The notes beneath the pieces are model-generated. The model had not been told where the DNA came from and made no database searches. It saw only the letters and a program-made list of their open reading frames with translations. A DNA stretch of 60,537 nt from a bacterium (lineage in GTDB: Bacteria > Verrucomicrobiota > Verrucomicrobiia > Limisphaerales > JAJXZI01), in the NCBI GenBank assembly GCA_021780115.1, contig JAJXZI010000022.1, positions 1-60,537 of the forward strand, read 5' to 3'. Both the position numbers and the translations under genes were made by a program. Below are positions 1 to 60,537 of the stretch, piece by piece (position 1 is the stretch's first letter; every line of letters starts with the position of its first letter).

Positions 1-115
1 AAAAGCGCGCCCCATTTACTTGGGTGCCCAGGACGGCGCAAGAATTCTCTCGCCCATGACACAAGTATTAGTACTGAACAAGCTCCGATGCGCTTCCATG
101 CGGGATCGCCATTCG

Positions 116-144
116 TTGACGCCCCCCAGCCGGATCGCTAGCTT
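116..144 (+). promoter_or_regulatory. sigma70-like promoter of nadA (probably leaderless transcript)
   Basis: TTGACG (116-121), 17 nt, TAGCTT (139-144); ATG at 151 with no Shine-Dalgarno. Confidence 0.55.
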
Positions 145-150
145 TCTACG

Positions 151-1188
151 ATGTTTAGCCCCACAAAACCTGTCGCTGCGGGCATGGCGCCCGGATCACT
201 CCGCCGGCCGTTGCCACCAGCCCAGGCCGAAGCGCTGTCGCGCGAAATCCTCGCGCTCAAGCGCAAGCTCAACGCTGTCCTCCTGGCCCACAACTATCAG
301 GTGCCCGAGATCCAGGATGTGGCGGATTTTGTGGGCGACTCGCTCGGGTTATCCCAACAGGCGGCCAAGACCAGCGCCGACGTCATCGTCTTTTGCGGCG
401 TGCATTTCATGGCCGAGACGGCGAAGATCCTGAATCCGAACAAGCGGGTGCTGTTGCCGGACAAGGACGCGGGCTGCTCGCTTGAAGAAAGCTGCCCGGC
501 CGACCAACTCCGCGCCTTCCAGGCGACGAACCCGAATTTCCACACCATCGCCTACATCAATTGCAGCGCGGAGGTGAAGGCGCTCAGCGACGTGATCTGC
601 ACCAGCGGCAACGCGGAGAAGATCGTCCGCGCCGCGCCGGCCGACCGCGATCTGCTCTTCGTGCCGGACGAAAACCTCGGCGCCTGGGTCATGGAGCAAA
701 CCGGCCGGCCGATGACACTCTGGCGGGGCAACTGTTACGCGCACGTTGAATTCCGCCGCGACAGCCTCCTGCGGTTGCGCGAGCAGTTCCCCGACGCGAA
801 AGTGGTCGTCCACCCGGAGAGCCTGCGGGAAGTGCGCGAACTGGCCGACGCGATTTGCTCGACGGAGAAAATGATCGCCTACTGCAAAGCCAGCCCGGCC
901 CGCCGCTTTGTGGTCGTCACCGAATCGGGGATCATCCATCGGATGCAGAAGGAGTGCCCCGACAAGGAATTCATCTGCGCGCCGGTGTTCGACGCGCTGC
1001 GCGTGCCGACGGACGGCTGCCGCTGCAGCGAGTGCAAATTCATGAAGATGAACACGCTGGAGAAACTGCGCGCCTGCCTGGCGGACCTCCGGCCGCAGAT
1101 CATGTTGCGTCCGGAAATCCTGGCCCGCGCCCGGCAGCCCATCGAGCGGATGCTGGAGATTTCGGCCCGGCCGGAAGGTAACACCTGA
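151..1188 (+). CDS. nadA: quinolinate synthase A
   Basis: Motifs LAHNYQ, DFVGDSL, FCGVHFMAETAKILNP, AGCSL, YINCSA, VHPE and C-terminal C..MK. Confidence 0.97.
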   Translation: MFSPTKPVAAGMAPGSLRRPLPPAQAEALSREILALKRKLNAVLLAHNYQVPEIQDVADFVGDSLGLSQQAAKTSADVIVFCGVHFMAETAKILNPNKRVLLPDKDAGCSLEESCPADQLRAFQATNPNFHTIAYINCSAEVKALSDVICTSGNAEKIVRAAPADRDLLFVPDENLGAWVMEQTGRPMTLWRGNCYAHVEFRRDSLLRLREQFPDAKVVVHPESLREVRELADAICSTEKMIAYCKASPARRFVVVTESGIIHRMQKECPDKEFICAPVFDALRVPTDGCRCSECKFMKMNTLEKLRACLADLRPQIMLRPEILARARQPIERMLEISARPEGNT

Positions 1189-1310
1189 CCTGCATCCGCA
1201 GCGCTGGCGCTTGCATTCTCGATGCAGCCATGAACCTTCCGACCGGTTGACACGGCGCCGACCATCCTTGCGCCGGAGACTATCCGGGGCGATAATGCCG
1301 CGGATTAACC

Positions 1311-2051
1311 ATGTCGAGCACAGGAGCCAGCGAGTGCGCTTCTCCGGGCTTCACCACCACCCACTGGAGCGTGGTCTTGACGGCGGGACAGAGTGATCTC
1401 ACCGGGGCCGCCGCGGCCTTGGAGCAGCTTTGCCGCGTCTATTGGTATCCGATTTATGCGTTCGTCCGCCGGCGTGGCGCGGACTGGCCGGAGGCGCAGG
1501 ACTTGACCCAAGCGTTTTTCGCCCATCTGTTCGAACACGAGACGCTCCGGAAAGTGGACCGGCAGAAGGGCAAGTTCCGCACCTTTTTGCTGGCGGCCTT
1601 GACGAACTTCCTGGCCAACCAGTGGGACCGGCGGCGGACCCTGAAGCGCGGCGGCCGGTGCCAGATCATTTCCCTGGATGAAGCCGCGGCGGAGGCGCGC
1701 TATCGCCACGAACCCGTCGAGCCGCGCACGCCGGAGAAACTGTTCGAGCGGCGCTGGGCCATCGCGCTGGTGGAGCAGGTGCTCGCCCGGCTCAAACAAG
1801 AATACGCGGCGGCGGGCAAGGTGGACGTGTTTGCGGCACTCGAGCCGGGCCTCACGGAGGAGGCGGCCCCGGGCGGGTATGCCGCCGGAGCCGCCCGCCT
1901 GGGCCTGAGCGAAGGCGCCGCGCGCGTGGCGATGCACCGGCTGCGGCGCCGCTTCGGCGAACTACTGCGCGGCGAAATCGCCCACACCGTCGCCAGTCCG
2001 GCCGAGGTGGACGAGGAAATCCGGCAGCTTTTCGCGGCCATCGCCGCCTGA
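1311..2051 (+). CDS. ECF RNA polymerase sigma factor (PVC type, kinase-associated)
   Basis: N-terminal FTTTHWSVV, region 2 YWYPIYAFVRR..EAQDLTQAFF..GKFRTFL, region 4 LGLSEGAARVAMHRLRRRF; adjacent to a kinase. Confidence 0.92.
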   Translation: MSSTGASECASPGFTTTHWSVVLTAGQSDLTGAAAALEQLCRVYWYPIYAFVRRRGADWPEAQDLTQAFFAHLFEHETLRKVDRQKGKFRTFLLAALTNFLANQWDRRRTLKRGGRCQIISLDEAAAEARYRHEPVEPRTPEKLFERRWAIALVEQVLARLKQEYAAAGKVDVFAALEPGLTEEAAPGGYAAGAARLGLSEGAARVAMHRLRRRFGELLRGEIAHTVASPAEVDEEIRQLFAAIAA

Positions 2052-2084
2052 TCCGGCCGAGCGCGCGCCGCGCGCCCGGAGAAT

Positions 2085-2116
2085 TCCTGTAACATCCGCC
2101 CGGTTTTGCTTTAGCA
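2085..2116 (+). promoter_or_regulatory. candidate ECF sigma promoter, copy 1 (upstream of kinase)
   Basis: TCCTGTAAC-N16-TTTAG; the same motif recurs at 5237 and 5443. Confidence 0.6.
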
Positions 2117-2140
2117 CCAAAGCGAAGCCAAAAACAAAAC

Positions 2141-5029
2141 ATGCCTGAAGCGCGAAGCTGTTCCCGCTGTGGGGCCGTCTTGCCGCCCGACGCGCCCGGC
2201 GGCCACTGCCTGCCGTGCCTGCTGCAACTCGGTCTCAGGCCGGACCTGGCCGCGGTTCCCGCGGAGGCGGACGCTGCCCCGGCCGCCCCTCCGCTGAACG
2301 ACGCCTCGCCCAGCGTGCAAGCGGGCGAGCGCATCGGCCGTTACACGCTGCTCGAGAAGATCGGCGAGGGCGGCTGTGGTGTGGTCTATGTGGCGGAGCA
2401 AATCGAACCGGTGCGCCGCCGCGTCGCCGTCAAGCTCATCAAGCTGGGCATGGACACGCGGGCGGTCATCGCCCGGTTCGAGGCCGAGGGCCAGGCGCTG
2501 GCCTTGATGGACCATCCGAACATCGCGCGCGTGTTCGATGCCGGCGTCACCCCGCGCGGCCGCCCCTACTTCGTCATGGAGTTGGTTCACGGCCTCAAAA
2601 TCACCGACTACTGCGACCAGCACCACTTGCTCCTGCGCCCGCGCCTGGAACTGTTCATCCAGGTCTGCCAGGCCGTCCAGCACGCCCACCAGAAAGGCAT
2701 CATCCACCGCGACCTCAAGCCCTCCAACATCCTGGTCAGCGTCCACGATGGCCGGCCGGTGCCCAAGCTCATTGATTTCGGCATCGCCAAGGCCATGGGG
2801 CAAAAGCTCACCGACAAGACATTCTTCACGCAATTTCAGGCGCTGGTCGGCACCCTGGCCTACATGAGTCCGGAGCAGGCCACGCTGACCAGCCGGGACA
2901 TTGACACCCGCAGCGACATCTACAGCCTGGGCGTGCTGCTCTACGAGTTGCTCACCGGCCGCACGCCGTTCGATCCCAAGGCACTGATGGAGTCGGGCCT
3001 GGATGACTGCCGCAAGACCATCCGGGAGAAAGAGCCGTTGCGGCCCTCGAAGTTGGTCCAGACCCTCAGTGAGAGGAAAGTCGAACGGCCCGGCGGCACG
3101 ACGCTGCACCCCCACCTCAAACCTCTCGCCAGTGACTTGGACTGGATCGTGATGAAGGCGTTGGAGAAAGACCGGACGCGCCGTTACGAAACCGCCAACG
3201 GCCTGGCACGGGACATCCAGCGTCACCTGAACAACGAGCCGGTCGCCGCCCGTCCGCCCAGCCAACGCTACCGCCTCCAGAAACTGGTCCGTCGAAACAA
3301 ACTGGTCTTCGCCGCCGCGGGCGCCGTGAGCGCCTCGCTGATCATCGGTTTAGGCGTTTCCACCTGGCTGTTTCTTCAGGAGCAGGCCGCTCACCGCCAG
3401 GCGAAAGCCGCCGCGCAGGCGCAGGCCTGGGCACGCCGCGAGGCGCAGGCCGAAGCCGCCAAAAGCCGGCAAGTGGCCCAGTTCCTCAAGAACCTGCTGA
3501 CCGGCGTCGGCTCCTCCGTGACCGCGGGCCGCGACGCGACCTGGCTGCGAGAGATCCTCGACCGGGCGGCCGAACGGGTGGGGCAGGATCTCACCAACCA
3601 GCCGGGCGTGGAAATCGAATTACGGCTGACGCTGGCCGATACCTATCAGGCCATGGGACTCTACCCCCAAATGGAGCAGATGGCTCGCCAGGCACTGGCG
3701 TTGAGCCGCGCGCCCTTGGGCTCCCAAAGCCCGTGGGTCGCCGATGCGCTGGAGCGGCTCAGCACCGCCCTGATGGACCAGGGCCAACTGGACCAAGCCG
3801 AGGCGCTCAGCCGCCAGGCGCTCGCCCTGCGAGAGAAGCTGTTTGGCAGCGAAAGTCCGAGTGTCGCCCGAAGTCTGGCCCACCTGGGCGTACTGCGGGC
3901 CGCGCAAGGCCGGCATGCGGAGTCCGAAAACCTCGAGCGCCAGGCCCTCGCCCTGCGGCGCCGGCTGCTGGGCGACGACGATCCCGAGGTCGTCGAGTCG
4001 CTCAACAGCCTGGCGTTGGCGCTCCTGCAACTCAGGAAGGTGACCGACGCCGAAGCGGCCGTGCGCGAGGCCCTGGCCATCACCCAACGGCTGCCGCGGC
4101 GGGAGAGTCCCGAACTGGCGGTCTTGTTGAACAATCTGGCCGCCACGCTGATCAGCCAAGGCCAACTGCCTCAAGCCGAAGCCCTCCTCCGCCAGGCGCT
4201 GAGCATGGACACCCGACTCCTGGGAAATACGCACCCCGCCGTGGCCGGTTGCCTGGACAGTCTGGCCAACGTGCTCCTGCTCGAGCACAAACCCGATGCC
4301 ATCCAACCCCTGTTTGACGAGCGGCTGACGCCGGCCGTGGCCCGCCAGCCGCAAAGCGCCCACCTCCTGGCTGCTCGCGCGAACGTCCGGGCCCGCCAGG
4401 GCCGCTGGCCGGAGGCGACCGCCGACGCCGCCCAGGCCATCGAATTCGCGCCGGCCGACCACACCCTCTACCATATCATCACGCCTTTGTTGGTGGCCGG
4501 CGGCGATCGGGAGAGCTACCGCGCTTATTGCCAACGCATCCTCGCGCGCTTCGGTGACACCCAGGATTCCGCCATCGCCGACCGCATGGCCAAAGACTGC
4601 CTGATCCTGCCATCGTCCGGCGTGGATTTGAACGTCGTCGCGCAATTGGCCGACACGGCCGTCACCCGGGGCGGCGCTGACGGCAACCCGTTTTTGCCAT
4701 TCTGCAAGAGTCTGGCCGAGTACCGGCAAGGACACTTCGCCGACGCCATTACCTGGGCGCGCAAGGCCCTGGCCCGCGAAGGAGCGAATCCCCGGCGGGA
4801 CGTCGGCGCTTACGCGGTGCTGGCCATGGCGCACCACCAACTGAACCAAAGGGACCCGGCGCGCGCGGCCCTGGCCCAAAGCGCCCACCTCGCCGCGACG
4901 AGGTTGGCGCCGCTGGCCAGCGGGGACATCGGCGACGGATGGATCGACTGGATCATCGCTCATGCGCTGCTGCGCGAAGCCACGGCCCTGGTTGACGGTG
5001 GCCCGACACGGAGCACTTCGCCCCAGTAA
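2141..5029 (+). CDS. membrane Ser/Thr protein kinase with N-terminal Zn ribbon and C-terminal TPR repeats
   Basis: CxxC..CxxC N-terminus; GEGGCG, VAVK, HRDLKPSN, DFG, YMSPEQ, DIYSLG; TM segment LVFAAAGAVSASLIIGLGVSTWLFL; TPR-like repeats. Confidence 0.95.
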   Translation: MPEARSCSRCGAVLPPDAPGGHCLPCLLQLGLRPDLAAVPAEADAAPAAPPLNDASPSVQAGERIGRYTLLEKIGEGGCGVVYVAEQIEPVRRRVAVKLIKLGMDTRAVIARFEAEGQALALMDHPNIARVFDAGVTPRGRPYFVMELVHGLKITDYCDQHHLLLRPRLELFIQVCQAVQHAHQKGIIHRDLKPSNILVSVHDGRPVPKLIDFGIAKAMGQKLTDKTFFTQFQALVGTLAYMSPEQATLTSRDIDTRSDIYSLGVLLYELLTGRTPFDPKALMESGLDDCRKTIREKEPLRPSKLVQTLSERKVERPGGTTLHPHLKPLASDLDWIVMKALEKDRTRRYETANGLARDIQRHLNNEPVAARPPSQRYRLQKLVRRNKLVFAAAGAVSASLIIGLGVSTWLFLQEQAAHRQAKAAAQAQAWARREAQAEAAKSRQVAQFLKNLLTGVGSSVTAGRDATWLREILDRAAERVGQDLTNQPGVEIELRLTLADTYQAMGLYPQMEQMARQALALSRAPLGSQSPWVADALERLSTALMDQGQLDQAEALSRQALALREKLFGSESPSVARSLAHLGVLRAAQGRHAESENLERQALALRRRLLGDDDPEVVESLNSLALALLQLRKVTDAEAAVREALAITQRLPRRESPELAVLLNNLAATLISQGQLPQAEALLRQALSMDTRLLGNTHPAVAGCLDSLANVLLLEHKPDAIQPLFDERLTPAVARQPQSAHLLAARANVRARQGRWPEATADAAQAIEFAPADHTLYHIITPLLVAGGDRESYRAYCQRILARFGDTQDSAIADRMAKDCLILPSSGVDLNVVAQLADTAVTRGGADGNPFLPFCKSLAEYRQGHFADAITWARKALAREGANPRRDVGAYAVLAMAHHQLNQRDPARAALAQSAHLAATRLAPLASGDIGDGWIDWIIAHALLREATALVDGGPTRSTSPQ

Positions 5030-5078
5030 ACGGCCACCGGGCCGGAGATTTCACACACCGCGCGAATGCCGTGCGGGG

Positions 5079-5382
5079 GGAGCGCCGGCTTGCAGCCGGC
5101 TTCGCCCGGGGTGGAGCGCCGGTGGGTCAAACGCCTTCGGGCGTGCCCAGACCGCAAAGCCGACCGCCCGTAGTTTGGGAAACCTCCGGTCCAAGCCGAG
5201 TGCCCGCCGCCGACCGATCGCACCTTCCCGCCGATTTCCTGTAACAACTCCCCGCCATTCCTTTTGAAAGGGGTGAATGAACCCGATTTGCCGCCCCTCG
5301 GAAAGCCGCCCTGCTGGAGCGCAGGTGTCCAACCTGCGTTTTCCGCGACGGAGCGCCCGCGCACGTTGGACACCTTTGCTTC
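5079..5382. repeat. GGAG-tagged REP-like palindromes
   Basis: GGAGC-GCCGGCT-TGC-AGCCGGC (5079-5100); GGAG-CGCAGGT-GTCCA-ACCTGCG (5316-5338) with an inverted degenerate copy at 5360-5382. Confidence 0.6.
5237..5268 (+). promoter_or_regulatory. candidate ECF sigma promoter, copy 2
   Basis: TCCTGTAAC-AACTCCCCGCCATTCC-TTTTGAA. Confidence 0.55.
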
Positions 5383-5442
5383 GCGGCGCATCGGACTGGA
5401 CGCGCCCTCACCCTCTGGGCGGTCCCAAGATCGCTGCCGATA

Positions 5443-5474
5443 TCCTGTAACAACTCGTCGCCAATTCTGTTGAA
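5443..5474 (+). promoter_or_regulatory. candidate ECF sigma promoter, copy 3 (upstream of the secreted-protein cluster)
   Basis: TCCTGTAAC-AACTCGTCGCCAATTC-TGTTGAA; about 50 nt before ATG 5526, which has an AGGA RBS. Confidence 0.62.
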
Positions 5475-5525
5475 CGAGTTGTATTGAGCAACATTAACAG
5501 CCCGGCTTGAAGGCAGGAAAAGTCT

Positions 5526-7682
5526 ATGAGAGGAACAATTGGTTTGGCGGTGTTCGCGGCGGTGTGTGGGGCGCGTGTCGGCATGGCTGGGCCGCTATGG
5601 AGCGTGGGCTCCGGTTTAACGAACTCCGCCCTTCGCGCCGTGGCTCACGGTACGGTCGGCGCCCAAGATCTGTATGTCATGGTCGGAGATTTTCAAACAA
5701 TCTTCACTTCGACGGATGGGAACGCTTGGTCTTCCGTAAAGGGTCAAGGTATGGGCGGTGCCCTTTACGGAGTGGCGTACGGCACCACCCCTCCCGGCCA
5801 GGGCCTCTTTGTGGCGGTCGGGGAGGACGAGACCGGTGCGGGGACCATCCTAGACTCCACTGACGGGAAGAACTGGACTGCGGCTACTTATACCGCCGCT
5901 CCCAACGGCCGCCTCAAGGCTGTGGCCTACGGCGTGGCAAACGGCCAGGCTCAGTTTGTCGCAGTCGGAGACAACGGGGTGATCATTACCTCGGTGGACG
6001 GGAGGAACTGGAGCAGCCCGGCCTCCTACGCGCCGGGCGCCGACACCCGAGATAGCCTGGCGGCCGTCGCCTCCGGCAACGGCCGCTTCGTCGCGGTCGG
6101 CTACACCAATGGTGAAAGCTTCTATTGGGACGGAACCGGGGCGTGGAGCCAGGGCGGGAGCGGACTGGGCGGTCTCAATACGGGAACGGGGTCTGATTTT
6201 ACCGGCGTGGCATTCGGGAACGGCCAGTTCGTGGCGGTGGATTACGGCGGCGGCATTGACACCTCGCCGGACGGAAACACCTGGCTCGAGACGGCGGCCG
6301 TGTACGGCAAAGGCAGCGCGGGTCTCAGTGCCATCGCCTACGGAAATGGCCTGTTCGTGGCGGTGGGCGAGAATGGCGGGATATTCGCTTCAAGGACCGG
6401 GAGCTGCAATTGGATTCAGATCGAGTCAGACACAACCGAGCCCCTTTATGGCATCGCCTATGGCAGCGGGGCGTTCGTCGCGGCGGGCGCCGCACCGGGA
6501 GGGGAAAATGGTTCTGGCACCGCCCTCAACTCGACACTGGCCGGGATTCAAGCGCAGCCGCCACAAATGAATTGGACCCTCGCCCAGTACGCGATGGGTG
6601 TGGCTGATACGAACGATACGCTCACAGGCATTGCCTGGGGCACTGACCGTTTCGTTGCCGTAGGGTCCGACCAAAGTGCGGCCGCAACAAACTTCCTTTC
6701 GCCGGACGGAATTCAGTGGGTTCAAGGGGGCAGCGGACTGAACGACTCTCCGACAGGCGTGGCGTATGGCAACGGACGATTCGTGGCCGTGGACGACAGC
6801 GGCGCAACTTACACCTCGTCGGACGGCAGCACTTGGACGGCACAGCCGGGGAACTCCACGGGCCTTTCTGGTGTCGCCTACGGCGGCGGCGCCTTTGTGG
6901 CGGTTGGAGCCGGCGGTCACGTGCTAACCGCGCCCTCCGTGCCCTCTGGAAATCTCTCCTGGACGCCGGTTGATTCCGGAGCCGGCGTTAATCTTAATGG
7001 CATCGCCTATGCCAGCGGGCAGTATCTGGGCTTCGCGGCGGTCGGCGATAACGGCACGATTATTACCTCATACGGGTTGGGCGCCGCCGGCACGTGGACC
7101 GTGCAAAACTCCAACCCCGGCTACAACCTCTACGGCGTCACTTACGGCAGCGGGAAGTACGCGGCCGTGGGAGACGCCGGAACAATTCTCTATTCGACGG
7201 ATGCCACCACTTGGACGATGGCTGATTACAACGTGACGATGGCGGATAGCAAAGCGTCCGGCAACGCGCTCCGATGCGTTGCCTACGGAAACGGACAATT
7301 TGTGGCGGTGGGAGACAACGGCTGGACAGTCATTTCGCCGGACGGAACCCATTGGATTGGCCAAAGCTCGGCGACCGTCAACGACCTTTCCAGCATTATC
7401 TACCGTCGGGGAGGTTTCATTGCAGTGGGTGCGAGCGGCACCATTTTGGAGAGCATCGCCCCGGGCTTGACCATCGCGCGGTTGCCGACGGGCTCAGTGC
7501 AGATAACGGTTGCCGGTGGAGCAGAGCAGGTCTGCCAGATCGAATCCTCGCCGGATTTAGTGACCTGGAACGTGCTGGAAACCGTTGCACTCAACAACTA
7601 TGGTGCGTGGCAATCGACCGCCTTCCCAGCCACCTCCGCCTCCCTTTTCTATCGCGCCATCGCGACACCCGCCTGCCCATGA
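5526..7682 (+). CDS. secreted BNR/WD40-like beta-propeller repeat protein with conserved C-terminal module
   Basis: Signal peptide; about 13 repeats of LxxVAYGNGxFVAVGxxGxIxTSxDGxxW; C-terminus IESSPDLVTW...FYRA. Confidence 0.85.
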   Translation: MRGTIGLAVFAAVCGARVGMAGPLWSVGSGLTNSALRAVAHGTVGAQDLYVMVGDFQTIFTSTDGNAWSSVKGQGMGGALYGVAYGTTPPGQGLFVAVGEDETGAGTILDSTDGKNWTAATYTAAPNGRLKAVAYGVANGQAQFVAVGDNGVIITSVDGRNWSSPASYAPGADTRDSLAAVASGNGRFVAVGYTNGESFYWDGTGAWSQGGSGLGGLNTGTGSDFTGVAFGNGQFVAVDYGGGIDTSPDGNTWLETAAVYGKGSAGLSAIAYGNGLFVAVGENGGIFASRTGSCNWIQIESDTTEPLYGIAYGSGAFVAAGAAPGGENGSGTALNSTLAGIQAQPPQMNWTLAQYAMGVADTNDTLTGIAWGTDRFVAVGSDQSAAATNFLSPDGIQWVQGGSGLNDSPTGVAYGNGRFVAVDDSGATYTSSDGSTWTAQPGNSTGLSGVAYGGGAFVAVGAGGHVLTAPSVPSGNLSWTPVDSGAGVNLNGIAYASGQYLGFAAVGDNGTIITSYGLGAAGTWTVQNSNPGYNLYGVTYGSGKYAAVGDAGTILYSTDATTWTMADYNVTMADSKASGNALRCVAYGNGQFVAVGDNGWTVISPDGTHWIGQSSATVNDLSSIIYRRGGFIAVGASGTILESIAPGLTIARLPTGSVQITVAGGAEQVCQIESSPDLVTWNVLETVALNNYGAWQSTAFPATSASLFYRAIATPACP

Positions 7683-7802
7683 GCTGCCCAACCCATTCCA
7701 GGGAACGACACGCAGACCACTCCGGGATCGGCGACGATTATGTTTCGCCATTGACGCGAGCTAAATCGAAGTAATGAACATCGACCAATAACCAAACAAA
7801 CC

Positions 7803-10800
7803 ATGAAAACACAACTCACTCGTTTGCTCGCAGCCACGCTGTTGTTTGCCGCGACCGGGGCGGTGCTCGCCCAAGGCACGGCGTTGACTTACCAGGGCCA
7901 GTTGAATTCCCAGGGCGCGCCCGCCAACGGCGCCTTCGACATGACGTTCACGCTGTGGAACGCCCCCAGCGGCGGCAGCCAGGTCGGCAACACCCTGACC
8001 AACGCCGGCGTGACCGCCAGCAACGGCCAATTCACCGCCACGCTGGATTTTGGGCCAAATGTCTTTATGGGCGCGGGTGCCTGGCTGGAAATCGGCGTGC
8101 GGGCCGGCGGAGCCTCCTCGTTTACCACCTTGAGTCCACGGCAGCAGATTACCCCCATGCCGTATGCGATTTTCGCGGAGAACGCCAACGCCGCCGGGCT
8201 GAGCGGCACCGTGTCCAACGGGCAACTGGCGAACAGTTCAATCACCGTCCACGCCGGCGCGGGCCTGAGCGGTGGCGGCACTGTCCCGCTGGGCGGTACG
8301 GTGACGCTGAAGACCACGGCGACAAGCGCCGACACCACTAACGCCATCGTCGTTCGCGACGCCAACGGCGATTTTTCCGCCGGCTCGGTCACACTGGACG
8401 GGAGCCTCAATTTGCCCTATACAGCCAGCCTGACGGTCGCCGGCGGCGGCTCGCTTCTCAGCGACGCCGGCAGCCTCTACGTGGGAAGGGCCGGCAGCAA
8501 TGCCGTCATCAACCAGTTCCCGCTCTTTAACGCCGGATTTGGGGATTACGCCTTGGCCAAGGAGGCCACTTCGACCAATGCCTCAGGCTCATACAACACG
8601 GCCGTTGGCGAGTACGGCCTGATGAACAACACGTCGGGTTCTGAGAATGTGGCGGTCGGCGCCGAGGCCCTCTATGGCAACGTGGTCGGCTCCTACAACA
8701 CCGCCAACGGTTTCCAGGCGCTCGCCAGCAACGTCAGCGGCTCGAATAACACTGCGGTGGGCTCCTACGCGCTCATTGGCAACACCAACGGCGGCTTCAA
8801 CACCGCCATCGGCACCCAGGCCCTCTACGAAAACACCGACGGCTCTTACAACACGGCCGCCGGCTTCCAGGCGCTGGCCGACAACATCAGCGGCTCGGAA
8901 AGCACGGCCGTCGGATTTCAGGCGCTTGCCGGCAACACCAACGGGGGGGATAACGTGGCGGTGGGCTTTGCAGCCGGCTGGAACCTCCTCAGCGGCTCCT
9001 ATAACACCCTCAGCGGCGTTGGCGCCCTGCTCGAAAGCCTCACCGGCTCGAACAATACTGCCATTGGCTTCCAGGCCCTTGGCAATGCCACCGACAATGA
9101 CAATATCGCGCTGGGTTATCTGTCCGGCTTCAACCTCACCAGCGGTGTCTTCAACATCTACATCGGCAACCCGGGCGCTCCCAACGAGAGCGGCGCCATC
9201 CGCCTCGGCACCCAAGGCGCCCATACAAACACCTACATCGCCGGGATTTATGGCACGACCCTCACCAACGCCATGCAGGTGTACGTTAATTCCGCCGGCC
9301 AACTCGGGGCGCTCCCCCCGGAACAAGGCCCGGCGGGTCCGCCGGGACCGCAAGGTTCCGCCGGACCGGTTGGTCTGCAAGGACCAGCGGGACCAGCCGG
9401 CCCGCTGGGTGCGACAGGTCCCACCGGCGCGCAAGGCGCGCAGGGACCAACCGGACCCGCTGGTCTCAATTGGGTCGCCGTCGGTTGGACCAACTTGGTC
9501 AGCTACGCCGTCAACGACGCGGTCTTTTACAACGGCTCCTCCTGGGTGGCGAGTCAGTCGAACAGTAGCCAGCCACCGGCAGTAGGCAGCGCCTATTGGT
9601 CGCTGCTGGCACAGCAAGGCGCCCAAGGTCCAGCAGGAGCTACCGGGGCGACCGGAGCGGCAGGTTCACAGGGTTCTCCCGGCACGCAAGGACCAATGGG
9701 GCCTGCCGGCCCGATTGGGCCAGCGGGCGCCACCGGCCCGCAAGGCCCGCCGGGACAGGCCGGTGCCGCGGGCGCGACAGGCGCCCAAGGTCCGCAGGGC
9801 CCCGCCGGCCCGGCTGGCTTGAACTGGCGCGACACCTGGAATGCCTCGGCCAGTTACGCACCGAACGACGCTGTTTCCTGGGGCAACTCCTCCTGGGTGG
9901 CCACTCAGGCAAACAGTGGCCAAGCTCCTGGACTGGGCAGTTCTTATTGGTCCCTACTGGCGGAGCAAGGTGCCCAAGGCCCAGCCGGAGCCACCGGGCC
10001 ACAGGGTCCCGCCGGTGCGCAAGGCCCGCAAGGTCCAGCCGGCCCCACCGGCCCGATTGGGCTAACGGGCGCGACAGGTCCGCAAGGGCCGCAGGGGCAA
10101 ACCGGGGCCACGGGTGCGCAAGGGCTGCAGGGCCCCGCCGGCCCGGCCGGCTTGAATTGGCGGAATGCCTGGGCGGACTCGGCCAGTTACGCACCGAACG
10201 ACGCCGTCTCCTGGAGCAACTCCTCCTGGGTGGCCACTCAGGTGAACAGCGGCCAGGCCCCTGGACTGGGTAGCTCCTATTGGTCGTTGCTGGCACAGCA
10301 AGGCGCCCAAGGTCCGGCAGGAGCCACCGGGGCGACGGGGCCAGCGGGACCCGCCGGCTCAACGGGGCCTCCAGGGCCACCCGGCACCATCGCCTCCAAC
10401 TCGGTCACCTCGGCGGATCTCGCGGCCGACACCGCGTCGCTGGGAAAAATCACCGGCTCGCTGACGGAGGACCCCACCTCACAGGACTTCTACCTCAATG
10501 ACCACACTCTTTTCCTTCATACGGATCAGTACCACGGCTTGGGCTACTTCGGCACGTTTGGCGGACAGACTGTCAACGGCCCCGTGTTATATGGATGGGT
10601 CTCCGGCGCTCTCGGCTATAATCACTTTGGCTCCCCGCAAGGGGTCGCCCTCTCGTGGTCGTATGGCAACGTCACCATCGGTGGCGGCTATCCGATGGCA
10701 GGCTACGCGCTAACTGTCAACGGCTCCGCTTACAGCACCGGCACCTGGTCCGGTTCCGACGCTCGCTGGAAGAAAGACGTGCAACCGCTGACCCACGCCC

Positions 10801-11108
10801 TGGACAAGGTCACCCACCTCCAAGGCGTGTCGTACGAGTGGCGCCGCGACGAGTTCCCCGACAAGCATTTCGACGAGGGCCCCCAACTCGGCTTCATCGC
10901 CCAGGCCGTCGAAAAGGTCCTACCCGAGGCGGTCCGCACCGACGCACAAGGCTACAAGGCCGTGGCCTATGAGAAACTCACCGCCGTGATGAACGAAGCC
11001 GTCAAAGAGCAGCAGACCGAGATTGATATCCTGAAGACCCAGAACGCCCAACTGCAAAAAGACGTGGCGGAACTCAACGCCCTGGTCAACAAACTGCTCG
11101 CCAAGTAG
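7803..11108 (+). CDS. secreted tail-fibre-like protein: TYQGQL N-domain, NTAxG repeats, collagen, three CBM5/12-like modules, peptidase S74 autochaperone
   Basis: Signal peptide ending VLA-QG; 14-aa NTAVGxxAL repeats; Gly-X-Y runs; SDARWKK...[15 protein letters not shown]...YEKL followed by a coiled coil. Confidence 0.88.
9320..10385 (+). repeat. intragenic tandem duplication of collagen plus carbohydrate-binding-like units
   Basis: The LNW of each module starts at 9465, 9819 and 10152 (spacing 354 and 333 nt); units 2 and 3 are close to identical in DNA. Confidence 0.9.
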
Positions 11109-11120
11109 GAAGGAGGAACC

Positions 11121-11816
11121 ATGAAAATTCTGAACTGCCAACTCCAGAGTCCAGAGCTCGTTGGGCAAACTCTGAATGAAAACCGAAACCTCGAACAAAG
11201 CCTGCCTGGTCGGTTCCTGGTCAAATTGACCTGCGCCGGTGCTGCGCCTCGCAGAGGCGCGCTCCGGAACGCGGGTCTGCGACCCGCACCCGCACAAAGG
11301 GCAACCAACCGACTGGACGGTGAACCAAGGGCGAAGGCAGGAGCCAGAAGGGAGAAACGCATTTGCCGGTTCCATGCGTTCGCGCTCGGTTTCTTCATTC
11401 TTCCTTCATCATTCTGCCTTCCGGTCTGGGGGCAGTCATACTCGATGGACTGGCACAAGGTCGCTGGCGGCGGCGGCGCCAGCGCCGGCGGGGCCTATTC
11501 CCTCACCGGCACCATTGGCCAGCACGATGCCGGCGAACCGATGAGCGGTGGCCCTTACTCGCTCACCGGCGGGTTCTGGAGCCTCATCTCCGTCGCGCAA
11601 ACGCCCGGCGCGCCGACGCTCTCCATCAGCCGTTCCGGCAGCACCGTCACGGTGCATTGGCAAAACGTCTCCGGCTGGAGCTTGGAGCAGAACAGCAGCC
11701 TGGCCCAGCCCGCCAACTGGTCGCCCAGCACTGGCGTCGAGACTACGCTAGGCACCAACTACTTCCGCGTCGGGCCTTTGGCTGGGACCCTCTTTTTCCG
11801 GCTCAGACAGCCATGA
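11121..11816 (+). CDS. small secreted GGFW-domain protein (fibre partner 1) with conserved C-terminal module
   Basis: AGGAGG RBS; QSYSMDWHKVAGGGG..YSLTGTIGQHDAG..YSLTGGFW; ends LFFRLRQP; paralogous to 16913..17494. Confidence 0.8.
   Translation: MKILNCQLQSPELVGQTLNENRNLEQSLPGRFLVKLTCAGAAPRRGALRNAGLRPAPAQRATNRLDGEPRAKAGARREKRICRFHAFALGFFILPSSFCLPVWGQSYSMDWHKVAGGGGASAGGAYSLTGTIGQHDAGEPMSGGPYSLTGGFWSLISVAQTPGAPTLSISRSGSTVTVHWQNVSGWSLEQNSSLAQPANWSPSTGVETTLGTNYFRVGPLAGTLFFRLRQP
11244..11287. repeat. tail-to-tail REP-like hairpin doublet within CDS
   Basis: GCGCCTC-GCA-GAGGCGC-GCTCC then GGAAC-GCGGGTC-TGC-GACCCGC. Confidence 0.65.
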
Positions 11817-11870
11817 ATGTCAATCCACACGCCGTGCATCAGACCATCAAAACGCAAATTGAGTAAAACC

Positions 11871-11895
11871 GGGGTGCCAGCGCGCCCCGCCCTAC
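11871..11895 (-). repeat. GTAG-tagged REP-like palindrome
   Basis: Reverse strand reads GTAG-GGC-GGGGCGC-GCTG-GCACCCC. Confidence 0.55.
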
Positions 11896-11919
11896 AAAGC
11901 CGTGAAAAGGACAACGTAT

Positions 11920-14900
11920 ATGAATACAACAATTATGCAGAAATCGCCGGCGACCCAGCCGGTGGCGGCACGCGCACGCGCCAGCGGCAGCCCGTATCCG
12001 GTGAGGAGCGCGGCCTCGATCCCGCCGTGCGCCTCGCCGTCCCGAGCCCCGACCCGGGCCGTGCAGCGCTTGGCGGGGCTAGCGGCGGCGGCGCTTGCCG
12101 CCATCGCGCCGGCGCTCGGCCCAGGGCCTGCCGGCGCGCAAACGGGGCCGTTTCTTGAACCCGTCGCTTCGATCTACGTCAACGCCGATGTGCTTGACCA
12201 GAACTGGGATAGTGGAGAGCCCTATCAGACGTTGATGTGGCAATTGGGCCTGGGAGAATACCCTTCGATTGCCGACGCCGGCTTTTATTCCGATCCGCCG
12301 CCGGTCTTCCCTCGGACGGAGGCGTTCAGCCTATACGACGTTTCCCCGGCGTCTGTCGCGGCACCGTACGAATCTCTCATTAATCCCCACGCCGGCGTCC
12401 AGGGTGCGACAGGCGGAGGCGCCCTCGTGATTGGGAACGGCACCAAGGTTTTCTACATCGACATTCCGTGCTACTGGGGCGGCAACGGCTCCCCTGAGGG
12501 ACCTTTGTCGTCTGGCGGTATCGGGGCCTTTGGCAGTCTCTTCAGCCACATCCATTATGAGGTCCGGGTCGAGGCGGCCGATTCGGTCGGGTTCACCCCC
12601 TCTGCCGCCACGTACACAGCGCAGGCCGGATGGACGGTGCTGACGACCGCGGCGCTCGACGTGTTCAACGCCGCCTACGACGACCCTAACAACCCGGCCT
12701 ATAGCCAAATGCAGGTTCCGTCGTACGCCTACACACCTCAACCGGGCGTCCCGGACACGGTTATTAACCTCAACCAGGACGGTTCGTACTCGGTCAACGA
12801 GGTGGCGGGCGATCCCCAGTGGTACCTCGGCCCTGTCGCCGTCGGCGGCGGCTACCAGGGTTACATCTGGCACGTCGCGGTGGGCTTCCCCCAGAAAGTC
12901 GTGAACATCCTGAGAATTGCCGTGTACGCCTCGCTGTACGCCACGCCCGAAGACGGCCAGAACGGCGGGGGGTATTGTTGCGGCCGAATGTTCGAGTTCC
13001 CGGATCCGTTCTTCTATTACGATCAGCTCCCGTCTAAACTTCAAACCCTGGACCCGCAGTCTCCCTCGCTCACCCGGGACATCGCAATGGCACAGGTCAA
13101 CAGCTTGTACAGCAATCCGGCCGGGGAGGCCATGACTGATCAGCTTGGCCCAACGGATCTGAGCTCCGTCCAGCAGGTCGTGGGCACGGTCATGAGCGAG
13201 CCCGGAGACGAGCACCTCTGGGACTATTCCCCTAACATGACTGTGGCCGTCCTGCCGGACAACCTGCTGACCTACGACTTCCTTCCGTATGGAATCATCT
13301 ACAACCCTCCGGGCAACTACAGCGGGGTAGCGCAAACAAGCACAGCCACGTTCAGCACAATCATGTCCTTTGCGACCTCGCAGGGGTCGCAGCAGCAAAC
13401 GGCCAATGTGCAGGGCACGTCGTTCACCCTGGGCGCACAGGGATCCGTCGGTGCAGGATTCTTCAAGGCCCCTTTTGGCGTGGGGGCCACCTGGTCGCAA
13501 GGCTCGAGCACGGTCAACACCACGTCTGGCACCACAGCGAACACAACCACGCTCTCGGGCTCCGAGACTGCCGGGTATGGCCTCGGCAGTTGCTCCGTGG
13601 GCTGCACCACCCTTATGCCGCAAGGCTATGCAGCGGGCGCGCGGAACCCAACACTCTGGCCGCTGGCGCCTGACGCGACAGACGCAACCCTCGGTTCCCC
13701 GTGGAACGACGCATTCTGGTACGACCAGATCTGGATCATACCTCACCCGGTTTTCGCCACCTGGACGCTCCCGTCGGCGACCGGCGGGACGCCGATTCCG
13801 ACCGCCCAACTGGTTGGCTTCCTCCAGGCGGGCCAATTGAGTGCCAAAACGGCCATCCCGTACCAAGTCAGGTGCCTCTACTGCGCCGCGCAGAGCCACC
13901 AATACTGCTGGGACGAACATTGGCAATTCGCCCTCAGTCCGGATGAATGCATGGCGCTGCTGCAGATGGATCCATTCTACGCCGGCAGCACCTACAGCAG
14001 CGGCAGCACGTGGCAGGGGCCCAACATGTGGCAGGGGGTCAAACCTTCGGACGTCGATCCGAGTCGGTTCATTGAGCTCCGCCAGTTTCCAGTGGTAGAT
14101 GGCCAAGACGGCACGTTCTGCTTGAGTCAGAACTCAGTCGTGAGCTGGGCGGACAACCAGACGACCTCGCTGGCGAACCAGCAAAGCACGTCCTCGGGTT
14201 TTACTTTCAACCTCAATCAGGCGGGCTCCGGGGTCAACTACACTTCATCCCAATCGCAACAAAACGGGGTTCAGGTCACCTACTCGACGCAACAAGGCTC
14301 GAGCCTCGGCCAGGCCGTCACCACCTGCGGCGTGCTCAGGGACAACGGAACGGACATCGATTCTATCACCCATAAACCAAAGAACCCTGGCGGCTTCGCG
14401 GGCCCAAACGTCCCGGACGTTTACTTTGACCTCACGTTCGGCAGCTTCCTCGTTCAGGACGCCAACGAACCGGCGCCGGACGGCACGGACTACACGAGTT
14501 GGCCTGGGTTCTGTGCCGACTGTAATCTGACTGCTTCTGATAGTGTCCTGGTTCTTCGTCCTGAATCGGTCAGCGAGGAGCAGGCCTTCCTGGAAAGTGA
14601 AAGTGAGGGGCCTCTGGGAACATTGTGGGCATTGGAGGACTCGACCGCACTGCGTGACTTCCTTGCCTCGCAGGCATCCACCAACAGCGTAAACGGAGCC
14701 CAACCCGTTTACTGGCTGCCGCCAGGCACACAGTGGCCAGCCCGTGGCGGGTCAGCGCCGCTGTTGCCCCCGCCTCCGGGGTTTCCTCCGCCCTCAGGGT
14801 TTGCCTTGCCGCCACGGGTGAATTATGCCCCCAATTCGGCTTCCCTGGAGGTCACCAGGCTGGGGCCACCTGCCGCGCCGCTGATGCTCGCGCCGATAGG

Positions 14901-15096
14901 CTACGTCAATGGCCATTTCAGCCTGGAGGTCAGTGGCACCGCGCAAGCGAGCTACGTCATCGAGGCCAGCACCAACTTGGTGCATTGGACCGGACTCTTC
15001 ACGAACACAGCACCGGCGACGCCCTTCCAGTTCAGTGATCCGGAGGCGAGCAACTTTGTCGATCGTTTCTACCGGTTGCGGCGACACCAACCATGA
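11920..15096 (+). CDS. large secreted hypothetical protein with two Ser/Thr-rich beta segments and the conserved C-terminal module
   Basis: ATG 11920 after AAGGA (GTG 11902 is an alternative); signal-like segment LAGLAAAALAAIAPALGPGPAGA-Q; Cys pairs; Pro-rich linker; C-terminus YVIEASTNLVHW...RFYRL. Confidence 0.8.
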   Translation: MNTTIMQKSPATQPVAARARASGSPYPVRSAASIPPCASPSRAPTRAVQRLAGLAAAALAAIAPALGPGPAGAQTGPFLEPVASIYVNADVLDQNWDSGEPYQTLMWQLGLGEYPSIADAGFYSDPPPVFPRTEAFSLYDVSPASVAAPYESLINPHAGVQGATGGGALVIGNGTKVFYIDIPCYWGGNGSPEGPLSSGGIGAFGSLFSHIHYEVRVEAADSVGFTPSAATYTAQAGWTVLTTAALDVFNAAYDDPNNPAYSQMQVPSYAYTPQPGVPDTVINLNQDGSYSVNEVAGDPQWYLGPVAVGGGYQGYIWHVAVGFPQKVVNILRIAVYASLYATPEDGQNGGGYCCGRMFEFPDPFFYYDQLPSKLQTLDPQSPSLTRDIAMAQVNSLYSNPAGEAMTDQLGPTDLSSVQQVVGTVMSEPGDEHLWDYSPNMTVAVLPDNLLTYDFLPYGIIYNPPGNYSGVAQTSTATFSTIMSFATSQGSQQQTANVQGTSFTLGAQGSVGAGFFKAPFGVGATWSQGSSTVNTTSGTTANTTTLSGSETAGYGLGSCSVGCTTLMPQGYAAGARNPTLWPLAPDATDATLGSPWNDAFWYDQIWIIPHPVFATWTLPSATGGTPIPTAQLVGFLQAGQLSAKTAIPYQVRCLYCAAQSHQYCWDEHWQFALSPDECMALLQMDPFYAGSTYSSGSTWQGPNMWQGVKPSDVDPSRFIELRQFPVVDGQDGTFCLSQNSVVSWADNQTTSLANQQSTSSGFTFNLNQAGSGVNYTSSQSQQNGVQVTYSTQQGSSLGQAVTTCGVLRDNGTDIDSITHKPKNPGGFAGPNVPDVYFDLTFGSFLVQDANEPAPDGTDYTSWPGFCADCNLTASDSVLVLRPESVSEEQAFLESESEGPLGTLWALEDSTALRDFLASQASTNSVNGAQPVYWLPPGTQWPARGGSAPLLPPPPGFPPPSGFALPPRVNYAPNSASLEVTRLGPPAAPLMLAPIGYVNGHFSLEVSGTAQASYVIEASTNLVHWTGLFTNTAPATPFQFSDPEASNFVDRFYRLRRHQP

Positions 15097-15140
15097 CCTC
15101 AAGGCGATAGGTAAGCCTCCTAAAACAACCCGGCAAAACC

Positions 15141-16916
15141 ATGAAAATCAAATTCGCACCCAGACTCATCACCCTCAGCCTTCTCACTGCGGCCCTCTGC
15201 CTTCCGGCCTTGGCCCAAGACACCGTGTTGACCTATCAAGGCCAGGTGCTGGACAACGGCACCAACTTCAATGGCCCCGGCCAGTTCAAGTTCGCCCTCG
15301 TCACCAGCACCAGCAGCAGCACCTACGTGACTTACTGGAGCAACGACGGCACGAGCGTGGCGGGCAGCGAGCCTTCCGCCGCCGTGGGTGTGAGCGTCAG
15401 TAAGGGGCTCTTCACCGTGGTACTGGGCGACACCACGCTGGCCCACATGACGGCTCTCCCCCGTTCGGTATTCACCACCCAGCCCAACCTGCAGTTGCGG
15501 ATTTGGTTCAATGACGGGGTCAGCGGCTTTGCCGCCTTGAGTCCGCTGCAAAACCTGACGCCGGCCCCGTACGCCGTGATGGCCAACAGCGCGATCAATC
15601 TGCTGGGCGGCGACGTCTCTGCCGGCGATGTTTCTGCCGGCAGCGTCGAGGTCGCCGGCCCTTTGTATCTGCCCAGCATAGGCGTGTATCCGGTTGTCAT
15701 CTACTCCGGCGGCAGTCTTCTCATGGATGCCGATAACCAGCACAACTTCTTCACCGGTCCGTCCGCAGGCAATTTGACGCTTGGCGGGTCCCTCAACACT
15801 GGGATCGGAATAGATGCCCTCCAGTTCGACACCACCGGCACTGCTAACACGGCCCTCGGCGAGCAGGCGCTTCAGTACAACACGGGCGGCTCCTACAACA
15901 CGGCTATCGGTTTCCAGGCGCTGGTGAACAACACGAACGGCGGCTACAACACAGCCCTTGGCGCTTTGGCGCTTGGGTTCAACACGAACGGCAACAACAA
16001 CACGGCCATCGGTTACGGGGCGCTTGTCGAAAACAGGATTGGCAACGACAACACGGCCAGCGGCTATCAGACGCTCAACTTCAACACGACCGGCGACTAC
16101 AACACGGCCAACGGCTTCGAGGCGCTTTACAACAATACGAATGGCAACGAGAACGTCGCCAGCGGCTATCGGGCGCTTTACAACAACCTGGGCGGCTCTT
16201 ACAACACGGCCTATGGCGACAGCGCGCTCTTCTTCAATACCACCGGCAACTACAACATAGCCAACGGCTATCTGGCGCTCCTGCACTGCACGACCGGCTC
16301 CGGGAACACGGCCAACGGCGTTAATGCGCTCCTGAATTGCGCGAACGGGACCAACAATACTGCGCTGGGTTATTCGGCTGGCGCCGCACTGACCACGGGC
16401 AACAACAACATCGACATCGGCCACCCCGGCGTGGCGGGCGACAACAACACCATTCGGATCGGGGCGGGAGCCTCCAGCACGTTTATCTCCGGCATTGCAG
16501 GGGTCACGATCGGCAGTGGCGCGCCGGTTTATGTCAATTCTTCCGGCCAACTCGGCACCATCACCTCCTCGGAACGATTCAAGCAAGACATCCACAGCAT
16601 GGGTGCGGCGAGCGATTTGCTCCTGGCGCTCCGGCCGGTGACCTTCCGCTACAAACCGGAACTGGACCCCAACGGCACCCCGCAGTTCGGCCTCATTGCC
16701 GAGGAGGTGAGCCAGGTGGACCCCGACCTGGTCGTGCGCGACGACAAGAACCGGATCTACACCGTCCGCTACGAAGCGGTGAACGCGATGCTGCTGAATG
16801 AGTTTCTCAAGGAACACCGGACGGTCGAAGCGCAGAGCGCGGAAATTCAACAACTCCAACAACGGCTCGACAAGCTGGAGCAACTCATCTCCCAGCAGAC
16901 CGGAGGCCAGCCATGA
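15141..16916 (+). CDS. second secreted tail-fibre-like protein with peptidase S74 autochaperone
   Basis: Signal peptide ALA-QD; LTYQGQV N-domain; about 14 NTAxGxxAL repeats; SSERFKQDI...LRPVTFRYK...FGLIAEEV followed by a coiled coil. Confidence 0.88.
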   Translation: MKIKFAPRLITLSLLTAALCLPALAQDTVLTYQGQVLDNGTNFNGPGQFKFALVTSTSSSTYVTYWSNDGTSVAGSEPSAAVGVSVSKGLFTVVLGDTTLAHMTALPRSVFTTQPNLQLRIWFNDGVSGFAALSPLQNLTPAPYAVMANSAINLLGGDVSAGDVSAGSVEVAGPLYLPSIGVYPVVIYSGGSLLMDADNQHNFFTGPSAGNLTLGGSLNTGIGIDALQFDTTGTANTALGEQALQYNTGGSYNTAIGFQALVNNTNGGYNTALGALALGFNTNGNNNTAIGYGALVENRIGNDNTASGYQTLNFNTTGDYNTANGFEALYNNTNGNENVASGYRALYNNLGGSYNTAYGDSALFFNTTGNYNIANGYLALLHCTTGSGNTANGVNALLNCANGTNNTALGYSAGAALTTGNNNIDIGHPGVAGDNNTIRIGAGASSTFISGIAGVTIGSGAPVYVNSSGQLGTITSSERFKQDIHSMGAASDLLLALRPVTFRYKPELDPNGTPQFGLIAEEVSQVDPDLVVRDDKNRIYTVRYEAVNAMLLNEFLKEHRTVEAQSAEIQQLQQRLDKLEQLISQQTGGQP

Positions 16917-17494
16917 AGACACGAGCAGGGAAGCTGAAGGGTGGCGGATGGCCGGCGCGCAGCGTCTTGGAGTGCGGCAGTCCTCTGGCACTTATGACCG
17001 GTGTGAAACATTCCCAAACCCCACAAAGCGCCGGCGGGCCGGCGCAGTCCAAAAACTGGCGGCGGAACCTGATCTATTTCTGTTTTCTGTTTTTTAGTCT
17101 CCAGGCATCTGGTCGAAGCTACTCCATTAACTGGTATAAAATGGCCAGCGGCGGCGGCACGAGCAGCAACGGTCAGTATTCCGTCAGCGGCACCATCGGC
17201 CAGCCCGATGCCAGCGGGCCGATGGCTGGCGGCAGTTACTCGCTCACCAGCGGCTTCTGGGCATTGATCTCTGTCGTGCAAGCACCGGGACTGCCGAGTC
17301 TGACCATTACTCATTCGGGCAATAGCGTGGTGGTTTCCTGGCCCAACACCGGCGGCTACACGCTGCAGCAGAATTCCAATCTGGCCACGGGAAACTGGGC
17401 GACCAGCGGCTATTCCATCGCCACCGCCAACGGCACGAACAGCATCACCATCACCCCGCCGGCGGGAAATCTGTTCTTTCGCTTGAAGCAGTAG
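16913..17494 (+). CDS. small secreted GGFW-domain protein (fibre partner 2)
   Basis: ATGA overlap with the fibre gene; SYSINWYKMASGGGTS..YSVSGTIGQPDA..YSLTSGFW; ends LFFRLKQ. Confidence 0.82.
   Translation: MKTRAGKLKGGGWPARSVLECGSPLALMTGVKHSQTPQSAGGPAQSKNWRRNLIYFCFLFFSLQASGRSYSINWYKMASGGGTSSNGQYSVSGTIGQPDASGPMAGGSYSLTSGFWALISVVQAPGLPSLTITHSGNSVVVSWPNTGGYTLQQNSNLATGNWATSGYSIATANGTNSITITPPAGNLFFRLKQ
16967..17052. repeat. inverted REP-like pair within CDS
   Basis: TTGGAGTGCGGCAGTCCTCTGGCACTT and AAGCGCCGGCGGGCCGGCGCAGTCCAA match at 20/27 nt as an inverted repeat. Confidence 0.65.
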
Positions 17495-17499
17495 CGGCC

Positions 17500-17778
17500 T
17501 TGAAACTTAAAGCCATGTGGACAAAATCTTGGGAATGGGAATCGTTCGTCCGGTGTTCGCGCCGGCATCGTTTCAACGGCCAGGATGCGAACGGAGCGTG
17601 GACGTTGTTCATCGCGGACGTGTCGCCGGTGGGCATCGGCACGCTGGAGAACTGGAGTCTGACGATTGACGGTAACGGTCCCATCGGCGTGCCGGATGGC
17701 GGGGCCACGTTTGGCCTGTTGGGAATGGGCTTGGCCGGAATAGCCGCCTTTCGGCAAAGACTTGCCCTTTCCCGATGA
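17500..17778 (+). pseudogene. remnant of a proprotein-convertase P-domain protein with VPDSG-CTERM-like sorting signal
   Basis: FNGQDANGAWTLFIADVS..GTLENWSLTI, then VPDGGATFGLLGMGLAGIAAFRQR; most of the N-terminal part is missing. Confidence 0.7.
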
Positions 17779-17863
17779 GGCCACCCGGCGCGGCATGGGT
17801 TGCTTCTTGCAAGATTGGGCGTCCGGGGGGGCAAAACATCGCCGTTTTTGCTTCAACGTGCTG

Positions 17864-17869
17864 TATAAT
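17864..17869 (+). promoter_or_regulatory. perfect -10 hexamer upstream of the repeat array
   Basis: TATAAT in a GC-rich context; no clear -35. Confidence 0.4.
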
Positions 17870-17903
17870 AGCAGCTTGCGCCATCGTCCAGACCAGAGCT
17901 GGG

Positions 17904-18185
17904 AATGAATCGGTTCATCGGAAGAGATGATTTCCACCAGCGGGGAGGATGGTCCGGTTCATCCGAGGGGATGAATGGGTTCATCGGCCGGGATGGTTCA
18001 CTCCCTCGGCGCGCTGGTGCCTTTCATCGGGAGGGATGGTTCGTTCCATCGACGGGGATGAATCCGACCGGCGACGCGCCGGTTCCCATCAGCGGCGGGC
18101 TGGTCCCATTCATCGTCGCGGCTGGTTCCGACCGCCGGCGCGATGCAGGGAGTCTTCCCTCGGGATGAAGGGCACCACCGCCGGG
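17904..18185 (+). repeat. degenerate tandem array, 13 units of 21-22 bp with GATG-N8-CATC consensus core
   Basis: Unit starts at 17905, 17927, 17949, 17971, 17993, 18014, 18036, 18058, 18079, 18100, 18122, 18143, 18165. Confidence 0.85.
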
Positions 18186-18300
18186 CCGGCCGGTATGGGT
18201 GGTCGCTAATGATTGATGTGTCACAGCCTTATCCCATTTTCATTCGCGCCGCATTTTTCTACTTGCGCGCCCACCAGGCCGGGCGTAAACCACCCGCGCC

Positions 18301-18777
18301 ATGAGCACAATCCAAAACGACATTGACAAAACCTTCACGGAACAGGAGTTGGCCGACTTCGACGCGGCCCTGGCCAAATTGGAGGCGGTGACGCAAGACC
18401 TGCCGGTGTTGACGGGCGCCGACAAGGCGGCGCACGTGCGTCCCCCGGACGGGGCGGGCGACTGGGTGCAGGGCATGCTCACGCGCGCCCAGCAGAACCT
18501 GAACAAGCTTTCCCGCGACTTCGATCCCGCCCTGGTGCAGCGCGACCTGGATTTGATCGGCGCGATTGATCCGCGTCTGCTGCGGTTGCAGCGCGTGGTG
18601 GACCGGCTGGCCGGCGCGCGGTTTCTGGCCGGGAGCGACTCGTTCGCCGTGATGCTCGGCGTGCGCCGCCAGCTTAAGGACAGCGGCGTGGCGGGCGTGG
18701 ACGACAACTTGAGCGAGGGATTGCAGCGTTTCTTCTCGCGCGCGAGCCACGCGCAACCGGCGCCGACGCCGAAATAA
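18301..18777 (+). CDS. alpha-helical hypothetical protein
   Basis: 158 aa, host-like codon use, own promoter TTGCGC-N17-TAAACC; resembles (from memory) a widespread uncharacterised family with the pattern QN.I....L.....AL..LE...D.....RDL...LAGSD. Confidence 0.8.
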   Translation: MSTIQNDIDKTFTEQELADFDAALAKLEAVTQDLPVLTGADKAAHVRPPDGAGDWVQGMLTRAQQNLNKLSRDFDPALVQRDLDLIGAIDPRLLRLQRVVDRLAGARFLAGSDSFAVMLGVRRQLKDSGVAGVDDNLSEGLQRFFSRASHAQPAPTPK

Positions 18778-18854
18778 TCCGCCTGGTTTTCGCGGCTCCT
18801 TCTACGGGGACTTCAGACACGGCTTCAGGTCCGCTTGAAACCAAGGCGCGGCTT

Positions 18855-19142
18855 TCACGGCCCGTGCGCCTTGGCATACTCGCACAGCGCCCGCAGGTTC
18901 GCCTCCGGCGTGTCGCGCGGGACTTCGCAGCCGGCGCCGACGATGTAACGCGAGCCGGCGTCACCGTGGCATTGGGCGACGGCGGCAGCCACCTGCTCCG
19001 GCGTGCCGTTGCGGAGGACGGTGACGGGATTGAGGTTGCCGAGGAGCACCTGGTTCGGCCCCATGGCGGCGCGGCCTTCGGCCATCGGGGCGAGCGAGTC
19101 GAGGTCCACAATTTCGCAGCCGAGCCGGCCCATGCCGGCTAA
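18855..19142 (-). pseudogene. 3' fragment of a uroporphyrinogen decarboxylase (URO-D)/MtaA-CmuA family gene
   Basis: VLLGNLNPVTVLRNGTPEQV...YIVGAGCEVPRDTPEANLRAL is the family C-terminus; the N-terminal three quarters are absent. Confidence 0.8.
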
Positions 19143-19379
19143 GTGCTGTAAAGGGGTCAGTTCTTGATGTTGATAACTTTTTTGCCGATCCCCGTTTGCC
19201 GGCCTCGGGTGTGTGTCTGAGTTTTCATGGTCCTTCCTTCGTGACTGTGGCCAGCCGGCGCCTTCCGCTGCCCGCCGCTAAGCGAAGGTGCGCACCGGCG
19301 TGCTGGCCGGGCGCCGGGCTTTTGTGCTTTGCAGGCCAGCGCGAATCCCCTAGATAATCCGGCTCCGTTTTGTGTGGTT

Positions 19380-20939
19380 ATGAAACCCGAAGTCGAGATC
19401 TACGACACGACCCTGCGCGATGGCAGCCAGGGCGAAGGCATCAATTTCTCGGTGGCGGACAAGCTCCGCATCGCCGAGCGGTTGGATGACTTCGGGGTCC
19501 ATTACATCGAGGGCGGCTGGCCGGGGTCCAATCCGAAGGACATCGAGCTTTTCGCCCAGGCGCAGCGCAAAAAATACCGGCACGCCCGGCTGGCGGCGTT
19601 CGGCTCAACACGGCGCAAGGACGTGGCGGTGGAGGCCGACGAGCAGGTGCGGCTGCTCCTGGAAGCGGGCACGCCGGTCGTCACGATCTTCGGCAAGACC
19701 TGGCTATTACACGTCAAGGAGGTGCTCCGCACCACGCCGGACGAAAACCTGGCGATGATCGCGGACACGGTGCGCTATCTGAAAGATCACGGGAAATTCG
19801 TGGTGTACGACGCCGAGCACGGTTTCGACGGGTTCAAAGATGATCCGGAGTACGCCCTCGCCACCTGGGGGGCGGCGGAAAAGGCGGGGGCGGACGTGGT
19901 GGTGCTGTGTGACACGAACGGCGGTTCGCTGCCGAAGGAAATCGCGGCCATCACGGCGAAGGCCCGCGGTAGCCTGACGGCGCGCCTTGGCATCCACACG
20001 CACGACGACATCGGCCTGGGCGTGGCGAACGCGCTGACGGCGCTGGAGGTGGGCGCCACGCACGTCCAGGGCACCATTAACGGCTACGGCGAGCGCACCG
20101 GCAACTGCAACCTGACGAGCGTCATCCCGAACCTCACGTTCAAGATGAAGAAACGCTGCGTGCCGGAGGCCGCGCTGGCGCAATTGCGCGAACTGTCGCA
20201 GTTCGTGGATGAGATGGCCAACTTCCGCCACAACCCGCGCCAGCCGTGGGTCGGCGCCACCGCCTTCGCCCACAAAGGCGGCATGCACGTCAACGCCGTG
20301 CAGAAGTTGGCGCGCAGCTTCGAGCACATCGACCCGGCGCTGGTGGGCAACCAGCGGCGGATTCTGGTCAGCGACCTAGCGGGCCGGAGCAACATCGTGA
20401 TGAAGGCGCAGGAGCTGGGCCTGCGGCTCACCAACGACACGCCGGAACTGAAGGCGATTCTCGCGCGGATCAAGGAACTGGAGCACGCGGGCTTCGAGTT
20501 CGAGGCGGCGGAGGCCTCGCTGGCGTTGCTCATCCGCCGCATCCTCCGGCGCCAGGAACTGCCGTTCACCGTGGACGCTTACCACGTCTCCATGCGCCGG
20601 AACGGCGCGAACTCGATTTGCGAGGCCACCGTCAAGGTGCGGGTCCGCGACCAAGCGGCCCACACGGTCGCGGAAGGCGACGGCCCGGTGAACGCGCTGG
20701 ACAAAGCCCTGCGCGCCGCGCTGGTGGCGTTTTATCCGCAACTCCAGAAGGTCGTGCTCACGGATTACAAGGTGCGGATCTTGGAGTCCTCCACCGGCAC
20801 CGGGGCGCGGACGCGGGTGCTCATCGAATCCAGCGATGGCAAGGAGGAGTGGGGCACCGTCGGCGTGGACGACAACATCGTCGAGGCCAGCCTCCAGGCG
20901 CTGGTGGACTCGATGGAGTATGCGTTGTTGAAGAAATGA
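19380..20939 (+). CDS. cimA: citramalate synthase
   Basis: YDTTLRDGSQGEG, IEGGWPGSNPKD, DAEHGFDG, GYGERTGN, AFAHKGGMH, LeuA-type regulatory domain. Confidence 0.93.
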   Translation: MKPEVEIYDTTLRDGSQGEGINFSVADKLRIAERLDDFGVHYIEGGWPGSNPKDIELFAQAQRKKYRHARLAAFGSTRRKDVAVEADEQVRLLLEAGTPVVTIFGKTWLLHVKEVLRTTPDENLAMIADTVRYLKDHGKFVVYDAEHGFDGFKDDPEYALATWGAAEKAGADVVVLCDTNGGSLPKEIAAITAKARGSLTARLGIHTHDDIGLGVANALTALEVGATHVQGTINGYGERTGNCNLTSVIPNLTFKMKKRCVPEAALAQLRELSQFVDEMANFRHNPRQPWVGATAFAHKGGMHVNAVQKLARSFEHIDPALVGNQRRILVSDLAGRSNIVMKAQELGLRLTNDTPELKAILARIKELEHAGFEFEAAEASLALLIRRILRRQELPFTVDAYHVSMRRNGANSICEATVKVRVRDQAAHTVAEGDGPVNALDKALRAALVAFYPQLQKVVLTDYKVRILESSTGTGARTRVLIESSDGKEEWGTVGVDDNIVEASLQALVDSMEYALLKK

Positions 20940-20945
20940 TTTTTC

Positions 20946-21021
20946 AACGCAAAGGCGCAAAGAGGCAAAGTCCCCAAGAATAGAAAGACTTTGCGTCTCC
21001 GCGTTTTGCCGTCATTGCGTT
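20946..21021. repeat. inverted pair of 8-mer tandem arrays (intergenic hairpin)
   Basis: AA-CGCAAAGG-CGCAAAGA-GGCAAAG ... CTTTGCGT-CTCCGCGT-TTTGCCGT-CATTGCGTT. Confidence 0.65.
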
Positions 21022-21029
21022 CAATTTCC

Positions 21030-24000
21030 ATGAGCGAAATTCCCAAAGCCTACGAACCGCAAGCGGTCGAAGAGAAGTGGTACCAGTTTTGGCTCGACCA
21101 GAAGTGCTTCGTGGCCAATCCCGCTTCGCCCAAACCAGCGTATTCCATCGTCATCCCGCCGCCCAACGTCACCGGCATGCTCCACATGGGGCACGTCCTG
21201 AACAACACCATCCAGGACATCCTCGCCCGCAAGGCGCGCATGGACGGCAAGGAAGTCCTCTGGCTGCCGGGCACGGACCACGCCGGCATCGCCACGCAGG
21301 CGGTCGTCGAGAAGGCCCTTCGCAAACAGGGCGTGATGAAGCACCGTGACGACCTCGGCCGCGAGAAGTTCCTCGAACACGTCTGGGCTTGGAAGGAAAA
21401 GCACGGCGGCATCATCATCCAGCAGCTCAAGAAACTCGGCTGCTCGTGCGATTGGACCCGCGAGCGGTTCACGATGGACCCGGATTACTCGCGCTGCGTC
21501 CAGAAGGTCTTCGTCGAGCTCTACAAGAAGGGCCTCATCTACCGCGGCAAACGCATGGTCAACTGGGACCCCGCCGCCCGCACCGCGCTCTCTGATGAGG
21601 AAGTCGAGATGACGGAAACGAAGGGACACCTGTGGCACCTCAAGTACCCAATGCTGGATGATGCCGGTCAACCGATCCCGGACCAGTTCGTCATCGTGGC
21701 CACGACGCGCCCCGAAACGATGCTCGGCGACGAAGCGGTGGCGGTGAATCCCAAGGACGAGCGCTACACCAAGCTCGTCGGAACGAAGGTTCTGCTGCCG
21801 CTCCAGAACAAGCACATCCCGATCATCGCGGATGATTTCGTGGATCCGAAGTTCGGCACGGGCTGCGTGAAGGTGACGCCCGCGCACGATCCGAACGACT
21901 ACGCGATGGCCACGCGCCACAGCCTGCCGCTCACGGTCGTCATCGGCCCGGACGGCAAGATGACTGGCGAAGCGGGCGGCGGTTTCGCGGGGCTGGACCG
22001 CGCCGAAGCGCGCAAGGTGGTCGTGGAGCACTTGGAGAAGCTGGGCCTACTGCTCAAGTTCGAGGACTACGTCCACAACGTTGGCCACAGCCAGCGCAGC
22101 CACGTGCCCATCGAACCGTATCTGAGCGAGCAGTGGTTCCTGAAGTATCCGAGCGTGGAGGCGGCGACGGCGTGTGTGGTGGGGAGCGCACGCGGCCCGC
22201 GTGCCGATTCCGGCGGCCCGCCGGAATCATCGTCAGACCAATCGAGTTTGGAGGAACGAGCGTCGGGCGGGCCGCCCGCCGCGGCAGCCGGGCCGGCTGC
22301 GCTCCCCCCGATGCGTTTTCATCCGGAGCGCTGGAGCAAGACCTACGCGCACTGGATGACCAACCTCCGCGACTGGTGCATCAGCCGCCAGCTTTGGTGG
22401 GGGCATCGGATTCCGGTGTGGCATAAGCGTCTCACAGTTCCCAATCGACCGGAAAATCACAGCAAGGTTTGGTGGTTCAGCGAAACCGAACGCGCACTTG
22501 ATGAATACAGGAACAACGTTGTTGTTCGTATTGTTCACACAGCGTCTGGGCGAATTGTTGGCCCGTTTAAGACTAAAGAAGGAATGGACAACAATCTTGA
22601 GTTAAACGAGGAAATGGACGCCGGAAAACCTGAGCACGAATTTGATGTGTTCGTTTGCACGGTTGATGAACCAGCAGTCAAATACTTGGTTGAGGAAGAA
22701 GGCTTCACCCAAGACCCCGATGTCCTCGACACCTGGTTCAGTTCGTGGCTCTGGCCCTTTGCCACGATGGGCTGGCCGGAGCAGACGCCCACGCTCAGGA
22801 AGTTCTATCCCACCACCGACCTTGTCACCGGGCCGGACATCATTTTCTTCTGGGTCGCGCGGATGATCATGGCGGGCTACGAGTTCATGGGCGACCTGCC
22901 GTTCCGCAACGTCTATTTCACCGGCATCATCCGCGACAAGCTGGGCCGCAAGATGAGCAAGAGCCTGGGCAATTCGCCCGACCCGCTCGAACTCATCGCC
23001 AAGTACGGCGCCGACGCCCTCCGCTTCGGCACCATGCGCAGCGCGCCGCTCGGCCAGGACGTGCTCTTCGACGAGAAGGACGTCGAGTTGGGCCGCAACT
23101 TCTGTAACAAGCTCTGGAACGCCTGCCGGTTCCGGCAAATGCAGGGCGGCGAGGTGCAAGGCGAGATCAACTCCGCCCTGCTCACCAGCGACGACAAGTG
23201 GATGCTCCTCCGCCTCGACGCCGCCATCCGCGAGATCTCCACCGCCTTCGCCGAATACCGCTTCAACGAGGCCACGCAGGCGCTTTACCGCGTTTTCTGG
23301 AGTGAGTTTTGCGACTGGTATCTCGAGGCCGCGAAGGCCCCGATGCAGTCCGGCACGTCGGCGCAAAAGGCCAATACCCTGGCCGTCCTCGACTTCGTCC
23401 TCTCGCACATGCTGCGGCTGTTCCATCCGTTCCTGCCGCACATCACCGAAGAGCTTTGGCACGGCATGGGATACAGCGCCGACATGCCGGAAAAGCAGGG
23501 CGGCAAGACGATCATGTTCGCCCCCTGGCCCAAGCCACTCGACCAGGATTTCCGCGACCACTACGGCCTGAACGACCGCGCTCTCGCCATCGCCGAGGCG
23601 AAGCAGGAGTTGGTGATTCAAGGCCGCAACCTGCGCCGCGAGAAGAACATCCCAGCCAACAAACGGGTGAAGTTCATCCTCAAGCCCGCCGATCCGGTCG
23701 CGCCGCACGACCAAGCGGTGCTCCAGCTTCTGCTAAACGCCGACGTGTTCGACGTGGACCCTTACTTTCAAGGCCCGAAGGGCATGCCATCGGTCCACGT
23801 GAAGCTCGGCGAACTTTTCCTGCCCCTGGAGGGCTTGATTGATGCGGCGGCTGAGCGGGCGCGGTTGACGAAGGAACTGGAAAAGGCGAACGCCGAAACC
23901 GCCAAGGTGGAACAGAAGCTGAACAATCCGTCCTTCGTCCAGAAAGTGCCGCCCGCCGTTTTGGAGGAGCACCAGAAGCGCCGGGCCGAGTGGCAGGCGA

Positions 24001-24044
24001 AACGGGAACTGATTCAAAAGGCGCTGGCGGCGTTAGGCAGTTGA
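21030..24044 (+). CDS. valS: valine--tRNA ligase
   Basis: PPPNVTGMLHMGH, TTRPETMLGD, WCISRQLWWGHRIP, DVLDTWFSS, KMSKS, C-terminal coiled coil. Confidence 0.98.
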   Translation: MSEIPKAYEPQAVEEKWYQFWLDQKCFVANPASPKPAYSIVIPPPNVTGMLHMGHVLNNTIQDILARKARMDGKEVLWLPGTDHAGIATQAVVEKALRKQGVMKHRDDLGREKFLEHVWAWKEKHGGIIIQQLKKLGCSCDWTRERFTMDPDYSRCVQKVFVELYKKGLIYRGKRMVNWDPAARTALSDEEVEMTETKGHLWHLKYPMLDDAGQPIPDQFVIVATTRPETMLGDEAVAVNPKDERYTKLVGTKVLLPLQNKHIPIIADDFVDPKFGTGCVKVTPAHDPNDYAMATRHSLPLTVVIGPDGKMTGEAGGGFAGLDRAEARKVVVEHLEKLGLLLKFEDYVHNVGHSQRSHVPIEPYLSEQWFLKYPSVEAATACVVGSARGPRADSGGPPESSSDQSSLEERASGGPPAAAAGPAALPPMRFHPERWSKTYAHWMTNLRDWCISRQLWWGHRIPVWHKRLTVPNRPENHSKVWWFSETERALDEYRNNVVVRIVHTASGRIVGPFKTKEGMDNNLELNEEMDAGKPEHEFDVFVCTVDEPAVKYLVEEEGFTQDPDVLDTWFSSWLWPFATMGWPEQTPTLRKFYPTTDLVTGPDIIFFWVARMIMAGYEFMGDLPFRNVYFTGIIRDKLGRKMSKSLGNSPDPLELIAKYGADALRFGTMRSAPLGQDVLFDEKDVELGRNFCNKLWNACRFRQMQGGEVQGEINSALLTSDDKWMLLRLDAAIREISTAFAEYRFNEATQALYRVFWSEFCDWYLEAAKAPMQSGTSAQKANTLAVLDFVLSHMLRLFHPFLPHITEELWHGMGYSADMPEKQGGKTIMFAPWPKPLDQDFRDHYGLNDRALAIAEAKQELVIQGRNLRREKNIPANKRVKFILKPADPVAPHDQAVLQLLLNADVFDVDPYFQGPKGMPSVHVKLGELFLPLEGLIDAAAERARLTKELEKANAETAKVEQKLNNPSFVQKVPPAVLEEHQKRRAEWQAKRELIQKALAALGS
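22181..22307. repeat. palindromic four-hairpin element inserted in frame in valS
   Basis: Terminal IR GGGGAGCGCA/TGCGCTCCCC; two hairpins with GCC loops, then two with GGC loops. Confidence 0.85.
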
Positions 24045-24076
24045 CCCACGGGCGTCCGCCCCGCCACCTTGGGGCC

Positions 24077-25546
24077 ATGAACCTCGCCCCGGTGTTCGCC
24101 GGTCTGTGCGCCGTGCTGTTCGTGAACACGGCGCTCGCCACCGTACAATCCGCCCTCGCCCGTTCGGGCCAACTCGAAGACCAGGGTCGTTTCCTCGAAG
24201 CGGCCGAGGTGCTGAAGGGGGCCGCGGAGGACAAAGCCCTGACGGCCGACGAGCGCCAGCAACTGCGGTTCGAACTCGACCGGCTCGACCGCATCCGCCA
24301 GGACTTCCCGCTCGCCGAAACGGCGCTGCTGGCGGAGTTGAAGAAGGCGGTGAAAGACCTGACGCCCGCGGAATTCGAGCGCTGGCTGAGGGAGGGCCGT
24401 TTCGATTCCCGCGTGATCGACGGCCAGCGCCGCTTCATGGCCTCGAGTGTCAGCAACCTCTTCTGGCGCCACCCCGAACTGAATGGCCGCCGCATCGACC
24501 CCAAGGACGACTCCGCCTACCAGAGAGCCTTGTGGGCAGCCTGCGTCGCGATCCAGCGGGCCGCGCGGAAGGAAGGGACGCCGTATGTGCTGCCGAAACG
24601 CTTCGCGGTGACCTTGACCGTCACCGCCGATCCGGATGCCGCTCCCGACGGCCGGCTCATCCGCGCCTGGCTACCGGCGCCCCGGCGCTACCCGTTCCAG
24701 GACGGTTTCGAGTTGCTCGCCAGTTCCGCGCCGGTGCGGGAGCTCGCGCCGGAGGACAGCCCCATCCGTTCAGTCCTGCTGGAACAGCCGGCGCAGACCG
24801 GCCGCGCCACCGAGTTTCGGATCGAATACCGCTACACCACCCGCGGCGTCTGGTTCGACGTGCAGCCGGACACCGTGAAGGCGTTCGACGGCCAAGACGG
24901 CGCCCTCACGGCGTTCACCCGCGAAGCCCCGCACGTCGTCTTCACGCCGGAAATGAAGGCGCTTTCAAAACAGATCGCCGGCGAAGAAAAGAACCCGGCG
25001 CGTCTGGCGAAGGACTTTTACAACTGGATCGCCGACCACATCCAGTACAGCTACGCCATCGAGTATTCCACCATCCGCAACATCAGCGATTACTGCCGGT
25101 CGCACGGCTACGGTGACTGCGGCCAGGAGGCGCTGCTCTTCATGACGCTCTGCCGGCTCAACGGCATTCCCTCGCGCTGGCAGTCGGGTTGGAACACCTT
25201 TCCGGGCGGGCAGAACATCCATGACTGGACGGAGATTTATCTGGCGCCATACGGTTGGCTGCCGGTGGATCCGTGGGCCGGCATTTACGCGACGCGCTAC
25301 GCCACGGCGCTCACGCCGGACCAGCGCCGCCAAGTCCGGGACTTTTATTTCGGAGGCCTGGACCAATACCGCATGGCCGCCAACAGCGACCATTGCCAGA
25401 CACTCGCGCCGCCCAAGCAATCCCCTCGCTCCGACAACGTGGATTTCCAGCGCGGCGAACTGGAGTGGGGCGCGCACAACATCTACTTCGACCATTACTC
25501 CTACCGCCTCGACCTCAAGGAACTCGATACGCCCTCGCTTCCCTGA
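24077..25546 (+). CDS. secreted transglutaminase-like domain protein
   Basis: Signal peptide; catalytic triad pattern GDCG...HDWTEIY...WLPVDP. Confidence 0.88.
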   Translation: MNLAPVFAGLCAVLFVNTALATVQSALARSGQLEDQGRFLEAAEVLKGAAEDKALTADERQQLRFELDRLDRIRQDFPLAETALLAELKKAVKDLTPAEFERWLREGRFDSRVIDGQRRFMASSVSNLFWRHPELNGRRIDPKDDSAYQRALWAACVAIQRAARKEGTPYVLPKRFAVTLTVTADPDAAPDGRLIRAWLPAPRRYPFQDGFELLASSAPVRELAPEDSPIRSVLLEQPAQTGRATEFRIEYRYTTRGVWFDVQPDTVKAFDGQDGALTAFTREAPHVVFTPEMKALSKQIAGEEKNPARLAKDFYNWIADHIQYSYAIEYSTIRNISDYCRSHGYGDCGQEALLFMTLCRLNGIPSRWQSGWNTFPGGQNIHDWTEIYLAPYGWLPVDPWAGIYATRYATALTPDQRRQVRDFYFGGLDQYRMAANSDHCQTLAPPKQSPRSDNVDFQRGELEWGAHNIYFDHYSYRLDLKELDTPSLP

Positions 25547-25615
25547 ACTTGGACGGGGACACCGGGCGCCCGCAGCGATGGTGGGGCCGGCATCCTGGTT
25601 GCCGCTCTGGACGGC

Positions 25616-26917
25616 TCACCCGCCCTGCCGCATCGCCTTGCCGCCGATGTCGCGTCGAAAGTGGGCGCCGTCGAACCGAATGCGCCCAACGGCGGCGTAG
25701 GCGGCGTCGCGCGCCGATTTCAAATCCTTGCCCAACGCCGTCACGCCCAGCACCCGCCCGCCGCTCGTGACGATTTGGCCACCGTCACGCGCGGTGCCGG
25801 CGTGAAAAACCTTGGTGTCCGGCAGGGCGTCGGCCTCGGCGAGGCCGGTGATCGGTTTGCCTTTGGCGTAGCGGCCGGGGTAGCCGCCGGACGCCATCAC
25901 GACGCAGACCGCCGCTTCGGGTTTCCAGTGCAACTCCACGCGGTCGAGCGTGCCCGCCACGCTGGCGTCCAGGAGTTCGACCAAATCGTTCTCCAGCCGC
26001 GTCAGATAGACCTGCGTCTCCGGATCGCCGAAGCGGGCGTTGAACTCCAGCACCTTCGGGCCGTCCGCCGTGAGCATCAGGCCCGGATAAAGGATGCCGC
26101 GGAAGTCGAGGCCCTCGGCGGCGCAACCCCGCAGCCACGGTTGCAGGAGGCGCCGTTCCGCGTCCGCCAGGCCTGCCACATCGAGGAACGGCGTGGGCGA
26201 ATAGGTGCCCATGCCGCCGGTGTTGGGGCCTTGATCGTCGTCCAGGGCGCGCTTGTGGTCCTGGGAAGTCGGGAAGATCCTCGCCGTGCGGCCGTCGCAC
26301 AGCGCGTGCAAGGAAATCTCGGTGCCTTCGAGCAGTTCCTGGATGACGACGCTTGCGCCCGCCGCGCCGAAGGATCGTTTCACCAGGATCTCGTCAATTG
26401 CCGCGGCGGCTTCGGCTTCACTCCGGCAAATCAAGACACCCTTGCCCAGAGCCAAGCCGTCGGCCTTCACGGCGCAATGGCCGCCACAGGACGCGGCAAA
26501 ATCCCGTGCCGCTTTCGGCGCGTTGGTCGCCACCGCCCGGGCGGTGGGGATGCCGTGTCGCGCCATGAACCCTTGCGAAAAGCTCTTGGACGACTCGAAC
26601 TGAGCGGCTCGCCGGTTCGGTCCCCAAATGCGCAGGTGGTGGGACTGGAACAAATCCACGATGCCCAGCGCCAGCGGATTGTCCGGACCGACGACGGTGA
26701 GGTCGGGCCGCCGCTCCTGCGCGAACGCCAGCAGGCTCGGCAAGTCTTCGGCGTTGATCGGGAGGCATTCGACGGGAACGCCGTTCTTCACGAGCCGCTC
26801 GGTGGCGATGCCGGCGTTGCCCGGCGCACACCACAGTTGCGTGGCGTGGGGGGACTGGGCCAGTTTCCACACCAAGGCGTGTTCGCGTCCGCCGGAGCCG
26901 ATGACCAGGAGTTTCAT
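25616..26917 (-). CDS. purD: phosphoribosylamine--glycine ligase
   Basis: MKLLVIGSGGREHAL, APGNAG, VKADGLALGKGV, QDHKR..GPNTGGMG, EFNARFGDPETQ. Confidence 0.98.
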   Translation of the reverse strand: MKLLVIGSGGREHALVWKLAQSPHATQLWCAPGNAGIATERLVKNGVPVECLPINAEDLPSLLAFAQERRPDLTVVGPDNPLALGIVDLFQSHHLRIWGPNRRAAQFESSKSFSQGFMARHGIPTARAVATNAPKAARDFAASCGGHCAVKADGLALGKGVLICRSEAEAAAAIDEILVKRSFGAAGASVVIQELLEGTEISLHALCDGRTARIFPTSQDHKRALDDDQGPNTGGMGTYSPTPFLDVAGLADAERRLLQPWLRGCAAEGLDFRGILYPGLMLTADGPKVLEFNARFGDPETQVYLTRLENDLVELLDASVAGTLDRVELHWKPEAAVCVVMASGGYPGRYAKGKPITGLAEADALPDTKVFHAGTARDGGQIVTSGGRVLGVTALGKDLKSARDAAYAAVGRIRFDGAHFRRDIGGKAMRQGG

Positions 26918-27101
26918 GCCGCCGAATTCAAGCAGGAAGGCGCCGGGACAGGAAGGAATTCCCGCGGCGTCGCCACCTCGTTCCTTCGTCTGGTCACCCG
27001 TTTCCGTGCGAAATCCTCCGCCCCCGGCGTCGAGTTGGGCCGACCGCACCGCGAACTGCATTGCACCCAGCCGGCGGAGCCGCTACAAAGGCGCGCATCG
27101 C

Positions 27102-28214
27102 ATGACGCCACATTCCGCGCCACTTGAACTGAGGCGGCTGAGAGTTTATCCGCTCGCGCAGCGGCACAGCCTGAGCCGCATCGAGGATCTGCTGGTGGAT
27201 CCCGACCAACCGCCGCCGGCCTGCGCGGACACGCTGCGCCAGGCCGTCCACGAGTGCGCCGGCCGGCTCCGTCAAGCGCGGGAACACCGCGCCAGCGTGA
27301 TGCTGCTCTACGGCGCGCATTTGGTGAAGAACGGCCTGCTGCGCGTCGTGAATTCGCTCGTCGAGCGCGGCTGGGTCACGCACCTCGCCACCAACGGTGC
27401 CGGCACCATTCACGATTGGGAACTCTCGTTCCTGGGCCGCACGGAGGAGAGTGTGCGGAAAAACGTCGCCGCCGGCACCTTCGGCACCTGGGACGAGACC
27501 GGCCGGTGCGTCCAACTGGCGTTGCTCGCCGGCGCGCTGCGGGACGATGGTTATGGCCGCAGTCTCGGCCGTTTCATCCTCGACGACGGCGTCACGTTGC
27601 CCAACGCGGAATCGCTGGAGCAGTTGCTCCATGCCGAGCCGGCGCATCCGCTTGCTCCGGCGCGGGCGGAGCTGCTTCAGGCGATACGGACGCACAATCT
27701 GCCCGCCGGCCGGATCGAAGTGAAGCATCCGTGGAAGGAGACCTCGATCCTCGCCCAGGCGGCGCGGCGCAACGTCCCGATGACGGTCCACCCGGGCATC
27801 GGCTACGACATCATCTCCAACCACCCGATGTTCAACGGCGCGGTGCTGGGCCGGGCCGCGACGCAGGATTTCCGGCTGTTCGGCGGCTCGGTCGAGCAGC
27901 TCGACGGCGGCGTGGTGTTGTCCGTCGGCTCGGCCATCATGGCGCCACAGGTGTTCGAGAAGAGTCTCAGTTGCGTCAACAATCTGCGGCTGCAGGCGGG
28001 CCGCCCGGTCGTCAGCGGGCACACCATCTACGTCGTGGATATCCAGGACGGCGGTCGCTGGGACTGGTCCCAAGGCGAGCCGCCGAAAGACAATCCGGCG
28101 TACTATCTGCGGTTTTGCAAGAGCTTCGCCCGCATGGGCGGCGCCATGAAATACCTCCAGTGCGACAACGCGGTCTTCCTCCGCCACCTGCTCCACGCCC
28201 TCGCCCGCCTATGA
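27102..28214 (+). CDS. hypothetical protein, deoxyhypusine-synthase-like fold
   Basis: GAHLVKNG, LATNGAGTIHDWE, FGTWDETG, TVHPGIGYDI, GSAIMAPQVFEK. Confidence 0.65.
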   Translation: MTPHSAPLELRRLRVYPLAQRHSLSRIEDLLVDPDQPPPACADTLRQAVHECAGRLRQAREHRASVMLLYGAHLVKNGLLRVVNSLVERGWVTHLATNGAGTIHDWELSFLGRTEESVRKNVAAGTFGTWDETGRCVQLALLAGALRDDGYGRSLGRFILDDGVTLPNAESLEQLLHAEPAHPLAPARAELLQAIRTHNLPAGRIEVKHPWKETSILAQAARRNVPMTVHPGIGYDIISNHPMFNGAVLGRAATQDFRLFGGSVEQLDGGVVLSVGSAIMAPQVFEKSLSCVNNLRLQAGRPVVSGHTIYVVDIQDGGRWDWSQGEPPKDNPAYYLRFCKSFARMGGAMKYLQCDNAVFLRHLLHALARL

Positions 28215-29242
28215 CACCGCACCGCTTCGACGAACTCACGCAGCGCTACGCGCAGCTTTCCCTCGCGGTGGTCGGCGATTTCTGCCTCGACCGCTATCTC
28301 GAAATCGACCCGGCCCGGGCGGAGACCTCGCTCGAAACCGGCCTGCCGGTTCACAACGTGGTCAACGTCCGCGCGCAACCCGGTGGCGCCGGCACCATCT
28401 TGAACAATCTCGTCGCGCTGGGCGTCGGTTCCCTCTACGCCGTCGGGTTCACGGGCGAAGATGGCGAAGGATTCGAACTGCGGCGGGCGCTGGCCGCGTT
28501 GCGCGGCGTGCGGCTGGATCATTTCCTCCACGCGCCGGAGCGCCGTACGTTCACGTACTGCAAACCGCTGGTGCTCCACCCCGGCCAGCCGCCGCGCGAA
28601 CTGAACCGCCTCGACAGCAAGAACTGGACGCCCACCCCGCCCGCCCTCCAGGAGCAGATCGCCGGCAGCGTGAACCGGCTGGCGCGGACGGCGAACGCCT
28701 TCGTCCTACTCAGCCAGGTGGACGTTCCCGAAACCGGCGTGATCACCACCAGCACCCTCGGCGCGGTCAGGGCCATCACCGAAAACGAACCGCGCCTGCC
28801 GATCATCGCGGACAGTCGGCGCGGGCTGGCCGGCTTTCCGCCGGTGTCCTTCAAGATGAACGCCGCCGAACTCGCGCGCCTGGTCGGCGGCAAGGCTGAG
28901 TGGCGCCTGGAAGCCGTCAAAGAGGCGGCCGTGACGCTCGCCCGGCAGAATCATCGGCACGTCTTCGTGACGCTGGCCGAACAGGGCGTCCTCGGCGCCG
29001 GCCCGCGCGGCAAGGTCGAGCACGTGCCGGCGCTGCCGGTGCGCGGCCCGATCGACATCGTCGGCGCGGGCGACGCCGTCACGGCTAATCTCACGACGGC
29101 GCTGGCGGTCGGGGCGACCTTGCGGGAGACCCTCGAAATCGCGAACGCGGCCGCCTCGGTGGTCATCCATCAACTGGGCACGACCGGCACGGCCACAGTG
29201 AACCAGATTCGCGAAGTGCTCTTTGGCGGCGTCTCCGCCTAG
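28211..29242 (+). CDS. PfkB family carbohydrate kinase (HldE/RfaE kinase-like)
   Basis: VVGDFCLDRY, PGGAGT, KMNAAE, DIVGAGDAV; ATGA overlap with the previous gene. Confidence 0.88.
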   Translation: MTPHRFDELTQRYAQLSLAVVGDFCLDRYLEIDPARAETSLETGLPVHNVVNVRAQPGGAGTILNNLVALGVGSLYAVGFTGEDGEGFELRRALAALRGVRLDHFLHAPERRTFTYCKPLVLHPGQPPRELNRLDSKNWTPTPPALQEQIAGSVNRLARTANAFVLLSQVDVPETGVITTSTLGAVRAITENEPRLPIIADSRRGLAGFPPVSFKMNAAELARLVGGKAEWRLEAVKEAAVTLARQNHRHVFVTLAEQGVLGAGPRGKVEHVPALPVRGPIDIVGAGDAVTANLTTALAVGATLRETLEIANAAASVVIHQLGTTGTATVNQIREVLFGGVSA

Positions 29243-29284
29243 TCGTCAGCCGGCAACCGGTGTTGGCGCGGGGCGCGCCGCCGG

Positions 29285-30280
29285 TTACGGTTTCTTCTTC
29301 GGCTCTTCCGGCGGCTGGATTTGGCGGTAGCCGGGGGTGACTTTCACTATGTTCGGGGTCACGTCTGCCTCCAGGTTGCCGGCGGCCCAGCCGAGGCCGC
29401 CCAGCAGGAGGCGTTGGAACAGCGGGTTGGTCCACACGTCCTCGCGATGCCCCATCGCGGTGTAGAACACGCGGCCCCGGCCGTTGCGCCGCGCCCAGGT
29501 GTCCGGATACGGCGCGCGCTGGTAATCCACCCCCTTCATGCCCTGCGTATCTTGCGCCAGGATGACGTGCAGGTCCGGGCGAAAATCCTTGAAGGTGTAC
29601 CATTCCTCGAACAACGCGAAGCTGTCCTGCAACGGCGCGCAGCCGGGGAACTGTGGGTCCGTGACGATGATGCGCGCCCGCTGCTGCGCGCCGTGCTTGA
29701 TGAATTCGGCGCCCAGCATCCCGAGGTACGGATCGATATCATCGCCGTAGGCCACGTAGCGCGCCGAGCGATCCGGGGGGTCGGGTTGGTGATGGAAACT
29801 GTCACTGGCGGCGTGGATGCCGACGAAACCTTTGCCGCCTTGGATCGCGTTCAGCAACGCCGTCTTGCCCGCGAGGGTCATCGGCGGCGTCTTGTCCGTG
29901 CCGGCCTCGGTCAGGAGGCCGCTGGTGTAAAACACGATCACGTCGTACTGCACCAGGTTCTCCGGCGTAAAGACGGTCCCGTCCTTGGTGCAGGTCACCC
30001 CGAAGCCGTGCTCCTTGCCGAGGTCGGTGAGAATCTGTTCCGAGAAGCTCAATCCCCCGCCGGCGGGGCGCTTGACCACGCTGTGTTCGTAACCGGAAGA
30101 CTTGGTGAAATAGAGGACGTGTTTGCCCTTTGCCTGCGCGGAATCCCATCCACCCGGCGTGCCGGACGGTGCATCGGCCGCCCGCAATGGATGGGCGAGG
30201 AGGAGGATTCCCAAACTGCGGGCCAGGAGCGTTCGCGAATGGAAAGAGATCATGTTCATTTGGCCGGACAAATTCGTCAT
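29285..30280 (-). CDS. ThuA domain protein (class I glutamine amidotransferase-like), secreted
   Basis: VLYFTKSSGYEHS, GFVGIHAASD, EEWY, GRVFYTAMGH; start codon uncertain. Confidence 0.88.
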   Translation of the reverse strand: MTNLSGQMNMISFHSRTLLARSLGILLLAHPLRAADAPSGTPGGWDSAQAKGKHVLYFTKSSGYEHSVVKRPAGGGLSFSEQILTDLGKEHGFGVTCTKDGTVFTPENLVQYDVIVFYTSGLLTEAGTDKTPPMTLAGKTALLNAIQGGKGFVGIHAASDSFHHQPDPPDRSARYVAYGDDIDPYLGMLGAEFIKHGAQQRARIIVTDPQFPGCAPLQDSFALFEEWYTFKDFRPDLHVILAQDTQGMKGVDYQRAPYPDTWARRNGRGRVFYTAMGHREDVWTNPLFQRLLLGGLGWAAGNLEADVTPNIVKVTPGYRQIQPPEEPKKKP

Positions 30281-30747
30281 GGTTTAAGGAAACTCGCCCG
30301 GGTTGTCCATCTCTTTCGCCGCTCACGCAATTCCTGCCACGGCCAATTTGGCCATCCGGCCTGCTGCCTGGTTGGGCTGAATGTCAGAACCGACGATGCG
30401 GCCCGCTGCCTCCATCTTTGCTTGCGGCACCCCCGCTTCGACAGCCATGCCAAGCGCGTGGGCCTCGTCGTCCGCGTGCCTCCCGGGGGGCATTCGCTTC
30501 TGGCAGATCAACCGCGTCGCCCTCCGGAGCGCGGCTTGGCTCGAAGATTGGGGGGAGGAAGTGTCCCCCATGTCCTTGTACAGCTTCCCCGGCATGATTG
30601 ACCGGCTGGGGCCATCCTCCGTCTCCGCTCGCGCGACGAGCGGAGGGCGATTTCTCGACCGGAGCCGTCACCCGGCCCCGCATCCTCAGGGCCGACGACT
30701 GGCGTCTCGCCCGATACGACCCGCGCCCCGAATCCCCAACAACCAAA

Positions 30748-30937
30748 GCTCCGCAGGAGCGTCGCCCTGCCGAAGGCGGTGGAGCGCCGACTGGGAGTCG
30801 GCTTGGCGCGGTGGGCGGTCGCCATGGGTGTTGGCCGCAGACCGCCGTTGGAAAACCACGGGGCGCAAAAACCGCTTGGAAACCGGCGCTCCACGGCTGG
30901 AGCGCGGACGTTCGGACGTGGACATGCCCTGTCCGCC
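30748..30937. repeat. cluster of GGAG-tagged REP-like palindromes
   Basis: GTGGAGC-GCCGACT-GGG-AGTCGGC (30779-30802), inverted partner ending CGGCGCTCCAC (30884-30894), further GGAGCGCGGAC..TGTCCGC. Confidence 0.65.
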
Positions 30938-31050
30938 CGGTCGTCACGCGCGAACCTGGGCCGCGGGTGAGTTGAGTTTGGACCAGTACAACTTAAAGAG
31001 AAGCGTGTGTCGCAGGTACGCCCGCAAATCGGTCTCCTTGGCCAAGTCCG

Positions 31051-31842
31051 CTACGAGGATGGTCGCGCTGGTGACACGATTGCCGCTTGGCGACGATTGA
31101 AATCCACGCAGTCCGCATACCGCACACCCGTCCCGCCGAAGAGATCCAGCGCCGAGCCGATCGTCAGGTCGATCTTTCCTTGACCGAGTTGCGTGACTTC
31201 CTCCAGGTCCGCCAGCGACCGGGCGCCCCCGGCGTAGGTTGTCGGTATCGATGACCACTGGCCCAGCTTCTCCACCAGTTCGCGATCAATACCGTGACAG
31301 AGTCCTTCCACGTCCACGGCGTGAATCAGGAACTCCGCGCAGAAGGCCGCGAACTCCGTCAGCGTCTCGCGGCGGAGCGCCAGCCCGGTGAACTTCTGCC
31401 AGCGGTCGGTAACGACGAAATAATCCGCGCCGCGCTTGCGGCAGCTCAGGTCGAGGATCAATCGCTCCTTGCCGATGGCCGTGACGAGCTGCCTCAGGCG
31501 CTCCCAATCCACGCGGCCCTCGCGGAAGACCCACGACGTGACGATCACGTGCGAGGCGCCCGCTTCCAGCCAGGTCGGGGCGTTGGCCAGGTTGACGCCG
31601 CCGCCCAGTTGCAGCCCGCCGGGATACGCGGCCAGGGCGGAGCGCGCCTGGGCTTCGTTGCCGGGGCCGAGCAGGATGACGTGTCCGCCTTTCAGGCCGT
31701 CGCGTCGGTAGAGTCCGGCATACCACGCGGCCGGCCGGTCCGAGACAAAGTTCGTGCGCAACCGTCCCGGCTCGCTCTCCAGCGTGCCGCCGATGATCTG
31801 CTTCACCCGGCCTTCATGCAGGTCAATGCACGGACGAAACAT
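31051..31842 (-). CDS. hisA: ProFAR isomerase, eukaryotic His6-like type
   Basis: MFRPCIDLHEGRVKQIIGG, GGHVILLG, LDLSCR, FLIHAVDVEG, DLTIGSALDLFGG. Confidence 0.93.
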   Translation of the reverse strand: MFRPCIDLHEGRVKQIIGGTLESEPGRLRTNFVSDRPAAWYAGLYRRDGLKGGHVILLGPGNEAQARSALAAYPGGLQLGGGVNLANAPTWLEAGASHVIVTSWVFREGRVDWERLRQLVTAIGKERLILDLSCRKRGADYFVVTDRWQKFTGLALRRETLTEFAAFCAEFLIHAVDVEGLCHGIDRELVEKLGQWSSIPTTYAGGARSLADLEEVTQLGQGKIDLTIGSALDLFGGTGVRYADCVDFNRRQAAIVSPARPSS

Positions 31843-32042
31843 GCCGGCAGGCTACCAGCCGAGGGAGGCGACTTCCAATGGCAAAGCGCGGGAGGAAGTG
31901 CGGAAACAAGGAACGCGCAGAAAGGCTCGGATTCAGAACAGGTCCGACGGTCAAATTGTCCCGATCCGCGGCCGGCTCCAAGGGAAGCATGGGCGGACAA
32001 CTTAGTCCGGGCCTCCTGTCTCCGTTTTCGGCGGGTTTCCCC

Positions 32043-32915
32043 TCACCGTGCCAAGGCCACAAGGTAACGCTGCAGCCGGGTGATTTCCTCGGTCGCCTTC
32101 AAATGGTAGTAAACGCGGTGGAGGTTGCCGCACAGGCGCATGAGGATGCGGCGGGGGCTCAAGGGCGTCAGATACTCGTCGCGCAAATCGTAGTGGCCGC
32201 TCAACAAATAATGGACGCAGTCCGCCTTGCTCATGAGCCGGCCCTGATGGAAGCAGTCGATGTACAGCTCGTCGGAACTGGTCTGGAAGCGGCAGATGAA
32301 ATGCCCCGGTAGGCCGATGCCGGTCACCGGCAGGTGCAGCCGTCGCGCCATCAGGAGGTAAACCAGACAGAGGCTGATCGGGATGCCCACCCGGCGGTCC
32401 ACGACTTTGGTCAGGTAGCTGTTGTCGGGGTCGTAATACTCCTCCTGATTTCCGGCGAAGCGCAGTTCCTCGAAGAGGTAATGGTTGAGGGTGTTGAGGA
32501 TCGCCCGCGAACCGCGCGCATAAACGATGCGCTCGCGCAACTCGGCGGCGAAGTCGTCGAGCAGCGCCTGGTAGGCCTCCGCGTTGGCGTCGGGATAGCG
32601 TGTCTGGGCCAGTAGCCAGGCGCCCTGTTCGAGATCCAGATCCTCACCTTGCTTGAGGCAGAACGCCAGGAAACGGTTGTCCGCCGTTTGCCGGCCGAAA
32701 TGGCGGGCGATATCCTGGGCGCGCCGACGCAAGATCGGATCGTCGCAGAGCAGGTAAGGCTGGAGCCAATCACGCGCGATCGGTCCGCAGGACAAGAGCC
32801 TGTCTCGGACAGCCCGATAGATCGCCGGATCGTCATCCGCGAGGAGACTGATCAGGGCGGCCCGTTGGCTCTCGGAGAGCGTCTCGGGCAGCAATGCCAC
32901 GGCGGTCGTGTCCAT
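32043..32915 (-). CDS. SirB1 family / transglutaminase-like protein
   Basis: FAGNQEEYYDPDNSYL, GIPISL, GIGLPGHF, ILMRLCGNL. Confidence 0.88.
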   Translation of the reverse strand: MDTTAVALLPETLSESQRAALISLLADDDPAIYRAVRDRLLSCGPIARDWLQPYLLCDDPILRRRAQDIARHFGRQTADNRFLAFCLKQGEDLDLEQGAWLLAQTRYPDANAEAYQALLDDFAAELRERIVYARGSRAILNTLNHYLFEELRFAGNQEEYYDPDNSYLTKVVDRRVGIPISLCLVYLLMARRLHLPVTGIGLPGHFICRFQTSSDELYIDCFHQGRLMSKADCVHYLLSGHYDLRDEYLTPLSPRRILMRLCGNLHRVYYHLKATEEITRLQRYLVALAR

Positions 32916-33026
32916 AGTGCCTCGACGTCCCCAGTCAAACAGAAACCGGGCCCGAATTCAATCCCCAATCTCGCCTGCGCTCGGCGCTGCGTCGGCCGGG
33001 AAGTCGGCTCGGAGATTCCAGAGGAC

Positions 33027-34259
33027 TCACCGCAGGAACAGTTCCGCGGCGGCGTCGGCGAAGCGCAGGCCTTGCCGGGTCAGTCGGAACCGGTCTGGCG
33101 CCCAATGTCCCCAGCCCTTCTCGACGAGGCGCTCCATTTCCCCCCGCCAGTGCGCCCGGAGGTCGAAGCGGGTGGCGCGCTGGAATTCCTCGAACGGCCA
33201 ACCCGCCACCAGCCGCAGGCCGAAGGCGGCGGTTTCGCCCGCACGGCTCAGGGGGGCGAGTGCTTCGCGGGACTCGACGGGGCGGCTGCCGCACGCCAAT
33301 TGTTCGCAGTAAAGCCCGGTGTTGGACCAGTTCTTGGTCCGCACCCCGCGAACGTAGCTCGTGGCGCTGGGACCGAGGCCGTAAAACGCGCCGCCGCGCC
33401 AATAATTGACATTGTGCTGGCAGGCGAGCGCAGGAATGGCCGCTGGCTGGGCAGAAGGATTGGAGCGGGGGCCGCCGGGCGTGACTTCCTCCGCCTCTGC
33501 CGGCGCTTCCGTTCCCCGCCGCGTGGGGCGCGCGAAGTTGGCGACTTCGTATTGCTGAAAGCCAGCGGCGGCGGCGCGTTCCACCAATTCCTCGTACATG
33601 GCACACGCCAGATCCTCGTCCACGTCGAACTGGCCGGCCCGCAGTTGCTCGAACAGCGGCGTGTCTTCCTCGTAAATCACCTCGTAACAGGACAAGTGCT
33701 CGCTGCCCAGGGCCAGCGCCTCGCCAAGCGTCTCCCGCCAGCGAGCCATCGTCTGGCCGGGAATCCCGAACATGAGATCCACGTTCAAGTTGGCGAAGCC
33801 AGCCTGGCGCAGCAGGTCAAATGACTTGAAAACCTGCTCCCGCGTGTGGACGCGGCCCAATCGGTCGAGCAGTGCCCCATCGAGCGACTGCACGCCGAGC
33901 GAGACGCGGTTGACGCCGTGCGCGCGCAGCAACCGCGCCTTTTCCGCGGAGACGGTGGCCGGGTTGCACTCGACGGTCCACTCCCCGGCGCCGAGCAGGT
34001 CGAGCCGCTGCACGGCTAAGAGAATCTGCTCCCACTGCTGGAGGGTCAGCAGCGAGGGCGTGCCGCCCCCGAAAAAGACCGTCCGCGGCTGGAGGTCAGC
34101 GGCAACGAGTTCCAGTTCGCGCACCAGGGCCACGACGTAGTCGGCGACTACTTCCCCTCTGGCCGCTTCCGAATAGAAGGCACAGTACTCGCACTTGCGG
34201 GCGCAAAACGGCACATGCACGTAAAGGCTGGCAACGCGCGGATGGTCGGTGTCAGGCAT
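33027..34259 (-). CDS. hemW: radical SAM heme chaperone HemW (HemN-like)
   Basis: LYVHVPFCARKCEYCAF, FGGGTPS, RVSLGVQS, YEVANF, HNVNYW. Confidence 0.93.
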   Translation of the reverse strand: MPDTDHPRVASLYVHVPFCARKCEYCAFYSEAARGEVVADYVVALVRELELVAADLQPRTVFFGGGTPSLLTLQQWEQILLAVQRLDLLGAGEWTVECNPATVSAEKARLLRAHGVNRVSLGVQSLDGALLDRLGRVHTREQVFKSFDLLRQAGFANLNVDLMFGIPGQTMARWRETLGEALALGSEHLSCYEVIYEEDTPLFEQLRAGQFDVDEDLACAMYEELVERAAAAGFQQYEVANFARPTRRGTEAPAEAEEVTPGGPRSNPSAQPAAIPALACQHNVNYWRGGAFYGLGPSATSYVRGVRTKNWSNTGLYCEQLACGSRPVESREALAPLSRAGETAAFGLRLVAGWPFEEFQRATRFDLRAHWRGEMERLVEKGWGHWAPDRFRLTRQGLRFADAAAELFLR

Positions 34260-34437
34260 CGATGGCGTTCAACAAGCCTTGATTTTAGCAGACCGCCCCG
34301 GAGCCGCAACCCATGAGGAGCAAAGGGGCCGCGATTCCCAGATGGGCCAGCCTGGAAGTCATTCCCCCGCACCCGGTGCACAGCCCGGCGGGGTCTCCCC
34401 CGGATGGGGGGACTTTTGGGGTGGACGTTACTGTGTC

Positions 34438-34650
34438 TTAGCTCGGCTGGGCGCGCTGGACGTTCTCAGCCTTCAGACCTTTGCTGGTCGAAACAACCTC
34501 GAACGTCACCGGGTCGCCTTCGTCCAGGGTCTTGAAGCCTGTTCCCAGGATGCTGGTGTGATGCACAAACACTTCCTCTTCGCCTTCTTGCTGGACGATG
34601 AAGCCGAAGCCCTTTTTGTTGTCGAACCATTTCACTTTGCCACTGGCCAT
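34438..34650 (-). CDS. cold-shock protein
   Basis: MASGKVKWFDNKKGFGFI..VFVHHT; GAGGAG RBS. Confidence 0.95.
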   Translation of the reverse strand: MASGKVKWFDNKKGFGFIVQQEGEEEVFVHHTSILGTGFKTLDEGDPVTFEVVSTSKGLKAENVQRAQPS

Positions 34651-35329
34651 AACTTTCTCCTCAGTTGGCTGAGCCTCCCGTCCTTCGGTGCGCAAATGGA
34701 TGGGAGCCACCAGACCCACACGCGTCATTCACTCCTTCCGGAGGACAGCAACAACTCAGTCTGGGCGGGACTTTATGAACTTATTTTCAAAAGGTCAAGA
34801 AGTAGTTTTCTCCCGCGCGATCGCTTGGTGGTGTCCGGGGTGCAGATGGGGAAGCGATGCCTGCTCACGAGTGCCGCAACGATGGTGGCTGCCGGTGGTT
34901 CCGGCGGGCAGCGGGCGGGCGACTGTCTGGTCTTCACGGACTTTTCCCAGAACGCAACGTCCGCCATCATTCCACCTAGGGCAGGCACGATTGAGCACGA
35001 TACCGGTCTTGCCCGCGCAAAGACTGCTCACCGTCGGGGCCGCGCACGCGCAAAACTTGCGCGCTCGCCTGCCCTTGGCCGCGAACGAGCACGCCAAAGA
35101 ATTCCCAGGCCGTGGAGGCCTTCCACGACGGTTCCCCCAGGTTCACACGCCACTGGTTGCAAACAGCCCTGTTCGCGGGCCGGTCCTCCACTGCCTTCGT
35201 CCGCAGCCGAAACTTCGGATTGGGAATCGACACTCAGTGGAACACCGCCTGCTCTGATTTCGCGGAACCGATGAACGACGGCTTCGCCACCACCCGTCCG
35301 AGTCTCAGCGCCGCCGTGGGCGACGTGCG

Positions 35330-36718
35330 ATGAGCGCCCGCCATTCCCGAACGAAGGCACCTCGCCTCTTGCCTCGCTGGGCTTTATCCGCCTTGGTCGC
35401 CGGGACGGTCCTCTTGCATATCAGCAGTGCTCCCGCTCAGACCCCGGCGGATCAGAACTGGCCCCAATGGCGCGGACCGTGGAACAGCGGCGTCGCCCCG
35501 ACGGCGAATCCGCCGGTTGTCTGGAGCGAGACAAACCACATCAAATGGAAGGGGAAGATTCCGGGCAGCGGGCTGGCGACCCCCGTCGTGTGGGGCGATC
35601 GTCTCTTCATCCAGACCGCCATTCCCACGGGCAAGAAGGTCAACGTCCCCGCGCCAAGTTCGGGGCCGCCGGCGCGGGGCGGCGGACGCGGCATGATGGG
35701 CGGCGAACAACCGAACGAGCTGGAGCAGTTCGTGATCCTCTGCTTCGAACGCCAGACGGGCCGCGAACTGTGGCGACGGATCGCGCGGGAGGAGGTGCCG
35801 CATGAGGGATTTCGCGCTGGTGAAGGCAGCTTTGTTTCGTCTTCGCCGGTGACGGATGGCGAGCACGTTTTCGCCATTTTCGGTTCGCACGGGCTTTATT
35901 GCTACGACATGGAAGGCCGTCTCCAGTGGAGCCATGATTTGGGTCGGATGCACATCGTGATGGGCTTCGGTGAGGGCAGTTCGCCGGCGCTCCACCAGGA
36001 CACCCTCGTCGTCAACTGGGACCACGAAGGCGACTCGTTCATCATCGCATTGGACAAGCACACCGGCAAGACACTCTGGAAGAATCCTCGGCCGGAGCGA
36101 ACCTCCTGGTCCACGCCCCTCGTGGTCGAGCACGCGGGCAAACCCCAGGTCGTCGTCAGCGGCACAGGCAAGATTCGCAGCTACGATCTGGCCAGCGGGC
36201 AACTCGTCTGGGAGTGCGGTGGGCTGACGCGCAACGTGATCCCCTCCCCCGTCACGGCGGAGGACGTGGTGTATTGCTTGAGCGGCTTCCAAGGCAACGC
36301 GCTCCAGGCGATTCGTCTGGGGCGCGCGGGCGACCTCACGGGCACGGACGCCGTCGTATGGAGCCAACACAAGAACACGCCGTACGTGCCCTCGCCGCTG
36401 CTTTATGGGCACAGGCTCTACTTCTTCGCCAACAATAACGGCATCCTCTCCTGCCTCGACGCGCGTTCCGGCCGGCCGTTGCTGGATGCCGAACGCCTCG
36501 AGGCCCTGCCGGGAGTTTACGCCTCGCCGGTCGGGGCCGGCGGGCGGGTCTATCTGGCCGGACGCAACGGCGTGACCCTCGTCCTTAAGGCATCCGACAG
36601 GCTGGAGGTGCTGGCCACCAATCGGCTGGACGAGAAATTCGACGCTTCCCCGGCGGCCGTCGGCAAGGAACTGTTCCTGCGCGGCCACGAATCCCTTTAC
36701 TGCATCGCCGAGCCATGA
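35330..36718 (+). CDS. PQQ-binding-like beta-propeller repeat protein, secreted
   Basis: NWPQWRGP, SSPV, WSTP, YVPSP and YASP blade motifs. Confidence 0.9.
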   Translation: MSARHSRTKAPRLLPRWALSALVAGTVLLHISSAPAQTPADQNWPQWRGPWNSGVAPTANPPVVWSETNHIKWKGKIPGSGLATPVVWGDRLFIQTAIPTGKKVNVPAPSSGPPARGGGRGMMGGEQPNELEQFVILCFERQTGRELWRRIAREEVPHEGFRAGEGSFVSSSPVTDGEHVFAIFGSHGLYCYDMEGRLQWSHDLGRMHIVMGFGEGSSPALHQDTLVVNWDHEGDSFIIALDKHTGKTLWKNPRPERTSWSTPLVVEHAGKPQVVVSGTGKIRSYDLASGQLVWECGGLTRNVIPSPVTAEDVVYCLSGFQGNALQAIRLGRAGDLTGTDAVVWSQHKNTPYVPSPLLYGHRLYFFANNNGILSCLDARSGRPLLDAERLEALPGVYASPVGAGGRVYLAGRNGVTLVLKASDRLEVLATNRLDEKFDASPAAVGKELFLRGHESLYCIAEP

Positions 36719-36809
36719 ACCTTCCGAGCGCGATGCCCCGACCCTTTGCCGCCAGCTCGGTACCGGCGGCAATGAGCAGAAACCACACAAACATCAACCA
36801 AGAGTCTCC

Positions 36810-37517
36810 ATGAAACGAAACGTCCTATTCGGCACCCTGGCCTTGCTGGCGGGATCGCTCCTCGCAGCCGATTCCAGCCCCAAGGATGACATCACCCACG
36901 CCGCCCGCAAACTGGCGGACGCCGACAACTACGCCTGGAAATCCACCGTCGAGAACGCCGGCGGCGGCGGGCGCTTCGGCGGCCCCACGGAAGGCAAGAC
37001 CGAAAAAGGCGGCGTCACCTCGCTGGTCATGACGCGGGGTGACAACACCATCGAGGCGTATCTGAAAGGCGACCAAGGCGCCCTCAAAACACAAGACGGT
37101 TGGCAGTCGCTGGCGGACGCGGGCAACGAACAGCAAGGCCCCGCCCGCTTCCTGGCGCGCATGTTGCGGAACTACAAGACCCCGGCCGCGCAGGCCGAGG
37201 ACCTCGCCACCAAGGCGAAGGAGCTCAAACAGGACGGTGATGTCTATGCCAGCGAGCTGACGGAAGCGGGCGCGAAGTCGCTGCTCACCTTCGGCGGTCG
37301 GGGCGGCGGCAACGGCCCCGAAGTCAGCAACGCCAAAGGCTCGGTAAAGTTCTGGGTCAAAGACGGCGTGCTCTCCAAGTACGAATTCCGAGTGCAGGGC
37401 ACCGTCAGCTTCAACGGCAACGACCGGGACGTGGACCGCACGACGACCGTCCAGATCAAGGAAGTTGGCTCGACGAAGGTGGACGTACCGGACGAGGCCA
37501 AGAAGAAGATGTCGTAA
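36810..37517 (+). CDS. secreted hypothetical protein (beta-rich)
   Basis: Signal peptide MKRNVLFGTLALLAGSLLA; strongly biased codon use. Confidence 0.8.
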   Translation: MKRNVLFGTLALLAGSLLAADSSPKDDITHAARKLADADNYAWKSTVENAGGGGRFGGPTEGKTEKGGVTSLVMTRGDNTIEAYLKGDQGALKTQDGWQSLADAGNEQQGPARFLARMLRNYKTPAAQAEDLATKAKELKQDGDVYASELTEAGAKSLLTFGGRGGGNGPEVSNAKGSVKFWVKDGVLSKYEFRVQGTVSFNGNDRDVDRTTTVQIKEVGSTKVDVPDEAKKKMS

Positions 37518-37789
37518 GACGGTCCTTTCTCCCAAAGGACCACGTCCGGAGTCACGCCTGCCCGGCAATAGCCGAACAGCGGCTCCGGATTCACTGTTGT
37601 TTCAATCCGCGCCCCGGTCTGAGGACCGGGGCGACTGCGGCCTCACCATTCGGTTGCGCCGCAAGGGTTTTGTAGCCCATTTTCGCCCACCTGCCAACAC
37701 TTCGGAGACTGGTCACTGGCCGGCACAGACCCGAACACCGTGGAATTCACCTTCAGCCTTGGAAGCTGGTGCGCGAAGCCCGGTTCGTT

Positions 37790-38195
37790 TGCGGCGCCGC
37801 TCCAAGTCAGCAAGGGCGTTCCCAGTCAGATGGCCACTCTTCCAGCCCGACTATCAGCCTGCCCACCGAAGGTCAGCACCGGGTTTTGATTGGCCTCAAA
37901 GGCCGATCAACCCATTCGCTACCTGCCTGCCAGGGTGCGGTAGTGACCATTGACGGCACACCGCCAGGCTTGACCATTACTTCACCGGGCAGTGACCCGC
38001 TGACCCGCTTGCGGATCGATGTCTGCGGAACCGCCCGCGAATATCTACAAATCTTGACCTACGATCTGCAAGACAGCGCGGGCACGGTTACGGGCCAACC
38101 CGGCCATATCTCCGACGTGACCGCGCAAGGCTATCAATTCAAGTGCAATGCCGTGCTCCGCGCGGGTGGCGCCAACCAACTGACCCTGCGGGCGA
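37790..38195 (+). pseudogene. remnant of an Ig-like domain surface protein
   Basis: IDGTPPGLTITSP...LTYDL...GANQLTLRA resembles bacterial Ig-like repeats; no signal peptide or credible start. Confidence 0.45.
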
Positions 38196-38362
38196 GGAAG
38201 TCGAGTTGGCACAGCAGGACCAGAGGGCGCCAAAGTCGTGCTGGCCACACGGGTTCCGAAATCAACCGGGCATCCGCGGCCGGAAGCGGCCGGACGATCA
38301 CTTCGCGGGCGCGTTTTTTCTTGGCCGCCTTGCCGTTCAGAGGCTTTACTCCCCGTTCGCAA

Positions 38363-39430
38363 ATGAAACCGAAAGCCTACGCCGCCGCCGGCGTTGACAT
38401 CGATCTGGGCAACCGGGTGAAGTCCACCTTGCCGCAATTGCTCGCCACCACGCATCGGCGCGGGGTGCTCGGCAAAGTCGGCGGGTTCGGCGGGCTGTTC
38501 GCCCTCGACACGCGCCAGTACCGCCAGCCGGTCCTAGTGTCGAGCGTCGATGGCGTCGGCACCAAGCTCAAGCTCGCCTTCGCGCTGGACCGCCACGACA
38601 CCATCGGCCAGGATCTCGTCAACCACTGCGTCAACGACATCGCGGTGCTGGGCGCCGAGCCGCTGTTCTTCCTGGACTACCTGGGCACCGGCCGGTTGGA
38701 GCCGCGCGTCTTCACCGAGATCATCCGGGGCTTCGCCCAGGCCTGCGCGGAAAACCACTGCGCGTTGATCGGCGGGGAGACGGCGCAGATGCCCGGTTTC
38801 TACGCGCCCGGCGAGTATGACGTGAGCGGCACGATCGTCGGCGTGGTCGAGAAAGACCGGCTCCTGGACGGCGCGCGCACGGTGAAGCCCGGCGACGCGG
38901 TCCTCGGCTTGGCGTCGAGCGGCCTCCACACCAACGGTTACTCGCTGGCCCGGAAAATCTTCTTTGAGCAGATGAAGCTCAAGCCGACGAGCCGCGTGGC
39001 CGAACTTGGGAACACCATCGGAGACGAACTCCTCAAGGTCCATCGCAGCTACGGCCCGCTGGTGCAGGCACTGCTTGGAAGTTTCAGCAAATCGCCCATC
39101 GCCCATCGCCCATCGCCCATTGTCAAAGCCCTCGCCCACATCACCGGCGGTGGATTCCTCGACAATCTGCCGCGCGTGCTGCCGAGGCACTGCGACGTGG
39201 TCATCCGCAAGAGCAGTTGGGAGGTGCCGCCCATCTTCCGGCTCCTTGCGGAAAATGGCGGCGTGGCCGAGCGGGAGCTGTACCAGGTCTTCAACATGGG
39301 AATTGGCATGACGCTGATCGTCGCGGCCGACCGGGCGGACGCCGTGCTGCGATACATCCGCCGGCGCCGCCAGCCCGCCTGGCTGATCGGCACGGTGGTC
39401 AAGGGGGCGGGGCAGGTCCGCCTGGAATAG
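38363..39430 (+). CDS. purM: phosphoribosylformylglycinamidine cyclo-ligase
   Basis: YAAAGVDI, DGVGTK, LIGGETAQMPG, SSGLHTNGYSL, HITGGG, VFNMGIG. Confidence 0.98.
   Translation: MKPKAYAAAGVDIDLGNRVKSTLPQLLATTHRRGVLGKVGGFGGLFALDTRQYRQPVLVSSVDGVGTKLKLAFALDRHDTIGQDLVNHCVNDIAVLGAEPLFFLDYLGTGRLEPRVFTEIIRGFAQACAENHCALIGGETAQMPGFYAPGEYDVSGTIVGVVEKDRLLDGARTVKPGDAVLGLASSGLHTNGYSLARKIFFEQMKLKPTSRVAELGNTIGDELLKVHRSYGPLVQALLGSFSKSPIAHRPSPIVKALAHITGGGFLDNLPRVLPRHCDVVIRKSSWEVPPIFRLLAENGGVAERELYQVFNMGIGMTLIVAADRADAVLRYIRRRRQPAWLIGTVVKGAGQVRLE
39091..39118 (+). repeat. perfect heptamer repeat (ATCGCCC)x4 within purM
   Basis: Directly visible; encodes SPIAHRPSP. Confidence 0.9.
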
Positions 39431-39501
39431 GCGATCCGCCGCCGATGCCAGCCACGGGCCGGCATTGGACAAGTCCGTCGTCCGACTTCATTTTGATTCC
39501 A

Positions 39502-41478
39502 ATGGAAATTGAGATTCTGGGGCCGCAACCGTTCGAACGCGACGCGCAGGGCGCGCTGAAGTCACGCGTGGGGACCGTGTTTCTTCACGGCCGGGCGCTG
39601 GTCACGCTGCCCGGTATTCACGCATCGCAGCGGGCGGCGTATGTCGAGCACCTCAACCGCCAGCGCGCGACCGCCGGGTTGCCGGCGCTGACGCCCACCG
39701 AGGAGGCGCGCGCGTGGGACAATTCCGCGGACCTGTTTTTTGAAGCCGACACCATCCTGATCCGGCCGGACCCCGCGCACATGGACCTGGCCTTCGAGGC
39801 GGACCAACTGCTGCAGGAGTTGGTGTCCAAGCGGCGCATCAAGTTCATGTTCGTGGTCCACGAGGAGGTGCAGCGCGCCATCAAGGAGCGCGGCGAATGC
39901 TGGCGCATCAGTTCGCTCCCCCGCTCGCGCGACGGCATGCGGCGGCTGGTCGAGGAATCCAAAGTCGCAATTGGCCAGCGGCCCATCTATTACTACAACC
40001 GCGTCAGCGGCACGCGGCATCTGACGTTCGATGAATTTGCGCGCCTGGAACCGTTGGCCGCGCCGGACCTGGCCCGCCAGTTGCAGGAGGTCGCCGACCA
40101 CGCCCGCACACGCAACCGCCTGGGCAACCCGGAGGTGGATTTCTTTGCGGCCGATTCGCTAAGCTTCGGGGCGCGCGACTTCGCCGGGGTCCGGTTCACC
40201 GAACTGCCGGAGGTGGCGTTGCGGGCCCGCTATCACGAACTGAAGTCCCACTTTCAGGCGGCGGTCGATCCGCCGTTCCGCACCGACGACCCGCGCTCGG
40301 AGGCCTGGCGCAACCGCATGTTCAGCGCGCTGGTCAGCCAACGGGACGAGACGCTGGCGGAGGAGATCCTGCGCGGACTCAGCCCGGAGTTCTTTCTCCA
40401 AATCGAGTGGCTGCCGGGCGGGCGGTTCGAGGAGGGCGAGTTCATTTTTGACCCGATTTTCGAGGAGGCCGACCAACGGCCGAACGACACCGAGCTGCAG
40501 AACCTCTGCGACCGCAAGGCGCGCGACTTCATTTTCAACTTCATCCGCGAGTACGGCGACCTGGAGTACGTGAACGTCGGCCGGGTGGCGGAGTCGCTGT
40601 CGGTCCGCCCGGACGTCACCGGCCGCCGCGGCGTCTATCTGGCCGAGCTTAAGGTCCGCGCCACGCCCACGCCCATGGTGCGCTTCATTCGCATGCAGAA
40701 ATGGGGCATTCGCGAGCGCCTCAACGAGGGCAAAGGACTGCTCCCGGCGATGCTGGAGAGCGACGAATATACCGATTACGTGCTCGACCGGCGCCTGGGC
40801 TGCCGGCAACTGGGCATGAATGTGCCGCCGCGCGTCACGGTGCGACGGGTCGGCGAGGTTTACACCGGGGCGAACGCCGCGTTCCGCGGGCAATTGATCC
40901 GCTCGCCCTACATGGAACGGGACTACATCCCCGGCATCGCCACGGACAAGCTGCCTTCCTGGAAGTACGCCCGGGAGGGCTACGCGCTGCGCGTGGCCCA
41001 ACTACTCGGCAAGGCGGCCGCCGCGAACGTCATCGTCGGCCGCACCTGGGAAGACGGGGCCAAAGTGGTCTTCGATGACGGCGATGAAGTCGTCGTGGAG
41101 GGTGCCGACGGGCTGCCCCAAGAGATGATCGTCGGCGACCACAGCGGGGCTTTCGGCGAATACCAGCGGCCGTTGCTGGAGTATGCCAAGGATTACGCCA
41201 AACCGGTGAACTCACGTCTGACGCTCGTCCCCCGGCCGCGTGCGTTCGCCGAGGCGTATCTGGCGGCGTTTCTGGACCAGTTCCTCCGCGTCCAAGGCGA
41301 CTACCGGAAACGGCGGCGCGCCTTCGACTCGCTGTTCAAACACCGTCCCTACGATCGCGCCGGGAGCTTCGCGTTCCGCTGGGAGTGCGTGCTCCGGCGA
41401 CTGGACCAAACAGAGGCCGGGGCGCTGGCGGACGCGATCCGTAAACACATCACGGTGCTCAGTAGTGTGGCCGGTTGA
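39502..41478 (+). CDS. hypothetical protein, possibly with an atypical kinase-like C-terminal domain
   Basis: 658-aa ORF with host codon bias; motifs RQLGMNVP and IVGDHSGAF. Confidence 0.8.
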   Translation: MEIEILGPQPFERDAQGALKSRVGTVFLHGRALVTLPGIHASQRAAYVEHLNRQRATAGLPALTPTEEARAWDNSADLFFEADTILIRPDPAHMDLAFEADQLLQELVSKRRIKFMFVVHEEVQRAIKERGECWRISSLPRSRDGMRRLVEESKVAIGQRPIYYYNRVSGTRHLTFDEFARLEPLAAPDLARQLQEVADHARTRNRLGNPEVDFFAADSLSFGARDFAGVRFTELPEVALRARYHELKSHFQAAVDPPFRTDDPRSEAWRNRMFSALVSQRDETLAEEILRGLSPEFFLQIEWLPGGRFEEGEFIFDPIFEEADQRPNDTELQNLCDRKARDFIFNFIREYGDLEYVNVGRVAESLSVRPDVTGRRGVYLAELKVRATPTPMVRFIRMQKWGIRERLNEGKGLLPAMLESDEYTDYVLDRRLGCRQLGMNVPPRVTVRRVGEVYTGANAAFRGQLIRSPYMERDYIPGIATDKLPSWKYAREGYALRVAQLLGKAAAANVIVGRTWEDGAKVVFDDGDEVVVEGADGLPQEMIVGDHSGAFGEYQRPLLEYAKDYAKPVNSRLTLVPRPRAFAEAYLAAFLDQFLRVQGDYRKRRRAFDSLFKHRPYDRAGSFAFRWECVLRRLDQTEAGALADAIRKHITVLSSVAG

Positions 41479-41585
41479 AGGCAGAACGTTACCCGGGACA
41501 TTCCCCAAGCCGGGCACCGCGGGAAACCGGGGAACGCGTCCGCGCTTCGTTCCCCGGACGGCCGCTCCCGGCGCGGCGCCGCGGC

Positions 41586-42035
41586 TCAGGCGGCGACGAA
41601 CCGGTCGAGCAGCATGGTCTTGTCCAGCTTGGTCAGGTCCGCCGCGACGTTCTTCTCGATTTTGGCGCGCGCCGGCGCCTCGAGGCCGTCGAGGATTTGG
41701 TGGTTGATCTCCTTGCTCGCGGCGAAATAGCAGCCGTCCACGCCCGGGCCGCGGAGCAGGGTGTTCAACCGGTCGGCCAGCCGTCGCACCAGCCGTTTGC
41801 GCTGTTCGATCTCGATGTTGTGGCGCTCGCCCACCGCGGTGGCGTTGTTCGGACCGCCTCCTTTGCCAAACCGGCCCGCCAGGTCCGACACCTTGTCGGT
41901 CAGCTTCTCGTGGGCGTCGGCGATCTCGACGGCGTGCAGCAACTCCAGCCGCGGACTGCGGCCGAAATCGTGCGGATCGAGCTTGTACGCCTTGAAGGAA
42001 CCCAGGTCAGTGACCACTACGAGTTTGTTCTTCAT
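41586..42035 (-). CDS. host attachment protein family (baeRF-like)
   Basis: LVVVTDLG...E....LVRRLADRLN...FAAS...VAADLTKL. Confidence 0.8.
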   Translation of the reverse strand: MKNKLVVVTDLGSFKAYKLDPHDFGRSPRLELLHAVEIADAHEKLTDKVSDLAGRFGKGGGPNNATAVGERHNIEIEQRKRLVRRLADRLNTLLRGPGVDGCYFAASKEINHQILDGLEAPARAKIEKNVAADLTKLDKTMLLDRFVAA

Positions 42036-42142
42036 AATCTTCCAGCAACTTGGTTACGGCGTCTGGGCCAAGGTTCAGACGCATTTCCTTCGGCCTGATG
42101 GCATCGCAACTTAGCATATCCTTCCGCCGCGCGCAGCCGGAG

Positions 42143-43036
42143 TCAAAACCGCCGGCCGAGGATGAGTTTCACCAGCAGGTCGTCGGTGCTGCGGGTGAGG
42201 CCGAAGCCGACACCAAAGTTGAATTCCCATTTCGGTGAGAGGTTGAGGTCGAGGGTGGGGAAGATGGCGTTTTGCTGGTCATTCCAACCGGCGAACTGGG
42301 TGATTTCGCCGAGCGAGCTGTAGTATTCCACGCCGAGCGCCACCACTTTGGTCGCGTCGAAACTGACCTTGGCGCTGGGCGCGAACTGCCAGCCGCCGGC
42401 GGAGTTCAGCCCGTGGAGGGATTTCTCGAAGGCCGGGTTGACGGCGAGATACCAGCGCCCCAATTGCTTGTCGATGATGGGCCGCAGCTCCCAATCCCAG
42501 GTGTCCTCCGAATACGCGCGGCGCTGGTAACCAACCTCGGTGGAGAGGCTGACGCCGACCGGCCAGCGCCATTCGTCCGGGACGCGAACGCGGGGCCGGA
42601 TGTGGTCGCCGACCCATTGCCAGCCGTGGCCCGGCTGGACGCTGCTGAAGACGTAGAAGCCCGTCTCGAACCACGGCGTGATGCCTTCCGTGATTTCCAG
42701 CGTTTCGTGCAACGCGTGGTTCGACGGGAGCACGCCGTTGACCGTCTGGTTCTCTCCGTCGAGGGTGAAGTTGCTGTGCAGCTCGACCATGGTTTGCCCC
42801 GGAGGTACCGTGTCGGAGCCGTACACTTGGATCTCGTAATTGTCCTGGGCGCGGCCGGCGAGCGGAACCACGCAGGCGGCGACAACTGCGATCCAGTGGC
42901 GGGTGCTTCGCGCCGCAAGAAACCAGATGTGCAGCGGCGATCCGGATCGCCGGAGCCGGAAGGCTTGCCGGCTCAACGCCTCTCGGCGCAAGGGAATCCC
43001 GGTTCGCTGTTTACCGAACGCGTTGGCGGATGACAT
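42143..43036 (-). CDS. putative outer-membrane beta-barrel protein
   Basis: Mature part AQDNYEIQVY; amphipathic beta strands; terminal Phe (LILGRRF); start uncertain. Confidence 0.7.
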   Translation of the reverse strand: MSSANAFGKQRTGIPLRREALSRQAFRLRRSGSPLHIWFLAARSTRHWIAVVAACVVPLAGRAQDNYEIQVYGSDTVPPGQTMVELHSNFTLDGENQTVNGVLPSNHALHETLEITEGITPWFETGFYVFSSVQPGHGWQWVGDHIRPRVRVPDEWRWPVGVSLSTEVGYQRRAYSEDTWDWELRPIIDKQLGRWYLAVNPAFEKSLHGLNSAGGWQFAPSAKVSFDATKVVALGVEYYSSLGEITQFAGWNDQQNAIFPTLDLNLSPKWEFNFGVGFGLTRSTDDLLVKLILGRRF

Positions 43037-43292
43037 CGGCAGAATGTGTTCCGGGAGGGGGGCGCGATCAACCCTCGCAGCGTCTTGTGCCACCACGGGC
43101 CACGCTTTGAAGCCATCTCAGCCGGAGCGATGCAATAAAATGCGGGAGCACGACCGTCACGATCGCCCCCTCGGCGTCTCGCTGACGGGAGGGTAGAGCA
43201 TCGGCAGCGTCCGATCGGGTTTTCGCTGGTCGGGGGGGGCCGGAGGCCGAAAACGGCGGACGCGACGCCCGCGCCCCCGGCATCGTTCCGGC

Positions 43293-43823
43293 TCAGAACT
43301 GGTCTTCCTTCTCCTTGAAGAGCACGTTGAAGGTCGTGAGCGAGCCGTAGCAGCGGGTGATGTATTGCTGCATCTCGACTTTCTCGGCGTCGGTCAGCTT
43401 CTCGTGGGCGTTGATCTTCTGCTCGAGGACGCGCAATTGGTTCCGCACCATGACGATTTTGTGGAAGAAGACTTCCAGCGGCACTTCCTTGGTTTGCAGG
43501 GTCGGGTCCGCCGAATGGAGCACCAACCGGCCGCCGTGCCAGCGCGGGAGCAGGTGCTCGACCACGGTGTCGGGCTTTTCCACGCCCATCCGCCGGATCG
43601 TGGCTTCGACCGCGCGCTCAAGGAACTGGGCCAGCGGCACGGTCAAACCGCTGACGGCCACCTGCGGCTCGGCCGGCTCCAGGCTGGCGGATTGCGGCTC
43701 GACCGTGCGCTGACCGTCCTCGAAACGGATCTCGGCGGTGTGCTCGCCGATCGTCTTGACCGCGCCCACGCCATACTGCGGGTGGCGCACCTTCAGGCCG
43801 ACGTGCAGTTCCTCGATTTTCAT
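43293..43823 (-). CDS. hypothetical protein with N-terminal Tudor/SH3-like beta module
   Basis: [15 protein letters not shown]; [36 protein letters not shown]. Confidence 0.85.
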
Positions 43824-43900
43824 GCGGCGGTTTACTCCGGCCGGCATTCCCATGCAAGGCGCGACTGCGGCCGGCCTTGAATGGCCAACCACAAATGGAC

Positions 43901-44060
43901 TTACAGCTTGGGCGGCGATGGTTTTTTGCGCCCCACTTCGCCCGTCCGCAACGCGCGGATGATCTTCTCCAGTATGCGATCAAACAAGGCGTGGTCTTTC
44001 TCCCAGCCGACGAAGTTGGCGGCCACACGGCTCGTGATTTCCGCGTTCGCTTCTTCGGGC
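43901..44060 (-). pseudogene. C-terminal remnant resembling tails of TIR-domain proteins
   Basis: [32 protein letters not shown]; recognised from memory; upstream part is not protein-like. Confidence 0.4.
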
Positions 44061-44614
44061 GTGTTGCGGTGGCTTTTTATTGAGCGGGATAGAGGTCCAA
44101 TCCACCCCAATGGAAGAAGATGTCCGATTTGAAACGCTCTTTGGTCCGATAGCCAAAGGCCTTTTTGATCAGCCCTTGGATTTCGCTGCCGTCCCACGCG
44201 GACGAGGATTTTGAGGGGGCGGTGGATTATCCGAAGGAAGCGGCGATCCGGTGGCAAAATGAGTTTAAGGATTTTCGTGGGGGTGGGGCAAGATGACGAT
44301 CGGGTGTCCCGCCGACAGCGATAGGGGTCGGCCACACTTTGGCCTCTTGCGCTTCCGCCTCCCGGACCAACGGGTGCCGCAAGTCGTCGCGTTGCCCGTT
44401 CTGCAACGGCCGCACATAAAATCGGTCGAACCCCATCCGGCGCCGGGCTCAGGTCCATCGCCTCAGCGGTTTCGCTTCCGCCGCCCGCAAGCCAGGCCTG
44501 GCGGCGTGGCCTCGGCACGCATCCTCATTGACGGCGGCTGCCTGTCGTCACCTTTTGAGACGCGCTTTAAGAAAAGTCGTGCCATCGCCGGCGGCTGGCT
44601 TAGCCTGCGCAACC

Positions 44615-45922
44615 GTGCGCCGCACGAGCAAAGCACCCTCGATCCGCGAACCACGAACCGCGAACCGCGGACTGGACCGCGACGGCCAGCGCGTTCAGAG
44701 TCCGGGGTTCCGGGTTCTGGGTTCCGATGCCTCCGCGAAGCAAATCACCGCGCTCGTCGTGCGGCTGCTCGATTGGTTCGCGCGCCACGCCCGCGACCTG
44801 CCGTGGCGCCGGACGCGGGATCCTTACGCCATCTGGGTCTCCGAAATCATGCTCCAACAGACGCAGGTCAAGACGGTAGTGCCTTACTGGGAACGTTGGA
44901 TGCGCGCGTTGCCGACGCTCCGCGCCCTCGCCCAAGCCACACCCGCAACCGTCCACAAGCTCTGGGAAGGACTCGGCTACTACGTCCGCGTGCGCAACCT
45001 GCACCGGGCCGCGCAGCAGATCCTCGCCCGGAACGGGGGACAGTTTCCCCAGAACTACGAAGAGGTCCTCGCCCTGCCGGGCATCGGCCGCTACACCGCC
45101 GGCGCGATTTGCAGCATCGCCTTCAACCAGCCGACGCCGGTGCTCGACGGCAACGTGGTCCGCGTCCTCGCACGCCTGTTCGGCATCGAAGGCGACCCCC
45201 GTGGGCGGAAGGCCAACGCCCGGCTCTGGCATTTGGCCGCGCAGTTCGTCTGGTGCGCCGCGCAACTGGAAGCCGACACCCCGCGCCCAACGCCCCGCGC
45301 GACGCCTCCCCTTTCCGACGCGACCCATCACTCCGCTGCCTGCTCGCATCTCAACCAGTCGTTGATGGAGCTCGGTGCCGTGGTCTGCACGCCGCACAAG
45401 CCCCAATGTGCCGCCTGCCCGCTGGCCGGGGATTGCGTCGCCCTTCACAACGGCCGCGTTGAGGAATTGCCCGCGCCCCAACCGCGCCGGGCCGCCATCG
45501 CGCGGCGCTATGCGGCGTTCATCGTGGAGCGGGGCGGGCGCTTCCTGGTGCGCCAGCGCCCGGCCGGAGTGGTTAATGCCCACCTGTGGGAATTCCCCAA
45601 CGCCGAGGCCGGAAAGGGAGGCAATGACCTCGCCACGCTGGCGGAAAGGACCTTGGGAACGAAGCCGACCGGGCTCCGTGAGTTGTGCAGCATCCGGCAT
45701 TCAATCACCCGGCACCGCATCAAGCTGGACGTCTATGTCGCCCTTGTGGAAATGAATCTCCGCCGGCGGTTGGTGTCCGGCCGGTGGATGACGCTCGCGG
45801 AGGCGGAGCGGCTCGCGTTCACCAGCGCCCACGGCAAGATTCGGCAGCGCCTGATGGCCCAAGCCGGCGCGGCCCGAACGCGCTCGCGGCGTCGCGGTCT
45901 GGCGCGTACCCTGGACGCATGA
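44615..45922 (+). CDS. mutY: A/G-specific adenine glycosylase
   Basis: RDLPWR, VSEIMLQQT, WEGLGYY, LPGIGRYTAGAI, DGNV, Cx6Cx2Cx5C Fe-S motif; start uncertain (44528, 44579 or 44615). Confidence 0.96.
   Translation: MRRTSKAPSIREPRTANRGLDRDGQRVQSPGFRVLGSDASAKQITALVVRLLDWFARHARDLPWRRTRDPYAIWVSEIMLQQTQVKTVVPYWERWMRALPTLRALAQATPATVHKLWEGLGYYVRVRNLHRAAQQILARNGGQFPQNYEEVLALPGIGRYTAGAICSIAFNQPTPVLDGNVVRVLARLFGIEGDPRGRKANARLWHLAAQFVWCAAQLEADTPRPTPRATPPLSDATHHSAACSHLNQSLMELGAVVCTPHKPQCAACPLAGDCVALHNGRVEELPAPQPRRAAIARRYAAFIVERGGRFLVRQRPAGVVNAHLWEFPNAEAGKGGNDLATLAERTLGTKPTGLRELCSIRHSITRHRIKLDVYVALVEMNLRRRLVSGRWMTLAEAERLAFTSAHGKIRQRLMAQAGAARTRSRRRGLARTLDA
44644..44727. repeat. inverted pair of heptamer arrays at the mutY 5' end
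   Basis: CCGCGAA-like x4 (44644-44671) and GTTCCGG-like x5 (44693-44727). Confidence 0.8.
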
Positions 45923-47997
45923 GACTCGGCCCGCTGTCTTTGGTCGTCTGCATCATCGCACTGTTCCGCGCTTCGTCGGTGACCGCCGCCCGGGCGCCCC
46001 GGCCGAACATCCTGTTCATCCTCACCGACGACCTCGGTTACGGCGACGTGGGGGTGTTCTTCCAAAATCTGCGCCGGAAGCAGGATCCGTCCGCGCCGAG
46101 CCATTTCACGCCGAAGATCGACACGCTGGCCGCGGAGGGCCTGCAATTGCCGCAGTACTACTGCCCCGCCCCGGTCTGCGCGCCGTCGCGGGCGTCGCTG
46201 CTGCTCGGCATGCATCAAGGCCACGCGAACGTGCGCGACAACCAGTTCGACAAGGCGCTCGAGCGCAACCACACGCTCGCCACAGTGCTCCAGGGGGCCG
46301 GCTACGCCACGGCCGCCATCGGCAAATGGGGCTTGCAGGGCCAGCCCACGACGGCTCCGCCGGACTGGCCCGCGCATCCGTTGAACCGCGGCTTCGATTA
46401 CTACTACGGCTACATCCGCCACGTGGACGGCCACGAACATTACCCCAAGGAGGGCCTTTACCGGCAGCCCAAGCAGGTGTGGGAAAACCGGACGGAAGTC
46501 TCGGCGGGCCTCGCCCAATGTTACACCGCCGACCTGTGGACGGCCCGCGCCAAGCAGTGGATCGCCGACCATCAGCGCACCAATGCCGCCCAGCCGTTCT
46601 TTCTCTACCTCGCCTACGACACGCCCCACGCGGTGCTCGAACTGCCGACGCAAGCCTATCCGCCGGGCGGCGGCCTGCACGGCGGCCTGCAATGGCTCGG
46701 CCAGCCGGGCTACATGATTAACACCGCCCGCGGCACGCCCGATTCCTGGTGCCATCCCGATTACGCGAACGCGACTTGGGACGACGACCGCGACCCCGCC
46801 ACCCCGCGCGTTCCCTGGCCCGACGTTTACAGACGTTACGCCACCGACGTGCGCCGGATTGATGACTGCGTGGGCGACCTGATCCAACTGCTGAAGGACC
46901 TGCGGATCGACCGGAACACGCTCATCGTCTTTACCAGCGACAACGGCCCGAGTCGCGAGTCCTATCTCAGGGAAAACTACGAGCCGACGTTTTTCCACAG
47001 TTTCGGCCCGTTCGACGGCATCAAGCGCGACTGCTGGGAAGGCGGCATCCGGGTGGGCGCCCTCGCGCGCTGGCCGGGCCACGTGCGGGCCAACCGCGTG
47101 AGCGACCTGCCCTGCGCCGCCTGGGACTGGATGCCGACCTTCGCCGAACTGGCGGGCGTGCCCGCGCCGGCGCGCACCGACGGCCAGTCGCTCGTTCCCA
47201 CGCTCACGGGGAAAGGCACGCAGAGGGCGCCGACGGTTTACATCGAATACTTCGAGGGCAGCAAGACGCCGAACTACGGGGACTTCGCGCCGGCTCGTCG
47301 TGGGCGGCTGCGCAAGCAGATGCAGGCCATTCGCGTCGGCGACTTCATCGGCGTGCGTTACAACATCACAAATCACGCGGATGCTTTTGAGATCTACAAC
47401 ATCCTGACCGACCCGGGGCAGACCAATAACGTGGCCGCCAGTCACCCGGATCTCCAGCGGCTGATGCACGACCGCGTCCTCCAAGTGCGCCGGCCGGGCG
47501 GTGGCGTGACGCGGCCTTACGACCGCGAACTGGTCCCGGCGGTGCCGCCGCGCGCGGTGAGCAGCAACCACCTCAACGTCGCGGCGTTTCGGGGCGTCTG
47601 GCCGTGGCTGCCGGACTTCGAGTCGCTTTCTCCCGTGAAGACGGGTCGGACCACTGGCCTCGACCTTGCCGTGCAGCCGAGCGGGAGGAATTTCGGCCTC
47701 CGGTTCACCGGCTACTTCGTCGCGCCGACGGACGGCGATTACACCTTCCACCTCACGGCCGATGCCGGCGCGCAACTGCGCCTGCATGACGCGCTCGTGA
47801 TTGACGACGATTTCAACCACGACGGTTCCGAGGTCACCGCCTCGATTCGTCTGCAGGCGGGACTGCATCCGTTCCGACTTTTCTACCGGCACAACCGCGG
47901 ACCGGCGTTGCTGCGTCTCGAATACTCCGGGCCGGGCATTCCCAGACAAGCCGTGACGTCGGCGGCGTTCTGCTGTGATGCGGCGGTTACGAACTAA
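45919..47997 (+). CDS. secreted sulfatase with C-terminal PA14 domain
   Basis: PNILFILTDDLGYGD, CAPSR, GKW, SDNG, EGGIRV; FTGYFVAPTDGDYTF PA14 pattern. Confidence 0.93.
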   Translation: MRLGPLSLVVCIIALFRASSVTAARAPRPNILFILTDDLGYGDVGVFFQNLRRKQDPSAPSHFTPKIDTLAAEGLQLPQYYCPAPVCAPSRASLLLGMHQGHANVRDNQFDKALERNHTLATVLQGAGYATAAIGKWGLQGQPTTAPPDWPAHPLNRGFDYYYGYIRHVDGHEHYPKEGLYRQPKQVWENRTEVSAGLAQCYTADLWTARAKQWIADHQRTNAAQPFFLYLAYDTPHAVLELPTQAYPPGGGLHGGLQWLGQPGYMINTARGTPDSWCHPDYANATWDDDRDPATPRVPWPDVYRRYATDVRRIDDCVGDLIQLLKDLRIDRNTLIVFTSDNGPSRESYLRENYEPTFFHSFGPFDGIKRDCWEGGIRVGALARWPGHVRANRVSDLPCAAWDWMPTFAELAGVPAPARTDGQSLVPTLTGKGTQRAPTVYIEYFEGSKTPNYGDFAPARRGRLRKQMQAIRVGDFIGVRYNITNHADAFEIYNILTDPGQTNNVAASHPDLQRLMHDRVLQVRRPGGGVTRPYDRELVPAVPPRAVSSNHLNVAAFRGVWPWLPDFESLSPVKTGRTTGLDLAVQPSGRNFGLRFTGYFVAPTDGDYTFHLTADAGAQLRLHDALVIDDDFNHDGSEVTASIRLQAGLHPFRLFYRHNRGPALLRLEYSGPGIPRQAVTSAAFCCDAAVTN

Positions 47998-48008
47998 ACT
48001 GCGGACCA

Positions 48009-48341
48009 ATGAAGACCCCAACTGGATGCGCTGTGGCGCTCGTGACGGCGCCGGACCTGAAGACCGCCCGCGCCCTCGCCCGCTCGGCGCTGGCGGCCCG
48101 GCTGGCGGCCTGCGTCAACCTCGTTCCCGGACTCGAATCGCACTATTGTTGGCAAGGAAAGCGGGAGCGCAGCCGGGAAGTGCTGCTGGTGTTCAAGACC
48201 ACCGCGTCGCGTCTGCACAAGCTGGAAGCGTGCGTCCGGGCGGGGCATCCCTACGACACGCCGGAGTTCGTCGTGCTACCCATCGCGGGCGGCAGCCGGC
48301 GGTATTTGGACTGGCTGACGGCCAGTGTCGCGCCGTCGTGA
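48009..48341 (+). CDS. cutA: divalent-cation tolerance protein CutA
   Basis: LAACVN, SHYCWQG, HPYDTPE. Confidence 0.95.
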   Translation: MKTPTGCAVALVTAPDLKTARALARSALAARLAACVNLVPGLESHYCWQGKRERSREVLLVFKTTASRLHKLEACVRAGHPYDTPEFVVLPIAGGSRRYLDWLTASVAPS

Positions 48342-48489
48342 GGAAAAGGCCGTCTGGTCGAAGGGCGCAACTCCGGCCCGTTGCGCCGCGCTCCGTCTTG
48401 CGGTTGCGAAGGTCAGGCCAACGCCGCCGGCCCGTGAGCGGGCAAGGCCCGATCGGGAGTTTCCCCGCGCGGAACGCCGCCGGAACTTG

Positions 48490-49896
48490 TCAGTTGGCGG
48501 CGGCCGAGTCCATCACCTGGAACCCCGCACCCGTCGCGCGCTCCATGCGGGCCACCGCGACCACGTAATCCCGAAGCGCCTGCGCCTGGATGGAGCGCGC
48601 CTCGGTGAGCGAAGTCTGGGCGTTGAGCACGTCAAGCTGCGTGGCGGTGCCGGCTTCGGCCCGGGCCGTGGCCAGCCGCAGCGCCTCTTCCGCTTCTTCC
48701 TGCACCTTCTGCTGTGCCTCCAGCACCTGCCTGGCTTCCACCAACTGGGAGTAGCGGCTGCGGACCTCCAGTTCGATGCGCCGGGTCGTGTCTTCGAGGT
48801 CGTACCGCGCCTTGCCGCGCAGCGCGTTGGCTTCCTCCACTTTGCCCTTGGTGAGCAGGCCGTCGAAAATGTCCCAGCTCATCTGGGCGCCGGCGAGCCA
48901 ACCGTGGCGCTGATCCGTCAGGTCGGTGGAGAACTGGAAGTTGTGGGCCTCGTATCCGCCAAAGAGCTGGACACGCGGCTTGTAACCCGCCTTGGCGTTG
49001 ATGACGGCTTCCCCGCGCAGGGCCTCCTCCTTCCGCAGCGCACCCAGCTCGGGGCGCTTCTTCAACGCCTGCTCGATCGCCGCCGGCAGGTCCACCGCCA
49101 ACGGCGTCGCAGCCAGCTTGTCACTGAGCCGCAGCGGGATGTCTTCCCACACCTCCCGGGGCAGATTGTAGCCCAGCAGGTTGGCGAGATTGTTCTTCGC
49201 GATGCGGGAATCATTCTGGGCGCGGATGAGGCGCGGCCGGGCGTTGGCCAATTCGACTTCGGCGCGCAGCACGTTGAAACGGGGCACGGTGCCGGCGTCG
49301 AACCGGCGCCGGGTGTCGTCAAGTTCCTTGGCCAGCAGGTTCACGGAAGCCTGCTGCACCTCAATCTGCCGGGCGGCCAGGAGAATGTCGGCGTAGGCCA
49401 CGCGGACATCGGTGAGCGTGTCGGCGAGGGTGGCCTCGTAGCGAAGCACGGCCTGTTCGTTCAACAACCGCGCGGTGCGCAGGGCCGAGGTCAGCTTGCC
49501 ACCTTCATAAATCGACTGGACGAGCTGGACGTTTGCCGACCAGGTCTGGTCGGCATAGACGAGCGAAAAGGGCGGCTGTCCGGGGAAGCTCAGGTTGGCC
49601 AGTGGGATCACGTCGAGCGAGTTGGGATCCACGGCCTGATAGGAGCTGGCGGCCTGGACTTTCGGGACGACGAGGGCGCGCGTCTGAATCGCCACGCCGG
49701 CCGTGGCGGCGAGATCCTTCTTGGCTTTGAGGATGGTGGCGTTGTGCTGCTCCGCCAGGTTGAGCGCCTCCGCCAGCGGAAGCGGCCGCGTCAGCCAATC
49801 CGGGAGCGGGCCGGGCGCGTTGGCGTCGGCGTCGGCCAGTCCGCGAGCGCTGGTGAAGGCCAGCAGTGTCAGCATTACCAAGCACTTGGTTTTCAT
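48490..49896 (-). CDS. TolC family outer membrane efflux protein
   Basis: Signal peptide; two OEP repeats; AGTATQLDVLNAQ. Confidence 0.92.
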   Translation of the reverse strand: MKTKCLVMLTLLAFTSARGLADADANAPGPLPDWLTRPLPLAEALNLAEQHNATILKAKKDLAATAGVAIQTRALVVPKVQAASSYQAVDPNSLDVIPLANLSFPGQPPFSLVYADQTWSANVQLVQSIYEGGKLTSALRTARLLNEQAVLRYEATLADTLTDVRVAYADILLAARQIEVQQASVNLLAKELDDTRRRFDAGTVPRFNVLRAEVELANARPRLIRAQNDSRIAKNNLANLLGYNLPREVWEDIPLRLSDKLAATPLAVDLPAAIEQALKKRPELGALRKEEALRGEAVINAKAGYKPRVQLFGGYEAHNFQFSTDLTDQRHGWLAGAQMSWDIFDGLLTKGKVEEANALRGKARYDLEDTTRRIELEVRSRYSQLVEARQVLEAQQKVQEEAEEALRLATARAEAGTATQLDVLNAQTSLTEARSIQAQALRDYVVAVARMERATGAGFQVMDSAAAN

Positions 49897-50138
49897 GGGG
49901 CAGTTGTCTGAACCAAACCACTTTTGGCGTTTCGCTTTCCGTCGGGCGCTCCGGGAGAGCACGACCGGCGAAAAGCGGTTTCGATGGTTGACGATCTGTG
50001 GGCCGGGCGCACGCTTGAATTTGACCTCCACGGAGTGGTTTGGAAACGGCGCTGGCCCGCTTTCCAAACGAACCGCCAAGCCGGTTCCCCCGGAATTGTA
50101 ATTCACGCCGCGGGCCGGGCAAGCCGCCGTCGTGCCGC

Positions 50139-52604
50139 CTACGAGTCTCGCACGGTCGCCTCCAACCTCTGCTTCAACTCCGTCACCAGCCGGTCGTGGG
50201 CGGCGTTGACCTCCGCATCGGTGAGCGTGCGCTCAGCGTGCCGGTAGGTGAACGCGTACGCCAGGCTCCGCTGGCCCGCCGGGACGTGCCCGCCCCGGAA
50301 CACGTCGAACAACTCCACGCGCTCCAGGTGGGGGGGCCGGGCTTGCCGGACGGCGGCCAGCACGGCGTCGTGCGTCACGGCCTCCGACACGAACATCGCT
50401 ACGTCGCGCCGCACCGACGGAAACGGCGGCAGTGGCTTGAACGACTTGGCCGGGTTGCGCCGGGCGATCAACTCGTCGAGGTCCAACTCGGCCAGCAGGA
50501 CGGCATCGCGCAGGTCATGCTTCCGGGCCAGCGCGGGCAACAACTGGCCCACTTCGCCCAGTTCCCGTTTGCCGCCCAGCAGGACGGCGGCGGACTCCAC
50601 GAGCGTCGCCGAACTCTCACTGCGCCGGAGATATTGCACGCCGCGCACGCCGAACTGATCGAGAAATTCCTCCAGCAGTCCTTTCACGTCGTGAACGTCG
50701 CACTTCGCGCCGCGCTCGCTGCCGCTCCAGAAAGGCGCTGCGCGTTGGCCGGTCAGCGCGATGGCCAGGCGCCGGCCCTCTCTCGGCCGGCCCTGGTGTT
50801 CGCGGAACACGCGCCCCAGTTCGAAGAGCGCCAGGTCACGGTTTCCGCGCGCGACGTTGTGGCGCAAAACGGCAAGCAAGCCGGGCAGCAGGCTCGGACG
50901 CAGCACGTCCATATCAGAGCTGAGCGGGTTGGCCAGCGCGACCCACTCCGCCTCGTGCTCGGTGCATTCGCTTCTGGCCACGAGGGTCTGGCCTTGCGCC
51001 TCGCTCAGCCCCAGGCCGCACAGGATGCGCCGCGCGTCGGCCAGGACGTCGTGAAGCGCATCAAACGAATGCGCGCCGAGCGCGCCGAGCGGCGGCGTGG
51101 CGGGCACCTTCTCCAAGCCGTGCAAGCGTTCGATTTCCTCGATCAGGTCCACCTCGCGTTTCAGATCGACGCGCCAGGTGGGGATGCGGAAGGCGCTCGA
51201 TTCGCCGCTCGGCTTGGTCACCGCGAGGCCGAGGGCGAGCAGGTGCTTTACCTGCTCCGCGGGCGAAATTTCGATGCCGAGAAGTTGGTTGGTTTTGGCG
51301 TGGCGGAGCGTGATTTCCTTCGGGGCAATGGGTTGCGGGTAGGCATCCACGACGCCCCCGGCAAGTTGCCCGCCGGCGGTTGCCAGGATGAGCTGGGCGC
51401 AGCGTTGGCTCGCCCAGTCCACGATGCCGATGTCCGCGCCCCGCTCGAAGCGGTAACTGGCCTCCGTGCGCAGGCCGAGCGTCTTCGCCGTGCGCCGGAT
51501 GTTGGCCGGCTGGAAGTAGGCGCTCTCGATCAGCACGTCGGTGGTCTGCTCGTTGATCTCCGTGTTCTGCCCGCCCATGACTCCGGCCAGCGCGATGCCC
51601 TTCTGCTCGTCGGCAATGAGCAGCATTTCGCGAGTGAGCGTGTGTTTCTGGCCATCGAGCGTGACGAACCATTCACCATCCCGCGCGCGGCGGATGAGGA
51701 TCGTTGGGCGGGCCTCCGGCGGGCCGGGTGGCGCGGGCTGGCTGGCGGCGCGATTGGATCGGGCGATGAGGTGATAGTCGAACGCGTGCAGCGGCTGGCC
51801 CGTTTCCATCAGCACGTAGTTCGTGACGTCCACGACGTTATTGAGGCTGCGCAGGCCGACTTTCTCGAGCGTCGCCCGGAGCCAGTCCGGACTGGGGCCG
51901 ACCTTCACGCCCCGGACGACGCGTGCCGAGTAGCGCGGGCAAAGTTCGGCATCCTCAATCCGCACGGCCACCAAGTCCTCACTCCGGACTCCGGATTCTG
52001 GACAGCGGACGTCCGGGATTCGCAACGGAGTGCCCGTCACCGCCGCGATCTCACGGGCGATGCCGATGGCGCTGTTGAGGTCGGGCCGATTCGGCGTGAC
52101 TTCGAGGTCATAGACCACATCGCTGCCGCCCCGGCCGAGGTGCTCGGCGAACGGCTGGCCGACCTGCGCGTCGGCGCGCAGGATCATCAGCCCGTCCGCG
52201 TCCTCGGCCAGGCCCAGTTCCTGGGGCGAACACATCATGCCGTGGGATTCGACCCCGCGAATCCGGCCGACCTTGATGGTGAACGGTTGGGTTTCGCCCG
52301 GTTTTAACGGCAGCGAGGCGCCCGGCAGGATCAGCGGCACTTTGTCGCCGGGCTGGAAATTCTGCGCGCCGCAGACGATCTGTCGCTCGCCTTGGCCGTC
52401 GTTCACGCGACAGACGGAAAGCTTGTCGGCGTTCGGGTGCTTTTCGCGCGTGAGGATCTGGGCGACCACCACGCCCTCAAACTCGCCGCCGAGTTTATGC
52501 ATGCTCTCGACTTCGAGGCCGAGCATCGTCAGCCGCTCGGCCAGTTCTTCGGGCGGCCAGTTGAAATCGACGTACTGTTTGAGCCAGTTGAGTGTGACTT
52601 TCAT
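50139..52604 (-). CDS. pheT: phenylalanine--tRNA ligase beta subunit
   Basis: HPNADKL, IVCGAQN, VTPNRPD, SYRFERG, DLIEEI, ferredoxin-fold anticodon-binding domain. Confidence 0.98.
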   Translation of the reverse strand: MKVTLNWLKQYVDFNWPPEELAERLTMLGLEVESMHKLGGEFEGVVVAQILTREKHPNADKLSVCRVNDGQGERQIVCGAQNFQPGDKVPLILPGASLPLKPGETQPFTIKVGRIRGVESHGMMCSPQELGLAEDADGLMILRADAQVGQPFAEHLGRGGSDVVYDLEVTPNRPDLNSAIGIAREIAAVTGTPLRIPDVRCPESGVRSEDLVAVRIEDAELCPRYSARVVRGVKVGPSPDWLRATLEKVGLRSLNNVVDVTNYVLMETGQPLHAFDYHLIARSNRAASQPAPPGPPEARPTILIRRARDGEWFVTLDGQKHTLTREMLLIADEQKGIALAGVMGGQNTEINEQTTDVLIESAYFQPANIRRTAKTLGLRTEASYRFERGADIGIVDWASQRCAQLILATAGGQLAGGVVDAYPQPIAPKEITLRHAKTNQLLGIEISPAEQVKHLLALGLAVTKPSGESSAFRIPTWRVDLKREVDLIEEIERLHGLEKVPATPPLGALGAHSFDALHDVLADARRILCGLGLSEAQGQTLVARSECTEHEAEWVALANPLSSDMDVLRPSLLPGLLAVLRHNVARGNRDLALFELGRVFREHQGRPREGRRLAIALTGQRAAPFWSGSERGAKCDVHDVKGLLEEFLDQFGVRGVQYLRRSESSATLVESAAVLLGGKRELGEVGQLLPALARKHDLRDAVLLAELDLDELIARRNPAKSFKPLPPFPSVRRDVAMFVSEAVTHDAVLAAVRQARPPHLERVELFDVFRGGHVPAGQRSLAYAFTYRHAERTLTDAEVNAAHDRLVTELKQRLEATVRDS
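51981..52008. repeat. degenerate heptamer repeat within pheT
   Basis: ACTCCGG ACTCCGG ATTCTGG ACAGCGG. Confidence 0.7.
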
Positions 52605-52739
52605 GCGTGCATTACCAAGCTGCGGACGCGGAAATTAAGCCATGCGGCCACGCAACCCAAGCAATTGTTGGTCGGCGCGGCAGGCGCGGGCGGGTTTGAA
52701 TTGTGTGCGCGGCTCCGCCATGTTTCTGCCCGTTCACAC

Positions 52740-54290
52740 ATGCAAAACCTGGATGAATTGATTAATTGCCGCTCCGAGCAGGGCCGCAAGACGGTCGAGC
52801 CGTGCTCGATTATCATCTTTGGCGCCAGCGGCGACCTGACTTCCCGCAAACTGGTGCCGGCGCTCTACCAACTGTTCCGCGAGGGGCAGATGCCGGCCGC
52901 CTTCCGGGTCGTCGGCTTCGCGCGGCGCGAGAAAACCGACGCCTCGTGGCGCGTGGAATTGCGGCAGGCGCTGGACCAGTTCTCCCGCACGAAACCGGTG
53001 GAGGAGCCGGCGTGGCAGGCGTTCGCGGCGAACCTCTCCTACTGCCAGGGCGATCTGACGGACGCGGCCGCCTACCAGCGGCTGGCGCAAATGCTCGGGT
53101 CGTTCAGTGGCGGGGCGCTCCAGCGGAATTTGCTGTGCTACCTCGCCACGCTGCCCAGCCAATTCGGAGCGATCGTCGAGCAATTGCACCAGGCCGGGTT
53201 GCTGCACAAAGACTCGCCCGACGGCTGGCAGCGCGTCGTGGTGGAGAAGCCCTTCGGGCACGACCTGGACTCCGCGCGGCGCCTGAACCAGGAGTTGATC
53301 CGGTTCGCCCACGAACGGCAAGTGTTTCGCATCGACCACTACCTGGGCAAGGAGACGGTCCAGAACATCATGATGTTCCGGTTTTCCAACGCGATCTTCG
53401 AGCGTCTGTGGAACCGCGAGGCGATCGACCACGTGCAGATCACGGTCAGCGAGCAACTCGGCGTCGGCCAGCGCGGCGGTTATTACGAAGAGGCCGGTGC
53501 GCTGCGCGACATGGTGCAGAACCATCTGCTGCAGGTGATGTCTCTCGTGGCGATGGAACCGCCCGTCACGCTGGAAGCCGAGTCGATCCGGGACGAAAAG
53601 GTCAAATTGCTGAAGTCGATCCGCCCGTTGCGCCCGGAAGACGCGGGCAAGCAAGTCGTGCGCGGCCAATATCGCTCGGGCACCATCGCCGGCGCGCCGG
53701 CGCCCGCTTACCGTCAGGAGCCGAAGGTCAATCCGGATTCCACCGTGGAGACGTACGCGGCTTTGAAGCTGTTCGTGGACAACTGGCGCTGGTCCAGCGT
53801 GCCGTTTTACCTGCGGACGGGCAAGCGCCTGCCGTTGAGCACCAGCGAGGTGCGCGTCCAGTTCCGGCCGACGCCCAGCGTGCTGTTCGCCGCCCAGTGC
53901 AACGGCGGGTTGGCTCCTAACGCGCTCACGCTCCGCCTCCAGCCCAACGAAGGCATCTCGCTCCGCTTCAACGGCAAAGTGCCCGGCCTGAGCCTGGGCG
54001 CGCGGCCGGTGCGGATGCATTTCGGTTACGACGCCGAATTCGGCGCCTACACGCCGGAGGCCTACGAACGGTTGTTGCTGGACGCGGTCGCGGGCGACGC
54101 CACGCTGTTCATTCGCCACGACGAAGTCGAAACCGCCTGGGGCATCGCCGACTCGATCCGCCACGTCTGGGAAGGCAAGCCGCTGTCGGATGGCGAGTTC
54201 TACGCCGCGGGCACCTGGGGGCCGGTCGCCGCCGATGAACTGCTGGCGCAGAGCGGTCACGCGTGGCGGAATCCACAGCCGATCAAATGA
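52740..54290 (+). CDS. zwf: glucose-6-phosphate 1-dehydrogenase
   Basis: FGASGDL, EKPFG, RIDHYLGKE, RDMVQNH, FYLRTGK. Confidence 0.98.
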   Translation: MQNLDELINCRSEQGRKTVEPCSIIIFGASGDLTSRKLVPALYQLFREGQMPAAFRVVGFARREKTDASWRVELRQALDQFSRTKPVEEPAWQAFAANLSYCQGDLTDAAAYQRLAQMLGSFSGGALQRNLLCYLATLPSQFGAIVEQLHQAGLLHKDSPDGWQRVVVEKPFGHDLDSARRLNQELIRFAHERQVFRIDHYLGKETVQNIMMFRFSNAIFERLWNREAIDHVQITVSEQLGVGQRGGYYEEAGALRDMVQNHLLQVMSLVAMEPPVTLEAESIRDEKVKLLKSIRPLRPEDAGKQVVRGQYRSGTIAGAPAPAYRQEPKVNPDSTVETYAALKLFVDNWRWSSVPFYLRTGKRLPLSTSEVRVQFRPTPSVLFAAQCNGGLAPNALTLRLQPNEGISLRFNGKVPGLSLGARPVRMHFGYDAEFGAYTPEAYERLLLDAVAGDATLFIRHDEVETAWGIADSIRHVWEGKPLSDGEFYAAGTWGPVAADELLAQSGHAWRNPQPIK

Positions 54291-54351
54291 GTCGCTCCGC
54301 CTCCGTTTCCTCGCGCCCAACGCGACTTTTGCCGTCGCCTAAACCGCGCTT

Positions 54352-55110
54352 GTGAGTGCCACGAATTTGCTGCGCTTCCCCGACGCGGCCGCCTTGGCCA
54401 CGGCTGCCGCGCGGGATTGGCTCGCCCAGGTCGAAGCCGTAAACCGTCGCGGGGCCCGCCACTTGGTCGCGCTTTCCGGCGGACGCATTGCCCGGGACTT
54501 CTTTGCCGCCACCGTCGCGGCGGCGGGCGTCCAAGGCGTCTTGTTTGCCTCCGCGCACTTTTTCTGGGCCGACGAGCGGTGCGTGCCGCCGGACGATCTC
54601 GAGAGCAACTTTGGAATGGCACGCGAACTTCTGCTGGGTCCGCTCGGCGTTCAGGATGAAGCCGTGCATCGCATTCCGGGCGAGCTGGACAGCGGGGATG
54701 CAGCGGCGGCGGCGGCGGCCGATTTGTGTCGCCGCGCGCCGGTGAACGCCGCCGGCCAACCGGTACTGGACCTCGTGATCCTGGGGATGGGCGAGGACGG
54801 CCACGTGGCTTCGTTGTTCCCGGGCGAGCCGCCCGATCGATTGCCTTTGCCATTGGTCTATCGTGCTGTCATTGGCCCCAAACCCCCGCCGCGCCGCGTG
54901 ACACTCGGCTATCCTGCCATTGCCGCCGCCAGTCAGGTCTGGGTTCTTGTTTCCGGGCGAGGGAAGGAGGCCGCCTTAGCAAAATCGCTGACCTCCTCAG
55001 GCCAAACGCCGCTGGCGAGGGTCCTGCAAAGCCGTTCCAGCACCCGGATTTACACGGACATTCGCCTCGAGGGAGAATTCTTTGAACAAAATGCCGCGGC
55101 CGGTGTCTGA
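54352..55110 (+). CDS. pgl: 6-phosphogluconolactonase
   Basis: ALSGG, WADERCVP, LGMGEDGHVASLFP, KPPPRRVTL. Confidence 0.95.
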   Translation: MSATNLLRFPDAAALATAAARDWLAQVEAVNRRGARHLVALSGGRIARDFFAATVAAAGVQGVLFASAHFFWADERCVPPDDLESNFGMARELLLGPLGVQDEAVHRIPGELDSGDAAAAAAADLCRRAPVNAAGQPVLDLVILGMGEDGHVASLFPGEPPDRLPLPLVYRAVIGPKPPPRRVTLGYPAIAAASQVWVLVSGRGKEAALAKSLTSSGQTPLARVLQSRSSTRIYTDIRLEGEFFEQNAAAGV

Positions 55111-55166
55111 TTATTCGAACGGACTGAAAGAATTCGCGGTTCGTTTTGGGGTTGGTATAGAGGTTT

Positions 55167-55292
55167 TACTTGCGGCGGGGTTGAACCGCGAACGAGGGAA
55201 GAGTTGGCTCCGCCGCGCTTCTGAGCGCCTGGGTGAAGGCGTTTAAACCTCATCACCACGGGGCCAGAGCTTCGGCTCTGGCCCCTGTTTTT
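55167..55292 (+). ncRNA. candidate small RNA
   Basis: Extended -10 TGgTATAGA (55153-55161), two hairpins, then an intrinsic terminator; no credible protein-coding ORF. Confidence 0.4.
55260..55292 (+). terminator. rho-independent terminator
   Basis: GGGGCCAGAGC-TTCG-GCTCTGGCCCC-TGTTTTT. Confidence 0.85.
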
Positions 55293-55301
55293 AGTTCGGC
55301 G

Positions 55302-55330
55302 TTGTCTGGCCGCAACGGGCAGACTATGCT
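55302..55330 (+). promoter_or_regulatory. sigma70-like promoter of accA (probably leaderless)
   Basis: TTGTCT-N17-TATGCT, 7 nt before ATG 55338. Confidence 0.55.
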
Positions 55331-55337
55331 GGTCCCC

Positions 55338-56315
55338 ATGAAACACCAGCTCGACTTCGAAAAGCCGATTTTGGAACTCGTCGCCAAGCTGGAAGACCTG
55401 AAGAAACATCCGGAAAAGAACGCGGTGGACGTCAGCTTTGCTGACGAAATCCGCCGCATGGAGGAGAAGCTGGCCGCGACCCGCCGGCATGTCTTCTCCA
55501 ACCTCACGGCTTGGCAGCGCGTCCAACTCGCGCGTCACCCGCTGCGGCCTTTCACGCTGGACTACCTCAAGCGCGCGTTCACCGATTTCAGCGAACTCCA
55601 CGGCGACCGGCTCTTTGCCGACGACCGCGCCATGGTGGGCGGATTTGCCCGGATTGAAGACCAGCGGGTGATGGTGATCGGCACGCAAAAGGGCCGCGAA
55701 ACCAAGGAAAACATCCTGCGGAATTTCGGCTCTGCCCATCCGGAGGGCTATCGCAAGGCACTGCGGTTGATGCGGCTGGCAAATCAGTTCGGCCTGCCGA
55801 TCATCACGTTGATCGACACTGCGGGCGCCTATCCCGGCGTCGGCGCCGAGGAGCGTCACATCGCGGAGGCCATCGCCGTGAACCTGCGGGAGATGGTGTT
55901 GCTCGATGTGCCCATCATCGCCGTGGTGATCGGCGAAGGCGGTTCCGGCGGTGCGCTGGGCATCGGGGTGGCCGACCGCGTGCTCATTCTGGAAAATGCC
56001 TATTATTCCGTCATCAGCCCCGAAGGTTGCGCCGCAATTCTCTGGAAAGATCGGTCGGCGGCGGCCAAGGCCGCGGAAGCGCTGAAGATCACCGCCAAAG
56101 AATTGAAGGCCTTGCGGCTGGTGGACGAAATCGTGCCGGAACCGCTGGGCGGCGCGCACAACGACCACCCGGCTGCCGCCACAAAGCTCAAAGAGCACCT
56201 GCTGAAGCACCTCGGGGAACTGCAAAAGCTGGATCCCGCCGACCGGCTTCGGCAGCGGTACGACAAATATCGCGCGATGGGGCATTTTCTCGAAAAGCAG
56301 CCAGCTACGACGTGA
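55338..56315 (+). CDS. accA: acetyl-CoA carboxylase carboxyltransferase alpha subunit
   Basis: LDFEKPI, ELHGDR, PEGYRKA, IDTAGAYPG, GEGGSGGAL, YSVISPEGC. Confidence 0.98.
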   Translation: MKHQLDFEKPILELVAKLEDLKKHPEKNAVDVSFADEIRRMEEKLAATRRHVFSNLTAWQRVQLARHPLRPFTLDYLKRAFTDFSELHGDRLFADDRAMVGGFARIEDQRVMVIGTQKGRETKENILRNFGSAHPEGYRKALRLMRLANQFGLPIITLIDTAGAYPGVGAEERHIAEAIAVNLREMVLLDVPIIAVVIGEGGSGGALGIGVADRVLILENAYYSVISPEGCAAILWKDRSAAAKAAEALKITAKELKALRLVDEIVPEPLGGAHNDHPAAATKLKEHLLKHLGELQKLDPADRLRQRYDKYRAMGHFLEKQPATT

Positions 56316-56451
56316 AGGCCGGGGCAGGCCGGCAGGTTGTCCTCGTCTCGCGATCCGTATTCTGGCTGGGCCGCGGGTTGGAGTGCCAGACCGGTCGCCC
56401 GACCACTTCGCGGGCATCAATATGCGAGAACCTGAAAATCTAGGAAACATT

Positions 56452-57423
56452 GTGCTCTACCCGCTGACCTTTCATCCCATTTTTAAAGAGCGCGTCTGGG
56501 GCGGGCGCAGCCTGGAGACCCTTTACCGCAAGCCGTTGCCGCCGGGACGGCCCATCGGCGAGTCCTGGGAAATCGCCGACCGTCCCGGCGAGGCCAGCGT
56601 GATCCAGAACGGCCCGCTGGCGGGCAAAGATCTGCACTGGCTCATGGAACACCGTGCCGATGAAGTCCTCGGCTCCGCACGCTCGCAAAGCGGCCGGTTT
56701 CCTCTGCTGGTCAAAATCCTCGATGCCGCGGAGCAGCTCTCCCTGCAGGTGCATCCGCCGGCCCGCGTCGCCGCCGTGCTGGGCGGCGAACCCAAAACGG
56801 AAATGTGGTTTATCGCCCACGCGTCGCCGGACGCGGAATTGTTCGTCGGGCTCAAGCGCGGTGTCACTCGAGCGGAGTTTGAGCGGCGAATTCGCGCCGG
56901 CACCGTGGCCGAATGCTTCCACCGGCTGGCCGTGCGGCCCGGCGACGCGATGTTTCTGCCCAGCGGGCGCGTCCATGCCATCGGCGCCGGCAACGTCATC
57001 TTCGAGATCCAGCAGAACTCCGACACCACATACCGCGTGTTCGATTGGAACCGCGTGGACCGCGACGGCCAGGCGCGCGAGTTGCACGTTGCTCAGTCCC
57101 TGACCAGCATCGACTTCGATGACTTCGAACCTTCGCTGATCCCAAGCCGGACGGAATGCCACGCGGCCGGCGGCATCCGCCGGCTCGTGGACGATCCGCT
57201 CTTCCGGGTGGACCACACCTCGATGGAGGCCGCCCGCAGTTTGGCCCTCACCCAACCGGCCTGCGCCATTCTCGGCGTGCTGGAGGGACACATCCGCGTG
57301 GACGGAGCCGGGCAAGCGGTGGAACTGGCCGCCGGCCAGTTCTGCTTGGTTCCCGCCCATGTGGCCGACGCGACGCTGCGCTCCTTGACGGCCGCCAGTT
57401 TCCTCCGGGTCCAGCCGGGTTGA
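56452..57423 (+). CDS. class I mannose-6-phosphate isomerase
   Basis: RVWGG, GESWE, FPLLVKILDA, LSLQVHP, KTEMW, HAIG, EIQQNSDTTYR; ATG 56422 is an alternative start. Confidence 0.93.
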   Translation: MLYPLTFHPIFKERVWGGRSLETLYRKPLPPGRPIGESWEIADRPGEASVIQNGPLAGKDLHWLMEHRADEVLGSARSQSGRFPLLVKILDAAEQLSLQVHPPARVAAVLGGEPKTEMWFIAHASPDAELFVGLKRGVTRAEFERRIRAGTVAECFHRLAVRPGDAMFLPSGRVHAIGAGNVIFEIQQNSDTTYRVFDWNRVDRDGQARELHVAQSLTSIDFDDFEPSLIPSRTECHAAGGIRRLVDDPLFRVDHTSMEAARSLALTQPACAILGVLEGHIRVDGAGQAVELAAGQFCLVPAHVADATLRSLTAASFLRVQPG

Positions 57424-57556
57424 CGGCCGTCCTTGAGACTTCCAGCGCGGACGGCGTCCGTCCACTGGCGGCGGCCGGCAGGCAAAGTGGTTTGGGTTGG
57501 TCCTTGACCCAGGCGCGCCTTTGGCTAATCGTGACGTGGTCATCCAATTGAACTCC

Positions 57557-58321
57557 ATGAACTCAAGAATCACCCGGCGCTGGCTGCTCCTGAGCCTGAT
57601 CGGCCTCGGCCTGTGCTCGTTCGCGTTGCCCAACCGGGGCGCGGAGGGAGCGAAGAAAATCAACGTCCTACTCGTCACCGGCGACGACGTGATGCCGGCC
57701 CACAACTGGCGGGAAGTGTCCCAGGCGATCCGCGAGGTGCTCCTCGCCACCGGCAAGTTCGACGTGCGCCTGTGCGAAGATGCCGGCGTGCTGGACTCGA
57801 CCACCAGCCTGGCGCGCTACGACGTGATCTTCCTCCACCTGTACAACGCCAAGACGCCCACCCTGTCGGCCGGCGCCAAGGAAAACCTGCTCAACTTCGT
57901 GAAGGGCGGGAAGGGGTTCGTGGTGTCGCACCTGTCGAGCGCGTCGTTCAAGGAGTGGGGCGAGTTCGGCAACCTGTGCGGACGTTACTGGGTCATGGGG
58001 AAGTCCGGCCACGGCCAGCGGAGCCCCTTCAAGGCACGGGTCGTGAACCACGACCATCCCATCACCAAGGGACTGGAGGACTTCACGGCGGACGACGAAC
58101 TTTACGCCAAGCTGCTGGGCGACGCCCCCATCAACGTCCTGGTGCAGGCCGATTCCGACTGGAGCCACCGCACCGAGCCGCTGGCGTTCACTCGCGAATA
58201 CGGCCAGGGCCGGGTCTTCCACGAAACGTTCGGGCATGACGCCAGGGCCGTCCACAATCCGACGGTGGAGAAACTCATCCAACGCGGCTGCGAGTGGGCC
58301 GCGACCGGCAAAGTCGAATAA
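57557..58321 (+). CDS. ThuA domain protein, secreted
   Basis: Signal peptide; LLVTG..HNW, DELY, GQGRVFHETFGH. Confidence 0.88.
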   Translation: MNSRITRRWLLLSLIGLGLCSFALPNRGAEGAKKINVLLVTGDDVMPAHNWREVSQAIREVLLATGKFDVRLCEDAGVLDSTTSLARYDVIFLHLYNAKTPTLSAGAKENLLNFVKGGKGFVVSHLSSASFKEWGEFGNLCGRYWVMGKSGHGQRSPFKARVVNHDHPITKGLEDFTADDELYAKLLGDAPINVLVQADSDWSHRTEPLAFTREYGQGRVFHETFGHDARAVHNPTVEKLIQRGCEWAATGKVE

Positions 58322-58381
58322 ACAAGCGCCGTGTCTCTCACGCCGATCCGGCACGCGCCAGACGCCGCCAGATTTTCGAAT

Positions 58382-59119
58382 ATGGATGCCATCATCACGG
58401 AGGAGAGTTTTCTCGACTTCAAGTGTCCGTCTTGCGGCAACCCGGTGTCCTTTCCGCAGGATACCGCCGGCCATGTCCAGGAGTGCCCCAATTGTACGGA
58501 GAGTGTCATCGTGCCCGACGACGGCAGTGAGGCCGGCCGGCCGCTGCCGTTTCCCCTGGCCACGCCGCGGCTGGTGCTGCGGAGATTCCAGCCGGGTGAC
58601 TGGAAAGACCTGCTCGAAATCGTCTCTGACGAGGAGATGTTTCGTTACGGCGAAGGCCGGCCGCTGGGCGAGGAGGAGGTCCTGGGCTGGCTCGAAACGG
58701 ATCGGCACGTGAAGCTGACCACGGCCAACCAGCCCTTTTACCTGGGAATCCAGCTCCCGGACGGCGGCAAGCTCGTCGGCTACGCCACGTTGAGTTTCGC
58801 CGAACCGCAACGGCTCCAAGCCGAGCTTCGCGTCACCGTGGGGCGGGGCCGCCAGCGGACGGGATTGGCGACGGAGGCGGTCGCGGTGCTGCTCAGCTTT
58901 TGCTTCGACGGGATCGCGTTGCACCGGGTGACGGCCCGCTGCGACCCGCGAAATCTCGCCGCCGGCCGCGTGTGCGACAAGGTGGGCCTGCGGCGGGAAG
59001 GCGTCTTCCAGCAAGACCATTTGCTGAATGGCGAGTGGGCCGATACCGCATGGTACGCGATGCTGAACGAGGAGTATCGGGCCGCGGACAACGCTGCTGC
59101 GCCGCCGGGCGCGGCCTGA
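58382..59119 (+). CDS. RimJ/RimL-type GNAT acetyltransferase with N-terminal Zn ribbon
   Basis: CPSC..CPNC; TPRLVLR, GLATEA, N.AAGRVCDKVGLRREG. Confidence 0.88.
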   Translation: MDAIITEESFLDFKCPSCGNPVSFPQDTAGHVQECPNCTESVIVPDDGSEAGRPLPFPLATPRLVLRRFQPGDWKDLLEIVSDEEMFRYGEGRPLGEEEVLGWLETDRHVKLTTANQPFYLGIQLPDGGKLVGYATLSFAEPQRLQAELRVTVGRGRQRTGLATEAVAVLLSFCFDGIALHRVTARCDPRNLAAGRVCDKVGLRREGVFQQDHLLNGEWADTAWYAMLNEEYRAADNAAAPPGAA

Positions 59120-59991
59120 GAGCGTGTCTGAAAATTCGTTTTCTGAGGCATTGGACAGTTTTTGTCCCAGGCGACCAGCGAAGCTGGTCGGATGCAAAAC
59201 TTGTTGTATCCGACGGATTTGAGTGATGAGCAATGGACTCTGTTGCAATTGGTTCTGCCGCCGCGCCCCACGGGCCGACGACGCGGCCGCCCCCCCGGCC
59301 GATTTGCGCCGGATTTGCAACGCCTTGCTCTATTGGGTCCGGGCGGGCTGCGCGTGGCGTCTGTTGCCGCGGGACTTTGGCCGGTGGAAGACCGTTTACC
59401 ATTACTTCTGGCTTTGGAGCCAGCAGGGCCATTGGGACGTCATTCACGACGTGCTGCGCGGCCAAGTGCGGGCGCCGGCTGGCAAACGGAGCCAACCCAC
59501 CGCCGCGATTGTGGATAGCCAGACGGTGCGTTCGGCGGACCAAGCGGGGGAGCGTGGCTTCGACGCGGCCAAGAAAACCAAAGGGATCAAGCGGCATCTT
59601 TTGGTGGACACGTTGGGGCTGCTGCTGGCGGTCTGCGTCACACCAGCCGACGTGCCCGAACGGGCCGACGCCCGCCGCTTGCTGGATGGCGCGCTGGCCG
59701 CGCTTCGCTGGCTGCGCTGTCTTGTGGGCCGACCAAGGCTACGGCGGCGAGGCCTTGGCGGCGTGGGTGGCCGCCCACCGCAAAACGGGCACGCTGCATT
59801 TGGACGTCGTGCCACGAGATAAAAGCCAGCGCGGTTTTGCCACCTTGCCCAAACGCTGGATTGTCGAACGGACGTTCGGGGGGGTTATGAAACACCGCCG
59901 CCTCGTGCGCCCCTATGAAGTCCAGCCTTCCCACGCCGAAGCTTGGCTCCGCATCAGCATGATTGGACTCATGCTTCGCCGACTGGCCTAG
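59120..59991 (+). mobile_element. decayed IS5-family insertion sequence, right end missing
   Basis: Left IR-like GAGCGTGTCTGAAAA after TGA; no inverted copy after the transposase. Confidence 0.85.
59192..59991 (+). pseudogene. IS5 family transposase with two frameshifts
   Basis: YPTDLSDEQW (frame A); GCAWRLLP, IVDSQTV, KRHLLVD (frame B); WADQGY, RWIVERTF (frame C); shifts at C7 59290-59296 and near 59718. Confidence 0.9.
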
Positions 59992-59993
59992 CC

Positions 59994-60537
59994 ATGAGTA
60001 AAATACTTGTTCTCTACTACTCCACCTATGGCCACGTCGAAACGATGGCCAACGCCGTTGCCGAAGGCGCACGGACGGTCCCCGGGATTGCGGTCACGCT
60101 CAAGCGCGTGCCCGAAACCATGCCGCCCGAAGTCGCCAAACAAGCTGGCGCGAAACTCAATCAAACTGCCCCCGTGGCTTCGCCCGGCGAATTGGCCGAT
60201 TACGACGCCATCATCTTCGGCACGCCGACACGCTTCGGCAACATGGCGGCGCAGATGCGCAGTTTTCTTGATCAAACCGGCGGCCTGTGGGTCAAAGGCG
60301 CGCTCGTCGGCAAGGTCGCCAGCGTTTTTGCCAGCACCGGCACCGGCGGAGGCAACGAATCCACCATCCTCACTTTCATCCCGACCCTGCTGCATCACGG
60401 CATGATTTATGTCGGCCTGCCTTACGCCTGCCCGGAATTGGCCGACATCAGCGAGCTTAAAGGCGGCAGCCCTTACGGTGCGGCCACCATTGCCGGCGCG
60501 GACGGCTCGCGCCAGCCCAGCGCCAAGGAACTCGCCA
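59994..60537 (+). CDS. wrbA: NAD(P)H:quinone oxidoreductase WrbA (runs off window end)
   Basis: Manual translation: [39 protein letters not shown]. Confidence 0.95.

Follow-up and report, generated by a model that had tools for sequence, protein, structure and literature searches.

The window analysed here is a 60,537-nucleotide contig (JAJXZI010000022.1, assembly GCA_021780115.1) from a member of the Verrucomicrobiota. It carries open reading frames that read like housekeeping genes, and the context is chromosomal; close by, 19329–20939 reads by eye like an isopropylmalate or citramalate synthase and 20991–24044 like a valyl-tRNA synthetase. Between positions 17864 and 18777 lies a tandem array of short repeats, followed by a gene for a 158-residue protein (Table 1).

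The array and the gene downstream of it

Table 1. Features of the array and gene locus, in window coordinates
Feature	Position	Strand	Description
TATAAT hexamer	17864..17869	+	35 nt upstream of the array; probably outside the module
Repeat array	17905..18185	.	13 degenerate 21/22-nt units; consensus approximately (G)ATGGTTCnnTTCATCGGnnGGG; G3, C12 and C15 invariant
Spacer, array to start codon	18186..18300	+	115 nt; evolves more quickly than the array does (67% identical in L020)
Weak promoter-like layout, TTGCGC-17 nt-TAAACC	18263..18291	+	Inferred by reading the sequence; ends 9 nt before the ATG
Gene for an acidic, all-helical (predicted) 158-aa protein	18301..18777	+	pI 5.3; belongs to no known family; homodimer model symmetric and intertwined

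An initial annotation of this DNA had described thirteen contiguous units of 21 or 22 nt, and re-cutting the array by its lengths (22, 22, 22, 22, 21, 22, 22, 21, 21, 22, 21, 22 and 21 nt, in order) recovers exactly the units that it quoted. The whole spans 281 nt, the mean unit is 21.6 nt long, and the mean pairwise identity between units is 57% (range 24–82%). Autocorrelation of 17890–18200 gives values of 0.474 at lag 22, 0.422 at lag 43 and 0.415 at lag 65, all of which lie above 0.389, the highest value at any lag among 500 mononucleotide shuffles. Tandem Repeats Finder sees two copies only (18084–18126, period 21), the units being too degenerate for standard tools of this kind. When lags divisible by 3 are left out of the statistic, no other 22/43/65 array in the genome (5.15 Mb in 344 contigs) is as strong, and an nhmmer search of that genome with a profile of the units found no second cluster of them. 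The array is identical in contigs of four DNA runs, all from one study and possibly the source samples.

Alignment of the units shows that, in addition to the three invariant columns (13/13 each), T2 and G21 are present in 12 of the 13 units, G16 in 11, and G22 in all eight units of 22 nt. A GATG-N8-CATC dyad had been proposed as the core of the unit, and this stands as a description of the consensus. It was overstated as a feature of every unit, since the dyad is exact in just three of the 13 (at 17948, 17970 and 18035); the whole window contains five exact matches, against 0.84 expected.

The array is non-coding and lies outside the known Rfam families. A coding reading is ruled out, in agreement with the initial annotation, by the 22-nt units, which shift the reading frame, and by a codon model trained on the same genome, on which all overlapping open reading frames score below 0.15. 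A search of 17000–19500 against Rfam, with E-values up to 10 considered, yields chance-level matches only, the best having an E-value of 0.77 and falling far under the gathering scores. We also considered a CRISPR array and rejected it, as the 21–22-nt units are contiguous and have no spacers between them.

The TATAAT hexamer, previously singled out as a perfect match upstream of the array, is present but is probably not part of the module. The aligned hexamer is TTCCAG in L020, the closest relative of this locus (its protein is 96% identical); there is no −35 partner, and a promoter scan made no call at this position. The hexamer occurs twice in the window, and at least two occurrences are found in 24 of 100 shuffles. 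Closer to the gene, the TTGCGC-17-TAAACC layout has 7 of 12 consensus matches and falls under the threshold of the promoter scan, which made no call, and similar layouts occupy the same place in L020 (TTGCGC-17-TAAAAG), L021 (TTGCAT-18-TAGAAC) and L004 (TTGTCA-15-TATAGA), ending 9–14 nt upstream of the ATG in the four loci. If it functions as a promoter, the position of this layout close to the ATG would place the array upstream of a near-leaderless transcript start. No terminator-like site was called in 18186–18300, the sole call in 17400–19200 being at 17783–17800, and scans of the window and of the L007, L011 and L012 loci revealed no consistent promoter or terminator around the arrays.

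The open reading frame that had been noted 115 nt downstream of the array is a credible gene, with a codon-model score of 0.53 that is similar to those of its neighbours. Its product matches no family in Pfam, NCBIfam, PHROGs or PADLOC, a sequence-profile search of the PDB gave no significant match, and the ESM Atlas yielded neither a family nor a fold. The AlphaFold2 monomer model, built from 34 sequences, is confident and all-helical, in line with the small helical gene of the initial annotation (pLDDT 89.8; helices at residues 14–30, 39–43, 52–65, 76–127 and 139–149), and Foldseek finds no match to it in the PDB at an E-value below 1. The acidity of the protein is shared by its relatives, most full-length members of the family having a pI of 4.8–6.6. 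The protein is modelled as an intertwined symmetric homodimer, with a model score of 0.83 over three runs (0.84, 0.83 and 0.83), where the best of three controls scored 0.00. The contacts agree at 96% or more between runs, the partner pLDDT is at least 86, and the predicted interface is extensive and symmetric. The mark applied to such models is reached by 20 of 30 solved one-chain pairs and by 1 of 23 solved single chains, a calibration that is rough because the model here was run on an alignment of our own.

Array and gene in other genomes

Clustering at 90% gives a family of 35 proteins, and those with a source name are labelled Verrucomicrobia or Verrucomicrobiae; clustering at 50% identity gives 51 clusters, reaching down to relatives that are 25–35% identical and including one labelled Chitinophagaceae. 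The distribution is patchy, the family being present in one of 61 relatives and in seven of 401 genomes sampled across the phylum. There are no paralogues in the same genome, only one fragment corresponding to the 3′ end of the gene. Longer fused forms of 462–2000 aa were not found, which is weak evidence.

The initial annotation had suggested that homologues of the gene be examined for a flanking periodicity of 21–22 bp. We fetched 16 loci from species genomes and nine from metagenomes, L022–L026 deriving from lakes and peat; 19 of the loci hold most of the gene. For the 1 kb upstream in each we determined the best period among 10–36 nt, requiring support at the lag itself and at its double and triple. 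In 17 of the 19 loci this best period is 21.0–22.0 nt, with scores of 0.14–0.67 (0.30 in the window); it is 21.5 in nine loci, 22.0 in seven and in the window, and 21.0 in two. For scale, a score of 0.14 at any period is reached by 398 of the 56,883 non-coding windows of the window's own genome. Since the period is not a multiple of the codon, the arrays upstream of this family do not encode heptads. The downstream controls give other periods in 18 of the 19 loci and in the window, and L020, with a downstream period of 21.0, scores only 0.088. Two loci depart from this upstream pattern: L004 lacks an array and carries a mobile-element-like insertion, and in L015 the match starts at residue 49 of the protein. 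Three pairs (L005/L023, L024/L025 and L010/L011) are duplicates or near-duplicates, and the non-redundant count is 15 of 17 with the window included.

The pairing spans genera, the proteins being 49–96% identical to that of the window, and the flanking genes vary from locus to locus. Because the neighbours differ, the array and the gene are taken to be inherited together, and on these comparative data the two-part module put forward initially is a conserved one that recurs in distant Verrucomicrobia. Among more distant members of the family the pattern is looser: no array is present in L042, L044, L046 or L049, L045 has a 21-nt array about 520 nt upstream of the gene, and L047 has an array of 31-nt palindromes.

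Comparison with L020 provides a view of how the array changes over short evolutionary distances. Similarity between the two begins just upstream of the array, the sequence preceding it being unalignable, and the array is 83% identical, compared with the 67% of the spacer. The L020 array lacks one exact 22-nt unit and carries, between units 11 and 12, an insertion of about 190 nt with inverted ends. Unit positions 7–9 and 17–20 are where the 44 substitutions are concentrated, whereas 3, 12, 13 and 15 never change, a pattern suggesting that selection holds the dyad arms as the centre and the linker drift. The gene is unusually conserved between the two, with 9.6% divergence at 83 four-fold sites. 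The downstream remnant is, as judged by eye, markedly more diverged.

Over longer distances the unit sequences are strongly divergent, even between orthologues that are 50–70% identical, and the 28 arrays examined share no tetramer; AGGG/CCCT comes closest, with a median enrichment of 3.4-fold and more than 1.5-fold in 64% of the arrays. A degenerate 12-nt motif, GGTYNGRAGGGG, is found in 11 of the 81 loci collected. All 11 belong to the 158-aa family and every match lies inside the upstream array, on the gene strand in eight loci and on the opposite strand in three (L010, L011 and L014). It is absent from the window's own array (no match in L001/L043), which instead shares a TTCATCGG..GGG lead with the starts of the L007, L022 and L025 arrays, and the arrays of L009, L013 and L026 are built of other units. 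L012 has ten 21-nt units that are nearly identical.

Possible modes of action of the array

Two mechanisms were offered in the initial annotation, a same-face protein-binding array and a repeat RNA bound by the protein, and the sequence data lean towards the former. The reading that we prefer, to which we assign a probability of roughly 0.4, is that the array acts as double-stranded DNA, providing in cis a set of dyad-containing binding sites on the same face of the helix, perhaps for the dimer of the gene's own product. The array would then be the non-coding cis-acting partner of the 158-aa gene, and its approximately 13 sites, each with partial dyad symmetry and two helical turns from the next, would line up the bound proteins along one helix face, in a row that sits upstream of the gene's own weak promoter. 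We infer that the most economical binder would be the symmetric homodimer itself, and the outcome would be a nucleoprotein array, autoregulated or self-anchoring, comparable to those at iterons, operators or centromeres.

Several observations favour action as duplex DNA. The period corresponds to two helical turns and is kept as the sequence changes. The GGTYNGRAGGGG motif occurs in either orientation, and a duplex site survives inversion whereas an RNA sequence does not. Neither GGA nor base composition has a consistent strand: over 23 arrays there are 164 GGA on the gene strand and 176 on the other (10 and 10 in the window, fewer than one per unit), and some arrays are G-rich and others C-rich. 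The two strands of the window's array also fold alike relative to shuffles (z of −2.96 and −2.63), and the promoter-like layout near the ATG puts the array upstream of a candidate promoter. Dyad sites suit a symmetric dimer, so that the homodimer model counts for this reading too, and the invariant arm positions, together with the conservation of GGTYNGRAGGGG across genera, speak for sequence-specific recognition. Against the gene's own protein as the binder stand its acidity, the lack of a recognised nucleic-acid-binding fold, and the divergence of the units between orthologues. Against a DNA-binding array as such stand the arrayless L004 locus, the distant members that mostly have no array, the weakness of the uncalled promoter, and the strong local hairpins that many arrays, above all those of L005–L008 and L022, can form.

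These hairpins are among the reasons to consider that the array is transcribed and acts as RNA, either as a structured mRNA leader or as a separate repeat RNA that binds a protein, possibly the 158-aa dimer; we regard this as possible but doubtful. The array folds better than shuffles, with a z of −3.1 for 17880–18300 and of −2.96 in the comparison of strands, but the near-equal values of the two strands count against an RNA. Related arrays, notably those of L005–L008 and L022, form regular GC-rich hairpins of 7–8 bp, and in the same five loci the fold of the gene strand is the more stable of the two (in L007, −204 against −180 kcal/mol), although a gap of this kind is expected of any G+T-rich strand. 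In three units, dyad position 4/11 is G-C in one of the two sequences, window or L020, and G-T in the other, and a hairpin with a GGGAAGC-like loop and an altered stem lies just before the start codon in L005, L007, L022 and L024. The window's dyads, however, have mismatched arms in about half of the units and no excess of covariation, 25 of 52 variable arm pairs being Watson-Crick by hand count, near the expectation from column composition. The TATAAT 35 nt upstream would suit transcription of the window's array, but it is not conserved, and the absence of a consistent promoter or terminator in the four loci scanned, the placing of GGTYNGRAGGGG on the strand opposite to the gene in three of its 11 loci and the lack of strand bias all weigh against an RNA, which moreover gives no reason for a period fixed at 21–22 nt. 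The array could also be structural DNA with no dedicated binder. Phased repeats produce DNA curvature, and the small bends of any unit that recurs every two helical turns would add up in phase, to yield curved or anisotropically flexible DNA that could tune the promoter directly or through a general nucleoid protein. The maintenance of the period as units turn over between orthologues, the lack of a common tetramer and the freedom of orientation are all as expected for such a role, which we nonetheless think unlikely given that specific positions of the dyad arms do not vary, either among the units or from species to species, and that a 12-nt motif is kept across genera in the family.

It is also conceivable that the array has no function, being a tandem repeat prone to slippage that has stayed next to the gene through descent. 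Its units are degenerate, the arrays differ between lineages, and L020 lacks a whole unit and tolerates a mobile-element-like insertion inside its array; in addition, 9 of the 19 contigs break off no more than about 1.1 kb ahead of the gene. We find this improbable in view of the association in 15 of 17 non-redundant loci across genera, the conservation of the array above that of flanking non-coding DNA with constraint at specific positions, the phase maintained over 13 units, and the identity of the array in the four DNA runs of one study. A pair resembling type III toxin-antitoxin systems, in which an antitoxic repeat RNA is processed and bound by the downstream toxin protein, would account for the layout, with an array directly upstream of a small, stand-alone and patchily distributed gene, and the nearly identical units of L012 are in keeping with it. 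Such a pair is very unlikely, because thirteen units of 21–22 nt that are 57% alike are followed by no terminator-like site in the spacer, the protein has no match in Pfam, PADLOC or by Foldseek in the PDB, and GGTYNGRAGGGG faces away from the gene in three loci. Least probable of all, in our judgement, is a CsrB-like RNA that titrates CsrA/RsmA through GGA motifs spaced along the repeats: GGATG does occur at several unit junctions and the genome encodes a CsrA (PF02599, 79.7 bits, contig C307), but GGA has no strand preference, there is no Rfam match, and linkage to one gene family is unexpected for a global sponge.

Other arrays of about 21 nt and known systems

At least 12 other non-coding arrays in the window's own genome repeat at close to 21 nt and are built of units unrelated in sequence, and several of them lie 57–260 nt upstream of other small unannotated proteins. 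We treat the arrays of other families as a lead only and do not count them as support for the window's array. A 21.0-nt array lies upstream in all seven loci of an MxDYIP-type family that have the full N-terminus, in four genomes; a C123-type family has arrays in nine of nine loci in eight genomes, sharing a TCCCGC-type motif in one orientation; and a C250-type family has an array in both of its loci. The arrays of these other families are exactly 21.0 nt in period, one frame reads as heptads such as xPAGFxx, and they could be short repeat-protein genes rather than non-coding DNA; counts of synonymous and non-synonymous changes in them gave no separation of the two. Homology between the 158-aa and C123-type families was considered and rejected (hhalign probability 0.8%), and the AlphaFold model of the C123-type protein (pLDDT 56.6) is too poor for a structure search.

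A broader and rather speculative proposal, which we consider unlikely as it stands, is that these loci represent an undescribed class of Verrucomicrobiota modules, each pairing a phased array of about 21 nt with a small helical protein downstream whose tail is rich in Pro, Thr and Ala. The class would include at least four families with no detectable relationship in sequence, which occur several to a genome, are found together in a few genomes (G000, G514 and G512) and each have an array motif of their own, and every protein would form polymers on its cognate array, in DNA or in RNA form. Such modules, if real, would amount to a novel type of cognate repeat-protein system and not a variant of iterons or of type III toxin-antitoxin pairs. 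More narrowly, if the array described here is the cognate platform for a dimer with a new fold, it would offer an uncharacterised route by which a bacterial chromosome could come to carry a long phased structure of nucleoprotein or ribonucleoprotein. The phylum concerned has almost no molecular genetics, and one small protein and one 281-bp array provide an experimental handle; the related arrays that precede other small proteins hint at a broader level of regulation or organisation that annotation has so far missed. We found no published description of such arrays in titles and abstracts, which is weak evidence as most subscription journals fall outside the coverage.

Among known systems, CsrB and RsmZ are protein-titrating RNAs, and REP/BIME and BOX elements are dispersed clusters of intergenic palindromes. 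With CsrB and RsmZ the array has in common many short, imperfect units spaced by about 20 nt, G-rich motifs and the potential to form hairpins; it differs in having no strand bias of GGA, no Rfam match and a tight linkage to one protein-coding family. REP/BIME and BOX elements are likewise short imperfect palindromes clustered in intergenic DNA, but they are dispersed in many copies per genome, whereas this unit family is found once in its genome and is tied to one gene family.

The type III toxin-antitoxin systems ToxIN, CptIN and TenpIN, as they are described in PMC3401426, share with this locus a promoter-proximal tandem array directly upstream of a small stand-alone gene and a patchy distribution. 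In Table 2 of that paper the antitoxin repeats are 31–62 nt long and present in 1.9–5.6 copies, and a terminator between the repeats and the toxin is given there as a requirement (PMC3401426). Compared with the systems covered by that source, the units here are 21–22 rather than 31–62 nt, in 13 copies rather than two to six, and degenerate (PMC3401426). There is furthermore no terminator, the protein is unrelated to ToxN, CptN or TenpN, and GGTYNGRAGGGG is found in both orientations relative to the gene. The initial annotation, which saw a layout like that of type III toxin-antitoxin or guide-array loci that was recognisably neither, is thus borne out by repeat size, terminator, toxin family and spacers alike.

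Phased arrays of protein-binding sites are familiar from the 22-bp iterons of R6K and pPS10, the lambda ori iterons with the O dimer, ParR-parC, and the 43-bp repeats of F sopC. The pCXC100 ParB protein and its centromere repeats, in the account of PMC3074162, form a comparable pair of array and protein. The module described here differs in being chromosomal rather than part of a plasmid or phage replicon, and no homologue of the family was found in viral contigs. Nor does it include a Rep, ParA/ParM, ParB, ribbon-helix-helix or known centromere-binding fold in searches of Pfam, NCBIfam, PHROGs and the PDB, its 13 units make it longer than typical iteron sets, and its protein is acidic. A plasmid iteron system was rejected because a known protein family is missing and so is the replicon context, as judged from the housekeeping-like reading frames of the contig and from viral contigs, although the phasing (mean unit 21.6 nt) is that of an iteron array. 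What the locus does share with iteron, centromere and operator arrays is a tandem series of partly dyad-symmetric sites at about two helical turns, beside the gene for a small protein that is modelled as a dimer, and a period that is retained as array sequences drift apart from one relative to another.

Divergence of the locus and the sequence before the start codon

The 158-aa gene (18301-18777) and its counterpart in the closest related locus, L020 (L020:725-1201), share 95.6% nucleotide identity, and their four-fold sites have diverged by only 9.6%; across the same pair the divergence reaches 33% in the spacer between array and gene and 17% in the array. In four related loci (L005, L007, L022 and L024) a conserved ATTTGGGGCTG element lies 30-70 nt before the start codon and is followed by a hairpin with a GGGAAGC-like loop, the stem of which varies by locus, being GCCGG/CCGGC versus GCTGGC/GCCAGC.

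Insertions, possible broken genes and probable assembly breaks

In three lineages, MITE-like elements about 190 nt long and bounded by inverted ends are inserted within or beside the arrays. Nine of the 19 gene-bearing contigs stop within about 1.1 kb upstream of the gene, several of them inside the array, which suggests that assemblies break at the ∼21-22-nt arrays upstream of this gene family. The final ∼85 nt of the gene and its downstream flank (together 18692-18830) occur a second time in the same genome; this copy terminates contig C306 (L002, C306:1-170) and is joined to unrelated sequence. The same branch shows up as a loose end at 18692 in 4/4 DNA runs.

The match of the downstream 92-aa ORF to uroporphyrinogen decarboxylase (PF01208, E 1e-16) covers only the last 90 positions of the family model, and the ORF is therefore probably what is left of a gene. 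In L020, too, the 158-aa gene is followed by this remnant in diverged form. Two adjacent ORFs lie at 16913-17494 and 17500-17778; the second encodes the end of a proprotein-convertase P-domain and a VPDSG-CTERM sorting signal, has a codon model score below 0.15, and may be part of a broken larger gene.

Coordinates of arrays, insertions, flanking ORFs and contig ends
Feature	Location	Strand
First of two adjacent ORFs	16913-17494	+
Second of two adjacent ORFs	17500-17778	+
92-aa ORF	18855-19133	-
MITE-like insertions	L020:~360-550; L004:~270-470; L024/L025 between array and gene	
Contigs ending near array or gene	L004, L006, L007, L008, L010, L011, L020, L022, L026	
21.0-nt arrays, window's own genome	C268:4335-4708; C13:4621-4972; C70:31769-31967; C100:5061-5368; C250:9329-9702; C123:3939-4290; C293:11815-12100	
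Related loci for 21.0-nt arrays of other families	L051, L054, L060, L061, L067-L073, L076, L081	
~21-nt arrays without neighbouring small ORF, own genome	C9:13839-14256; C317:12123-12496; C305:2399-2838; C70:9989-10450; C62:2597-2882	

Arrays at remoter homologues and at other small proteins

Among the distant family members, L047 has an array of 31-nt period, with the palindrome TTCCAAYGATTGGAA, about 400 nt upstream, and the array of L045, with a period of 21 nt, lies far from the gene, about 520-700 nt upstream; four further distant members (L042, L044, L046 and L049) have no array. The window's own genome also contains ∼21-nt arrays with different units and no adjoining small ORF, one of which fills the gap between ORFs reading like succinyl-CoA ligase beta and LepA.

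Three other families of small unannotated proteins, which are found together in a few genomes (G000, G514 and G512) and have C-terminal tails rich in Pro/Thr/Ala, are preceded by an array with a period of exactly 21.0 nt. It lies 31-548 nt upstream and is present at 7/7 loci of the MxDYIP-type family that have a complete N-terminus, at 9/9 loci of the C123-type family and at 2/2 of the C250-type family. Immediately past the 21-nt array on contig C268 there is a near-perfect tandem repeat of ∼17-18 nt (C268:4643-4929). One frame of the 21.0-nt arrays reads as heptads, such as xPAGFxx and DSLEGLR, and judging from this reading the arrays of these three families may be repeat-protein ORFs.
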